NCBI GenBank assembly: GCA_965198235.1
Contig: OZ240248.1
Location: forward strand, 5,024,001-5,088,000
Reading direction: 5' to 3'
DNA: 64,000 nt
DNA from: Candidatus Poribacteria bacterium
GTDB taxonomy: Bacteria; Poribacteria; WGA-4E; WGA-3G
Under the pieces are notes generated by a model. The model searched no databases, was not told the origin of the DNA, and saw nothing but the letters and a program-made list of their open reading frames with translations. Shown here piece by piece: positions 1-64,000 of the stretch (position 1 is its first letter; each line of letters starts with the position of its first letter). Position numbers and translations under genes: made by a program.

Positions 1-128
1 CTGGACTCTTTGCCGCAGGCGACATCATATCTGGCGAGCGAAACTTGATCGCGACTGCGTTCGCACTCGGACAGGAGGCGGGCTTGTCAGCATCAGACTC
101 CTTGCGTCAATGGAATTTCCCAGATTAG
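1..128 (+). CDS. 3' end of an FAD-dependent oxidoreductase (thioredoxin reductase-like), partial
   Basis: Not in the ORF track. Frame from position 3 reads GLFAAGDIISGERNLIATAFALGQEAG...FPD*. GLFAAGD is the FAD-binding motif of TrxB-like enzymes. Confidence 0.7.
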   Translation, partial: GLFAAGDIISGERNLIATAFALGQEAGLSASDSLRQWNFPD

Positions 129-146
129 GAGGCAGGCACAGGAATA

Positions 147-3026
147 ATGCAAAACGAGCAAAAAGATACTGTCTATATTATTGATACGCACGCCGAAATA
201 TTTCGGGCGTATTACGCGATTCGTAGCGGATTGACGAGCAGCATCACCGGCGAGGCGACACATGCTGTGTTCGGGTTCGCTGGCACGCTTATTAGGATCT
301 TGACGCAACTTCAGGCAAAATATATTGTCGCTGCGATTGATACACCGGGTAACACGTTTCGCAATGAACTTTATTCGGAATACAAGGCGAATCGCTCTCC
401 AGCACCTGATGATCTGGTGACACAGATTCATCGCATTCTGGAGCTGCTTGAGGCATTTGGTATCTTGACGCTCGGTAGACCTGAATTGGAAGCGGATGAC
501 ATCATCGCCTCTGTCACTCAGGCAATACTTGACGATCCGCAGGCATCTGATGTTGATGTCTCTATTATTTCTAAAGACAAAGACCTTGAACAGTTGCTCG
601 GCGATCGGGTCACAATGCTTGATCTCCATAATGATAAGATTATCGATGTTCGGTCGCTGTGGGAAACGAAAGGCATAAAACCTTCCCAGGTTGTTGATAC
701 CCTCGCCTTGATGGGAGATACTTCGGACAATGTACCGGGTGTTGAGAAAATCGGCTTGAAAACAGCGGCACAATTGATTCAGCAGTACGGTTCCGTTGAG
801 GGTATTTTTCAGAACATCAATGAAATTAAAGGGAAGCGTCGCGAAAATTTGGAGAAGGCGCGTTCACAACTCGACCTTTCACGAGAACTTGTAACCTTGA
901 AGCGATATGCGGCTTTGGACTTCTCCATAGAGCAAGCACGGGTCAAACCACTTGATCTCCAGAAGATCCTCCCACTGTTCCAACAGTTAGAACTCAAGCG
1001 TTATGAGCAAGTTGTGACGGAGCTTGCGGGTGGAAAGTCTGCGTCCGCTGCTGCGCCTACGCCTGCAACGCGCAAGGAACGGGTTGCGGAGTTAGCACAG
1101 AAAACGGATGCCATTTTGGACAAAGGCGACTACGGGACCGCTGAAACAGGGGACTATTCGGCGATCGTTACCCTCGACCAACTGAAAGATCTCGTTGACA
1201 CCCTATCCGCACAGGAGATTATTAGTTTTGATACTGAAACGGATGGCTTGGAACGTGAGGCGATGCTGTGTGGGTTAAGTTTCTCATGGAAACCGAAGCA
1301 CGGCGTTTACGTGCCGGTTCGCTCGCCTCAACCTGAAGATCATTTAGATACCGATACCGTGCTTTCGGCACTTAAGCCGATTTTGGAGAACCCCGCGCTA
1401 TCAAAATGTGGGCATAATCTGAAGTTTGATGCCGGCATTCTTATCAGGAACGGTGTTAAACTCCAAGGGGCTGTTTTCGATACGCTGCTCGCAAGTCAGT
1501 TAGTTGACGCGCGGACACCCTCCCACAACCTTGATACGTTGGCGTTGCTCCATTTAGAGCACAAGATGATCTCTTTTGAGGAACTAACAGCAGATCCGGG
1601 CGATGCGACGTCTGCTGACGAAGTGACGAATTTAGGTGGACTGTTTGAGGTGGAGGCAGGACAGCAGAAAACAATTGATGAAGTGCCATTGGAACAAGCC
1701 GCAATTTACGCCGCAGAGGATGCTGACATTACCCTCCGACTCTATTATTTCCTTACGCCAAAACTTGATGGGATGGGCATCACGGCATTAGCGCGTGATA
1801 TAGAGTCACCGCTCGCACCTATTCTCGCTGAAATGGAATATAACGGTATCGTTTGCGATAAGGAGGAACTCAGACGCCAAAGCAGTGTGATTAGCGAACT
1901 CGTTGATGCCCGGCAAAAGGAGATTCACGGAATCGTCGGATATCCGTGTAATATTGATTCACCGAGACAACTCGCGCAAGTGCTGTTTGATGAACTCGGT
2001 TTCAAACCCGTGAAACGGACGCGAGGCGGCAAGATTTCCACAGATGTGACTGTGTTAGAGGCACTCTCTCTGAGAGAGGATATCAACGATCCGAAGACCA
2101 GCGTTCCACGTTTAATAATTGAGTACCGCCAATTCCGTAAGTTACAGAGTACTTATCTCGCTCAACTCCAGAATGCTGTTGACCCAAAAACAGAGCGTAT
2201 CCACACACATCTTTATCAGTTAACAACAGCCACAGGGCGTTTGAAGTCCGACCACCCCAATCTACAGAACATTCCTGTCCGAACCGAGATTGGAAGGCAA
2301 TTGCGACGTGCGTTCAAAGCACCCGATGGGCATCAGTTAATCTGTGCAGATTATTCACAGATTGAGCTTCGCATTCTCGCACACTTTAGCGAAGATGAAA
2401 GTTTAATCGAGACATTCACCCAAGATTTGGATATCCATACAGCAGTTGCTTCGCAAGTGTTTGAGGTCCCGGCTGCCTCGGTTACGCGTGAACTTCGTGA
2501 TAAGGCGAAAACTATCAATTTTGGTATCATTTACGGGGTTTCGCCAACAGGTCTCTCACGTCGGATTAAAGGGATGCGTGTAAAGGAAGCGGCTGCGCTT
2601 ATTGATGATTATAAAACGCGTTTTCCGGGGATAGATCGGTTTCTGCAGCAGTGTGTCCAGCAGGCATCGGATCACGGGTATGTTAGCACGCTCACCGGCA
2701 GGCGACGAGCAATTCCTGAAATCTATGCCACTAACCGTAGTCGGCGAAGCCTTGGCGAACGGTTGGCAATCAATACGGTAGTGCAAGGTTCTGCTGCAGA
2801 TTTAATGAAGGCGGCGATGGTCCAGGTGCAGCGTCGTATTGATAAGGATAGACTTCCCTTGAAAATGCTTCTACAGATTCATGATGAGTTAGTGCTTGAA
2901 ACGCCAGAGGCACTCGCGGCGGCGCATGCCGCAATCGTCTGTGAAGAGATGGAGAATGCGATGTCGCTTCGGGTACCGCTTCGGACAGCAGCAGGAATCG
3001 GAGATAATTGGATGATCGCGAAGTGA
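147..3026 (+). CDS. polA: DNA polymerase I
   Basis: 5'-3' exonuclease (EADD, GDTSDNVPGV), 3'-5' exonuclease (FDTET), polymerase motifs DYSQIELR, KTINFGIIYG, QIHDEL. Confidence 0.98.
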   Translation: MQNEQKDTVYIIDTHAEIFRAYYAIRSGLTSSITGEATHAVFGFAGTLIRILTQLQAKYIVAAIDTPGNTFRNELYSEYKANRSPAPDDLVTQIHRILELLEAFGILTLGRPELEADDIIASVTQAILDDPQASDVDVSIISKDKDLEQLLGDRVTMLDLHNDKIIDVRSLWETKGIKPSQVVDTLALMGDTSDNVPGVEKIGLKTAAQLIQQYGSVEGIFQNINEIKGKRRENLEKARSQLDLSRELVTLKRYAALDFSIEQARVKPLDLQKILPLFQQLELKRYEQVVTELAGGKSASAAAPTPATRKERVAELAQKTDAILDKGDYGTAETGDYSAIVTLDQLKDLVDTLSAQEIISFDTETDGLEREAMLCGLSFSWKPKHGVYVPVRSPQPEDHLDTDTVLSALKPILENPALSKCGHNLKFDAGILIRNGVKLQGAVFDTLLASQLVDARTPSHNLDTLALLHLEHKMISFEELTADPGDATSADEVTNLGGLFEVEAGQQKTIDEVPLEQAAIYAAEDADITLRLYYFLTPKLDGMGITALARDIESPLAPILAEMEYNGIVCDKEELRRQSSVISELVDARQKEIHGIVGYPCNIDSPRQLAQVLFDELGFKPVKRTRGGKISTDVTVLEALSLREDINDPKTSVPRLIIEYRQFRKLQSTYLAQLQNAVDPKTERIHTHLYQLTTATGRLKSDHPNLQNIPVRTEIGRQLRRAFKAPDGHQLICADYSQIELRILAHFSEDESLIETFTQDLDIHTAVASQVFEVPAASVTRELRDKAKTINFGIIYGVSPTGLSRRIKGMRVKEAAALIDDYKTRFPGIDRFLQQCVQQASDHGYVSTLTGRRRAIPEIYATNRSRRSLGERLAINTVVQGSAADLMKAAMVQVQRRIDKDRLPLKMLLQIHDELVLETPEALAAAHAAIVCEEMENAMSLRVPLRTAAGIGDNWMIAK

Positions 3027-3030
3027 TAGT

Positions 3031-3054
3031 CCCCCGAATGAATTCAGGGGTTTT
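3031..3054 (+). terminator. Probable intrinsic terminator after polA
   Basis: CCCC-GAAT..ATTC-A-GGGG hairpin followed by TTTT. Confidence 0.5.
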
Positions 3055-3097
3055 GTATCAGAAAAGCAATAAAATTATTCAACAGATAAAATTAATA

Positions 3098-3126
3098 TTG
3101 ACAAGTGATATAAAATGTGATATAAT
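3098..3126 (+). promoter_or_regulatory. Sigma70-type promoter upstream of the RRM gene
   Basis: Perfect TTGACA-N17-TATAAT. Confidence 0.8.
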
Positions 3127-3490
3127 TTAGTGTAAATTTGTTTAAGGGAAATGTGGATAGTGTCCGCTGGCAAAGTTACGAGTAGTGTTTTGACAGTGTT
3201 ACGGTTTGGAACCGAAACATGCTCATTGTAAGTGTGACAAGGCTTCCAACAAGAGATTGATGAGAGTTAATTTTTGCCAATCTTTGCATTATGGGCATTG
3301 CGTGCAATGTCCGGCTACGCTTGCTGCCAAATTTCTGCCTTTGAAAATGCTGACAGTGCTCAGTTTTCTCATTTTCCCGTATTTCTATTCCCTATTCTGG
3401 TTTTTTGAGAGAGATCGGTTCGCGTGAATGTATCGGTTGTCTTCGTGATGCTGGGTTAGGGTACATATAATTTCTAAAAGGAGAAACGAG

Positions 3491-3781
3491 ATGAATATCT
3501 ACGTTGGCAACGTGCCTTATGCGGCCACGGAAACCGACCTCGAAGAGCTCTTCGGTGAGTATGGTCCGGTTGCTACTGCTACGATTATCCGTGACCGGTA
3601 CGATGGTCGCTCCAAAGGGTTTGGCTTCGTTGAGATGGAAAACCAAGAGGATGGCGAGCGAGCGATAGAAGCGTTGGATGGCCAAGAGATGATGGGACGT
3701 CCGTTGAAAGTCAACCCCGCACGCCCTCGCGAGCAACGCCGCGAGCCCCGTCGGTATGACGACGCGGACAGGAATATGTAG
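3491..3781 (+). CDS. RNA-binding protein (single RRM, Rbp-like)
   Basis: RNP2 IYVGNV, RNP1 KGFGFVEM, AAGGAG RBS. Confidence 0.95.
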   Translation: MNIYVGNVPYAATETDLEELFGEYGPVATATIIRDRYDGRSKGFGFVEMENQEDGERAIEALDGQEMMGRPLKVNPARPREQRREPRRYDDADRNM

Positions 3782-4028
3782 TCTGTTTCGTAACAATTTC
3801 AATGCAGCTCCGATTGTATAAACAGTTGGAGTTGGATTGGGAAAGTGTCGCGATGGGATGGAAACTATTATTTTGCGTCCTGCCGCGCTGATAAATTTTG
3901 CCCCGGTTTTGGATTTGTTTTCTCTAAACGAGTCTTGAACCGGGGTTTATCCGTTTAATATTGACATAGGACGGGTTGGGATACAGCGATGAGTGCCGCT
4001 CCGTCAGCCCGTCCTGCGCTAAAATTGC

Positions 4029-4799
4029 TTAGTATTCTTTCCGCTTGAGGATGCCCCAAGTTACTGCGATTTTCCCTGCGGGTTCTACCGCAACCCCTAA
4101 GGCAGTCAAACCGTTATTCATAATATCAGCAATATCGGCATCAGTCAAAGGCGAGTGGAAGAGACCGACTTCGTCCATTGCCCCTACGAACCAATTGCCA
4201 TTCGGATCCCAAACGCCACACCCGCCGATATTCACGTTGAAATCGGATCTGCCGTGATTGGACCACTTCCCGTTTTTTGTGGTAGGATTGCCATCGATGT
4301 AAACCTTCGTGAATTCTTGGGAAGCCACAGCGGCAACATGGTGCCACTCACCCGGTGGATGCTCGTATGGATTATTATTAATACCGGCTGAGGGGGTCCA
4401 TAGCGAAACGGTACCAGGGTCAATAAAACCGAATTCCGGTGAATCGTTCTGCCCAATTAATCCGATGCGATTCTCGGTGATAGTTCCCGGTTTTATCCAC
4501 GCAACAACCGTGAATTCCTTCTTGCCGTTAAGAAGTTTTTTGTTTGTGTTGACACAGCTGCCATCAAATGCTAAAGCACTACCGAATCGTCCATCCACCC
4601 AAATGGGTGCGTTAACAATCGTTCCATGGTTATTGTTTCCTGAGGAGTCCATCGCTGTGCTTCCGCCCGCTTCGTCGAACAGCCAAAGACCGACAACACT
4701 GCTCGGGTCAATTTCGGCACTACTACTGTTCACGGTAACGAGACTGATCGCCATCAGCCCTAAACTAAACAGGATAAATGTTAAAGCGTTAAATTTCAT
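4029..4799 (-). CDS. Secreted LamG/concanavalin-like jelly-roll protein with AVEP...VTWGILK tail
   Basis: Signal peptide, LWLFDE...DSSGN, WHHVA, MDEV motifs. Confidence 0.85.
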   Translation of the reverse strand: MKFNALTFILFSLGLMAISLVTVNSSSAEIDPSSVVGLWLFDEAGGSTAMDSSGNNNHGTIVNAPIWVDGRFGSALAFDGSCVNTNKKLLNGKKEFTVVAWIKPGTITENRIGLIGQNDSPEFGFIDPGTVSLWTPSAGINNNPYEHPPGEWHHVAAVASQEFTKVYIDGNPTTKNGKWSNHGRSDFNVNIGGCGVWDPNGNWFVGAMDEVGLFHSPLTDADIADIMNNGLTALGVAVEPAGKIAVTWGILKRKEY

Positions 4800-5119
4800 T
4801 TGAATCCTCTCACTTTCTTTAGAGATTTGCCGCGCTGCAACGCGGACTGTTTCGTGGCACTACTCCACTGTCTGTCAAACTATCGGCGCATGTTGATCGC
4901 CTGATGTTCCGCGCAAGGTTAGAAATAGGCATTAAATATATTTTGACATATTTTGCATTAAAATGCAAGTTTTTTTTCTGAACACGCTATTTTACCATTG
5001 TAGCAGACATGCACAATAATTATCAAACGAAATTAATTCAATTGTTTTCAGTTCGCTATGGGATACTTTAGTAAACGAGCGAATCGAGATTATAGACTTT
5101 ACCTATAAGCAGTTTTGTT

Positions 5120-6124
5120 TCACTGAATTTCCACGCTCACGCCAACGGCTTTGCGAACCTTCGCCAGAATTGGTATCGCGATATCTCGTGCTTTTTCCGC
5201 CCCCTTTTCGAGTATTTTATCCAACTCATCAGGACTGTCCATTAACGCATTATACCGATCGCGTTGCTCGGAAAAGGTAGCCTCCAGCAACTCAAACAGT
5301 TCCTGTTTCATTGCACCGTAGGCGAGTCCGCCCTCAAGATAGAGTTGTCGCTTCTCAGCGACGGCATCCACATCCGCGAGATGACGATAGATCGCAAAGA
5401 TGCTACATTCGTCTGGGTCTTTGGGATCTTCTGGACGCTTGGAATCGGTTACAATGCGCCTGACAGGTTTGCGCACTTGGTTAGAAGGTGCGAAGATCGG
5501 GATGACGTTGTTATAACTTTTACTCATCTTTCTGCCGTCGATTCCGGGGATAGTCATCACCTCTTCCCGAATTACGGCTTCCGGAATCGTCAAAACGTCG
5601 CCATAATTTTTGTTGAAAGTCAAGGCAACATCGCGTGTAATTTCGAGGTGTTGCTGCTGGTCAAGCCCGACTGGCACAATGTGTGTCCCGAAAAGGAGAA
5701 TGTCCGCTGCCATCAAAACCGGATAGGTGAAGAGTCCTGCATTAATGTTCTTATCCTCTTCACGTCCGGCTGCAATGTTGTCGTCAACGATCGCTTTGTA
5801 GGCGTGTGCGCGGTTGAGCAAGCCCTTCGTTGTGAAACACGCCAACACCCACGCCAACTCGAATACCTCCGGAACATCCGATTGACGGTAGAAAATCACC
5901 TCATCTGGGTTTAACCCCAATGCCAACCACGTCGCAGTTGCTTGGTGGGTTAAATGCACTAACTGTTTCTTGTCCTTTACGGTGGTGAGCGCGTGGTAAT
6001 CTGCGATAAAGTAAAGTGCTTGATATCTTTCCGCGAGTTCCAGTGCTGGTTTGATCATACCGAGGTAGTTCCCAATGTGCGGCTGTCCTGTTGGTTTGAT
6101 TCCAGTTAATGTAATCTGTTTCAA
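5120..6124 (-). CDS. trpS: Tryptophan--tRNA ligase
   Basis: HIGN, YPVLMAADIL and KMSKS motifs. Confidence 0.97.
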   Translation of the reverse strand: MKQITLTGIKPTGQPHIGNYLGMIKPALELAERYQALYFIADYHALTTVKDKKQLVHLTHQATATWLALGLNPDEVIFYRQSDVPEVFELAWVLACFTTKGLLNRAHAYKAIVDDNIAAGREEDKNINAGLFTYPVLMAADILLFGTHIVPVGLDQQQHLEITRDVALTFNKNYGDVLTIPEAVIREEVMTIPGIDGRKMSKSYNNVIPIFAPSNQVRKPVRRIVTDSKRPEDPKDPDECSIFAIYRHLADVDAVAEKRQLYLEGGLAYGAMKQELFELLEATFSEQRDRYNALMDSPDELDKILEKGAEKARDIAIPILAKVRKAVGVSVEIQ

Positions 6125-6188
6125 TTCTCTGCCATCCTCCTTTATGGATATAATTTTATTTTATTATAACCCGCTTGGGCTTATATAT

Positions 6189-7019
6189 TTAATCAAACCT
6201 CTGAATTACGACGGGATCGCCCCACTTTAAGCCCAAACCTTCTTTAGCGTTCCCACCATTTATAGCAATTTCTAACAACCCACAGCTTCCGATGATTGCC
6301 AGAGGTTTGCCGACTCCAGATTCAGCGTAAGCACGGTTCAGCCGATTAAGTCTCGCACTTCCAACTCTGATTTCATATATAGGCATCTTTCCCGTAGACG
6401 CGCTTTCTAAGCGAGCAATTGCGGTTTCCGATATATTTGTTATTGCATTCCCAAATCTGTCAATTTTAACAATCTGCCCTGTCAGTGTATGACCGGAGAG
6501 TTCTGGCACTTGAATCGGTAGTTGAACGAGGGTTTGCACCGGCGGACCGATGTCATTAAGCAATACACCGAGCGATAAGTGTGCTGCAACGGGCGCGAAG
6601 ATATCCCTACCGTGGAATGTGTTGCTTACTTCTGACAAATAGTACGTACTGTTTTGAATCGCCACGGAATCTATGGGTTGTTCCCCTTCGTTCTCAACAC
6701 TATGCAATAGATAACTCAGCACGCCATTGTCGGGACAGACGAAAAATGCGCTGTCTGTTTGGCAAACTATTGCCTGTCGATCACTCCCTACACCCGGATC
6801 AACTACGATGATATGAATCGTTCCTTTTGGGAAGTAGTTGTAGGCAGCATAAATTGAGAAAGCCGCTTCGTAGATATCTTGTGGTGGAATGGCGTGTGTG
6901 AGGTCAACTATCTGTGCATTCGGATTAATACTGAGGATGACCCCCTTCATGATTCCGACATAAGTATCGATTGTGCCGAAGTCGGTTGTTAGCGTGATGA
7001 TACGAGGTGATTCGTTCAT
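6189..7019 (-). CDS. SAM hydrolase / SAM-dependent halogenase family (DUF62)
   Basis: TTDFG, VVDPGVG, TFHGRDIF, DRFGN motifs. Confidence 0.92.
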   Translation of the reverse strand: MNESPRIITLTTDFGTIDTYVGIMKGVILSINPNAQIVDLTHAIPPQDIYEAAFSIYAAYNYFPKGTIHIIVVDPGVGSDRQAIVCQTDSAFFVCPDNGVLSYLLHSVENEGEQPIDSVAIQNSTYYLSEVSNTFHGRDIFAPVAAHLSLGVLLNDIGPPVQTLVQLPIQVPELSGHTLTGQIVKIDRFGNAITNISETAIARLESASTGKMPIYEIRVGSARLNRLNRAYAESGVGKPLAIIGSCGLLEIAINGGNAKEGLGLKWGDPVVIQRFD

Positions 7020-7022
7020 TGG

Positions 7023-7823
7023 TTACAGGTTTGCTTGCATCCAAGCGAAACTTTTTCGTTGACCTGTGCCGTCGTTTTCTCTGCCTTCATACTCACAGCA
7101 CCAGACGCCGTCATAGCCTGCTTCTCTCAGACAGCGGATTGCTTTTGCCAGGTCTATTTCACCTTCACCGAGTGCCTCGCCGCGGTAATTGCCACGTGAA
7201 CCCGTCCCGTCTTTCAGATGCGTGTGCAATGTATAAGGGGCGACGATCTCGTAATATCTGCCCACGGTTTCTAAATCATGACCCGCCCAACGGTAATTCA
7301 TCGTGTCCATATTCGCACCGACATATTTGGAACCGACCCGTTCAAAGAGCTCTACCTGCAAGTCACCGTCATTTGTAACGATACCGTGGTTGTCCACTGC
7401 CAGGTAGACCTCATCACGTTCAGCGAATTCAAGGCATCGTGTCAGGCATCCAGCCATTGCTTCAACCCACCGACTTTCTGGGACAGCATCTTTTGCGGAG
7501 CCACCTTCAGTGCGGAGAACTGAGGTGCCGAGGCGTGTCGCAAGTCCCGATATGCGTTCCATCCGGGCAACTTGGGAGCGAATGGTTTCCTCTTCCAACA
7601 CAACGAAATCGTTCCCCGCAGCAAGTGCGGAGACTTGTAAACCGTAACCTTCAACCTGTGCTCTCACGGCTTCCGCATTTTGTTCAGGATTCGCGACATC
7701 CGAGTTCCATACGTCGCCAATCTGGAGCTCGACGTAGCCGAACCCTGTTTCACTGGTAAATTTCAGAAAATCGTCAAGTGATTTACTTGCGTAGTTGTAA
7801 TGGATAAGTCCTAATTTTGGCAT
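7023..7823 (-). CDS. Sugar phosphate isomerase/epimerase (xylose isomerase-like TIM barrel)
   Basis: DNH, HTHLKD, GEGEID, GYDG...EYE motifs. Confidence 0.85.
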   Translation of the reverse strand: MPKLGLIHYNYASKSLDDFLKFTSETGFGYVELQIGDVWNSDVANPEQNAEAVRAQVEGYGLQVSALAAGNDFVVLEEETIRSQVARMERISGLATRLGTSVLRTEGGSAKDAVPESRWVEAMAGCLTRCLEFAERDEVYLAVDNHGIVTNDGDLQVELFERVGSKYVGANMDTMNYRWAGHDLETVGRYYEIVAPYTLHTHLKDGTGSRGNYRGEALGEGEIDLAKAIRCLREAGYDGVWCCEYEGRENDGTGQRKSFAWMQANL

Positions 7824-7950
7824 AAATTTATCTGCTCCCCTTTGAGTAACCGGATCCCATAAGATCAGTTAAAAACCGCTCTTATCGTGTGTGGCTAACC
7901 GCTGACTGCTGATAGTTCTCACTGCGAAGCATGCTGACAGCTAAAAAGAC

Positions 7951-7979
7951 TTGCATCAATTTAGTTGTTATGCTATAAT
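7951..7979 (+). promoter_or_regulatory. Sigma70-type promoter for mqnE-mqnA-fur
   Basis: TTGCAT-N17-TATAAT with extended -10 TG. Confidence 0.6.
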
Positions 7980-8082
7980 ACCTTTACTGAGGAATAAGTG
8001 TCAAGCAATTTTTCACTTTCTATAGCAAGTTTTGGCTTGCAAACTTCGTGGGAAAATGGAGAACCGATTAGGATAAAAAATA

Positions 8083-9219
8083 ATGGAGAACTATAGTCGT
8101 TTTACGGACCCCAAGTTGCCTGAAATCTATGAGAAGGTCAAGGCAGAACAACGACTCTCCTTTGAGGAGGGGGTCGCGCTTTATGAAAGCCCGGATATTA
8201 CAGGGGTTGGATTTATAGCGAATCATGCCCGTGAACGTCTAAATGGAAACGTCGCTTACTATAACATCAACCAGCATATTGATTATTCAAATGTCTGTAT
8301 TCTACACGCCCGGTGCCATTTTTGTGCTTTTGCCCGAAAAAATATGCAAACGGAAGGGGCGTGGGAAATGAGTGTTGATGAATTTTTAGACAAGGCGATG
8401 TATTCTATAGGGCACGGATGCACTGAGATTCACAGTGTTGGTGGGTTACATCCTAAATTACCTTTCGATTACTATTTAGACATCATCCGCGGACTCAAGG
8501 AACGGATGCCACAGGTACACCTCAAATTCTTCACAGCTGTTGAAATCCATCACTTTTCGCGTATCTTTAAAATGTCGATAGAAAAAGTTTTAGCCGAATT
8601 ACGGGATATAGGTTTGGATTCATTGCCCGGCGGTGGTGCTGAAATATTTGCGGAAGAAACGCGCGAGAAGATTTGCCCAGGAAAACTGAGTGCAGAAGGA
8701 TGGCTGGAGGTTCACGACATCGCACACCGTCTCGGTATTCCCACAAATGCAACGATGCTTTACGGGCACCTTGAGACAAACGAGGATAGAGTAGATCATT
8801 TCATTCGGTTGCGGGAGCAACAGGATAAGTCCGGTGGTTTCGTGACGTTCATTCCACTTGCGTTTCATCCTGCCAACACTCGCATGGCGTATCTACCCTC
8901 GACGACGGGTCTGACCGATCTTCGGAACATCGCCGTTGCACGTTTGATGCTCGATAACCTGCCGCACATTAAAGTTTACTGGATTATGACCGGCTTGAAA
9001 ACGGCACAGGTCGCACTCCGTTTCGGGGCTGACGATATTGATGGCACTGTAACCGAGGAAAAAATTACACACATGGCGGGAGCGGACACGCCAGAGGCTG
9101 TTTCCGTTTCAGCACTAACACACCTCATTGAGGAGGCTGGCTTCGTCCCTGTTGAGCGTGATACACTTTACAATGAGATCATTCGAGAGGGGAATCAGTG
9201 GTACAGAAAAGCCGCTTAA
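8083..9219 (+). CDS. mqnE: Aminofutalosine synthase (radical SAM, CofH/MqnC/MqnE family)
   Basis: PGGGAEIF, ATMLYGH, HIKVYW, GADDIDGT, ERDTLY motifs; adjacent to mqnA. Confidence 0.85.
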   Translation: MENYSRFTDPKLPEIYEKVKAEQRLSFEEGVALYESPDITGVGFIANHARERLNGNVAYYNINQHIDYSNVCILHARCHFCAFARKNMQTEGAWEMSVDEFLDKAMYSIGHGCTEIHSVGGLHPKLPFDYYLDIIRGLKERMPQVHLKFFTAVEIHHFSRIFKMSIEKVLAELRDIGLDSLPGGGAEIFAEETREKICPGKLSAEGWLEVHDIAHRLGIPTNATMLYGHLETNEDRVDHFIRLREQQDKSGGFVTFIPLAFHPANTRMAYLPSTTGLTDLRNIAVARLMLDNLPHIKVYWIMTGLKTAQVALRFGADDIDGTVTEEKITHMAGADTPEAVSVSALTHLIEEAGFVPVERDTLYNEIIREGNQWYRKAA

Positions 9220-10037
9220 GGGTTGGCGCAGTCTCGTTTCTGAACACCAAACCGCTCATTTATTCCCTTTTGAACGAAGAAGTCCAAACGGATATTGCGC
9301 TGAGTGTTGATGTGCCAAGCCGCGTTGCGGCACTTTTAAGCAAAGGTGAGCTGGATGTTGGGTTAATTCCGATTGTTGAATATTTTCGTGCGAATCCTTC
9401 GCATACGTCTTACTGCATTTTACCAGATATATCAATTGCGTCTCACGGAAGGGTGAAAAGTATCCAACTATTCAGTCGCGTTCCGATTCCAGAGATTCGA
9501 CGTATTGGACTCGATACGAATTCCCGGACATCTATTGCGCTGCTTAAGATCCTACTCGCTGAGAAGTATCAAATCTCTCCAGCGTTCACAACTTGTAGAC
9601 CAACAGTAAATCCAAAGACTGCCCTTCAAAATCGCCAAGATCCGCCTTTTGATGCAATCCTTCTCATCGGAGACGCAGCACTCAGACACTTCGGTTCAAC
9701 TGAATACAGTATGGACCCCGGTGAGGTGTGGTATAAGTTCACGGGTTTACCGTTCGTTTATGCCTGTTGGGTTGCCAGGACGGAAGCGCATCTCGGTGAT
9801 TTACCGGAGTTACTCCTTAAATCAAAGGCACATGGTATCGCACGAATCCCAGAAATCGCACGGATTGAGGCGCAAAAGCTTGGTTTGCCCGAGAAACTCT
9901 GCAGCCATTATTTGCAACATCATATCAAATATGACTTGGACGAATCTGCGATTAAAGGTCTTGAACTTTTTTATAAGTATGCTGTGAAGAACGATCTTGC
10001 GCCGCCGTGTCGTCGTCTGTCTTTTGCGTCTAGTTGA
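9198..10037 (+). CDS. mqnA: Chorismate dehydratase (futalosine pathway)
   Basis: VSFLNTKPL, SRTS, LIGDAAL, TGLPFVYACW motifs. Confidence 0.9.
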   Translation: MVQKSRLRVGAVSFLNTKPLIYSLLNEEVQTDIALSVDVPSRVAALLSKGELDVGLIPIVEYFRANPSHTSYCILPDISIASHGRVKSIQLFSRVPIPEIRRIGLDTNSRTSIALLKILLAEKYQISPAFTTCRPTVNPKTALQNRQDPPFDAILLIGDAALRHFGSTEYSMDPGEVWYKFTGLPFVYACWVARTEAHLGDLPELLLKSKAHGIARIPEIARIEAQKLGLPEKLCSHYLQHHIKYDLDESAIKGLELFYKYAVKNDLAPPCRRLSFASS

Positions 10038-10050
10038 AAGGGGGCGGAAA

Positions 10051-10551
10051 ATGGAAGCCGTTGAAGAAGCCACTCGCGATACAGAGTTCGCAAAGCAGTT
10101 TGAAGATTATCTCAAAAGTTGTGGACTCCGTTTGACCCAAAAGCGATTGGACATTTTAAACCAGGTCTTTGACTATCCCGGACATTTTCAGACAGAGGAC
10201 CTTCTGGTGCAGATGCGTCGAAACGGCTATCTGGTGTCGCGTCCGACGATCTATCGGACGTTGCCGCTGCTGGTAAGAAGTGGACTGCTGACAGAATTTA
10301 TCGATGCACAGAAGAACACTCGTTATGAGAGTATTCATTCACTTCGGGAGCATGCGCATCTTATCTGTCTTCGGTGTAGTCAGATTGTTGAGTTTAAAGA
10401 ACCGCAAATTGATGCGTTGCAGAAAGCGGTGTGTGAAGCGCACGACTTTAAAGCCGTGCGCTTCCGTAATGAAATAATTGGTTATTGTGCTGAATGCCAA
10501 GCAGAATTAGAGCCAAGGACACCTGATAAAGACGACGAAACTACTGCTTGA
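10051..10551 (+). CDS. fur: Fur-family transcriptional regulator
   Basis: LRLTQKR, TIYRTL, HAHLICxxC and CxxC motifs. ATG at 10051 preferred over the upstream TTG. Confidence 0.9.
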   Translation: MEAVEEATRDTEFAKQFEDYLKSCGLRLTQKRLDILNQVFDYPGHFQTEDLLVQMRRNGYLVSRPTIYRTLPLLVRSGLLTEFIDAQKNTRYESIHSLREHAHLICLRCSQIVEFKEPQIDALQKAVCEAHDFKAVRFRNEIIGYCAECQAELEPRTPDKDDETTA

Positions 10552-10796
10552 GCCGACTCCACGTTGTGGTTAGCAATCCATCCGGATGCACCGGCAAAGT
10601 CTTTTCGTCGGCTTTCTCGTAGTCTTCATCCGTAGGTTGATATTCCAGGTCACTGGACCAGCAGAAAACATCGTACTGGACCTGGAGCGAACTCTGCCGT
10701 GTCCATATCATCATGACGTTCTCACCGTCTTGTAAATGGCTGGACCAGCAGAAGACAGAGGGTTAAACCGAGCGTTAATTGGAATCTCTGAAGCAT
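10541..10796 (-). pseudogene. Frameshifted or internally deleted remnant of a secreted protein with the ...PVHPDGLLTTTWSRLKQ* tail
   Basis: AAGGAG RBS precedes ATG 10796, giving signal peptide MLQRFQLTLGLTLCLLLVQPFT then TGA. A different frame (10714..10541) encodes the conserved tail. Not in the ORF track. Confidence 0.65.
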
Positions 10797-10864
10797 TATG
10801 CATTCTCCTTCATTTGTTTTGAGTCAGTTTAAACGAATTAAGGGAGATTGTAAACTTTAAAAAT

Positions 10865-10893
10865 TTGACAATCGTCTGGAAATATCGTATAAT
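10865..10893 (+). promoter_or_regulatory. Sigma70-type promoter for iscU-like/iscA
   Basis: Perfect TTGACA-N17-TATAAT. Confidence 0.8.
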
Positions 10894-10960
10894 TGCAAAA
10901 ACAGGTTTCTTTCTAATAAAATTATAGACGTGCCTTCTTCTGCGATGCGGGAAATGTCCC

Positions 10961-11341
10961 ATGTATACGCCACAGGTGACCGAACATTACGAAAACCCGC
11001 GCAATATCGGAACTATCGTCGATGCTGATGGCACTGCCAGTGTCGGTTCTCCGGCTGACGGTGAGATGATAAAACTGACACTCAAAATATCGAATGACGT
11101 GATCGTTGCAGCGAAATTTCGAGCCTTCGGTTGCCCTACCGCTATCGCGAGTGCTTCGATCCTCACTGAACTGATTATAGGCACTCAGGTCCCGGAGGCA
11201 TTGGAAATTACTGCTGTGCAGCTTTCTGATGCGTTGGGAAGACTGCCGCTGGATAAACAACGTTACGCGAACACTGCTGAAAAAGTCCTAAAAATGGCAA
11301 TTGCTGATTTTCTGTCCAAGAAGGAGGGGCAGTCATCATGA
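10961..11341 (+). CDS. IscU/NifU N-terminal-like scaffold protein (degenerate cysteines)
   Basis: YTPQVTEHYENPRNIG and KFRAFGCPTAIASAS motifs; overlaps the iscA start. Confidence 0.85.
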   Translation: MYTPQVTEHYENPRNIGTIVDADGTASVGSPADGEMIKLTLKISNDVIVAAKFRAFGCPTAIASASILTELIIGTQVPEALEITAVQLSDALGRLPLDKQRYANTAEKVLKMAIADFLSKKEGQSS

Positions 11342-11667
11342 TTACTGTCACAGAATCTGCCGCGCAAAAAGCGGTCGCTCTCATTAGCCACAGTGAAGCT
11401 CCAGCTGAATCCGAACTCGGCTTGCGGATGCAGGTTATCGGCGGTGGATGCTCCGGTTTCCAATATAATCTTGAGCTTGGTGCCGCGAAAGGGACCGACA
11501 AAGTTTTTGAATTTCACGGCTTGAAAGTTTTCATCGATCCTCGTAGTACGCTCTATCTCGCAGGCTCGGTACTCGACTATAACGATGGGTTGATGGATTC
11601 AGGCTTTAAAATAACAAATCCGAACGCTAAAAATACATGCGGTTGTGGTGAGTCGTTTAGCGTTTAA
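11338..11667 (+). CDS. iscA: A-type Fe-S carrier (IscA/ErpA/SufA family)
   Basis: GGGCSGFQY and NPNA..TCGCGESF motifs. Confidence 0.93.
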   Translation: MITVTESAAQKAVALISHSEAPAESELGLRMQVIGGGCSGFQYNLELGAAKGTDKVFEFHGLKVFIDPRSTLYLAGSVLDYNDGLMDSGFKITNPNAKNTCGCGESFSV

Positions 11668-11724
11668 CTGGTTTGGTCTGTTCTGCAGCAGATAACCGGT
11701 TTTTAAAATATCGATCTCCGTTCA

Positions 11725-11765
11725 AGCGCGCCTGAAAGTTTCTATGGCTTTACAAGCGCGCTTTT
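11725..11765. terminator. Probable bidirectional terminator between iscA and the GH32 gene
   Basis: AAGCGCG...CGCGCTT inverted repeat followed by a T run, between convergent genes. Confidence 0.5.
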
Positions 11766-11803
11766 CGGTAATTGGGTATCCCAATAGATTTCATTCGTTG
11801 GTG

Positions 11804-13150
11804 TTACACCCACGAAGATCCTAACTCGTGCACCTTCAATGATACTATAGTTACTGGATTTCCCTCCGTGTAGATTCCGATATCTGCGTTCTCCTGATCT
11901 GGGAGGAAATAGGATGTCATTGAGAGCTTACCATCGTCTCCGAATGCTTCGATAGAAATACGGTCGACTAAAATTTGCAAGCGGATTTTCCCATTTTGTG
12001 GCGCGAGGGGTCCGCTCTTTTCTAAGAATGTTAGTTGCTGCGATTCAACATCGTAACGGACATCCTGCCCGCGAATTTTGAAACCAACGGCGGTAGCATC
12101 GTTCAGGGCTATTTCAGCACGGATGTCGAACAACTCACCCGTCAGTCCAGAAAGCGGATCTTCATCCGGCTTGAGCGGGAGATCGCTCCACGCGTGCGTA
12201 TACATGTGGATATTTTCGATCTCTGAGACCGGTTCTCGATGTAGACGTATACCTTCTGGAGTCGTCCGAAGGGTCAACTTGCACGGAAAGCTCATCTGTT
12301 GATTAAAAGGCATATCCGGTGGGTTACTGCCACTCATCCAAGCGATTTGAATACGTCTGCCATCGGATTCTGGGACATCGCTCCATGTTTGCGCTGCATA
12401 GAAGTTGGCACCGTAGTCAGAGCGTTGTGCGTCCCTTTCCGGAGTAAAGGTCGTTCCATCGAAATTACCGACGTAATATTTCCCTGCCGCACCCCAGAAA
12501 ACCCATTTGGTATTATCGGGATCACCGTCAACGGGAAGCTCAAAGATGTCGGGGCATTCTGTGTCGGGAATCTGTAAGTCGGATAACCGTGTCCACTCCT
12601 TAAGGTTTGTCGAACCGAATAAGGTGTAGTCATTTTGGTCAAGATAGAGAGCCATCACCCACTTTTGCGTCGGTTCGTGCCAGATCACCTTGGGGTCGCG
12701 GTTACTCCCGACAAGATGTTCAATCACGGGATTCCCTTCATATTTTGTCCAACTTCGTCCGCGATCGTTGCTGTAGGCGATACTTTGTGTAAATGGAACC
12801 TCTTTCGGAGCGTGGCTGCCTGCCGACGTGTAAAAATTGACGAGTACCGCCTCGTCGCCGGTCTGAAAACCACCGGTATTCTTCCAGTCCACGACACCAG
12901 AGCCGGAGAAGATTGTACCGAGTTCATCTGGATGGAGGGCATGCGGAAGTTGCTTCCAGTGGACGAGGTCTGTGCTGACAGCGTGTCCCCAGGTCATATT
13001 GCCCCAATCGATACCGGATGGGTTGTGTTGGAAGAAGAGGTGAAATTCGCCTTTGTAGTGGATTAAACCGTTCGGGTCGTTAGTCCAATTGGTTTTCGGT
13101 GTAAAGTGGAACTGTGGACGATACGCTTCCTTGTAAGCCGTTTGAATCAT
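11804..13150 (-). CDS. Glycoside hydrolase family 32 (levanase/beta-fructosidase)
   Basis: WTNDPNG, WGHAVS, FSGS, RDPKV, ECPD motifs. Confidence 0.95.
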   Translation of the reverse strand: MIQTAYKEAYRPQFHFTPKTNWTNDPNGLIHYKGEFHLFFQHNPSGIDWGNMTWGHAVSTDLVHWKQLPHALHPDELGTIFSGSGVVDWKNTGGFQTGDEAVLVNFYTSAGSHAPKEVPFTQSIAYSNDRGRSWTKYEGNPVIEHLVGSNRDPKVIWHEPTQKWVMALYLDQNDYTLFGSTNLKEWTRLSDLQIPDTECPDIFELPVDGDPDNTKWVFWGAAGKYYVGNFDGTTFTPERDAQRSDYGANFYAAQTWSDVPESDGRRIQIAWMSGSNPPDMPFNQQMSFPCKLTLRTTPEGIRLHREPVSEIENIHMYTHAWSDLPLKPDEDPLSGLTGELFDIRAEIALNDATAVGFKIRGQDVRYDVESQQLTFLEKSGPLAPQNGKIRLQILVDRISIEAFGDDGKLSMTSYFLPDQENADIGIYTEGNPVTIVSLKVHELGSSWV

Positions 13151-13340
13151 TAACTATTTCCTTTCCGTTTTGAAAATGTAAAGAGATACGCGCCTTTTTC
13201 GCTGTTTTGCACACTATTCTATGCATGTTTTTTATTTTGTCAAGTGTGCCTTCTTGTTCTTTGAGACCATTTAGTCTTCCCTATTATAAGCCCAACGGTT
13301 CAGGGAAACTATTTATTGCCAATCAACACGCATTAAGGAA

Positions 13341-13363
13341 CGTGCGATGAATCGCACGACTAC
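13341..13363. repeat. GTAG-type REP-like palindrome
   Basis: CGTGCGAT-GA-ATCGCACG-ACTAC. Similar GTAG-flanked palindromes at 31571-31592, 32831-32853, 36977-37010 and 54883-54904. Confidence 0.6.
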
Positions 13364-13525
13364 AAACACACTCGACGGATAGCCTCTAATCCGCTGACCT
13401 TTGTGAAGGTGCATCCGAAAATGTGTATGAGTGGTAAAATTGAATCACTTTACTTACCCGACACTTTTCGCGGTAAAATTTCCGTGGAACCTGAAGCGGA
13501 ATAGCTGCAGTAACGGAGGCAGATA

Positions 13526-15067
13526 GTGATAAACCTTTGTAATGTCCTAAATAGTTCGATACGTCTACAGGTGCAGGCACATTGGGAACCGATTGCGGAT
13601 TCTACGTTTCGTATGCACAAGACATCGCCAGAACACGTTGAACTCTTCGATCTGTCACCAAACCATCCTGTCAAAGAATACAGGACAGACGCTTTCAAGG
13701 CATTTCTTCCGTCATCAACTGTAGGGGTGGGTGATGTTTGGGAACTTGATCCGAACAGTGTTGTCTCTTTCCTGCGCCAGTTTCATTCCGGTGTGACCAC
13801 ACCCGTATATCACGGTGCGGAGGGTGCGTTCGCCTGCTTACGTGCTTTTTCGTCAGTTTACGCTGAGATTGTTTTCCGAATTCATGCGGACTTCACGTTG
13901 GAAAGCGTCGCTTATGAGAAGTGGCGTGCCGCCAACGCCTCGGAGGACGACGATAATAAATCCCGTTTTGTCCCCTCCCATTTCGTCGGACGATTGTTAA
14001 TCAATTTGAAAGAAGGAACGGTTCGGGTGTTTTCGCTCTATCTGCCGGCACGCAATAGTAACGTTGTCATCAGTGCTTTTGGCGGTATTGATATGGTTTA
14101 TGTGCCGCGTATGGAACTCCTCGCTACGGACGAGACCGACAAAGACGAGATCGCGTGGGATGCTGCTATTACAACGGAAGAGGCACACCGGATGTTGGAA
14201 TTGAAGTTCTATAAATTCGCTGAGATTGATTGGCTACCGATTGATGAGGCAGTTGCACAGGCGAAAGCGACCAATCGTCCGATCCATGCAATCCTCGTCT
14301 GGGGGTGTTTAGACGATGAATCCTGCTGAGCGAACGGCAAATATTTGAGGGCGGGTCCGCTCTCCGATTCAGAAGTGATAACAACGCTCAACGAGAAGTT
14401 TGTCAATACATGGGTGCTCCTCCGGGAATTGCCAGAACTAATAGGTGGTGCGAAAGGCGAGGCGGTCAGCCTCGTCGCAAAAGAGATAAAACGCCACTAC
14501 ACTGACTCTGTAGATATTCTGGCACTCACCCCCGATGCGGAAGTTATCATGCATCAGCCGGAGATGGCTCTACCGTACAGGAACCAGGCGCAAGCGTATC
14601 TAAAAGTGTTACAGCATGCTGTGGACGCATTTGAAGGGAGACGCACCCGTGTAGGCAACGCGTCAAAATTAGATCGGAACCCGATCAGCTTGGGGACGGA
14701 GTTGATGGAGGTTTTACACGTTTTTAGCACATCCGACACCAATACCCCGACTTACACAGTTATTGAAATTGATACGACACCGTTTGAACGCGGTGGGATC
14801 CTCCACATTGAAATACATGTGGGTGAGAACAGGTTGGCAGGAACGTTTGAATTGTTTGATGCAGATACCGAAATTTCTACAAAAAATGATGAAGATGAAA
14901 CTCTGGATGGTGCATGGAACGTTTCATCCGGTGGTGTAGGGCACATCTTTCACGATTTTAGTCGGGGTCGGCGTTTCAAGTTAGTCGCTACAGGGGCAAA
15001 CAACCAAAAGAGTGTTTCCAATGCTTTTCTGGCACGTGTCTCTATCGTCCCACCGTTTGAAAAATAG
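13526..15067 (+). CDS. Selenoprotein N-like protein 1 (TGA 14327-14329 read as Sec; about 513 aa)
   Basis: ORFs 13526..14329 and 14345..15067 are in the same frame and join as ILVWGCLDDESC-[TGA]-ANGKYLRAGPLSD, matching human SELENON LLWGALDDQSCUGSGRTLR. GGAGG RBS before the GTG start. Confidence 0.85.
14347..14364 (+). promoter_or_regulatory. Putative bacterial SECIS hairpin
   Basis: GAGGGCG-(GGTC loop)-CGCTCTC starting 18 nt after the TGA. Confidence 0.65.
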
Positions 15068-15194
15068 CCCATATTATTCCAACCTACCTGTCAACGCGTG
15101 CCTGCCTATCTACGTTTCTATGAAATACATGCCGAATCGGTGGTGTTGTGTCTGTTCTATTAGGTTTGTGTCCGATTTTCCCTGATTTTTTGAA

Positions 15195-15237
15195 GAATTA
15201 GGCAACTTTCTTGTCCGTTACCCGCGTCACTATATAT
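15195..15237 (+). promoter_or_regulatory. ECF-type promoter motif, copy 1
   Basis: GAATTAGGCAAC-N17-GCGTCACTATATAT; repeated in the locus. Confidence 0.7.
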
Positions 15238-15357
15238 TGATATGGGAATCTACGCGAACAGAAACTTTCCGCGGGGAGGGTGTTTACATAGATATTTCCC
15301 GTAATTTAGTGTCGGGTAAAATCAAACATCAAGACTCATTTTAGTAGGAGGCACCCT

Positions 15358-16398
15358 ATGAAACATAAGTCGGTTTCTCCTTTTTTAGGAGTTGGAGGCT
15401 GCACCAAATTTCTAATATTCAGTTATGCTATCAGTGCCCTACTCATGTTCAGCGGCAGCACTGCTGTATGGGCAAAAGCCCCGGAGACAGCGAAAATTAC
15501 ATTTATGTCAAAGCGGGACGGTAACGCTGAGATCTATATCATGAACCCCGACGGGAGTGAGCAAGTCAATCTCACCCAACATCGTGCAGCCGATTATACA
15601 CCAGCCTGGTCGCCAAACGGGAAACAGATATTGTTCAGCTCAGATCGAGATGGAATTTTTGATTTGTATCTTATGGACGCAGATGGCACAAATGTCCGGA
15701 AGGTGTTCGCAAGCAGCAAATACAGATGGGAGCCTGCCTGGTCGCCCGATGGTAAACGAATTGCCTATGCACAAGGAGATCCAGGAAAGGCAAAACTACA
15801 GTTTGGGTTACGATTTGTCCCTTACGCCGATCTCACACTTTACATCGCAACACTAAATGGAGACTCCGTTGAGAAATTGACGGATGGATTTGGTCCGAGT
15901 TGGTCTCCTGATGGACACGAGATAGCCTTTGTGGTGGGTGGTCGCAAAAGTACACTACTGGGTATTTACGACTTGAGGAAACGTTCCCAAAAAACGCTCA
16001 TCTCAAAGAAGATGCCGTGGATATTTGATCCCAGCTGGTCTGCACAGGGTGACAGAATAGCTTTCGCGAAACTCGAGGGTGCTGCGTTTGATGCACAAGG
16101 TTTTCTTAGGTTTAAGAAGGGTACGATTTACACCATAGATAGTGCTGGGGGTGGACTTCATCAGATTACCGACGAGAACTCTTCTGACCCAACCTGGTCC
16201 CCAGATGGCAGCGAACTCATTTACAACTCTCGGGTGGGTTTTTCGCAACTCTTCAGAACGGGCTTGAACGGCGACAATCCAACACAACTGACGCATGACG
16301 GAAGTAATTTGAGTCCAGATTGGTTTGACCCCTTTTATAGCGTTTCGCCGTCGGCGCAATTGTTAACGACGATGTGGGGAAAAATCAAAGTGGATTAA
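15358..16398 (+). CDS. Secreted TolB-like (PD40 repeat) beta-propeller with SVSP...TMWGKIK tail
   Basis: Repeated PxWSPDG motifs and a signal peptide. Confidence 0.85.
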
Positions 16399-16487
16399 GT
16401 TAACTATAAATCGTTCCAGATTCAGGGCAGTGAATGCCTTTTGCTTCCAATTGTCAAAATTTATTCCCAGATTTTCATTTTTTTTCA

Positions 16488-16530
16488 GAATTAGGCAACC
16501 GTTTTTCCGATCCTCCGCGTCACTATATAT
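16488..16530 (+). promoter_or_regulatory. ECF-type promoter motif, copy 2
   Basis: GAATTAGGCAAC-N17-GCGTCACTATATAT. Confidence 0.7.
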
Positions 16531-16594
16531 CAACACGATATTTGTGTGACAAATTTTGGAAGATTCAAATGACTCCATAGGAGGAAGCGAAAAC

Positions 16595-17416
16595 ATGTTA
16601 CGGACATTTACTGCTGCTTTTTCGAGTGTCATTATGCTATTGCTGGCAGCTTCTGCCAACGCGGGTTTGGATGAAGATCTCGTTTTTTATCTGACCTTTG
16701 ATAACGTTAAAAATCAGACGATTATTGATGAATCTGGCAATGGTCTTGATGCAGAAATACTTGAGCATGTCGAGATTGTCAAGGGTAAATATGGAGATGC
16801 AATCCGTCTTAAAGGTCAAAGCGGGGATTGCGTTAATATCCCTGCTCAAGAGAAATTGAAAGTTATAGGCGAGATAACAATGATGGCATGGATTTATTCT
16901 CCAGAAACATGGAACAACGAGAAGATGCATTGGCTGGAAAAAGATTGTCATTTCGTTGTTCCGATTGGTTGGGCGCACTGTTACGGTATCGCTGGTGTTG
17001 ATGTCGGTAACGGACCAGAAATCTTTTTGTTTTTGGGATCACAGGTAGAGGGGAAATGGGACCGGCAGGAGTTCAGAACTCCACATAAAATGGGCGAAAA
17101 AAAATGGCATCACGTTGTCGGAAGTTACGATGGCGAAACCATGAAAATCTATGTGGATGGTACAGTCATAGGGGAAGAAAAGAAAAAATTCAATTTCTTT
17201 GGAGACAATGACGCGGACGTTCGGATCGGATGTGCAAAAGATGTCCCCCACCTTACATTCACAAACGGCTCTATTGATGAAGCTGCGGTCTGGCAACGAG
17301 CACTGAGTGATGATGAAATTAAACAAGCCATGACAGGGAACTTTCTCGCTGTTTCGCCGAGCGATAAAGTGGCGACGACTTGGGCGGATATGAAAAGAAG
17401 AGCAGTCGTTCCTTAA
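16595..17416 (+). CDS. Secreted LamG-like protein with AVSP...TTWADMK tail
   Basis: ATG 16595 follows a GGAGG RBS and matches the start of the paralog. Signal peptide, WHHVVGSYDG, IDEAAVW. Confidence 0.85.
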   Translation: MLRTFTAAFSSVIMLLLAASANAGLDEDLVFYLTFDNVKNQTIIDESGNGLDAEILEHVEIVKGKYGDAIRLKGQSGDCVNIPAQEKLKVIGEITMMAWIYSPETWNNEKMHWLEKDCHFVVPIGWAHCYGIAGVDVGNGPEIFLFLGSQVEGKWDRQEFRTPHKMGEKKWHHVVGSYDGETMKIYVDGTVIGEEKKKFNFFGDNDADVRIGCAKDVPHLTFTNGSIDEAAVWQRALSDDEIKQAMTGNFLAVSPSDKVATTWADMKRRAVVP

Positions 17417-17459
17417 CGGCTACCTGCAAAGTCAGAATTTCCCCATAAAGGAATGTAGG

Positions 17460-18482
17460 ATGAAAACAATACGGTTGTTAGTTTTTGCCATATTGAACAT
17501 ATTGATGCTGAACGTAAGCGTTTGCCTCGCTTTCGCAACAGCACCCACAACCGCCAAAATTCTGTTCACCTCTTCACGGGACGGCAATTATGAGGTCTAC
17601 ATCATGAATCCGGACGGTAGTGAACAGGTGAATTTAACACAACATCGCGCAAATGATTTTCAAGCCGTATGGTCCCCCACTGGGGAGCAGATTCTTTTTG
17701 TCTCCGATCGCGATGGCGGCATCCGAGACTTGTATCTGATGGACCCCAGTGGATCCAATGTCCGACGCGTTTTCACGAGGAAACGAAAGTCTTATAGGGA
17801 TTCTCCGACGTGGGCACCCGATGGCAACCAGATTGCTTACGTACACCTGAATTGGAACGGTGTCAGGTTCCATATCTACGTTGCAATCTTGGGTAAACAA
17901 AAAGAGGAACACCTCGTTGAGGGTAGACGTCCGACGTGGTCACCCGATGGAACGAAAATAGCATATATGTCTTATATTGTAGATACCTGCCGAATTGCTC
18001 TTATTGACCCCCACACACGAAGGCAAAAACACCTCCTATCGAGGAAAGCAACGCCTTGGCAAAATCATCCATTTTGGTCGGCTACGGGGAGCAAACTCGC
18101 TTTTTCTTGGAATAAGAATCCGTTACCGCGCCTTTTGCCGGGTGATCGTTTCCCATCCGTATGGCTGGATAAGGAGACAATCTATATTGTGAACAGCGAC
18201 GGGACCGATCTCCGAGAACTTCTGGATGAAGCTGGGCCCAGAGCACAGTATCCAGTGTTGTCGCCAGACGGGAAAGAGGTACTTTATACACAAGAAATTA
18301 AGGGTCGCCTACAAATTTTCAAACTTGATGTACACAGTGCCACTCGGGCACAGTTGACAAATATCGGGCGAGTCTTTGAGGCGAATTTCGGAGGGGATTG
18401 GTTCGATCCTGTGTATTCGTTGCCTGTTTCGCCACAATCGCGACTGCTAAGCACAGTATGGGGAAAAGTAAAAAAGAAATAG
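17460..18482 (+). CDS. Secreted TolB-like (PD40 repeat) beta-propeller with PVSP...TVWGKVK tail
   Basis: WSPDG-type repeats; paralog of 15358..16398. Confidence 0.85.
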   Translation: MKTIRLLVFAILNILMLNVSVCLAFATAPTTAKILFTSSRDGNYEVYIMNPDGSEQVNLTQHRANDFQAVWSPTGEQILFVSDRDGGIRDLYLMDPSGSNVRRVFTRKRKSYRDSPTWAPDGNQIAYVHLNWNGVRFHIYVAILGKQKEEHLVEGRRPTWSPDGTKIAYMSYIVDTCRIALIDPHTRRQKHLLSRKATPWQNHPFWSATGSKLAFSWNKNPLPRLLPGDRFPSVWLDKETIYIVNSDGTDLRELLDEAGPRAQYPVLSPDGKEVLYTQEIKGRLQIFKLDVHSATRAQLTNIGRVFEANFGGDWFDPVYSLPVSPQSRLLSTVWGKVKKK

Positions 18483-18562
18483 TGTCATAGGTAGAATCAC
18501 CATGAAACTGCTGTGTTATGCACGTTTTCCGCTTTGTGTATCATATTTTCTTTATGTTTGCA

Positions 18563-18605
18563 GAATTAGGCAACCGTTTTGTCTGTCTCCCGCGTCATTA
18601 TATAT
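18563..18605 (+). promoter_or_regulatory. ECF-type promoter motif, copy 3
   Basis: GAATTAGGCAAC-N17-GCGTCATTATATAT. Confidence 0.7.
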
Positions 18606-18669
18606 CGATACGATAGCTGTGTGACAAATTTTAGAAAGTTCAAATGACTCTATAGGAGGAACAGAAAAC

Positions 18670-19491
18670 ATGTTACGGACATTTATTGCTGCTTTTTCGA
18701 GTGTCGTTATACTGTTGTTGGCAGCTCCTGCCAACGCAGGTTTGAATGAGAAACTCGTTTTTTATCTGACGTTTGATAATGTTAAAGATCAGACAGTTGT
18801 TGACGAATCTGGGAATGGTCAGGACGCAGAGATACTTGAGAACACCGAGATTGTCAGGGGCAAATATGGGAATGCCATTCATATTACAGATGATGGTCAG
18901 GATTGCGTCAGTATTCCTTCTCAGGAAAAACTGAAAATTACAAGCGAAATAACAATGATGACCTGGATTTATTATCAAGAAACATGGAAAGGCAAAAGGA
19001 TGTTGCATTGGCTTGATAAAGGCTGCCATTCGGGAGACGGTTGGGCTGGAACTTACGGTATCGGCAGTTCCGATATCGGTAACGGACCAGAGATTGTGTT
19101 GTTTTTCGGGTCGCGGGAGAAACAGGGGATTACGGACCGGCATGAATTCGCAGTTCTACACAAAATGGGTGTTCAAAAATGGCATCATGTTGCTGGGAGC
19201 TACGATGGGAAAACCATGAAAATTTATTTAGATGGTAAAGTCATAGGTGCGGAAAAGAAGAATTTCAATCTCTTTGGTGGTAATAACGTGAACCTCAGGA
19301 TCGGATGCGCAAAAAACAGCCCGCAGTATGCATTTGCCAACGGTTCTATTGACGAAGCCGCAGTCTGGCAACGAGCATTGAGTGATGATGAAATCAAGCA
19401 GGCGATGGTAGGGGACTTCCTCGCTGTTTCACCGAGTGATAAAGTTGCAACGACTTGGGCGGATGTGAAAAAGAGGATGATAGCCCGTTAG
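18670..19491 (+). CDS. Secreted LamG-like protein with AVSP...TTWADVK tail
   Basis: Close paralog of 16595..17416. Confidence 0.87.
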   Translation: MLRTFIAAFSSVVILLLAAPANAGLNEKLVFYLTFDNVKDQTVVDESGNGQDAEILENTEIVRGKYGNAIHITDDGQDCVSIPSQEKLKITSEITMMTWIYYQETWKGKRMLHWLDKGCHSGDGWAGTYGIGSSDIGNGPEIVLFFGSREKQGITDRHEFAVLHKMGVQKWHHVAGSYDGKTMKIYLDGKVIGAEKKNFNLFGGNNVNLRIGCAKNSPQYAFANGSIDEAAVWQRALSDDEIKQAMVGDFLAVSPSDKVATTWADVKKRMIAR

Positions 19492-19604
19492 CGGGTTTCT
19501 GGAAAGTGAGAATGCTATCACCCTTATTGATGCTTCAAAATCCTGTAAGTGATAATGAAGCGGAATATTTAAGCATTGTTATTTAAGGTATGTGCACCTT
19601 TGCA

Positions 19605-19647
19605 GAATTAGGCAACCGTTTTGTTTGTTCCCCGCGTCACTATATAT
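19605..19647 (+). promoter_or_regulatory. ECF-type promoter motif, copy 4
   Basis: GAATTAGGCAAC-N17-GCGTCACTATATAT. Confidence 0.7.
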
Positions 19648-19804
19648 CGAGATTAGAATCTACGCGAAGAACAACTTTTTGTATAAGTGTTGTTTGCGTA
19701 GAATGTTCTTGTTAATTGCTATAACGTGAGTTCAATATGAGAAATTGGTTCACTATATAGGTCGTGTTGAACAAAAAGGGACATAACACCCAAGATGCAT
19801 ATTT

Positions 19805-19965
19805 TGCTCCGTAGGAGCAACATGTCTATAGCAGTCGTCCGACACGACGTTTCCGCGCCGTAGGTGCGGTATGTAGTATCACCAGAGATAGCTCCGCTGG
19901 GAGTGCGAGTACTTGGGCATCGGGTTTTCTATTCTCACTGCGAAGCAATAGTACTGCTCTGGAGC
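19805..19965. repeat. Cluster of short palindromes (REP/MITE-like)
   Basis: TTGCTCC-GTA-GGAGCAA, GCGCC-GTA-GGTGC, GCTC-TG-GAGC, plus the TTCTCACTGCGAAGCA module. Confidence 0.55.
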
Positions 19966-29572: not shown

Positions 29573-30631
29573 CTATTTTTTACGAAAAACTTGGAATACC
29601 TTTATGTTATTCGCTTCGGCATCACTCACAAAGACACGTCCGGTCTTTGAGACTGCGATGCCAGCTGGCTCTAAAAGCGCGGCGGCACTGAATTCTGTGA
29701 TGCTTCTACCACCAGGTGCAAAAACTTGAATACGCCGGTTGCCGCTGTCCGTTACATAGAGATAATTCCATTCGTCTAAGGCGATACACTTCGGTTCCCG
29801 CAGTTGTCCAAGTGCGTCGCCTTCGCCACCCCACATGTCAATAGGGTTACCACTGAAGTCGTATTTTTTTATGAGATGATTGCCAGTATCAATGACGTAA
29901 ACATTACCGTGAGCATCAACATCCAGATCTGTCGGGTTCCAGAGTTGTTCACTGCCATTCCCGAAGCTTCCTCGTGCGACAACGGGAACGCCTGCGACAT
30001 TGAATTCAATCCAGCGGTGATTGCCAGTATCAACGACATAAACCTCACCATTCCGTCCGATACCGATACCTTCGGGGCGGTCAAGCAGAACATCATCTAC
30101 ACTCTCACTGAGTGGATAAAAAATCCGGTCGACGAAATTACAGTATTGCACCCGATTGTTACCCGTGTCTGCTACATAGAGGCGGTAACTTCTTTGAAAA
30201 CTCAAGGCTATATCTGTAGGGTGATCGAACTCCCCTGTCTGCCATCCACGACTTCCGAATTCTATGATGAAATGCCCGGCATCGTCAATCACTTGCACCC
30301 GATTGTTACCCGCATCGGCGATGTAGATTCTGTCTTCTTCATCTATGGCAAGCCCTAACGGTGTCCGAAATTCGCCCGCTCCTTGCCCGGTCCTACCGAG
30401 CGTTTCGATGTAACGAATACCCAATATAGGGGGTGCCTGCCGTTCACGGTTCGAGGGGAGGATTTCAACCGGGGTTTTTGATAGGGGTTTTTGATAGAGG
30501 TTTTTGATAGGGTGTTTCCTCTGCGGATTTCCCCGTGCAACTTCGCCTTCGGGTAGGGTGCAACTCAAACAGAGCACAAGGAGGAGGGAACCGAGACCTC
30601 TAAGGATTTTTAATTTATTGCTCATGGTCAC
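29573..30631 (-). CDS. NHL-repeat beta-propeller, probable lipoprotein
   Basis: Repeated YVADTGNNRVQ-type motifs; lipobox-like LSC. Confidence 0.88.
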   Translation of the reverse strand: MTMSNKLKILRGLGSLLLVLCLSCTLPEGEVARGNPQRKHPIKNLYQKPLSKTPVEILPSNRERQAPPILGIRYIETLGRTGQGAGEFRTPLGLAIDEEDRIYIADAGNNRVQVIDDAGHFIIEFGSRGWQTGEFDHPTDIALSFQRSYRLYVADTGNNRVQYCNFVDRIFYPLSESVDDVLLDRPEGIGIGRNGEVYVVDTGNHRWIEFNVAGVPVVARGSFGNGSEQLWNPTDLDVDAHGNVYVIDTGNHLIKKYDFSGNPIDMWGGEGDALGQLREPKCIALDEWNYLYVTDSGNRRIQVFAPGGRSITEFSAAALLEPAGIAVSKTGRVFVSDAEANNIKVFQVFRKK

Positions 30632-30632
30632 T

Positions 30633-30796
30633 GCTCCAAATGTAAAGCATTCTCACTGCGAAGCAAAATTATGCCATTTAAGGCATAATTTCATTCCGCA
30701 ACGGTTTTTGGGGCACTCCAACCTGCTCCAGGTGCTCAAAGGGTTCTGACTTCACCAAACACCATCGTGAAACGAAGTGGAACGATGCTCAGAGGC
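30633..30796. repeat. Composite intergenic repeat (MITE-like) family member
   Basis: Shares GCTCCAAATGTAAAGCA, CATTCCGCAACGGTTTT and CACCATCGTGAAACGAAGTGGAACGATGCTCAGAGG with 35152-35333. Related blocks at 32766-32935, 34325-34415, 44131-44220 and 45918-46097. Confidence 0.75.
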
Positions 30797-30814
30797 ACAT
30801 AATTAAAAATATGT

Positions 30815-31531
30815 TTAGCCTCGTTGCACTTTAAACTTGAAAACGAAAGTTGTTTGTTGTTCATTGAAATCACTTGTGACTCTCGGTACAATGATTCGCA
30901 AGCTGCTATATTTAATGCTTCGCTTACGGAAATAGAGGAAGAATCTCGCGTGTTGTCCGGGCATCACGGTTGTTTTCTCAAGGTCTGCTCTGGGGAGTAC
31001 TGCTGGATCGCCTTGTATTCTAATCGCCTTATCCCATCGGAACACTTCCGCACCGAATTCGGGTGGCAACTTCGGTCTGAAGTTCTTTTTTAGGTAAAAG
31101 GATTCCTGTGATTTATCAATTGGCTTCGTAACGCTTCCCGTGCCATCAAGCATCTGGCAATCCTTCTTTTTGAAGGATATCCAGTGGTCGGTTCCATTGA
31201 AGATAAAGATGCCGAACGCATCAACCACCTTCACATCGTTTAGTGGCACTGCCATTGCTTTCACGCCGTTTTTGACATAACCAACAGTACCCGTCTGCGG
31301 CATGATATGAGCATCCGGGTCGAACACAGGGACAATCATCTCTGGCTGGAAGGTATCTTTGAGGAAATCTGGGACCTCTGGGACCTTCAAGCAGTTCAGC
31401 GGGATTAGTGCTAAACAGAGCACCGCTAAAATCTCTAAGACATGCACTCGAAGCAGGTCTACGATCTTCGCGTTCCTTCGGTTTTCGGATTGAGTGTTTA
31501 AAGTTCGCAACAGACCTATCTTATTTTTCAT
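30815..31531 (-). CDS. Hypothetical protein, possible lipoprotein
   Basis: Long ORF; hydrophobic stretch ending in LNC. Confidence 0.65.
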   Translation of the reverse strand: MKNKIGLLRTLNTQSENRRNAKIVDLLRVHVLEILAVLCLALIPLNCLKVPEVPDFLKDTFQPEMIVPVFDPDAHIMPQTGTVGYVKNGVKAMAVPLNDVKVVDAFGIFIFNGTDHWISFKKKDCQMLDGTGSVTKPIDKSQESFYLKKNFRPKLPPEFGAEVFRWDKAIRIQGDPAVLPRADLEKTTVMPGQHARFFLYFRKRSIKYSSLRIIVPRVTSDFNEQQTTFVFKFKVQRG

Positions 31532-31601
31532 TTGTGATCTCCATAGTTACAAATTTTTCCGTGGCATGTTGTAGGAGGGGTTTATAACCCCGAATTCCTT
31601 G

Positions 31602-32747
31602 CTACAATGCCGGTTTTTTACCTTTAAGGGCGAGCATCGCAGCACCCACAATGCCTGCATCGTTTCCGAGGTGTGCCTTTATGATCTTCATCCGCGCTGG
31701 AATATCCATAGCACGTTTGGAAAGTTCAGCCCGGATGGGCTCAAAGAGAAGTTTTTCACCAGCTTCCGCTATACCACCCCCGATGATTGCAATTTGTGGG
31801 TTGAGAATATGCGCTATTGAGGTGAGGGCAACGCCTATATATCGTCCTGTTTCAGCAAAAACCTCCATTGCGACTCTGTCACCCGCCTGTGCCGCCTCCG
31901 CTATTTGCCGTGGTGTTAGTGCTATTCCATTCTTCATTGCTTTCGCTAAAATCGTAGACCGTCCTGTTTCTATTTTCTCCTGCGTCCGTTCAACGATGTT
32001 TTTCGCGCCAGCATAAGCCTCAAGACAACCTTGATTACCGCACCCACAGTAACGCCCGTTGGGTTCAACGACAGTATGCCCAAGTTCGCCTGCAGTATTT
32101 TGACTTCCATGGTAAACTTGCCCGTCGATCACGACTCCTCCACCTACGCCTGTGCCGAGCGTTAATGCGACGATGTTTTTGTATCCAACACCGGCACCGT
32201 GACGAAGTTCACCCAGTGTCATCGCATTCACATCGTTGTCCATGCCCCTTAATATAAGTTTGTACTTCCTGCGCAAGCCTATAGAGGCTTGCGGGACAAT
32301 ACTATGAGTTTGTGAGTTATCATTTGCGGCTGTCTTCGGAAGGTGTAACTTCGCCAATTCAGCATTCACATAACCGACAAGTGGGATGTCACTCCAACCG
32401 GGGAAATTAGGTGAGAAGTGGACAACTCCTGTTTCAGCAATGATAAGTCCAGGTGCCCCCAGTCCAATCCAAATCTCGCTTGTATCATCGTGATTTTCAG
32501 ATTCTTTCGCGCTGCTTAAAGGACGTTGTGGTGCTTTGCCTAATTTTGATATGACTTGTGCATCCGCAGTTTCTGCTTTCACAAGAACTTGATGAACGGC
32601 TTCCGCAATTCGAGCTGCTACTACTTTGGGACCTCCTACTTCAACATCTGTAGGGAGCACGACACGGCAAGAAACATCGCCTACTGATGAAACTAACCCA
32701 GCCTTGATATCCGTTCCGCCAAGATCGACGCCAATACTATATTCCAT
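31602..32747 (-). CDS. ROK-family sugar kinase (glucokinase-like) with two insertions
   Basis: GVDLGGT, DNDVN, LGTGVGGG, GELGH, CGCGNQGCLE motifs. Confidence 0.93.
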   Translation of the reverse strand: MEYSIGVDLGGTDIKAGLVSSVGDVSCRVVLPTDVEVGGPKVVAARIAEAVHQVLVKAETADAQVISKLGKAPQRPLSSAKESENHDDTSEIWIGLGAPGLIIAETGVVHFSPNFPGWSDIPLVGYVNAELAKLHLPKTAANDNSQTHSIVPQASIGLRRKYKLILRGMDNDVNAMTLGELRHGAGVGYKNIVALTLGTGVGGGVVIDGQVYHGSQNTAGELGHTVVEPNGRYCGCGNQGCLEAYAGAKNIVERTQEKIETGRSTILAKAMKNGIALTPRQIAEAAQAGDRVAMEVFAETGRYIGVALTSIAHILNPQIAIIGGGIAEAGEKLLFEPIRAELSKRAMDIPARMKIIKAHLGNDAGIVGAAMLALKGKKPAL

Positions 32748-32945
32748 TTTTTTATTTTAATTTATCATGCTCCATTACATTCCGCAGTGGTTTCTGGTTA
32801 ATTCCAACGCAATTAAGGATATGTACGTTTGTAGGAGCGAACTCCAACTCGCGAGTTCCTTAAAAGCGTACGCAGCACCCGTCGCGTCGGTATTGACCAA
32901 ACACCATCGTGGAATGTAATGGAACGATGCCCAGGAACTTAATAA

Positions 32946-34250
32946 TTAAAAAAAGAAAACTTGTGCGCCGTCACTGACATTACAGAGATAAATTTCAGGT
33001 TCAATACCGGTGTGTTTGTGGTACTCCGTCGTCACGAGCGTTTGGAACGTTTCTAAAACGTTTCTATGAACGATGTTAACTGTGCATCCACCAAAACCCG
33101 CACCCGTCATTCGGCTCCCAATTACGCCTGTGATGCTACGGGCAATGTCGGTAAGCCAATCTAACTCACTACAACTGACTTCGTAATCATCTCGAAGCCC
33201 GTCGTGCGACGCGTTCATGAGTCTACCGAATTGTATCAGCGATTCGTTTGTCTCTTCTACCGTTTGTAGGTGTCGCGTCTTAAGCACAGCAACCGCATCT
33301 AATACACGGGTATTTTCCTCAATCACATATCGACACCTTTTTTGTGTTAACGCAGGAAGTTCTTCTTCATATTTTTTGAAATCTGTTAGCGTAATGTCCC
33401 GAAGTGAAGAGATGTCGGGGAACCATTGTTTAAGGATAGCAACCCCTCTTTCACATTCCGCGCGGCGTTTATTGTATTCAGAAGCGGCAAGTTCGCGTTT
33501 TACCTTCGTATTACAAATAGCAATACAATGCGTTGCCAAGTTGAGTGGGACATGTTCGTGTTCAAGCGAGCGGCAGTCCAGAAACAGTGCTTGATTTTCC
33601 TGTCCCATCAACGAGATCGTCTGGTCCATGATACCACACTTAACACCAACAAATTTGTGTTCTACCTGTTGGCACAACGCCGCGATTTCTTTGTTGTTAA
33701 TTTCTAATTGTGGCGCGCTTTCGGGTGTTCCGGACACAGAACTGGCGGTTAAAAAAGTAAGCGCGGTCGAGACTGAAAGTGCCGCTGAAGAACTCAGACC
33801 GGCACCAATCGGCACATCACCTGTGATGACAGCATCTATTCCTGATACTTTTTTGCCTGATGTTTGTAGGAGGGACGCAACCCCGATGAGATAATGGCTC
33901 CATGCTGGAGCGTGATGTTGAATAGAAGGAAGCGTATCCAGACGGAATTCGTAAGAGTCGTTAACATCTAAAGCATGTAACCTGACACGTCCATCAGGTC
34001 TCTTCCGAGCAGCGATGTTGAGATATTTATCAATCGCCACTGGAAACACATAACCGTCGTTGTAATCTGTATGTTCGCCGATGAGGTTCACTCTGCCGGG
34101 GGCGGATACAACAAATGCGGATGTGCTACCGAAGATTTCTTTAAATTTCTGGTTGGTGAAGGAAACGCGCTTAGATCTGCTTTCAGAGACACCTATATTG
34201 TTCGGATCGTCGCGCAAAATGTTTTTTTTCATATTTCTAACTATGGCCAA
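32946..34250 (-). CDS. galK: Galactokinase (exact start uncertain)
   Basis: APGRVNLIGEHTDYN, PIGAGLSSSAA, CGIMDQ, MTGAGFGGC motifs. Confidence 0.95.
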   Translation of the reverse strand: MAIVRNMKKNILRDDPNNIGVSESRSKRVSFTNQKFKEIFGSTSAFVVSAPGRVNLIGEHTDYNDGYVFPVAIDKYLNIAARKRPDGRVRLHALDVNDSYEFRLDTLPSIQHHAPAWSHYLIGVASLLQTSGKKVSGIDAVITGDVPIGAGLSSSAALSVSTALTFLTASSVSGTPESAPQLEINNKEIAALCQQVEHKFVGVKCGIMDQTISLMGQENQALFLDCRSLEHEHVPLNLATHCIAICNTKVKRELAASEYNKRRAECERGVAILKQWFPDISSLRDITLTDFKKYEEELPALTQKRCRYVIEENTRVLDAVAVLKTRHLQTVEETNESLIQFGRLMNASHDGLRDDYEVSCSELDWLTDIARSITGVIGSRMTGAGFGGCTVNIVHRNVLETFQTLVTTEYHKHTGIEPEIYLCNVSDGAQVFFF

Positions 34251-34419
34251 ATGCCCATCGTTCCTCTACAGAGATTTCACCCCTACCGGGTTAGAACCCT
34301 TCTTACAGTTCAGTCCCGTTTGAAATTGACCAGAAACCTGCCCGAAATGTAATGGAGGGCAGCGCGAAGGCCAATTATTTAAAAACCTGAAACGTAGTGG
34401 TAGACAGCGCGAAGGCTCA

Positions 34420-35139
34420 TCATTTAAAGAATTTCAGAAATAATCCCAACGTACTTGGCAGTTCCTCACGAGGGATATAACAATCAACACTTAGGTCAGG
34501 TTCAACGTCTTTTTCCGATAGTGATGGCTGTGTCAGAAGTTGTTCTTCTGGGGCATGCAGCGCGGGTTGTAAATTCGGTGATGCTGGTTTTTTAGCAGGG
34601 GCTGTACCTTCCGCGATAACCAGTTCGCCGACAGGGAGATACGTCGCCAGTGGATATACTTCCGTTTCAGTTAAAACAGTGATATGAGGAAGTGGTGTAT
34701 CTGCTAATCGCTCCATCTGCATCGTTAAGTAGGTGGTTTCTGCCAAAGCTGCTCGCGGTCCGTCCGGTTGGCACGCGACGATCGTAATCAATGGAATCTG
34801 TTTTTGTAAGGCACTTTCAATCGCTGTGAGAAAAAAGGATGCATTGAGCTCTGCAGGGATTACATCTATATCTGCGATGAACAGACAGGCTGGGTGCCCT
34901 GAAAGCATTCCTTCAGCAATAAGTCCGGATTCCTTAGTGGATCTGGTTTCTGTTGTTGGCAAGTCATCGAGTAAATATTCAAGCCGTTTTTCAGCGAGGA
35001 GCGGGAACAGCGCACCGCAATATGAGCAGATATAAAGGTTCCGTTCAAGTTCGTTTTTGAAAGCGAACTCTTGGCACCCGGTGCATTTGTGCCATAGACT
35101 GGTGTTTTCTTCAAGGTCTTTGGAGATATGCGTTTCCAT
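34420..35139 (-). CDS. AccD-like protein (zinc ribbon plus degenerate carboxyltransferase domain)
   Basis: LWHKCTGC...NLYICSYC zinc ribbon; GGSMG/SGGARMQE motifs absent. Confidence 0.65.
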   Translation of the reverse strand: METHISKDLEENTSLWHKCTGCQEFAFKNELERNLYICSYCGALFPLLAEKRLEYLLDDLPTTETRSTKESGLIAEGMLSGHPACLFIADIDVIPAELNASFFLTAIESALQKQIPLITIVACQPDGPRAALAETTYLTMQMERLADTPLPHITVLTETEVYPLATYLPVGELVIAEGTAPAKKPASPNLQPALHAPEEQLLTQPSLSEKDVEPDLSVDCYIPREELPSTLGLFLKFFK

Positions 35140-35355
35140 TTTTTTAACGTTTTTCTAACTATGGGAATCTGGGCGTTGCTCCAAATGTAAAGCAAAGACA
35201 AATTATGCCATTTAAGGAAACCTAATTTCATTCCGCAACGGTTTTCATCTAAGTTATAAGCCTGTCTTAGGTTTCAAAAGGTTTTTAACTTAACCAGACA
35301 CCATCGTGAAACGAAGTGGAACGATGCTCAGAGGTCCAATAAATTAAAAAACAGT

Positions 35356-35721
35356 TCAAGTCCGTATGATTCCAGCTATCGCTTCTGCTTCCGTATCATA
35401 GCAGTCAAAAATTGTCATCAATTTTGCCATGACGATAAGACTTCTGACGTTGCCACCGAGGTTCAAGAGGACTATGTTCCCTTCGTTGCGTCGGATGGTG
35501 GTATGAGAGGCGACAAGCACTCCTAAGCCGGAACTATCCATCATCTGGACCCGTTCCATGTTTAAAATTATGTTGAATTTTTCCCCAGGCTCCCCTTCGC
35601 TATCAGCTACTTGAATCTGTTGATGAATGATGTCTTTGAGAGCTAAGACATCTACTCCAATAACTTTCCCCTCAATATCTAAAATTGTAATGCTACCTTT
35701 GTGTCGAAGGTTGACTTGCAT
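35356..35721 (-). CDS. STAS-domain anti-sigma factor antagonist
   Basis: MDSSGLGVL motif. Confidence 0.9.
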   Translation of the reverse strand: MQVNLRHKGSITILDIEGKVIGVDVLALKDIIHQQIQVADSEGEPGEKFNIILNMERVQMMDSSGLGVLVASHTTIRRNEGNIVLLNLGGNVRSLIVMAKLMTIFDCYDTEAEAIAGIIRT

Positions 35722-35972
35722 AGAAATACCTTAAAAGTTTAAATTACTCCCAACCCTGAGAGGACAATTCCGGTTCTCGGTTCCCTGGATATTCCTCTAT
35801 AAAGAGGGTTCAATGCTTTCCCACATTGTGCTACTGAAGGACAATTTATAGATTCTTAACGCTTGAGCCCTATGTGGGAAAAGGCTTAGATATAGTGATA
35901 AGAGGCATCTTACGCCTCTTTACTCGTTTGGTTAGAGTCGCGAAATCCACGTAAATCCGAGCGTAGATGTGA

Positions 35973-36716
35973 CTATGGTTCTGGAATCCCCTTATATTTG
36001 ACCATTTTGATGATAGTCCCGTTATTTTCGTAAGTTACAGAGTCCATGCAGGCTTCCATCAAAAATAGTCCTCTACCACTGCTTTTGAGCAAGTTTTCCG
36101 GGTCGAGGGGATCGGCGACTTCCTTGCGTGTGAATCCATCGCCTTCGTCCTCGATGACGATCTCAAGTTTACCCTCGGCAAGAGTGAATTCGATGGTCGC
36201 TTTTTTAATTGGATTTTCTTTATTGCCGTGTTTGATCGCGTTTGTACCCGCTTCAATGACAGCAAGGTTAATCTGTTCTTGGATGTCCTCTGTGAAATCT
36301 GTCTCTTTCAGAATCTCGGTGACAACAACGTCGAGTAGGTAAACATGTTGCATTGAACTTGGGAGAGAAAGTCTAATAATTCGTTCAGTTCCAGTTTCTT
36401 TGCGCGTAGACTCCTCACCCTCGTCCTCAGTGGCAATGGTTAATCGGTTTTCAGCAAAAATCAGCTGAAAAGTCGTTTGTTCTTCCGGATCCTCTTTATT
36501 GCTGTGCTTGGTCGCGTTTGTACCCGCTTCAATGACAGCAAGGTTAATCTGCTCTTGGATGTCCTCTGTGAAATCTGCCTCTTTCAGAATCTCGGTGACA
36601 ATGACTTTGAGTAGATCAACATGTTGCATTGAACTTGGGAGAGAAATCGTAATAACCTGTTCAGTTCTCTCGCCCACGTTTGAAGCTCCTTCTCTGCACA
36701 CTTGGGTGTTTTCCAA
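35973..36716 (-). CDS. RsbW/SpoIIAB-like anti-sigma kinase with N-terminal partial duplication
   Basis: EAGTNAIKHG, DEGDGF and GRGLFLM motifs; duplicated segment. Confidence 0.88.
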   Translation of the reverse strand: MENTQVCREGASNVGERTEQVITISLPSSMQHVDLLKVIVTEILKEADFTEDIQEQINLAVIEAGTNATKHSNKEDPEEQTTFQLIFAENRLTIATEDEGEESTRKETGTERIIRLSLPSSMQHVYLLDVVVTEILKETDFTEDIQEQINLAVIEAGTNAIKHGNKENPIKKATIEFTLAEGKLEIVIEDEGDGFTRKEVADPLDPENLLKSSGRGLFLMEACMDSVTYENNGTIIKMVKYKGIPEP

Positions 36717-37012
36717 GGGCAGCTACAAGGCAGGGCTTGAAAATAGTCCTACCTTAGTGGCTATCGGCTTTCAGCCTTCGGCTATCAGCGGGTCCGCTGA
36801 CGGCTGATTGCTGGCGGCTGACTGTACTTTTTAGCATGTTTTGGTATCATTAAGATTTATTATACCATAGTTTTTCCTGAAAAAACTTGCCAAAAATGTT
36901 AAGATATTCTACAGTAAGTGTAACAAACTTGTGATGGGATGCGTGCATGGTTTCCGCATCCAAGTAACTCTGAAACGGGTTCGGCTATGGCTATAGCCGA
37001 ACCCCTCCTAAT

Positions 37013-38287
37013 TTAAATATTTCGCTTGACAATAATTAATGCTCTGTCGTCATGGGGATTTGTGCTTCCACTAAACAGTGTTAGATCGTTAACAACCACC
37101 TCACATAACGCTGATGCTGACAATCCCGTGTTTTTGGAAATACAGGCGGCAAGCCTATCTCCACCGTAGAAGCTATCCATTGGTATTGTATTTCGGAGCA
37201 CGTCCGCATCCACTGCACTCGTAGAGGCTTTCTGGTTTTTACTGAAAACTGACTGGCGCAAGCCTATAGAGGCTTGCGGGACAATGTTTCCAGTTTCCGT
37301 TTCGGTAATACCATCCGTATAGAAAACAAGAATATCGCCGGGAGACAAAGAACAGATGGCACTTGAAAACGTCGCTTCCTCAAATGCGCCTATCAACATG
37401 CCTTCTGTTTTTAAGACCCCCATCTCGCTGGTATTCTTCCAGTGGAATGGATAACAGTGCCCTCCATTTGAATACGTGAAGGTCGAATTCGCTATGTCCA
37501 ATATACCGTAAACCATTGTTGCGAACAAATCTGCTTCGGTGTCACGGACCACTAAATCATTAATCCGTTTGAGGATTGACGCAGGGGTGTCTTCCTCATG
37601 GCAGAGTAAGCGGAGTGCAGTTCGAACCATCACCATCAACAGTGCCGCAGGAATACCGTTGCCCTTTACATCACCGAGAACGAGTCCGACCTGTGTTTCA
37701 TTCAACGGGATGAAATCATAGAAATCACCAGAGACGGACGTTGAACTTTGGAGCAGAGTTGCGATGTCAAAACCTTCAAGATTTGGTGCTTGTTCAGGTA
37801 ATAATTTTTTTTGAATAGCGGCGGCGGCTTGAAGATGTCCAGCGAGTTGTTGCAACCCTTCTTCGCTGAACTTGTCTCCCATCGCATGCATTAACGGGTT
37901 GATATATTTGATGGGACGAGTTCTACCTAAAACAGCTTCAACCCGCGCGGTTAACTCGCGTAGGTCAAACGGTTTCGTGATATAATCGTCTGCGCCGGTA
38001 TCCAAACCGAGGACTTTATCTTCTGTCTGTCCACGGGCAGTCACTAAAATGACCGGAACGTTTTTTGTATCTTCTATATTTTTTAGTTCTTCAATGACCT
38101 CGAAGCCGTTTTTATGTGGCATCATCACATCGAGAAGAATAAGATCCGGGGGGTTCGCACATGCGCTCTGCACTGCACTCTCACCATCGTTTGCTGTTCG
38201 TACGTTGTAGCCCTCCGGTTCAAGGCTCATTTTTAGCAATTCAAGGATGTCAAGATCGTCATCAACAATTAAAATCGTTTCAGCCAT
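37013..38287 (-). CDS. Response regulator receiver-PP2C (SpoIIE/RsbU-like) phosphatase
   Basis: ILIVDDD, LLDVMMP, KPF (receiver); SGDFYD, GDVKG, YTDGITE, DDRA (PP2C). Start taken at ATG 38287. Confidence 0.92.
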   Translation of the reverse strand: MAETILIVDDDLDILELLKMSLEPEGYNVRTANDGESAVQSACANPPDLILLDVMMPHKNGFEVIEELKNIEDTKNVPVILVTARGQTEDKVLGLDTGADDYITKPFDLRELTARVEAVLGRTRPIKYINPLMHAMGDKFSEEGLQQLAGHLQAAAAIQKKLLPEQAPNLEGFDIATLLQSSTSVSGDFYDFIPLNETQVGLVLGDVKGNGIPAALLMVMVRTALRLLCHEEDTPASILKRINDLVVRDTEADLFATMVYGILDIANSTFTYSNGGHCYPFHWKNTSEMGVLKTEGMLIGAFEEATFSSAICSLSPGDILVFYTDGITETETGNIVPQASIGLRQSVFSKNQKASTSAVDADVLRNTIPMDSFYGGDRLAACISKNTGLSASALCEVVVNDLTLFSGSTNPHDDRALIIVKRNI

Positions 38288-40736
38288 TTTTCCTCTTTTC
38301 CAACGGAACAAAAAACTGGAAGTTGCTCCCTCGTCCATTCTCTCCCGTGTCCACCCATAATCGCCCACCGTGTGCTTCGACTATCCCTGCGGCAATTGAG
38401 AGTCCTAAGCCCGTGCCGCTTTGTGGTTTTCGTGCTTGGACACTTCCGAGTTGTCGGAACTTATCAAAGACCTTTTCTCTATCTTCAGGGGGAATTCCTG
38501 GACCCGTATCAATGACTTCAACATGGAATCCATCGGTTGCGCTCCCATTTTGCAGAGATTTTGATATTCTTATTGTTACCTTCCCGTCATCTGGTGTGAA
38601 TTTAATTGCGTTTCCAATGAGGTTAATAAAAATTTGCCCAATCCGGTCTGCATCCCCAATCATTGGAGGTAGATTAGATTGTGCCTCAAAAAACAGAGAA
38701 ACAGCTTTCTCGTCTGCTTGTGGACGAAGTTCCTCGATTCGCCGTTTGGCTATCCTGCCTATTTGTACCTGCTCTTGCTTCATCTCAACACGTCCTGCTT
38801 CAATTCGAGAGATGTCGAGTAGGTCGTTAATAAGAGCGGCGAGCCGTTTCGACTGGCGATGGGCACGGCTTAAGCTTTCGTACTGTTTCTGATTAATTTT
38901 ACCAGTTTTCCCATCAAGTATTAACGAAATAAATCCGATGATGGATGTTAGTGGTGTTCGCAATTCATGCGATACAAGCGAGACGAACTCCGACTTCATT
39001 TTTTCTATTTCGTGTTCATTGGTGATGTCATCAAAGACATAAACGGTGCCAACGATGTTATTATGTTCATCGGAAAAATGGCTTGCTATGATGCGGAGGA
39101 CTCGAGAACGGTCGCTGTCCTGTTGATTACCATTGACATCCACTTCGACGACGAATGCGCGTGTGGCATTCGCAAAGACTGTTTGGTGTTGTGCCACTTC
39201 ACGCCGAGAGAAAGACAGTATTTTCATGTTAACAGTTCTCTTATCCGTTTTTGTGTCCCCTCCTTTTTCCAATGTTTTCGTCCAGCAGATTGTACTATTT
39301 GCTGTATCGACAGCGATAAAATTTTCGTAGTCAGTGGTATTCCCTAAATCCAGAAGACGTTCAGCTACAGGATTAACGTAGAGGACGCGTCCAGTGGGCT
39401 CCACAACAATCAAACCTTCGCCGAGATTGTCTACGATAGCTGTGAGTTTTTTCTCTTCTTGTGTTAATCGATCGACAGCATTTTTCAGGTTCCGACGCAT
39501 CTCATTGAATTCTTCGGCGAGAACACCGACCTCATTATCGCTGTCAACAGTGATTTCGCTGTCAAATTCACCCTGTCCAATGCTGCGCGCTGCTTGTGCG
39601 ACTTTCAATATAGGTGTCGCTATCCGCTGTGCAGCCCACCAAGCAATTAATATAACGATGCAACTGGACCCAATGGTAACGTAAAAAATATATTTGTTCA
39701 GTCTAACGACACCGGCGTAAGCCGATGAGATAGGACTTGAAGTAAAGACTATCCAGTTGCTAAAGTTTTGTTGAACCTTCCACGGCTCCATACTTGAGAG
39801 TGTTTTTGCTTGGGTGTTTCTCCGCGTTCGCGCCCAACCATAGACGCGAGGTTCATTGAAGGTATCCATCTCACCTTCCGATTCATAGTCGTAATACTTT
39901 CCATTAATGCCCTTTTTTCCTTCAATAATCGCCTCCTCTGCGGCATTGCTCATCTCTATGTAATTATCTATTTGATACCCGCTTTGGGGTGAAGCTGCAA
40001 TGACTTTGCCAGATGAACTCGTTAGAATCGTATATGTTTCCGCCAATTCCGGTAGCGATTGAACTAAACTGGTAAGTTCAGGTAAAAACAGAAATGTTCT
40101 TAGCACGCCGACCGTGTTATTTTTTCCCTGTGTAACGGAGCCTTTGGCAGCTGTACGTATTGGCAGTGCAATTGGAAGAAGATGCACACCTCGCAGTTTA
40201 TCATAGATGACATCTTCCACAAATGGATAACCTATGCCGTTATTATAGGCTCTTTTCCACCAATTCCTGTCCTGCACTCGATGTGGGAACATTTTAGTCG
40301 TGTCATAATCCAACTGTTGATTATTTGAACGGAGGACGTACCCGAAGGCATTTGTAATGGTTACTTCAGTTTTATAGCCTGCATAGGTCTCAAGCAGGCG
40401 AATACTGTCCTCCAATCGTGCCCATACGCTGAGAAATACACTCTGCTTCTCGTTAGCAGTGTTTGAGTACACAACTGCTGCTTGGATGTTTGGAAGTTCT
40501 GCTTGAATCTTTTCAATTTTTTCGGAGATAGCATTGTCCACTCGGGCGAGTTTTTCTTGCGCCAGGAGAACAAGATTCCCGCCAACAGACTCCTTTAGCG
40601 CGTTCTCGCCTAAAAATTTGATGGTTAAGGCAACGGCAAACAACGGCATCAGGGAAACAAACAAAAACAGGACTACCTGCTGACCGCGTAGACCCACTTT
40701 AAACTGGGAACGCTCCGGACGATTTTTATCTTTCAT
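38280..40736 (-). CDS. Membrane sensor histidine kinase (Cache-like/HAMP/PAS/HisKA/HATPase)
   Basis: Two TM helices, SHELRTPL, NLIGNAIKF, DTGPGI, GTGLGL. Confidence 0.93.
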   Translation of the reverse strand: MKDKNRPERSQFKVGLRGQQVVLFLFVSLMPLFAVALTIKFLGENALKESVGGNLVLLAQEKLARVDNAISEKIEKIQAELPNIQAAVVYSNTANEKQSVFLSVWARLEDSIRLLETYAGYKTEVTITNAFGYVLRSNNQQLDYDTTKMFPHRVQDRNWWKRAYNNGIGYPFVEDVIYDKLRGVHLLPIALPIRTAAKGSVTQGKNNTVGVLRTFLFLPELTSLVQSLPELAETYTILTSSSGKVIAASPQSGYQIDNYIEMSNAAEEAIIEGKKGINGKYYDYESEGEMDTFNEPRVYGWARTRRNTQAKTLSSMEPWKVQQNFSNWIVFTSSPISSAYAGVVRLNKYIFYVTIGSSCIVILIAWWAAQRIATPILKVAQAARSIGQGEFDSEITVDSDNEVGVLAEEFNEMRRNLKNAVDRLTQEEKKLTAIVDNLGEGLIVVEPTGRVLYVNPVAERLLDLGNTTDYENFIAVDTANSTICWTKTLEKGGDTKTDKRTVNMKILSFSRREVAQHQTVFANATRAFVVEVDVNGNQQDSDRSRVLRIIASHFSDEHNNIVGTVYVFDDITNEHEIEKMKSEFVSLVSHELRTPLTSIIGFISLILDGKTGKINQKQYESLSRAHRQSKRLAALINDLLDISRIEAGRVEMKQEQVQIGRIAKRRIEELRPQADEKAVSLFFEAQSNLPPMIGDADRIGQIFINLIGNAIKFTPDDGKVTIRISKSLQNGSATDGFHVEVIDTGPGIPPEDREKVFDKFRQLGSVQARKPQSGTGLGLSIAAGIVEAHGGRLWVDTGENGRGSNFQFFVPLEKRKNG

Positions 40737-40794
40737 TTTTTATAGTTTTCAGCTTTCAGTGACAAGAGATTATCGGTTAATCAAACCGCCTCTT

Positions 40795-40945
40795 TAACTG
40801 AGAACTGACAACTCTTAACACTGACAACTGATAACTGGTCACTGACGACTCTTAACACTGACCAGAGATCGTTGTGGTATTTACGAACGATTGCAACAAC
40901 CACACGATTAATTGACAACTGACCACTGTTAACTGAGAACTATTT
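40795..40945. repeat. Tandem short repeats (ACTGACA/ACTGAGA-type heptamers)
   Basis: aactgagaactgacaactcttaacactgacaactgataactgg...; ACTCTTAACACTGAC occurs twice. Confidence 0.65.
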
Positions 40946-40947
40946 TG

Positions 40948-41286
40948 CTATATGCAAGCAGCACACGCGCCTTCCTCGGTATCATAAATCTCGATGACGG
41001 TGCTGAGCTTCGTTACCTCCAAAACTTCCCTAACAGCTTTCTGAGGGCTGAGTAAAACTAACTTTCCACCCGATTGCTGACAGGACTTCAAAGTGACCAC
41101 AATTGCTCCTAATGCGCTGCTATCGATTAACGGAACGTTCATTAGATCAACCACTAATTTATCGCGCCCGGTTTGAAGTTGTTCGTTCATTTCCTTACGG
41201 AACGTGTCAGAGGCATTTCCAAGAATCTTTCCTTCCACATGAAGGATGGAGATATTTTGCTCCCCAATCGTTGTATCAAAATTCAT
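40948..41286 (-). CDS. STAS-domain anti-sigma factor antagonist
   Basis: IDSSALGAI motif; start at ATG 41286. Confidence 0.9.
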   Translation of the reverse strand: MNFDTTIGEQNISILHVEGKILGNASDTFRKEMNEQLQTGRDKLVVDLMNVPLIDSSALGAIVVTLKSCQQSGGKLVLLSPQKAVREVLEVTKLSTVIEIYDTEEGACAACI

Positions 41287-41431
41287 AGGTCTTTTCCTTA
41301 GTATTTCTATTTTGGGGGTTGTATTTTTCTTAGGGGAAACACCCAAGCAAAAACACCTCGCCCTAATCTGCTACAGCACAAGCCACCGTACGATGTGTTT
41401 CGTTTGTATAGTGCACAGCCTACGCAGGACA

Positions 41432-42118
41432 TTAACTTGTCCTCATTCGTAGGTTGCCGCGGTGTATCACAACATAATTTCGATTGAACTTCGGATTTTT
41501 TAAGACAGTTTCGACCATTCCACCGAGTGCCTCGAGGCACGCCGAACTATTGTTAATCTCGTTTTCGATAGTTTCATCGCCGGACTTATAAGCCACCCAC
41601 TTTCCTGTCGATTTCAGCAGAGGTATGCAGTACGTCGCCGAGTCTCGAATCGCTGCGACGTAACGGGTGAAAACCCAATCGTATGCTCCAATGTGTTTCT
41701 GCTGTTGCGCACAAACTTCCGCACGTTCCGCGAATATTTCAACGTCTATCCTTTGATGCCGATTCAATTGGGCGACTATAAATTTTAGGAAACTCACCTT
41801 CTTTTTCGATGATTCAATGAGTGTTAACCGGATATCAGGCATGTAGATTTTCAACACGATTCCCGGGAATCCGGCACCAGTCCCAATATCAATTACAGAA
41901 TCACCGCTTCTTAATGAGATATGTTCCAAGACGCTTAGCGAATCAAGAAAATGTTTATGAACGATCTCATCATTATCTGTGATCGCCGTGAGATTAATGT
42001 GTTCATTCCACCGCAGTAATTCAGTGCGATACAGATTGAATTGTGCTACCTGATGCTCAGTTAACGGAAACCCGTAATGATTGAACGTCTCTTTTAAGTC
42101 TTGCTCGTACCTCGCCAA
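41432..42118 (-). CDS. rsmG: 16S rRNA m7G527 methyltransferase
   Basis: NLTAI, HFLDS, DIGTGAGFPG, RAE motifs; follows mnmG. Confidence 0.93.
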   Translation of the reverse strand: MARYEQDLKETFNHYGFPLTEHQVAQFNLYRTELLRWNEHINLTAITDNDEIVHKHFLDSLSVLEHISLRSGDSVIDIGTGAGFPGIVLKIYMPDIRLTLIESSKKKVSFLKFIVAQLNRHQRIDVEIFAERAEVCAQQQKHIGAYDWVFTRYVAAIRDSATYCIPLLKSTGKWVAYKSGDETIENEINNSSACLEALGGMVETVLKNPKFNRNYVVIHRGNLRMRTS

Positions 42119-42133
42119 TTGCCATGCCTCATA

Positions 42134-44011
42134 TTATCTCGGATTCTGTTGATGAAGGATAACCGTCAAGATCGAGATGTCCGCTGGCGAAACACCAGGT
42201 AAGCGTGATGCTTGCCCGATAGAGGTGGGCCGGATCTTTGTAAGCTTCTCACGTGCTTCTGTCTTCAACCCCTGAACGTCGGCATAATCAAATGTGTCGG
42301 GGATTCGGAAATTTTCCAATTTCTTGAATTGATGAATCTGTCGCTGTTGTCGTTGGATATATCCGTCATATTTTATCTGAATTTCCACCTGTTCAGTCAC
42401 GGCTGGCGGCAGGGTTTCAGAGGGAGGCACGATCTTGGTTATCTGTTCGTAATGAAGTTCTGGGCGTTTCAGAAGTTCTGCCAAGGATGTAGGTTGCTTC
42501 AACGCGCCCGTTTCGAGGATATTCGCTAAATTATCCAGAGTCGTAGGAGTCGGTTTGAGAAGGGTTTCCTGTAAACGTCCCAATTCTGTTTCGATAGCCG
42601 CTGCTTTCTTTTGGAATGGGTGATATCTGTCATCATCAACGAGTCCGATCTGTCTGCCGATTTCGGTGAGTCGCAAATCTGCGTTGTCCTCTCGCAGCGC
42701 TAACCTGTATTCGGCACGCGATGTAAACATGCGGTAAGGTTCACGGATGTCCAGCGTAACCAAATCGTCGATAAGTACTGCTATGTAAGCTTGCGATCTG
42801 TCGAGGATAAGAGGGTTCTCACCTTTTACCTTTAAAGCAGCGTTGATTCCTGCCATAAGCCCTTGTGCGGCGGCTTCCTCGTAGCCTGTGGTCCCATTGA
42901 GTTGTCCCGCGAAATAGAGCCCTGGTACCTGCTTCGTCTCAAGCGTCGGCTGTAGTTGCGTCGCTGGTGCGAAATCATATTCTACGGCGTATCCGAAGCG
43001 CATGATTTCAGCATTCTCTAACCCTTTAATGCTATGTACCATCTCTACTTGTACATCTTCAGGTAGGCTCGCAGAAATACCGTTGAGATAGATTTCGTCC
43101 GTATCTCGTCCCTCAGGCTCCACGAAGACTTGATGCTCTGTCTTCTCTGCGAAGCGGACAACCTTATCCTCAATTGAAGGACAGTAACGGGGACCGATGC
43201 CGACGATACGACCGCTGTACATCGCAGATCGGTGAAGATTCTCATGGATTACCTTATGTGTTTGCTGATTCGTGTAAGTTAGGTAGCACGGGAGTTGGAG
43301 CTGTGTAATTCGTTCGGTTAAAAATGAGAAAGGGAGAGGATTTTCATCACCCGGCTGAATTTCCATTTCGCTGAAATCAACCGTCTGGGCGTTGACACGC
43401 GGAGGAGTGCCAGTTTTGAGCCTACCGATCTCAAACCCAAGACTTAAAAAACTTTCTGAGAGTTTCTCGGCGGAAGACTCACCTGCTCTACCTGCGCTAT
43501 ATGATACATCACCGATATGGATTATGCCTTTCAGGAAAGTGCCTGTCGTTAGAATCACAGTCTCTCCGAAGTAAGCGGTCTTTGTCTGGCTCAGAATTCC
43601 GATGCATCGACCATTTTCGACGAGCAGCTCCTCAACTAATACTTGTTTGATGTCGAGCCGTTCTTGTGCTTCAAGGACCCGTTTCATTTCATCTTGGTAC
43701 GCCTTTTTATCGGCTTGTGCGCGGTTTGATCGAACTGCGGGTCCTTTTTTAGTATTTAAACGTCGGAATTGGATCCCGGTCTTGTCAATATTTTTTGCCA
43801 TCTCACCGCCGAGCGCGTCTACCTCTTTAACGAGATGTCCTTTGGCGAGCCCTCCAATAGCAGGGTTGCAAGACATCTTCGCGATGGTGTCCAGATTGAT
43901 AGTGACGATGAGTGTTTCGCAGCCCATTCGTGCGGCGGCAAGTGCTGCTTCACAACCTGCGTGTCCTGCTCCGACTACGATAACGTCGTAATGTTTTTGA
44001 TAAGTGTTCAT
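42134..44011 (-). CDS. mnmG: tRNA uridine-5-carboxymethylaminomethyl synthesis enzyme
   Basis: VGAGHAGCEAA, SCNPAIGG, RLKTGTPPR, GPRYCPSIEDK, AGQLNGTTGYEEAAAQG motifs. Confidence 0.98.
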   Translation of the reverse strand: MNTYQKHYDVIVVGAGHAGCEAALAAARMGCETLIVTINLDTIAKMSCNPAIGGLAKGHLVKEVDALGGEMAKNIDKTGIQFRRLNTKKGPAVRSNRAQADKKAYQDEMKRVLEAQERLDIKQVLVEELLVENGRCIGILSQTKTAYFGETVILTTGTFLKGIIHIGDVSYSAGRAGESSAEKLSESFLSLGFEIGRLKTGTPPRVNAQTVDFSEMEIQPGDENPLPFSFLTERITQLQLPCYLTYTNQQTHKVIHENLHRSAMYSGRIVGIGPRYCPSIEDKVVRFAEKTEHQVFVEPEGRDTDEIYLNGISASLPEDVQVEMVHSIKGLENAEIMRFGYAVEYDFAPATQLQPTLETKQVPGLYFAGQLNGTTGYEEAAAQGLMAGINAALKVKGENPLILDRSQAYIAVLIDDLVTLDIREPYRMFTSRAEYRLALREDNADLRLTEIGRQIGLVDDDRYHPFQKKAAAIETELGRLQETLLKPTPTTLDNLANILETGALKQPTSLAELLKRPELHYEQITKIVPPSETLPPAVTEQVEIQIKYDGYIQRQQRQIHQFKKLENFRIPDTFDYADVQGLKTEAREKLTKIRPTSIGQASRLPGVSPADISILTVILHQQNPR

Positions 44012-44130
44012 TTCTTTTTTTAATTTATTGGCACCTGGGCGTTGTTCCCCTATGTTCCACAACGGTTCGCGGGTAATTCCAATCCGCTCTGGATTATGAA
44101 ATGTTTGATAAAGACTTCTACTTCGCCTAA

Positions 44131-44176
44131 CCCCGTTGAAGCAGATCGCTTATGGGCGAGTACGCCGCAAAATTGA
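44131..44176. repeat. 46-nt direct repeat, identical copy at 45918-45963
   Basis: CCCCGTTGAAGCAGATCGCTTATGGGCGAGTACGCCGCAAAATTGA. Confidence 0.85.
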
Positions 44177-44225
44177 CCAGAAACCTGCCCGAAACGTAGT
44201 AGAAGGCAGAGCGAGGACCAATTAC

Positions 44226-45194
44226 TTAAAAACCATCGTAAATAATGCTGATGACAAGCGTTGCAACGATTTCAAGGCTTTTTGGACTACATTTATCGAC
44301 CGTATCTTCTACTGTATGCCAATAGGGATAAGTGAAGTCGATAATGTTTACCATTGGGATACCGACTTCGATTAACGGGACGTGATCGTCCAAGATAGCG
44401 TCCCCTAAACGGGGTTGAAAAGGCATTAAACCGAGCGTTGCTGCGCGCTGCCAGATTGCCTCCGTGAACCCCCGATTTGCATTCCAAGAATAGCGTTCAA
44501 TCGGGAGTGCCAAATCCCTGTCTCCGATCATGTCTAACAGAATTCCATAATCCGGTTTCCATTTACCCAAATTTCGAGCGAAAAACCGAGAGCCGATAAA
44601 CATATTTTCAACTGACCTTCCATAATCCTCGCCGTCGAAAAGGATGATAACGACCCTGCGTAGCGGTGGGTGTTCCTTTAAGACTCTCGCAATTTCAAGA
44701 AGGACAGCAACACCGGAGGCACCATCGTTGGCACCGAGGATCGGTTTATCCCGATTTTCTGGCTTTGGGTCCCGGTCAGCGAAGGGACGGGTATCCCAAT
44801 GCGCTGCGAGCAGGAGCGTCTCGCCGCCAGTTAGCGGTCCAAACTCTGCCAAGATATTGTTTAGGTGAAGCGTTGCCGTTTTTGTTTTATACTGATGGGG
44901 TTGAAGAACTACGCTGTTTGCATATTTCTGAAGTTCCGTAAATAGAAAATTCTGCGTTTCGCTATGTGCCACCGAACCGGGCGGCCGCGGCCCGAATGCA
45001 CACTGCTTCTCCAACATATCAAAGGCTCGCTGTGCGTCAAAGGCAGCGTTCGCTTCGCGCGCGGTACTGACGCTATCGCGACTCAAGTTTCTTAATCCTA
45101 TATTTCGGTTGTCCGAATCTGGCTCCGCACATACAATACTAAATACGCCGCAAAGCAGACTGACTAAAAGTGCAACGAGCCATTGCTTTTCCAT
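44226..45194 (-). CDS. M28-family metallopeptidase / glutaminyl cyclase-like, secreted
   Basis: AHWDTR, GANDGASG, FDGED, DDH, YWHT motifs. Confidence 0.9.
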   Translation of the reverse strand: MEKQWLVALLVSLLCGVFSIVCAEPDSDNRNIGLRNLSRDSVSTAREANAAFDAQRAFDMLEKQCAFGPRPPGSVAHSETQNFLFTELQKYANSVVLQPHQYKTKTATLHLNNILAEFGPLTGGETLLLAAHWDTRPFADRDPKPENRDKPILGANDGASGVAVLLEIARVLKEHPPLRRVVIILFDGEDYGRSVENMFIGSRFFARNLGKWKPDYGILLDMIGDRDLALPIERYSWNANRGFTEAIWQRAATLGLMPFQPRLGDAILDDHVPLIEVGIPMVNIIDFTYPYWHTVEDTVDKCSPKSLEIVATLVISIIYDGF

Positions 45195-45809
45195 CTAAGC
45201 TTTCCGTCTGCCCTCAAGTGCTTTTGCGAGTGTTACCTCATCAATGTACTCTAAATCGCCTCCAACGGGAATACCGTAAGCAATTCGAGTGACAGCAACC
45301 TCAAAGGTTTCCAAGTGTTGTGTAAGGTAGAGTGCAGTTGCTTGTCCTTCTGTTGTCCAGTTTGTAGCAAGGATTACTTCTCGCACGGCTTCTCCGTCTA
45401 CAGTAGCGTCTCGAACTCGTTGAAAGAGGGTATTGATTCCGAGTTCGTCGGGACCGGTCCCGTCCAGCGGTGAAAGAACGCCGCCCAACACGTGGTAGAG
45501 CCCTTTATAACTGTTGGTTCTTTCAATTGCCCAAAGATCATCAGACTCTTCGACAACGCAAATTACCTGCCGATCGCGGCGCGGATTTGTACAGATATAG
45601 CACGGATTTGTGTCTGTAATAGTGCCACATATATCGCAGTAAGATAGGTGTTGTTTTACCTGCGCGATGGCTTCTGCAATTTGGGCAGTCTCAGTGTCAG
45701 GTAACTTTAGCATAAAAAACGCTAAGCGTTGCGCTGTCTTTTGACCGATCGTTGGCAGCTTTTGGAGCTCCGTAATGAGCTTCGCCAGCGGTTTCGGGTA
45801 TTCTTGCAT
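45195..45809 (-). CDS. recR: Recombination mediator RecR
   Basis: LPTIGQKTAQRL, C4 zinc finger, TOPRIM domain, LEYIDEVTL. Confidence 0.97.
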   Translation of the reverse strand: MQEYPKPLAKLITELQKLPTIGQKTAQRLAFFMLKLPDTETAQIAEAIAQVKQHLSYCDICGTITDTNPCYICTNPRRDRQVICVVEESDDLWAIERTNSYKGLYHVLGGVLSPLDGTGPDELGINTLFQRVRDATVDGEAVREVILATNWTTEGQATALYLTQHLETFEVAVTRIAYGIPVGGDLEYIDEVTLAKALEGRRKA

Positions 45810-46119
45810 AGATTTTTTGTGCTAATTAATTCCCACAGTGGGATGAAGTAGAGGCACCTGTGCCTTCTCCTTTTTCTACACAGATTGTTTCGCAGTGAGA
45901 ACCCTATGGGGTTCAGGCCCCGTTGAAGCAGATCGCTTATGGGCGAGTACGCCGCAAAATTGATCAGAAACCCTCGTGAAACGTATTTCTAACTATGGGT
46001 CTCTGAGCTGCCTTCCACTTCGTTTCAGGCAGGTTTTCGGTTAATTAACGGCTTGTACTTCACCGAAAACCATCGCGGAACGTAGTGGAGCGATGCGCGA
46101 GTGCCTATAGTTTAAAAAG

Positions 46120-46428
46120 CTACGGGAGCCCCGGAATTTTAATGCCACCGGTCAATTTGCTCATTTCTGCCGACATCATCTCTTGTGATTGTTGCAATGC
46201 TTCATTGACTGCCGCAACGACAAGGTCTTCGAGCATTTCTGTATCTTCCGGATCAACAACCTCCGGTGTGATGCGGAGTGATACGACTTCCTGTTGTCCA
46301 TTGACAACGGCGGTTACCATTCCACCTCCGACGGTTGCCTCAACGGTGCGATTTGCGAGTTCTTCTCGGATTTCAAGCATTCGCTTTTGCATTTGCTGCG
46401 CTTGTTTCATCAAATCGTTCATTTTCAT
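46120..46428 (-). CDS. ybaB: Nucleoid-associated protein YbaB/EbfC
   Basis: MKQAQQMQ, GGGMV, LEDLVVAAVN; dnaX-ybaB-recR synteny. Confidence 0.95.
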   Translation of the reverse strand: MKMNDLMKQAQQMQKRMLEIREELANRTVEATVGGGMVTAVVNGQQEVVSLRITPEVVDPEDTEMLEDLVVAAVNEALQQSQEMMSAEMSKLTGGIKIPGLP

Positions 46429-46590
46429 ATTTTTAATTTTCCTTGCGGTTCGATGAAGTGGATTAGAGGTTCACGGTCATCTCCGTAGAGCCGCCCTCCA
46501 TTTCATTTCAGGCTCGGTTTTTTGTCTGATAAAAGAAAAGACGTATTTGATAATCCTAACACCTCTTAACCGACTTTTGGAAAGGTGCGG

Positions 46591-48393
46591 TTATTGGGTC
46601 TCCACAACTTTAGCATCGAAAAGGTCGAGAGCGGTTTTAAGTTGTGGATCGTCTTGGGCTTCAATTTTACGCATAAGCGGTGTTTTTCGCTCTGTTTGTT
46701 CTGGTCCATCCTCGGATACTACCGATTCTGACACTGTATCTGAGGTAACTAATTCGATTTTCACGGGTTTGCCGACTTCCTGTGTTAGGACATCGGCTAT
46801 AATTTTTTTGTCCTCATCCGTTACTAAGAAAAGGAACGAGGATGAACATGGAATCTCAACCATATTTGTGCCATTTACTGTAGGGATAGCACCCTCCAGC
46901 AGTCCATGTCCGAGTTTCACAGGGAGTTTTGATTTTACCTCATCCCAAAATGAAGGGAGGTCTGCTAAGTCTCTGGGTCCATGTGAAACTGGCGAAGAGA
47001 TTGGCGCGTTAGCGTCCGGTGAAGAAGGCATCGGGATTTGCTCTCTGTGCGATGTACTCGATACCTCTTTTGCGGGATCAAATGGCGTTGCAGCAGATGT
47101 ATCTGGCTTTGTAGCGGAAGGCAAATCTGGCGATGTAACTTGTGGGTTTGGCTGATTTGTCAGCGGTGCGAATATGTTCTGCCGTGGTGGGAGTTGTGCC
47201 GTTGCAGACAGCCCCGCTGAATCGAATTTTTGCTCTAAGGTAGACAATTTGTTGATTATCTCCTCGAGAGGAATGCCTTCTTCAAGCGAGTTGAGTTGGA
47301 TAAGTGCTGTCTCTAATTGAAGTTGTGGATAACCATACTGTTTGATATCTTGATTGACGTGCATCAAAATTTTGATAATCCGTGATAACCTGCCTACCGA
47401 CATCTGTTCTGCCTTCTGCTTGAGTCTCGGAAGATCTGACTTGGGACTCTGAACCTGTTCACTGAGGCTGTTGTCGATTGCTAAAAGTCGTAGGTCTCGG
47501 AAGTACCCGATCAGTTGATCTAAGCACTGTGACAAATCTGTGCCTTGTTTCGTCAGGTTATTTAGTGTTTTCAGCCCTTTTGCAACATCTCTTTCCGTTA
47601 TCGCCTCCGTAAGTTCTTGGAGGAGAGAACTGGAACCGAGCCCGATGGTCTGTTCAACGGCTTCGATTGTTAAATTTTTGCCAGCAGAGGAAACGAGTCG
47701 TTCCAATAAGTTTTCTGCATCTCGTAAACATCCTTCGGATTGTCGGGTGATAAGCGTGAGTACGTCCAGATTCGCTGAAATATCTTCCTCTTCGACAATT
47801 AATTGCAAGCGTTCAATTATCTTTTCATCTTCAAGGTGTCGAAAATCGAAATCTTGACAGCGAGAACTGATTGTCTTCGGGATCTTGGCATGTTCAGTTG
47901 TTGCCATGATGAACATGACATGCGGAGGCGGCTCTTCAAGCGTTTTGAGTAAAGCGTTGAATGCCTCTGGTGAGAGCATGTGTGCTTCATCTATGATGTA
48001 AATTTTGTAGGTACAGGTAGCTGGTGAGAGTTTGACGTTTTCACGGAGGTCTCGGATCGTATCAATACCGCGGTTGGAGGCGGCGTCCATCTCGATCACG
48101 TCGAAGGATCTATCTTGCGAAATTTCGTTGCAAAATCCGCATTGATTGCAAGGCTCAGCGGTCTCGGTGGAGTCAAATTCGGTTTCTTGAATGCGATTGG
48201 GACAATTGACGGCTTTGGCGAGAATGCGCGCGACTGTGGTTTTACCGGTACCGCGCGGTCCCCAAAAAAGGTAGGCATGCCCGATACGTTCGGAGAGGAT
48301 CTGATTTTTTAGCGTCGTGGTAATGTGCTCCTGTCCGACAACGTCTCTGAAGTTTTGGGGACGCCATTTTTGGGCAAGAACCTCGTAAGACAT
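46591..48393 (-). CDS. dnaX: DNA polymerase III subunit gamma/tau
   Basis: KWRPQ, GPRGTGKT, DAASN, IIDEAHML, LLKTLEEPP motifs. Confidence 0.97.
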   Translation of the reverse strand: MSYEVLAQKWRPQNFRDVVGQEHITTTLKNQILSERIGHAYLFWGPRGTGKTTVARILAKAVNCPNRIQETEFDSTETAEPCNQCGFCNEISQDRSFDVIEMDAASNRGIDTIRDLRENVKLSPATCTYKIYIIDEAHMLSPEAFNALLKTLEEPPPHVMFIMATTEHAKIPKTISSRCQDFDFRHLEDEKIIERLQLIVEEEDISANLDVLTLITRQSEGCLRDAENLLERLVSSAGKNLTIEAVEQTIGLGSSSLLQELTEAITERDVAKGLKTLNNLTKQGTDLSQCLDQLIGYFRDLRLLAIDNSLSEQVQSPKSDLPRLKQKAEQMSVGRLSRIIKILMHVNQDIKQYGYPQLQLETALIQLNSLEEGIPLEEIINKLSTLEQKFDSAGLSATAQLPPRQNIFAPLTNQPNPQVTSPDLPSATKPDTSAATPFDPAKEVSSTSHREQIPMPSSPDANAPISSPVSHGPRDLADLPSFWDEVKSKLPVKLGHGLLEGAIPTVNGTNMVEIPCSSSFLFLVTDEDKKIIADVLTQEVGKPVKIELVTSDTVSESVVSEDGPEQTERKTPLMRKIEAQDDPQLKTALDLFDAKVVETQ

Positions 48394-48466
48394 CAGGCAA
48401 TCCTTTCTTGTATGACTTGAGTTTGGGAATGAGGTATGTCCACTCCAACGAATTCGCCCAAAAGAT

Positions 48467-48736
48467 GACTATGCACCCAGGGTTGACAAGCTCCTCCAGG
48501 CGTTGCCCGCGTCGTTAGTTCAGGTTAGGCACCCTTGCGTCACACGAGCAACTTATCTACCGCTGCTTCCTTCCGGACCTGACGGGGTTCAACAAGCGCC
48601 CGTTGCTCAAGACCCAACCATCAACACCACGTGCGCGGGACAGTCCCCACAGAAACGGGCCGCATACTGGGGATTCAGTCCTGCTTTAGCGGATTGCAGG
48701 ATACAGGGCACCGCTACCTCCCCACCTAGCATAGCC
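48467..48736 (-). ncRNA. ffs: Large bacterial SRP RNA (Alu-domain type)
   Basis: 5' GCTAGGTGGGGAGGTAGCGGTGCCCTGT like Bacillus scRNA; conserved CAGGTCCGGAAGGAAGCAGC; 5' and 3' ends pair; upstream of dnaX. Confidence 0.92.
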
Positions 48737-48798
48737 AAGGCGTTAATTATTCTTGAACAGTTATATAGCAAGTTTTGACTTGCAAGCTGCGTCAAAAG

Positions 48799-48890
48799 TG
48801 GCGGAGAGAGTGGGATTCGAACCCACGGTACTGCAAAACAGCACACATGATTTCCAGTCATGCCAGTTCAACCAACTCCTGCATCTCTCC
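48799..48890 (-). tRNA. tRNA-Ser(GGA)
   Basis: Cloverleaf, CT-GGA-AA loop, long variable arm, encoded CCA. Confidence 0.95.
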
Positions 48891-49028
48891 GTAAAATTTT
48901 CAGGGACATCTCATCAAGCCGCACGCGATATGAGATGGGAAATCTGGTTTAAAAACAAATTTCGACCTAATTCCAGATCGAAGAATGTAAATCAAAGACA
49001 AATTGTGCTTTAATAGCACAATTTCGTA

Positions 49029-49101
49029 TGGAGCAGACGGGATTTGAACCCGTGACCTCACCCGTGCGAGGGGCGCACTCTCCCAACTGAGCTACTGCCC
49101 C
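49029..49101 (-). tRNA. tRNA-Ala(CGC)
   Basis: G3:U70 acceptor pair, CT-CGC-AC loop. Confidence 0.93.
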
Positions 49102-49161
49102 AGAAGTGGAAAAAACAAACATTTTGCAACAGTTATTTTTCACCTACCATTAAGCAAAAAA

Positions 49162-49246
49162 CGGAGAGAGTGGGATTCGAACCCACGGTGACTTGCGCCA
49201 CAACAGTTTTCGAGACTGTCCAGTTCAACCACTCCTGCATCTCTCC
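49162..49246 (-). tRNA. tRNA-Ser(CGA)
   Basis: CT-CGA-AA loop, long variable arm. Confidence 0.95.
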
Positions 49247-49311
49247 TTCTGATGTAATCTCTCCAACCCATAGTAACGGGTGGCACACATCCCAGCCTTC
49301 CATAAACCTTT

Positions 49312-49770
49312 TTACACTTTACTACGGTGTTGCTGAAAAAAGGACTTCAGAAGGGCACCGCTCTCTTCTGCTAATATCCCGCTCACCAATTCAACCCGAT
49401 GATTCAATCGTTCATCTTGAAGGATATTATAGAGCGTTCCGGCTGCCCCTGATTTCGGGTCTGTTGTTGCGTAAACAACTCTTGGAATACGTGCTAACAC
49501 GATCGCCCCGGCACACATTGGACAGGGCTCTAACGTCACATATAGGGTCGTATCGACAAAACGCCAGTTACCAATTTTTTCGGATGCGGCTTGTAGGACA
49601 AGCATCTCCGCGTGGGCGATAGGACTGCCGCATGCTTCGCGTAAGTTAAATGCTTCAGCGATCAGGACATCGTCTCTAACAAGCAGAGCACCAACTGGCA
49701 CTTCTCCTTTTTCGCCCGCCTGCTGCGCTAATTTAAGAGCTTGCCCCATCCAGAAAAAATCGTTATCCAA
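49312..49770 (-). CDS. tadA: tRNA adenosine(34) deaminase
   Basis: EVPVGA, AHAE, TLEPCPMCAGA, LNH motifs. Confidence 0.95.
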   Translation of the reverse strand: MDNDFFWMGQALKLAQQAGEKGEVPVGALLVRDDVLIAEAFNLREACGSPIAHAEMLVLQAASEKIGNWRFVDTTLYVTLEPCPMCAGAIVLARIPRVVYATTDPKSGAAGTLYNILQDERLNHRVELVSGILAEESGALLKSFFQQHRSKV

Positions 49771-49793
49771 ATTTTTTCAGCAAATGCCTTTGA

Positions 49794-49867
49794 AGCGCCT
49801 GAGAGGATTCGAACCCCCGGCCTTCTGATCCGTAGTCAGATGCTCTAATCCACTGAGCTACAGGCGC
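49794..49867 (-). tRNA. tRNA-Arg(ACG)
   Basis: TCTGA-CT-ACG-GA-TCAGA anticodon arm, GTTCGAATCC. Confidence 0.95.
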
Positions 49868-49960
49868 GTATGCTATGCATCAGGAATCAAAACGTAGGAC
49901 GGAGTTATAAGACTTTGATGGTCCTACAGTTCTCTGTCCTCTGATTTATTGCTTTACAAA

Positions 49961-50045
49961 CGGAGAGGGTGGGATTCGAACCCACGATGGCTTGCGCCAT
50001 AACTGCTTAGCAGGCAGTCCAGTTCAACCACTCCTGCACCTCTCC
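49961..50045 (-). tRNA. tRNA-Ser(GCT)
   Basis: CT-GCT-AA loop, long variable arm. Confidence 0.95.
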
Positions 50046-50048
50046 TAA

Positions 50049-50136
50049 TGGCGGTGGGAGTAGGATTCGAACCCACGATGGCTTGCGCCATAACGGTTTT
50101 CAAGACCGCCGCTTTCGTCCACTCAGCCATCCCACC
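50049..50136 (-). tRNA. tRNA-Ser(TGA)
   Basis: CT-TGA-AA loop, long variable arm, encoded CCA. Confidence 0.95.
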
Positions 50137-50160
50137 TACACTTCACAAATCTCCATATCA

Positions 50161-50189
50161 ATTATACGATATATAAAAGATTGTGTCAA
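50161..50189 (-). promoter_or_regulatory. Sigma70-type promoter of the tRNA cluster
   Basis: Perfect TTGACA-N17-TATAAT on the minus strand. Confidence 0.8.
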
Positions 50190-50244
50190 GGAAATTGTTA
50201 CTTTTTTCTGCGTTATTTATTTTTGCGTATATTCAAATGGTATA

Positions 50245-50904
50245 CTAAGTTTCCCCATGCCATTCCAGCGGTTCATTTCGTAAGTAAGGGAGTAGCATGC
50301 CTCGGAGACGCCGGTGCGCGTGGTGTAAATGTGTTTTAATTGTACCTTCTGATCTGTTTAACAACACTGCGATCTCTTTAATTGCCAGTTCTCTTCGGTG
50401 ACGAAGATTGAACACACGACGCTGACCCGGTGGGAGTTTCCGCACCGCCTTCCGAATGATCCTACCAAGTTCCTTTTCTTCAAGGAGTTTCTCGGGGGAT
50501 GGGTGAGAATCTGACATCTTTAGGACCTCGTCGGCATCAGGTGGTAATTCTTCAAACGTAAGAACTTTGCTACGGTTACGCTGCCGCTGAAAGTCGATGC
50601 TACTATTGATAGCGATTCGGTAAATCCAGCTGTAAAACGCAGAGCCACCTTTGAAGTTAGGCAGTGCTTTAAACGCTTTCAAAAAGACCTCTTGGCTAAT
50701 ATCTTTTGCTGTTTCTCGATCACGAATCTGCTGGTAAATGAGGTTATATATTTTCTTTTCATATTTGAGAACGAGGGGATTAAAAGCCTCTATGTCACCA
50801 TTTTGAAACCGATTGACGAGTTCATCCTCGTCAATTTGTTCAAGCTCCGACGCTGTGTACACAGTGGTCGGTTTTTGGATATTCGTCATGTCTCTTTTCT
50901 CCAT
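50245..50904 (-). CDS. ECF (RpoE-like) sigma factor
   Basis: DISQEVFLKAF, FYSWIYRIAIN, EIAVLLNRSEGTIKTHL motifs. Confidence 0.93.
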   Translation of the reverse strand: MEKRDMTNIQKPTTVYTASELEQIDEDELVNRFQNGDIEAFNPLVLKYEKKIYNLIYQQIRDRETAKDISQEVFLKAFKALPNFKGGSAFYSWIYRIAINSSIDFQRQRNRSKVLTFEELPPDADEVLKMSDSHPSPEKLLEEKELGRIIRKAVRKLPPGQRRVFNLRHRRELAIKEIAVLLNRSEGTIKTHLHHAHRRLRGMLLPYLRNEPLEWHGET

Positions 50905-50970
50905 ATTGAGTTAAGTTTAAGGGACTTGGGTTTACAATGCCGTAATCGAACGCAAACTGGCTTAAAATTT

Positions 50971-50996
50971 ATACACCGTAGATGTCAGAAAGTTCC
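50971..50996 (-). promoter_or_regulatory. Possible autoregulatory ECF promoter
   Basis: GGAAC-N17-GTAT about 70 nt upstream of the sigma gene. Confidence 0.5.
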
Positions 50997-51265
50997 AATT
51001 TTCTTAGTTTTTTTTTAATGTAAGTCCGTCCTTTTCCCTGTCTTAGACAGGTTGAAGAAGGTTTTTGTTCGTTTTTTTGTAATCCCGTCATAAAAATTCA
51101 AGTGTGGATGTAGGTTGGGTTGAGCGGTAAAAAACCAAGAACTCTCGTTTATGCAGAGAATTCCGCTTTTCGATGCCTCATTCGGGTAGATAGATATAGC
51201 GAAACCCAACAATCCAAACTGATAACTGACAACTGAATGCCGCTGTGTCATAACGTTGCGACATA

Positions 51266-51294
51266 TTGACATGTCAACCCCTTTGCGGTATACT
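51266..51294 (+). promoter_or_regulatory. Sigma70-type promoter for the histidine kinase
   Basis: TTGACA-N17-TATACT; the -35 lies in the palindrome TTGACATGTCAA. Confidence 0.6.
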
Positions 51295-51354
51295 AACAGC
51301 AACCTTAGATTTTGCAGAAACCCCCTCAAGTTGCGGTCTAAAAGAGAGATTCTG

Positions 51355-52746
51355 ATGCGTCGGTATAGCATTCAAACCAAAATCGTGCTCCCATTTTTGC
51401 TCCTGTTTGCTTGTGTCACTGTCTTTGTGCCGTTGCTAACAGTTGAATTGTTTGCGTGGAAGTACAGTGAACAGTTTACACGTGAAACCCAAGGATGGCT
51501 CGACACCATCGTAGAAACTGGGTTTATTCGGGAAGATAGTGAGAAAGTCAAGAAAGCGTACAGCGTAGAAATTATGGTTTTCGGTTCCGATTACACACTT
51601 AATCAGAGTACGTTGATCGGGCTCTCCGATGCTGAGCAGGATTGGGCGAATTTAGCGAAAAAAATGCGGCTGAGTGAGGTAAAAGATCACCTCCAAGAAG
51701 CGGATGGCACGCCTATTACACACGATGTGACGCTCGCTGGAAAGCCTTACAAGGTTTTTTATCTTTCGCTCCCGCCTGAACGGTTCTATTGCTTGTTACG
51801 TCCGATGGAAAAGATCGCTGAAGCCAAGCGAACTCTGACATGGTATATGTTAGGTATTGCTGCTCTCGTTATGGCACTGATTGCTTTTATTAGTCACCGT
51901 ATCGGGAAGAATTTGACGAACCCGATTAAAGTTTTGGTCGATTCTACGACTCGTGTCGCGACGGGCGACCTGGAAGAGGAGTGTGAGATTAAAACGCATG
52001 ATGAAATTGGCGATCTCGCTGCCGCGTTCAATCAGATGACAAGGGATCTCAAGGAGTCCAGAGATCAGTTAATTCAAGCGGAACGCTTGGCGACAGCGGG
52101 AAAAATGTCTGCCTCATTCGCACATGAGATTCGAAATCCGCTGTCATCTATGCGGATGTTAGCGCAGATGTTGATGCAGAAACCCGAAATGTCGGAAGAG
52201 AGGCATCAGCAATCCGTACGTTATATCCTTGAAGAGATTGAGCGGATTGATACCATCGTGAAAGGCTTAATGGACTTCGCACGTCCTTCGTCGCTTGACC
52301 GCAAGCAACAACCGATTGCACCTATCCTACAAGCCGTTTTGGCTTTGATGGAAGCCAACTTAGCACACCACAAAATCCAACTCGTCTTAGATTTGTCATC
52401 TGAAACCCCAGAAATTCAATTTGATTCAGATAAATTGAAGCAGGCGTTTATGAATGTGGTCTTGAATGCACTGGAGGCGATGCCGCAAGGTGGGGTGTTG
52501 CGGGTGTCCACCTTCACGGAAAATGATAGCGTCGGTATCAAGGTTGAGGATACGGGAGCGGGGATACCAGAGGAGGATTTAGAACATCTCTTTGAGCCGT
52601 TTTTTACCCGAAAATCGAGAGGGACGGGACTCGGATTGGCGAATGTCAAACGGATTCTTGAGGAGCATAGGGGCAGCGTCGAGATTGATAGCACACCGGA
52701 CAAAGGGACGGAAGTGTCGTTATGGTTGCCGTTGCGAGGTGTATGA
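51355..52746 (+). CDS. Membrane sensor histidine kinase (HAMP-HisKA-HATPase, NtrB-like)
   Basis: AHEIRNPL, NVVLNALEAM, DTGAGI, FEPFFT, GTGLGL; ATG 51355. Confidence 0.92.
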   Translation: MRRYSIQTKIVLPFLLLFACVTVFVPLLTVELFAWKYSEQFTRETQGWLDTIVETGFIREDSEKVKKAYSVEIMVFGSDYTLNQSTLIGLSDAEQDWANLAKKMRLSEVKDHLQEADGTPITHDVTLAGKPYKVFYLSLPPERFYCLLRPMEKIAEAKRTLTWYMLGIAALVMALIAFISHRIGKNLTNPIKVLVDSTTRVATGDLEEECEIKTHDEIGDLAAAFNQMTRDLKESRDQLIQAERLATAGKMSASFAHEIRNPLSSMRMLAQMLMQKPEMSEERHQQSVRYILEEIERIDTIVKGLMDFARPSSLDRKQQPIAPILQAVLALMEANLAHHKIQLVLDLSSETPEIQFDSDKLKQAFMNVVLNALEAMPQGGVLRVSTFTENDSVGIKVEDTGAGIPEEDLEHLFEPFFTRKSRGTGLGLANVKRILEEHRGSVEIDSTPDKGTEVSLWLPLRGV

Positions 52747-52931
52747 TGGTTGAGCGGGGGAGGCAACGTCGTGGAAAAGTTCGCTGGAGATTGCTCTATT
52801 TCTCTCGGTTATAGAGGACATCCGATTTGTGTCGTCTTTTTAAGTACAATAACGTGTGAAATTCCGCTATGAAAAAAACGAGGGTTGTGGTATAGTGTGC
52901 AGTGCTGTTAGGATAGTCTGTAGAACCTGCT

Positions 52932-54863
52932 TTGAAAGGCAAGAAATTGATTCAGCAACAAACACGGGATAGTCTCACGTGGCGCGCAGTGCTTATCGGT
53001 TTGGCGTGCGCTACGACCGAATGTCTTCTCGCGCCCTATAACGATTACGTCATCCGTAACATATTTCTCGCCGGCGGACATTTTCCTGTCGCTCCCTTCT
53101 TTGTTCTGACGATTTTTGTATTGGGAATCAATGTTCTCCTGAAGCAGGTCCATCCCTCCTCGGCGTTCTCACCCGGCGAACTTGTCACAATTTGGTGTAT
53201 CATGCTTGCACCGGCAGGCATCCCGTCTTCAGGGATGATGCGCTATGCCCTCAGCCCGATGGTGGCGTATCAGTACCTCGCTACACCAGAAAACGATTGG
53301 GAGTCACTGTTTCACCACTACATTCCGCATTGGCGCGTGGTTCGCGATCACTCCGCTGCGCAGTCTTTCTTTGAGGGCTTGTTCGCAGGTGAATCGGTGC
53401 CATGGGGTCCTTGGATAGTTCCCATCCTAACGTGGAGCACCTATGTCCTCGTCGTCTATTTCGTGATGATCTGCTTATCTGTGCTACTCCGTAAGCAGTG
53501 GGTGGAGTACGAACGCTGCGCCTTCCCACTCGTTAAGTTACCTGTAGAGATGGCAGCGCAAGGTGGGGGTAGTCTGGGTCCACTCTTTAAGAACAGCGCG
53601 CTCTGGTTCGGGTTTGCGTTCCCGGTATTCCTGCATACGATGAACGGGCTCCATACGTTCTTTCCGTCCATGCCTCATGTTCCACGCGATTTTTGGCTCA
53701 ACCAATACCTCGTCGAACGTCCTTGGAACGCGCTCCGCCCGTTCCAAATCGTTATCTTCTGGTCTATGGTGGGGTTCAGTTATCTACTCACTTTGGAGGT
53801 TTCGTTTAGCATCTGGTTCTTTTTCGTGTTTTACAAACTGCAGTGTCTGTTCGGTGTGATACTCGGTTTCCAACTCACTTCGGGACCGGGGGTGCAGTGG
53901 ACAGGCAAGTCGTTTAGTGCAGCACAGGAGGCAGGCGCATGCCTGGCGTTTGTCGCCATCGCGCTCTGGAAAGCGAGGCATCACATTAAAAGCATGCTCC
54001 AACTCCGGCCTTCCGACGAAGCCTTGCCACCTGGCGTCACGATCTTTGGACTCCTTGGGGGTATCTGTGTACTTACGTTTTTCAATCATTTGATGGGGAT
54101 GTCCCTCCTATTTGCGTTCGGTTTCGTGCTGTTTCTGCTTGCAATGTATGTCCTACTGACATGGCAGGTGATTAACGGCGGCATTCCGTTCATCAATCCA
54201 TCGTTTTCACCGCAGAGTTTCTTCCTAACGACGCTGGGCACCTCAAAAATCCACCCTTCCACATTGACTTCGATAATGATGCATCCGGTGTGTCTTACGT
54301 TAGATCTTCGCGAATTTATGATGCCGAATATCATGAACGGGCTGAAAGCCGCAGATGATGCCCGCGTCAAACGACGGCAGCTGCTCGTCGCGATGGCAGT
54401 TGCAATGGTCGTCGGGCTTGCTGTTTCCTATTACTCTGCGATTAAGATTAGTTATGCACACGGGGCACCTTACACCGGTGGTAGTTGGTTTATGCGCCAA
54501 CTTGAGGGACTGCTCATAAGCCCAAAGACAAGCACAAATTGGACAAACACGGGCTTTATGATATTCGGGAGCGGGTTCACAGTTTGGTTGGTGTGGATGC
54601 GTCAGACCTTTATATGGTGGCCCCTGCATCCGCTCGGTTATACGATGCTGAGTTCATGGGCAACGTTTAAACTCTGGTTCTCTATATTTTTGGGCTGGGG
54701 ACTGAAGTTTAGTATTGTGAAATATGGTGGATTGAAGGCGTATCGGAGCGCGAGACCCGTCTTCCTCGGACTCGTTCTTGGGGAAATGACGTGTGCCGGA
54801 CTCTGGGCAATTATTGGGATGATTACAGGAATTAGTACGGGGTATCGTATTTTACCGGATTAG
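52932..54863 (+). CDS. Polytopic membrane protein (DUF6785/DUF6784-like putative transporter)
   Basis: Many TM helices; RKQWVEYER.AFP, WWPLHPLGY, PVFLGLVLGE motifs. Confidence 0.75.
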   Translation: MKGKKLIQQQTRDSLTWRAVLIGLACATTECLLAPYNDYVIRNIFLAGGHFPVAPFFVLTIFVLGINVLLKQVHPSSAFSPGELVTIWCIMLAPAGIPSSGMMRYALSPMVAYQYLATPENDWESLFHHYIPHWRVVRDHSAAQSFFEGLFAGESVPWGPWIVPILTWSTYVLVVYFVMICLSVLLRKQWVEYERCAFPLVKLPVEMAAQGGGSLGPLFKNSALWFGFAFPVFLHTMNGLHTFFPSMPHVPRDFWLNQYLVERPWNALRPFQIVIFWSMVGFSYLLTLEVSFSIWFFFVFYKLQCLFGVILGFQLTSGPGVQWTGKSFSAAQEAGACLAFVAIALWKARHHIKSMLQLRPSDEALPPGVTIFGLLGGICVLTFFNHLMGMSLLFAFGFVLFLLAMYVLLTWQVINGGIPFINPSFSPQSFFLTTLGTSKIHPSTLTSIMMHPVCLTLDLREFMMPNIMNGLKAADDARVKRRQLLVAMAVAMVVGLAVSYYSAIKISYAHGAPYTGGSWFMRQLEGLLISPKTSTNWTNTGFMIFGSGFTVWLVWMRQTFIWWPLHPLGYTMLSSWATFKLWFSIFLGWGLKFSIVKYGGLKAYRSARPVFLGLVLGEMTCAGLWAIIGMITGISTGYRILPD

Positions 54864-55025
54864 GTAGTGGCAGTCAGCAGTTGGGATTCGGAGATCCCTC
54901 CTACAGGAGAATTGTAATGATTCTCGCCAGAAAACGTTTTATCTTGACATTATAGGTGGATACCGCGTATCATTAAAAAACAACCCTTCAATCGGAAGAT
55001 TAAAGTTAAAATACTCCACAAAATT

Positions 55026-57053
55026 ATGAAAAGATATATCGTTATCCTACCTCTTCTTTCCATCCTCTGTTCGCTATGCATCGGATTAAACTCGGCTTTC
55101 CCAGTAGATTTTATCAAATTAGAGCGTGAATTTGCAGGTAAAGGCTCAACTCAGGGGAGATTTGGCAAGGATATTCACCTCGCCTTTGATAACCAAAACA
55201 TCTACGTCAGCGACACCGAAAATCGGCTTATTCAGAAATTATCAGCGACAGGAGAATTTCTGTCTCAAATCCCGGAAGCACCGGAATCTCCAGAAAATAT
55301 CCTGCGGAAACCTGGACATCTTGCTGTAGATAGTTTCGGGAATATCTATGTTGCCGATGTAACAATTCAGCACATTGCAGAGACAGGAACCGAAGTGGGC
55401 ACTCCGAAAGTTTATATGTTCGCACCGTGTGTCTACAAATTCAGTGGGACAGGAGAATTGTTAGACACCTACTTTGTCGATCCTGTGGATGTCCTTCCGA
55501 AAGTAGTTTTACCAGTGAATCTCATCATTGACGAGCAAGGGAAAACCGCTTTTGCGATTCAGCCGAAGGGATATAACAGAGCCCTCGGCGTCGCGCTCAA
55601 CCCTCAAAATGAACTCTACGTTTTAGACGCCGAACTTGGACGCGTCCATAAGTTCAGTGCCGATGGAGAAAAGTTGCTCGCTTTCGGGAGGTATGGAGCA
55701 GGCGAGGGAGAGTTCGATATGGATGCCTCGGACATCGCAATTGATACACGAGGAAATGTGCTTATTGCGGATACCGGTAACCATCGCATTGTGAGGTTTG
55801 ACGCGGCGGGGAAATCCCTCGGTAGTTTTGGGAGAAAGGGACGAGGCAATGGTGAATTTATGAAACCGATGGCACTTGTCGCCCTTCCCACCGGTGAGGT
55901 ACTTGTTAAAGATGCCAGTCGGTTCCGTAGAAAAGTTGGCGGGTTGCCGGAGGTTATTGCGCTTTCACCGACATTGACGCATCTTACGGAGATCACGCCA
56001 GGTCAAGCGGAACTTGCTGACGCTATTACGAATGCGACGCGTCCACGATACGGTCCGTTTGCCCAGAGTCCCGCTACGGCTGCCGATAATGCCGCCTTGA
56101 ATCGACGCGTCCGGTTGCTGGAGGAAGCAGAATACAGCCGATACTATGCTGATGAAACCGATGAGGAGGATAAGGAAGAACTCGCTGAAGAGCTTAAACG
56201 CAAAGACATCCGCCTGACGCTTTTTCATAACATCATCTCACGTGTCCAGAAGTTTGATCTCAGTGGACGGTATTTGGGACGTATCGTTTATGAGACCGAT
56301 CAGCTTAGCGAGGAAAAGCACGATCAGACCTTCTTGGATCTGGATGCTGCGGGTTATCTCTATCTACGGGATGATAGCGATTTTACGATCGCACAATATT
56401 CTGTCAGCGGATTTACCGTGAAGCCTTCGCACATGAACGGTTTTTACAGCGTCCGCGCCGCAAATCTTCGCAACAACTACTTGGAAGATTACGAAGATAT
56501 TGACTTTTCAACCGATGTTCAAGATGAACTCAACCAACTCGAACTCAAAAATATGTTTGGGTGGACCTATAGTCTTTCTGAACGGTGGCACTTGACATTC
56601 CTGGATGAGTTGACGTATGGCGAGCAGGATGAACGCTATGTTACGCCTGCGAAGGTAGAGGATAGCTACGATTTCGAGACCCAAGCGTTAGAGAATGCGT
56701 TCGCCGCGAATCTGAAATTTATCACGAATCCGAATCCGTATCGATATAAGGAATTGAACTTATCCATCGGTCGTGTTGATGGCACGTCTGATTTGACACA
56801 GGACGCGCTCTTCCCAGACCTCAACAAACAGCATAGAGTGGACACCGGCGATGCGAATTCTACGGTCGTTGAACTCAATTGGGATATCTGGTCACGAACG
56901 AATCTATGGCTTCGTTATGCGGACCTGAATCCGGCGGAAACGAGCCGCAATTTTATCCGTAGGTTTTACGATGTCTCCGGTGACCTCTATGAAGTGTTTG
57001 GGAGCCGTAATGAGGCGCGTCAGTTCCTTGGAGAGTTAACTATAAAGTTTTAA
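55026..57053 (+). CDS. Secreted NHL-repeat protein with C-terminal putative beta-barrel
   Basis: Signal peptide, NHL motifs (ADTGNHRI), C-terminus LGELTIKF. Confidence 0.75.
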   Translation: MKRYIVILPLLSILCSLCIGLNSAFPVDFIKLEREFAGKGSTQGRFGKDIHLAFDNQNIYVSDTENRLIQKLSATGEFLSQIPEAPESPENILRKPGHLAVDSFGNIYVADVTIQHIAETGTEVGTPKVYMFAPCVYKFSGTGELLDTYFVDPVDVLPKVVLPVNLIIDEQGKTAFAIQPKGYNRALGVALNPQNELYVLDAELGRVHKFSADGEKLLAFGRYGAGEGEFDMDASDIAIDTRGNVLIADTGNHRIVRFDAAGKSLGSFGRKGRGNGEFMKPMALVALPTGEVLVKDASRFRRKVGGLPEVIALSPTLTHLTEITPGQAELADAITNATRPRYGPFAQSPATAADNAALNRRVRLLEEAEYSRYYADETDEEDKEELAEELKRKDIRLTLFHNIISRVQKFDLSGRYLGRIVYETDQLSEEKHDQTFLDLDAAGYLYLRDDSDFTIAQYSVSGFTVKPSHMNGFYSVRAANLRNNYLEDYEDIDFSTDVQDELNQLELKNMFGWTYSLSERWHLTFLDELTYGEQDERYVTPAKVEDSYDFETQALENAFAANLKFITNPNPYRYKELNLSIGRVDGTSDLTQDALFPDLNKQHRVDTGDANSTVVELNWDIWSRTNLWLRYADLNPAETSRNFIRRFYDVSGDLYEVFGSRNEARQFLGELTIKF

Positions 57054-57173
57054 AGTTTTTCATCAATGCGCCAGGCGTTCGTTCAGGTTCATTGAGTATG
57101 AACACAATTCTCCGTATATCCGCTTTTGACGATGTCAAAAGCTATATGCTTTGGCTTGCGGTTTTTCATCAAT

Positions 57174-58151
57174 ATGGAATTTCGATCACTTTATCCTGAA
57201 GAATTAGAAGTGTGGCTGGACCATGTCACATCTGTCTTTACAGGCGGTCGCCAATATTTTTCTAATCATTGGCATAACGATCCGTGGCGGGATGCGGAAG
57301 GTATCCGGGTAGCCGTTGATAAAGGGACTATTGTCAGCACGGTGCGCGTCTTTATCCGAAAGATGTTTTTGCACGGGGAACCGATAACTGTCGGTGGCAT
57401 CGGCGAGGTCAGCACACATCCGGAGTACCGCCGACGTGGAATTGCTACACAACTTCTCAAAGATTCGATCCGGTTCATGGAATCCCAAGATATCGTCGTT
57501 TCTTCTTTACACGGAAGCCAACGCATCTATTCGATTGAAGGGTGGGAGAAGGTGCCGCGTTACTATGCAAGACAATTCTTCATCGCCAAAAAACAGGTGA
57601 CGTGGGAAGTACGTCCAGCGAATTTTGATGATGCAGCCGAAGTCGAGCGAATCGCCGCTATCTACGACGGGTACGCACGTAAATTCAACGGGACCTTCGT
57701 CAGGGACGACATGGCGTATTGGACTGCGTGGGTCCAGACTGAGTCTCCGAACGCTTGGGTTGCCGATCGGGACAGCAACATTGAAGGCTATATCTCCGTC
57801 ACTTGGCACGGAGATGAGCTCAGCATTAAGGAGTTCATCGCTTCAGAGGAAGCCTTTGAACAGGAAAATGGCAAACAACTTTTTGAGGGTATGCTCTCTA
57901 ATGTTGTAGCCCAGATGGGTGCGGAATCGGTTGAAGTTATCTACCCGGCACCTATTGCAGATGGGTTCAATGCTCCAGCAATTGAGGAACATGGAAGTAC
58001 GATGTATCGCGTCATTCAACCCACCGTGCTTTCAGAGAAGATGGCATCAGCCACGTTCAATTCGATTCCGAATCTGTTACACAATCAACCGAAACCCTTG
58101 GCACAAGGCATCCGGTCGCATCATATCTTTTGGTATACTGATGGATTTTAG
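57174..58151 (+). CDS. GNAT-family acetyltransferase (Eis-like)
   Basis: VGGIGEVSTHPEYRRRGIA motif A. Confidence 0.85.
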   Translation: MEFRSLYPEELEVWLDHVTSVFTGGRQYFSNHWHNDPWRDAEGIRVAVDKGTIVSTVRVFIRKMFLHGEPITVGGIGEVSTHPEYRRRGIATQLLKDSIRFMESQDIVVSSLHGSQRIYSIEGWEKVPRYYARQFFIAKKQVTWEVRPANFDDAAEVERIAAIYDGYARKFNGTFVRDDMAYWTAWVQTESPNAWVADRDSNIEGYISVTWHGDELSIKEFIASEEAFEQENGKQLFEGMLSNVVAQMGAESVEVIYPAPIADGFNAPAIEEHGSTMYRVIQPTVLSEKMASATFNSIPNLLHNQPKPLAQGIRSHHIFWYTDGF

Positions 58152-58262
58152 GGACAGTCCTTACGCTAAAGTCGACGAAGTCTTAAACGTCCGGATCGAT
58201 AAACAGCTAATCTTGCCTATATAGTTTACCAAATTTTTGGCGCAGCTTGCAAATCAAAAAAC

Positions 58263-58291
58263 TTGACTTCTAATCCGATGCAGCATATAAT
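58263..58291 (+). promoter_or_regulatory. Sigma70-type promoter
   Basis: TTGACT-N17-TATAAT. Confidence 0.65.
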
Positions 58292-58339
58292 CCTTGCTGT
58301 GATGAAACAAAAACTTGAAGTTGAGGAATAAAGGAGGGT

Positions 58340-59344
58340 ATGAAAATGGCGAAACTACGCGTTGGGGTTATTGGCTGTAGCGGTATCGGCACAACACATG
58401 TATCAGGATTAGTGGGTATGCCGAACGTTGAATTAGCCGCTGGCTGCGATTTTGTTCAAAGCACATTGGATGCTTTCAAGGAAAAATATCAGAACAACTG
58501 GGGTAACATCGCCCTATATACCAACCATCAGGAGATGCTCGCCGCTGAAAATTTAGACATGGTGACAGTTGCGACATCTGACCATCGACATGCCGACTTG
58601 GTCGTTGATGCGGCGAATGCGGGTGTAAAGGGTATCTTCTGTGAAAAACCGATGGCAACCAGTGTCGAAGATGCCGATAGAATGCTGGAAGCAACGGAGC
58701 GGAACGGTACTATTCTATCGATTGACCACACCCGTCGGTGGCAGCCTTTGTGGCGGCATACCAAGGATGTTGTCGTCGGTGGCGGACGCATTGGGGATGT
58801 CCAGTATGTCATCGGCACGTTGAGTGGTGGACGCGCGATGCTTTTCCGCAATGGAACACATCTTGTTGATGCCATCTGCTACTTCGCTGACTCAGATCCA
58901 GAGTGGGTCTCTGCCGAATTAGAGGATGGCTATGAGGACTATAACGAATATAAAGGTGATGGCGGGCATGTCCCCGCAACGGAACCATCGGCACACGGAT
59001 ATATCCACTTCGCGAACGGGGTGCGCGGCTACTATGCTGGTGGTCCGAAGACAACCCTCGCCGGATTCCGCGTCGAGATTGTTGGCACCAACGGTTATAT
59101 TCTCATCAGTGACAAGGGAGCAACACTCCATCAGGACGATGTTGTTGAGACGATCAAGGCACCAACGTGGGACATCTCCGGTATTCCTGCAGGGCCCCGA
59201 GAGTTGGTGGGTCTGATCACAGAGGGTGGCGAACCCGTCTCGCCTGGAACTGAGGGATATAAGGTCGTCCAAATCATCATCGGCTTCTTAACCTCGCAAC
59301 AGCGTGATAATGGAAAGGTCAAACTTCCGTTGTCTGGAGGTTAG
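58340..59344 (+). CDS. Gfo/Idh/MocA-family oxidoreductase
   Basis: VGVIGCSGIG, CEKPMA, GTHLVD motifs. Confidence 0.92.
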   Translation: MKMAKLRVGVIGCSGIGTTHVSGLVGMPNVELAAGCDFVQSTLDAFKEKYQNNWGNIALYTNHQEMLAAENLDMVTVATSDHRHADLVVDAANAGVKGIFCEKPMATSVEDADRMLEATERNGTILSIDHTRRWQPLWRHTKDVVVGGGRIGDVQYVIGTLSGGRAMLFRNGTHLVDAICYFADSDPEWVSAELEDGYEDYNEYKGDGGHVPATEPSAHGYIHFANGVRGYYAGGPKTTLAGFRVEIVGTNGYILISDKGATLHQDDVVETIKAPTWDISGIPAGPRELVGLITEGGEPVSPGTEGYKVVQIIIGFLTSQQRDNGKVKLPLSGG

Positions 59345-60453
59345 TCTTCGTCGCTTTTCAAAACGATCGCGTTTTCGGGGGTCCACTGCAGATAGACCGT
59401 ATCGCCGCGTTGGAAGCGATGTCCGTTTGTTCCACCAGTATTCTGTTGATGAACAATGAATGGAGTCGCGTAATCGGTTTGCACGGTGTATTGGAGTGTC
59501 GTGCCGAGGTAACTTTCGTCCTGAACCACACCGCGCAGGCAGTTCACATCATCAGAGGTAGGTGTCATCCGCAGATCAATGCGTTCCGGGCGGACCGCAA
59601 CGGTGACAGGCGTGCTCAGGGGTATAGTGTCGTTCGGTGTGCTGACAATCTTGAGCGGTAGCTCTGTTGTGAGTGCGATTTCATTCTCGCTAATAAGTGT
59701 CCCTTCAAGGAAGTTGGAGGTACCGATAAAGTCTGCGACAAAACGGCTCTGTGGCAAATCGTAGATTTCAGACGGCATTCCGACCTGGAGGATTTTACCA
59801 TCGTTCATCACCGCAATCCGATCAGACAGTACCAGTGCTTCCCCTTGGTCATGTGTGACATAGACGAACGTGATACCGACTTTGCGCTGCAGTGCCTTTA
59901 GTTCCGATTGCATCTGTTTTCGGAGTTTCAAGTCAAGTGCTGAGAGCGGTTCATCTAACAGCAGAATGGTAGGTTCGTTAATTAATGCACGCGCGAGTGC
60001 TACACGTTGCCTCTCGCCACCAGAGAGTTCACTCGGTTTCCGGTCGCTGTAACCCGGCAGCTGAATTAAATCTAATGAGCGTTCAACCGCGTCAGAGATT
60101 TCTGCTTTGGCTGCCTTTTTCATCTGTAGCCCAAATGCTATATTCTGTGCAACGGTTTTATGTGGGAACAACGCGTAATTTTGGAAGACGGTGTTAACTG
60201 GGCGACGATAGGGCGGCGTTTCTGCCATCAGTTTGCCGTTGATGAATACCTCCCCAGTGGTGGGATACACAAATCCCCCGATGATGCGGAGCGTTGTCGT
60301 TTTTCCACACCCGCTCGGTCCGAGCAAGGAAAAAAACTCGCCGCCTTCTATCTGTAAAGACACATCGTCAACTGCGACCGTGTCACCGAATTGCTTTGTT
60401 ACAGATGTGAGGGTGATTTGTCCTACAGACATGTATGAGTTGTCCTCTGGCAA
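59341..60453 (-). CDS. potA: Polyamine ABC transporter ATP-binding protein (PotA-like)
   Basis: GPSGCGKT, FQNYALFPH, LSGGERQR, DEPLSALD, TOBE domain. Confidence 0.85.
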   Translation of the reverse strand: MPEDNSYMSVGQITLTSVTKQFGDTVAVDDVSLQIEGGEFFSLLGPSGCGKTTTLRIIGGFVYPTTGEVFINGKLMAETPPYRRPVNTVFQNYALFPHKTVAQNIAFGLQMKKAAKAEISDAVERSLDLIQLPGYSDRKPSELSGGERQRVALARALINEPTILLLDEPLSALDLKLRKQMQSELKALQRKVGITFVYVTHDQGEALVLSDRIAVMNDGKILQVGMPSEIYDLPQSRFVADFIGTSNFLEGTLISENEIALTTELPLKIVSTPNDTIPLSTPVTVAVRPERIDLRMTPTSDDVNCLRGVVQDESYLGTTLQYTVQTDYATPFIVHQQNTGGTNGHRFQRGDTVYLQWTPENAIVLKSDED

Positions 60454-61712
60454 ACGACAATGTTTTCTTCGTGCATCGTTATAGAGGTCTCACCTGCAAC
60501 GTTGGTGGGGCTATTTTTCTTTGGCATTCGTTTGTTTGGTATATTCCTGACGATTGTCGCCTTATGTATAAATCCATGCTGGCGGAAGGCAGAGACGATA
60601 AATGCGTCCGTCGGCAACATGACCTCTTTGACTCGGCGATTCCCGACGACATAGCAAATCGTAGCATTCGGTGAAAGCACTTGCACTACTGAATTGATGC
60701 TACGTCCAAGGTCTATGTAAAATGCCGATACCTCCCGCGCACGCTTCTCATCAACAGATCTAATTTCTGCAATAGCCTCTGTTACCGGAGAATCCGTCAC
60801 CGTTTCTTTTGGAGGCTGTCCTCCCATTGCAAGTCCGTCAATTTTGCGAGCATTCGGTAAACCTATCCACTCTGCTGCAAGCCGCGAGAATTGTCCGTAT
60901 GCCACCGTAGTCTGTGAGTCTCCGTAGGGAGGTGATGTAATCACTAAGTCATAACCACCGATCGGTCGAGGCATCGGGAGTTCACCATGAACCGTATTCG
61001 CACTGGACACCGATGCTTCAACGCTTTTCTGTTTGTCAAGGAACGCTGCCAAGCCGTGCCGATTTCTGCTGAGTTTCTTACTGAAAGTGCCGAAGACATC
61101 TGGATTGAAATTCTCAAGTTTCTTCGCTGACATGCGATATAATTTAAACTCTCCATTCCGTGTATAGGAGACCTCACGAACCGTTTCCGAAAAGGCAACC
61201 AGAATAAAGTTTCGCACTGCTTCATCTTCCACTTTATTAATCCAAACCCGTAGATAAGCGAGAGATCTAATGACCTCTTCAGAGAACCAGTACATCAGGT
61301 TGAGAATTTCAGGAATCGGCGCGTCAGGCACCTTATCCATTCCAAAATCAACCTGAAAGAGGTGATCGTTTAACCTGCTTAGCGTTTCGTCTAAGGTAGA
61401 TAGACAAATAGGAGTCGATTTGGCAGTCGCTATAAGGCGCACGAGGGGGTTAATGTCACACCCAACGCTGTGCATGCCGAAGAGAGATGCCTCAACCAGA
61501 GATGTGCCGGTGCCACAATAAGGATCAAGGAGCCATCCGCCTTCTACGCCGTATCGCTTAAGGAGTTTCCGTGCGATTTGCGGGATCATCATAGCGGGAT
61601 AGGTGTGAAAGCAGTGGGTGTATTCTTTTGTATCAGCCGTTTGAAGATCCCATGTTTTGTCCCTATATTTCAGGTTTCCTGTGTGCATTTCTACAAGGAT
61701 CCCGTTAATCAA
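60423..61712 (-). CDS. Orphan DNA methyltransferase (alpha-class, SPPY, likely N4-cytosine)
   Basis: Motif I LDPYCGTGT precedes motif IV TSPPY; HTYPAMMIPQ. Confidence 0.85.
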   Translation of the reverse strand: MINGILVEMHTGNLKYRDKTWDLQTADTKEYTHCFHTYPAMMIPQIARKLLKRYGVEGGWLLDPYCGTGTSLVEASLFGMHSVGCDINPLVRLIATAKSTPICLSTLDETLSRLNDHLFQVDFGMDKVPDAPIPEILNLMYWFSEEVIRSLAYLRVWINKVEDEAVRNFILVAFSETVREVSYTRNGEFKLYRMSAKKLENFNPDVFGTFSKKLSRNRHGLAAFLDKQKSVEASVSSANTVHGELPMPRPIGGYDLVITSPPYGDSQTTVAYGQFSRLAAEWIGLPNARKIDGLAMGGQPPKETVTDSPVTEAIAEIRSVDEKRAREVSAFYIDLGRSINSVVQVLSPNATICYVVGNRRVKEVMLPTDAFIVSAFRQHGFIHKATIVRNIPNKRMPKKNSPTNVAGETSITMHEENIVVCQRTTHTCL

Positions 61713-63150
61713 TGGATAACACCCGCGTCAAAATTTGATTTACGAGTTGCGGATTTGCTTTGCCGCGAGTGGCACGCATTACCTGTCCTACAAGAAACCC
61801 GATCGCTTTCTTTGTGCCGTCACGGTAATCTTGAGCGGGACCGGGATTTTCTTCCACCACTTGCAAGACGATGCCTTCTATCTCGGAGGTGTCCGTAATT
61901 TGTGCCAATCCCTTTTCGGAAACAATCTGTTTCGGCATTTTACCCGTTTCAAAGGCATCGTCAAGTACAGATTTGGCAATTTTACCGCTGATGGTCGCAT
62001 CCCCAATTAACTGGATGAGTTCATTGAGGTGTGCGGGTGTGACCTTCGAGTCATGGATATCAATTTCTGCTGTGTTTAGGAGCCGCGTCAGATCTCCCAT
62101 AATCCAGTTTGCACAGGCGGTGGGTTCACCACTGAGTCGAGCGGCTTCGTCGAAGAATTCAGCGAGAGGTCGGGTGTTTGTCAGGAATTCTGCGTTTTCG
62201 GGCGAAATGTCGTAGTCCGAAATGAACCGTTTCCGGCGGGCAGCGGGGAGTTCGGGAAGCGTTGGCTGGATATTCTCAACCCATTCATCACTTACCTGGA
62301 CATGAACAAGGTCGGGTTCAGGGAAATAGCGATAGTCGTCAGCTTCTTCTTTACCTCGCATCGCGACGGTCTTGCCCGTGCTTGCGTCAAATAGGAGTGT
62401 CTCTTGGACGACCTCCTCGCCAGCATCTAAAATTCGAGCCTGCCGTTTCACCTCGTATTCCATCGCCTCGATCAACTCCTGGAACGAGTTTTTGTTCTTA
62501 ATCTCTGTGCGCGTTCCCAATTCTTTACTCCCTTTGAGGCGCAGGGAGAGGTTCGGTTCACATCGCAGGCTTCCCTCTTCCATGTTGCAGTCGCTAACTT
62601 CAATATACTCTAAAATTTCCTTAACTGCACGACAATAGGCGATGGCTTCCGCGGGAGAATGCAATTCTGGTTCGCTAACAATTTCAAGGAGTGGCACACC
62701 GGCACGATTGAAGTCCATGAAGCTCCGGGTTGGATCACCTGTGACTTCGGCGTGAATGGATTTCCCCGCGTCCTCTTCCAGATGAATTCTACGGAGGGCG
62801 ACGGTACGGAGTTCGCCCTCAAATTCAAACGTTACCTGTCCGTTTTGACACAACGGAATGTCATATTGTGAGATTTGGTAGTTCTTGGGCAGATCTGGAT
62901 AGAAATAGTTCTTCCGATCAAATTTACTGGAAGTCGTGATTTTACATTCCATCGCCAAGCCGGCACGAACCGCAAATTCAACAGCGCGTCTATTGACGAC
63001 CGGTAATGTTCCCGGCATCCCTAAACAGATTGGACACGTACAGTCATTCGCCGAAGCACCGAAGATATAGGCACAATTACAGAAAAGTTTGCTTTCTGTG
63101 CACAATTCGGCGTGGATTTCCAAACCGATAACTATTTCGTATTTTTCCAT
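61705..63150 (-). CDS. gatB: Asp-tRNA(Asn)/Glu-tRNA(Gln) amidotransferase subunit B
   Basis: IGLEIH, FDRKNYFYPDLPK, HLEEDAGK, DYRYFPEPDL motifs. Confidence 0.98.
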   Translation of the reverse strand: MEKYEIVIGLEIHAELCTESKLFCNCAYIFGASANDCTCPICLGMPGTLPVVNRRAVEFAVRAGLAMECKITTSSKFDRKNYFYPDLPKNYQISQYDIPLCQNGQVTFEFEGELRTVALRRIHLEEDAGKSIHAEVTGDPTRSFMDFNRAGVPLLEIVSEPELHSPAEAIAYCRAVKEILEYIEVSDCNMEEGSLRCEPNLSLRLKGSKELGTRTEIKNKNSFQELIEAMEYEVKRQARILDAGEEVVQETLLFDASTGKTVAMRGKEEADDYRYFPEPDLVHVQVSDEWVENIQPTLPELPAARRKRFISDYDISPENAEFLTNTRPLAEFFDEAARLSGEPTACANWIMGDLTRLLNTAEIDIHDSKVTPAHLNELIQLIGDATISGKIAKSVLDDAFETGKMPKQIVSEKGLAQITDTSEIEGIVLQVVEENPGPAQDYRDGTKKAIGFLVGQVMRATRGKANPQLVNQILTRVLSID

Positions 63151-63326
63151 TTTTTTAACAATTCACCAAGTGTTCGATAAGGCAAGTTTGGCATGAATGC
63201 CCCACGCCGTAAACCCGCAATGAATGTTGTTCATTGCTAAACGCTTTCGCTGGCTTTTTTAGCAATTCGCAAGGCGTTCGTTGGGGAGCATTGGGCATGA
63301 ACATAGGTCTCCGTATATCCAATTGG

Positions 63327-64000
63327 CTAACGTTTTGAAGACAATTCGTTAACGACGGTAACGTTCGCTTCCACTTCGCTCTCCGAGGTCATACCGATAG
63401 TCATGGCATGCACACATGGGAGTCCCATCACGAATTCGATTGCCTCGCGTTGACCCGTCGCGTCTTCCGCCAATTTTCCCTGTCCCAGCACTTTCATCCC
63501 ATAGATGCCTTTTCCCACGAATGCCATCTGTTCCATTGTGCGGATGACATCGGCAGGGGATGCGTCCATGTGAACGCCGGCGTAATTAATCCGAGCCAAG
63601 ACAACGTCAACCCATTCCGTCATCGCTGATGTTTGGAAGGCACCGTAATCGTGGCAGGATACGCCGTGTGCGCGAATCAATCCCTGCTCTTTGCAACGGG
63701 CGAGTGCTTCCATCGCATCTGGATACCGTTGTGGCCAGTCTACTTGTGTGAGACAGTGGAGTAGGACAATATCTACATAGTCAGAGCCTATTTCCCTGAG
63801 AAATCGCTTTACATCTGCTTCTACGGTCTCTCGCGTTCGGGATGTCGTCTTTGTGGTGATAGTGACACTCTCACGCGCTACCTCTTTAAGTGCTGCTTTA
63901 ACATGCGGGTGACTTCCGTACTGATCTGCGGAATCCCAAAACGTTACGCCCTTTCCGTGTGAGAACAACAGTAAATCACGTAAAGCTTCAAATCCCAAAT
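63327..64000 (-). CDS. Aldo/keto reductase, 5' truncated by the window edge
   Basis: DSADQYG, ITTK, DYVDIVLLH, GVSCH, MKVLGQG motifs. Confidence 0.88.
   Translation of the reverse strand, partial: LGFEALRDLLLFSHGKGVTFWDSADQYGSHPHVKAALKEVARESVTITTKTTSRTRETVEADVKRFLREIGSDYVDIVLLHCLTQVDWPQRYPDAMEALARCKEQGLIRAHGVSCHDYGAFQTSAMTEWVDVVLARINYAGVHMDASPADVIRTMEQMAFVGKGIYGMKVLGQGKLAEDATGQREAIEFVMGLPCVHAMTIGMTSESEVEANVTVVNELSSKR

Follow-up and report, generated by a model that had tools for sequence, protein, structure and literature searches.

Each of two selenoprotein N-like genes in the window, that is, the entire 64,000-nucleotide stretch of poribacterial DNA analyzed here, carries an in-frame UGA codon followed at a fixed distance by a short hairpin (Table 1), and each of these hairpins is very probably a bacterial SECIS element (bSECIS) for selenocysteine insertion at the UGA, judging from comparison with the DNA of relatives. 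SelB-dependent recoding through such an element, which the initial annotation of this DNA had proposed, is well supported by the combination of consensus fit, covariation of the stem, frozen synonymous sites and a complete selenocysteine machinery, from which we infer SelB binding and the insertion itself. As an RNA element, the hairpin would be an ordinary bSECIS, albeit an unusually well documented one, because nearly 200 natural variants show which base changes are permissible and how one 5' arm serves two 3' arms. The host genes matter more than the hairpin: they are bacterial homologues of selenoprotein N.

Table 1. Coordinates of the two selenoprotein N-like genes, their predicted selenocysteine codons and the associated hairpins in the window
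Feature	Positions	Strand	Basis and remarks
Gene 1 (selenoprotein N-like)	13526..15067	+	513 residues, U268; translated with TGA = U
Gene 1 in-frame UGA, predicted selenocysteine codon	14327..14329	+	Alignment with the family
Gene 1 register A hairpin, predicted bacterial SECIS	14347..14364	+	RNAfold, 49 relatives, RNAalifold; 5' arm GAGGGCG 14347-14353, loop GGTC 14354-14357, 3' arm CGCTCTC 14358-14364
Gene 2 (selenoprotein N-like)	20061..21746	+	561 residues, U280; translated with TGA = U
Gene 2 in-frame UGA, predicted selenocysteine codon	20898..20900	+	
Gene 2 register B hairpin, predicted bacterial SECIS	20918..20933	+	RNAfold, 122 relatives, RNAalifold; 5' arm GAGGGC 20918-20923, loop AGTT 20924-20927, 3' arm GTCCTC 20928-20933

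Selenoprotein N homologues in Poribacteria

The putative start of gene 1 is the GTG at 13526, the first start codon of the open reading frame, whereas the true start of gene 2 probably is the ATG at 20067; the N-terminus of the gene 2 product is hydrophobic and resembles a signal peptide. The two genes are paralogues (35 % identity) that align on both flanks of the UGA, with the translated motifs D-E-S-C-U-A-N-G-K and D-E-S-C-U-G-S-G-K, respectively. BlastP search seeded with the gene 1 protein (P0001) retrieved a coelacanth protein annotated as Selenoprotein N (31 % identity in 352 aligned amino acids; E = 1e-43), and the gene 2 protein (P0002) retrieved P0267, the selenoprotein N orthologue of Nematostella, whose relatives are named Selenoprotein N (E = 1e-33); from a library of 1.84 billion proteins, P0003 recovers the same P0267 with an E-value of 2.6e-20. 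With E-values of 1e-33 to 1e-43, and with similarity across the conserved domain around the selenocysteine site, the window proteins are true homologues of animal selenoprotein N. Pfam and NCBIfam contain no family for these proteins and yielded only a sub-threshold match to Thioredox_DsbH, and a PDB sequence search with the proteins produced no match.

Animal SELENON resides in the endoplasmic reticulum and takes part in the redox control of SERCA; mutations in selenoprotein N cause SEPN1-related myopathy, and the biochemistry of the protein is poorly understood. The animal architecture, with an N-terminal transmembrane segment and an EF-hand, is not shared by the bacterial proteins: Pfam detects no EF-hand in P0001 or P0002, and the bacterial C-terminal domain of about 125 amino acids lies outside the region aligned with animal selenoprotein N. 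Furthermore, the animal genes have their SECIS in the 3'-UTR, in contrast to the coding-region hairpin of the bacterial genes. The selenocysteine motif of the human protein, given as S-C-U-G (PMC12839072), is present in gene 2, whereas gene 1 has S-C-U-A. An unrooted tree built from 8 animal proteins and 10 bacterial ones joins the animals in one clade on a long branch, and in it the two window paralogues do not form a group of their own apart from the remaining bacterial sequences; because the tree is unrooted, no donor of a transfer can be named. Full-text search of the literature, selenoproteome papers included, with coverage that is incomplete and so gives no proof of novelty, did not recover a description of a bacterial selenoprotein N.

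The family is greatly amplified in the phylum Candidatus Poribacteria, where single genomes of probable sponge symbionts carry as many as a dozen copies. It is represented in 131 of the 176 genomes of the phylum, and the matches listed have one TGA almost without exception. The genome from which the window derives has five paralogues with a single in-frame TGA apiece, always in the corresponding position, and public gene calls end nearly all members of the family at this codon. The position of the UGA is occupied by cysteine in the database homologues P0139, P0140, P0148, P0158 and P0186. The genome also encodes a tRNA-Sec (78.1 bits, anticodon UCA) adjoining a SelB open reading frame of 671 amino acids with a SelB-wing_3 domain, along with SelA (517.7 bits) and SelD (359.8 bits). 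The SelD gene has an in-frame TGA of its own but was uninformative as an in-genome positive control, with only a weak candidate stem of 4 bp and the loop CGGGU detected after its UGA.

The hairpin downstream of the UGA

Read directly from the sequence, the hairpins lie exactly where the initial annotation had placed them, after a spacer of 17 nucleotides in both genes, so that the first base of the stem is the 18th after the A of the TGA. In gene 1 the stem consists of 7 pairs and the hairpin covers codons +6 to +12 (L-R-A-G-P-L-S), and in gene 2 the stem consists of 6 pairs and the hairpin covers codons +6 to +11 (L-R-A-V-V-L), with one G.U pair in each stem; the 3' arms differ, as had been stated, and yet both pair. 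The notion that the two hairpins are matched in position applies to the 5' arm but not to the 3' arms, which pair in different registers: with the T of the TGA numbered 0, G20 has the partner C37 in gene 1 (register A) and C35 in gene 2 (register B). Accordingly, two subfamilies can be distinguished that combine a common 5' arm, encoded by the Leu-Arg-Ala codons (yUG AGr GCn), with two different 3' arms and with the loops GGUC in register A and AG(G/U)U in register B. A single register for both genes was rejected given that pair 25-32 of register A becomes a C-C mismatch in the register B genes; it is also contradicted by the A-U pair at 20-35 in L058 and by the family f2 sequences without the Ser codon, which fit register B only.

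Both hairpins are the centroid structure in RNAfold. Folded alone, the gene 1 hairpin has an energy of -9.8 kcal/mol, and that of gene 2 has -7.7 kcal/mol, or -8.9 kcal/mol if two 3' dangling bases are included. The z-scores of the 60-nucleotide single-sequence folds (-0.21 and -0.89) are not beyond chance and were dropped as an argument; the significance of the hairpins derives solely from the comparison with relatives. A scan of the window against Rfam at the gathering thresholds matched SRP RNA and tRNAs only and neither of the hairpins.

The comparison is based on 196 distinct segments with a TGA, taken from 88 sources that belong to 8 genus groups and 3 families. These segments constitute the better-scoring part of about 990 matches rather than a random sample, and three of the residues in the peptide filter used for their selection are themselves specified by hairpin codons. 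The UGA of gene 1 aligns with the TGA of these 196 segments; in 11 variants its counterpart is TGC, TGG or GGN. All 196 UGA forms have a stem of 6-7 bp with a loop of 4-6 nucleotides, and the distances from the UGA to the stem (17 nucleotides) and to the loop (23-24 nucleotides) hold throughout. The loop sequences are AGUU (69), AGGU (68), GGUC (54), AGGUGA (3), GGGUCA (1) and GGUG (1), so that a G is present at the first or the second loop position in every case; G27 and U29 are invariant. The hairpin alone reaches -7.5 kcal/mol or lower in 170 of the 196 segments and is weaker in the other 26, whereas over nucleotides 3-49 after the UGA (47 nucleotides) this value is reached in 195. RNAalifold independently predicts the register A and register B hairpins, as well as another small helix, which involves the UGA and shows one-sided changes only; it identified no other conserved structure in the 54 nucleotides after the UGA, and no conserved lower stem or bulge.

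Cys-type homologues were also sought on DNA. Scanning of metagenomes yielded L177, a Cys form with TGC, and one further UGA form, L178; the sole match in a scan of genome contigs (L176) was spurious and repeat-like.

Constraint on the stem and alternative explanations

The pairing might conceivably involve no functional RNA element and merely follow from the conserved peptide L-R-A-x-x-L-S together with codon bias and common descent, given that conservation of this peptide extends to animals (L-R-E-x-x-L-E), the amino acids (L-R-A codons) partly fix the 5' arm, as had been noted at the outset, and many of the sequences are closely related. However, the stem covaries in both registers among the relatives, the very check that had been suggested for it. 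All 732 cells of register B (122 relatives) pair, with changes on both sides at 2 pairs; the combinations are G-C (93), G.U (18) and A-U (11), but never A-C, at pair 23-32 and G.U (78), G-C (40) and A-U (4) at pair 24-31, and one A-U at pair 20-35 arose via a pair of synonymous changes (TTA...CTT). For register B, a covariation score of 0.187, compared with 0.151 +/- 0.006 for shuffled alignments, was reached by none of 500 shuffles, and in slid controls 49-77 % of the cells pair. Similarly, 98.3 % of the register A cells pair (49 relatives; slid controls, 37-69 %), with both-side changes at 3 pairs; pair 25-32 is C-G in 45, U-A in 2 and U.G in 2 sequences, pair 20-37 is G-C in 43 and C-G in 2, and the covariation score again was reached by 0 of 500 shuffles. 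Across the 9 independent A/G contrasts at position 23 in a tree of 201 rows, position 32 changed in the same direction in about 5, in the opposite direction in none, and remained unchanged in about 4; A23 is never opposite C32 in any of these contrasts, and the phylogenetically independent sign test is borderline (median p 0.06).

The synonymous sites point in the same direction. When codons were resampled according to the usage of the genome, a stem of at least 6 bp in either register appeared in only 3.2 % of 26,400 synonymous sequences, and the local energy was -5.17 +/- 2.55 kcal/mol, compared with the observed -9.85 kcal/mol. The arginine at +7 is encoded by AGR, the rarest Arg codons (only 19 % of those in the genome), in 196 of 196 segments, and the third-position entropy at positions 20, 23, 29 and 35 amounts to 0.28, 0.52, 0.00 and 0.14 bits, as opposed to 1.3-1.8 bits at positions 38-59. 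Moreover, the double compensatory changes fall on synonymous sites, and paralogues with no more than the identity given above keep the stem with different 3' arms. From these sequence comparisons we conclude that the hairpin does not simply follow from the peptide, an explanation that was already disfavored and to which we assign the lowest probability of all those considered here.

The initial annotation had also held that an equally stable hairpin retained in Cys-codon homologues would refute its reading and, taken literally for homologues without selenocysteine, this is what we observe: all 11 non-UGA homologues read on DNA (9 Gly, 1 Trp and the Cys form) keep a hairpin of comparable stability, with energies of -8.6 to -11.6 kcal/mol. 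Two alternatives gain from this persistence. The hairpin could be a general recoding or pausing structure, akin to a eukaryotic selenocysteine redefinition element (SRE), that slows the ribosome or hinders the release factor instead of serving as a SelB site, in which case the actual SECIS, if any, would be located elsewhere; a purely SelB-specific signal would not need to persist after the loss of the UGA, the stem is short, and the second helix predicted by RNAalifold includes the UGA. Alternatively, the structure could have another role at the RNA level, such as mRNA stability or binding of another factor, to which the proximity of the UGA would be incidental, consistent with the pairing-preserving changes in the Gly, Trp and Cys forms. 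For example, the Cys form L177 has C21-G36 in place of the A21-U36 of the UGA forms, which implies that pairing was maintained along its lineage.

However, the non-UGA forms appear to be young. The dS between the Gly forms and the nearest TGA orthologues is 0.28-0.45, and that within the Gly clades is 0.11-0.20. The core of the hairpin in the Trp form also occurs unchanged in TGA-bearing relatives (shared with L104); we infer that the Gly forms are recent derivatives of UGA forms and that the hairpin is found in the non-UGA forms because the UGA was lost recently. The constraint relaxes after this loss, as judged from the variants at hand, with the loop relaxing first: G27 is lost in 3 of the 9 Gly variants (GTT to ACT) and U29 is replaced by C in 1, changes found in none of the TGA sequences. 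That G27 and U29 are altered only in Gly forms points to sequence-specific recognition of the loop rather than to a mere obstacle for the ribosome. The general pausing structure further conflicts with the match of position, loop and stem to the bSECIS consensus, with the lack of any other conserved structure downstream of the UGA, and with the one-sided changes of the helix around the UGA, and we consider it improbable. The incidental RNA-level role is slightly more improbable still: the offset between UGA and stem is the same in 196 of 196 sequences, the loop changes only after the loss of the UGA, and we know of no function of the mRNA-stability type for a coding hairpin of 16-18 nucleotides.

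By comparison, the SECIS reading fits the known elements well. The prototype, the fdhF SECIS of E. coli, has the apical loop GGUC, the G and U of which contact SelB, and its minimal hairpin starts 11 nucleotides after the UGA and contains a bulged U. The tetraloop of the gene 1 subfamily also is GGUC, whereas the 17-nucleotide spacer and the stem without a bulge set the family apart from fdhF. The bSECIS consensus, as restated from the bSECISearch model, requires an apical loop of 3-9 nucleotides on an upper stem of 4-16 bp, a G at loop position one or two, mostly followed by G or U, and a minimum free energy that does not exceed -7.5 kcal/mol (PMC13188914). All 196 sequences agree with this consensus in loop, stem and distance between UGA and loop, and the window hairpins, at about -8 to -10 kcal/mol, pass the energy limit. 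The in-frame UGA aligned with Cys, and the SelB, tRNA-Sec, SelA and SelD of the genome, are likewise as expected. The differences are that the family has only the minimal hairpin, lacking a conserved lower stem or bulge, and that two ways of pairing one 5' arm occur within a single protein family. Under the SECIS reading, SelB carrying Sec-tRNA(Sec) would bind the G/U-containing apical loop when the ribosome is at the UGA 23-24 nucleotides upstream and would deliver selenocysteine, so that translation would not terminate. The outcome probably is a full-length thioredoxin-like redox protein, a selenoprotein N homologue with a C-U active-site pair, for which export is predicted.

A possible link to the SRE of animal SEPN1

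SEPN1 is the gene in which the SRE was defined, and its SRE is the best studied. Like the bacterial hairpin, it is a stem-loop within the coding region, located shortly 3' of the UGA in a gene for a homologous protein; by position, shared descent is plausible, and the two may be the same RNA element, a reading that we put forward tentatively and regard as less likely than not. The element would then have been a SelB-binding SECIS in bacteria that was later kept as a helper of UGA redefinition alongside the eukaryotic 3'-UTR SECIS; less likely, the reverse could have happened, with an SRE-like hairpin taking on the role of a SECIS following its transfer into bacteria. If the link is true, the best-studied SRE would gain a concrete bacterial counterpart, and selenoprotein N, a human disease gene, a large bacterial family for study.

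The descent of SREs from bSECIS elements has already been proposed for SPS genes (Mariotti et al. 2015, PMC4561486), where, as here, a single family would combine a bSECIS in bacteria with a eukaryotic stem-loop at the same place; in that proposal, selenoprotein N figures only as the functionally tested SRE, with no bacterial homologue. The SRE differs from the bacterial hairpin in that it acts together with the 3'-UTR SECIS, SBP2 and EFSec rather than SelB. Furthermore, the vertebrate SEPN1 hairpin, classed as a long coding hairpin, is described as starting less than 10 nucleotides after the UGA (PMC1440920), compared with 17 nucleotides in bacteria; the bacterial hairpin could match the apical part of a longer SRE. 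In protein alignments, bacteria and animals have L+6, R+7 and L+11 in common, and the bacterial 5' arm spans codons +6 to +8, among them that of the conserved Arg +7. The reported human SRE mutations affect codons +1, +4 and +7 after U462 (PMC3541580) and so overlap, at the codon level, with the bacterial arms, which span codons +6 to +12. Because the codons of the hairpin overlap the animal SRE, the origin of the SRE from a bSECIS is directly testable in SEPN1.

Hairpins downstream of the two UGA codons

Direct reading of the sequence confirmed that both hairpins proposed in the initial annotation are present and that, as it had stated, their stems start at the same distance from the two in-frame TGA codons, at the 18th base past the A, in both selenoprotein-N-like paralogues (hereafter gene 1 and gene 2; see the table). 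Each hairpin is the centroid structure in RNAfold. Shuffled sequences fold as well as the 60-nt segments (z-scores -0.21 and -0.89), so that from the two window sequences alone the hairpins are not beyond chance.

Features of the two selenoprotein-N-like genes and their surroundings (window positions unless indicated)
Feature	Position	Strand	Remark
Glycoside hydrolase family 32 gene	11804-13150	-	just upstream of gene 1
Gene 1 ORF	13526-15067	+	513 residues with TGA=U; DESC-U-ANGK
Gene 1 Cys codon before TGA	14324-14326		
Gene 1 predicted UGA-enclosing helix	14324-14339		
Gene 1 TGA	14327-14329		
Gene 1 5' arm	14347-14353		GAGGGCG
Gene 1 loop	14354-14357		GGTC
Gene 1 3' arm	14358-14364		CGCTCTC
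PD40 beta-propeller genes	15358-16398; 17460-18482	+	
Laminin_G_3 lectin-like genes	16556-17416; 18670-19491	+	
Gene 2 ORF	20061-21746	+	561 residues with TGA=U; DESC-U-GSGK
Gene 2 Cys codon before TGA	20895-20897		
Gene 2 predicted UGA-enclosing helix	20895-20907		
Gene 2 TGA	20898-20900		
Gene 2 5' arm	20918-20923		GAGGGC
Gene 2 loop	20924-20927		AGTT
Gene 2 3' arm	20928-20933		GTCCTC
ECF sigma factor gene	21843-23171	+	Sigma70_r2, r4 and ECF domains in residues 7-181
C-terminal part of ECF sigma gene	22779-23159		
Large SRP RNA, then six-tRNA cluster	48469-50136	-	SRP RNA 188.6 bits
SelD gene	G000:C1:3115227-3116150	-	same genome, outside the window

For comparison across the family, the U-equivalent codon was placed by a 14-feature peptide score (cut-off at least 10; every match scored at least 11), which yielded 207 distinct segments of 210 nt, of which 196 have TGA, nine GGA or GGC, one TGG and one TGC. 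Those with TGA, drawn from 88 sources in eight genus groups and three families, represent the better-scoring part of the family rather than a random sample, with a small ascertainment bias because the hairpin itself encodes the residues behind three of the 14 peptide features. With the T of TGA as position 0, the 5' arm is invariably G20 A21 G22 R23 G24 C25, from codons for Leu (yUG), Arg (AGr) and Ala (GCn), and it pairs with different 3' arms in two registers. Register A (gene 1 type, L-R-A-G-P-L-S) comprises pairs 20-37 through 26-31 around the loop G27 G28 U29 C30, and register B (gene 2 type, L-R-A-[VG]-[VA]-L-x) pairs 20-35 through 25-30 around A26 G27 K28 U29. At least six consecutive pairs in one register were found in all 181 distinct 60-mers.

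The 196 UGA forms fit the bacterial SECIS consensus as given in the legend to Fig. 2 of PMC13188914 (loop of 3-9 nt, stem of 4-16 bp, G in loop position 1-2, spacing of 16-37 nt, energy of -7.5 kcal/mol or lower). Their loops are AGUU (69), AGGU (68), GGUC (54), AGGUGA (3), GGGUCA (1) and GGUG (1), located 23-24 nt from the UGA on stems of 6-7 bp; the energy of the hairpin alone averages -8.36 kcal/mol and reaches -7.5 in 170 cases, or in 195 when the 47 nt after the UGA are folded. RNAalifold additionally predicted a further short helix (4-5 bp) enclosing the UGA itself, for which covariation support is lacking, all changes being one-sided, from G-C to G.U.

Covariation and synonymous constraint

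Covariation among UGA-containing homologues, on which the initial reading had been made to depend, is present in both registers. Register B, with 122 distinct rows, shows pairing in every one of its 732 cells, the pairs varying at 23-32 (G-C 93, G.U 18, A-U 11), 24-31 (G.U 78, G-C 40, A-U 4) and 20-35 (G-C 120, A-U 1, G.U 1); the covariation score of 0.187 (shuffles, 0.151 +/- 0.006) was matched by none of 500 shuffles, and pairing in slid controls amounts to 49-77% of cells. The 49 rows of register A pair in 98.3% of cells (slid controls, 37-69%), variation being seen at 25-32 (C-G 45, U-A 2, U.G 2) and 20-37 (G-C 43, C-G 2, unpaired 4), and their score of 0.139 (0.101 +/- 0.007) was likewise reached by 0 of 500 shuffles. 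Both hairpins were independently predicted by RNAalifold, and in several cases the changes in the two arms of the stem are both synonymous (AGG/GTC to AGA/GCT; TTG/CTC to TTA/CTT). On a FastTree phylogeny (201 rows by 962 columns, the 18 hairpin columns included), nine independent contrasts involve a G/A change at position 23, and across these position 32 changes in the same direction in about five, in the opposite direction in none, and is already U in about four (sign test, median p 0.06); the combinations at 23/32 are GC 101, GU 19, AU 12 and AC 0.

The encoded peptide does not account for the hairpin. When 88 distinct decapeptides were held constant and codons drawn by genome usage, only 3.2% of 26,400 resamples formed at least 6 bp in either register, with a local energy of -5.17 +/- 2.55 kcal/mol against the observed -9.85. 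The Arg at codon +7 is AGR in all 196 UGA forms, although AGG makes up only 7.1% and AGA 11.9% of the genome's Arg codons, and third-position entropy at positions 20, 23, 29 and 35 (0.28, 0.52, 0.00 and 0.14 bits) compares with 1.3-1.8 bits at positions 38-59.

Probable selenocysteine insertion and homologues without UGA

The genome encodes a tRNA-Sec (78.1 bits, anticodon UCA) adjoined by a 671-aa SelB ORF with a SelB-wing_3 domain, as well as SelA (517.7 bits) and SelD (359.8 bits). SelD, with its own in-frame TGA, is itself a selenoprotein (VKCAG-U-ASK); its UGA is followed by no more than a weak candidate stem of 4 bp with the loop CGGGU, so that its SECIS looks unlike the hairpins of genes 1 and 2. 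Taken with the anatomy and conservation of the hairpins, this machinery gives good support to the SelB-dependent recoding initially proposed: the hairpins very probably act as minimal bacterial SECIS elements, in which the SelB-GTP-Sec-tRNA(Sec) complex would recognise the G/U loop 23-24 nt 3' of the UGA and then deliver selenocysteine at that codon. As RNA elements they belong to a known bacterial kind, and the additional interest lies in the host protein family and in the relation to the animal selenocysteine redefinition element (SRE), which can now be tested.

By the letter of the initial annotation, for which an equally stable hairpin in Cys-codon homologues would refute its reading, the persistence of the hairpin in all 11 non-UGA forms (-8.6 to -11.6 kcal/mol) counts as such a refutation. 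The details of these forms soften that objection. All nine Gly forms fall in a single orthologous subfamily alongside twelve UGA members, with dS of 0.28-0.45 to the nearest UGA orthologue and 0.11-0.20 within Gly clades, and their scatter among the UGA forms implies four or five apparently recent changes from TGA to GGN. Loop positions invariant in the 196 UGA forms have changed in some of them (G27 to A in three of nine, U29 to C in one), and the preceding Cys codon is TGT in six of nine, versus TGC in 193 of the 196 UGA forms. Constraint on the nucleotide directly 5' of the UGA may last only as long as the UGA itself is kept. The Trp form (L151, TGG for TGA) has a hairpin core identical to that of relatives with UGA (L104, for example), down to the compensated C20-G37 pair, which arose through Leu-to-Phe and Ser-to-Cys substitutions. 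The uncomfortable case is L177, the sole Cys form read as DNA, where CGA...GCA replaces A21-U36 by C21-G36 and 6 bp are retained with the GGUC loop: this form may have been converted only recently from an ancestor with Sec, or else the stem is useful without a UGA. In the Gly subfamily (L048-L053, L060, L061, L064) the Sec codon has become Gly (GGA or GGC), never Cys, and in L064 the neighbouring Cys is lost too. The Gly copies have probably given up redox catalysis.

Relation to animal selenoprotein N and genomic surroundings

The proteins of genes 1 and 2 (P0001 and P0002) share 35% identity, both before and after the UGA (E 1e-92). Five paralogues, each with one in-frame TGA at the same site, are present in the genome, and the family occurs in 131 of 176 genomes of the phylum; among the 150 matches listed (843 further), nearly all have one TGA and many lie in tandem arrays. 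All matches fall within a single order, in three of its families (109 of 111, 10 of 11 and 11 of 29 genomes; other families, 0 of 24). A HMMER scan of 1.84 billion representatives with P0003, a Gly-type homologue, yielded 661 clusters, the majority of which stop exactly one residue before the UGA, indicating that public gene calls truncate these proteins there; relatives that carry names are labelled 'Candidatus Poribacteria bacterium', and no Pfam or NCBIfam model covers the family.

The same scan matched P0267 (E 2.6e-20), a Nematostella protein with an EF-hand; its relatives at 44-46% identity bear the name Selenoprotein N in many vertebrates, and its closest ESM Atlas cluster is 'selenoprotein N' (score 0.95). 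P0002 aligns with P0267 across 406 residues (E 1e-33) and P0001 with coelacanth Selenoprotein N across 352 (E 1e-43), both alignments covering the Sec site and then ...G(K/R)xLRxxxL...LNxxF(V/I)xxW. Judged by these alignments, the bacterial proteins are homologues of animal selenoprotein N that do not copy its architecture, since they lack the EF-hand and possess an additional C-terminal domain. The full-text literature searched, including PMC9312934, PMC13188914 and PMC2398784 and with most subscription journals outside its coverage, contained no report of bacterial selenoprotein N homologues. In a small unrooted tree, the eight animal sequences form one clade on a long branch and the proteins of genes 1 and 2 are parted by other bacterial lineages, which would speak weakly against a recent host-to-symbiont transfer; the tree, being unrooted, does not identify a donor.

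The initial annotation had also raised an evolutionary link with the SRE of animal SEPN1. The vertebrate coding hairpin is described as long and starting less than 10 nt past the UGA (PMC1440920), with stem, loop and spacer each important (PMC8704476), and human SRE mutations are reported at codons +1, +4 and +7 after U462 (PMC3541580). Within the homologous peptide, the bacterial hairpin spans codons +6 to +12 and could thus be the counterpart of the apical part of the SRE; descent of such elements (SRE/HRE) from bacterial SECIS has been put forward for SPS genes (PMC4561486).

An ECF sigma factor gene lies directly 3' of gene 2, and its C-terminal part is 58% identical to the final ~125 residues of the gene 2 protein; in the homologue P0139, what appears by eye to be an ECF-sigma N-terminus is fused to the selenoprotein-N-like domain. 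Together these arrangements hint at a regulatory connection between ECF sigma factors and the family. Between genes 1 and 2, PD40 and Laminin_G_3 genes alternate in a stretch (15358-19491) that has the look of a two-gene unit duplicated in tandem. Further features of the window are the glycoside hydrolase gene near gene 1 and a bacterial SRP RNA with its tRNA cluster.
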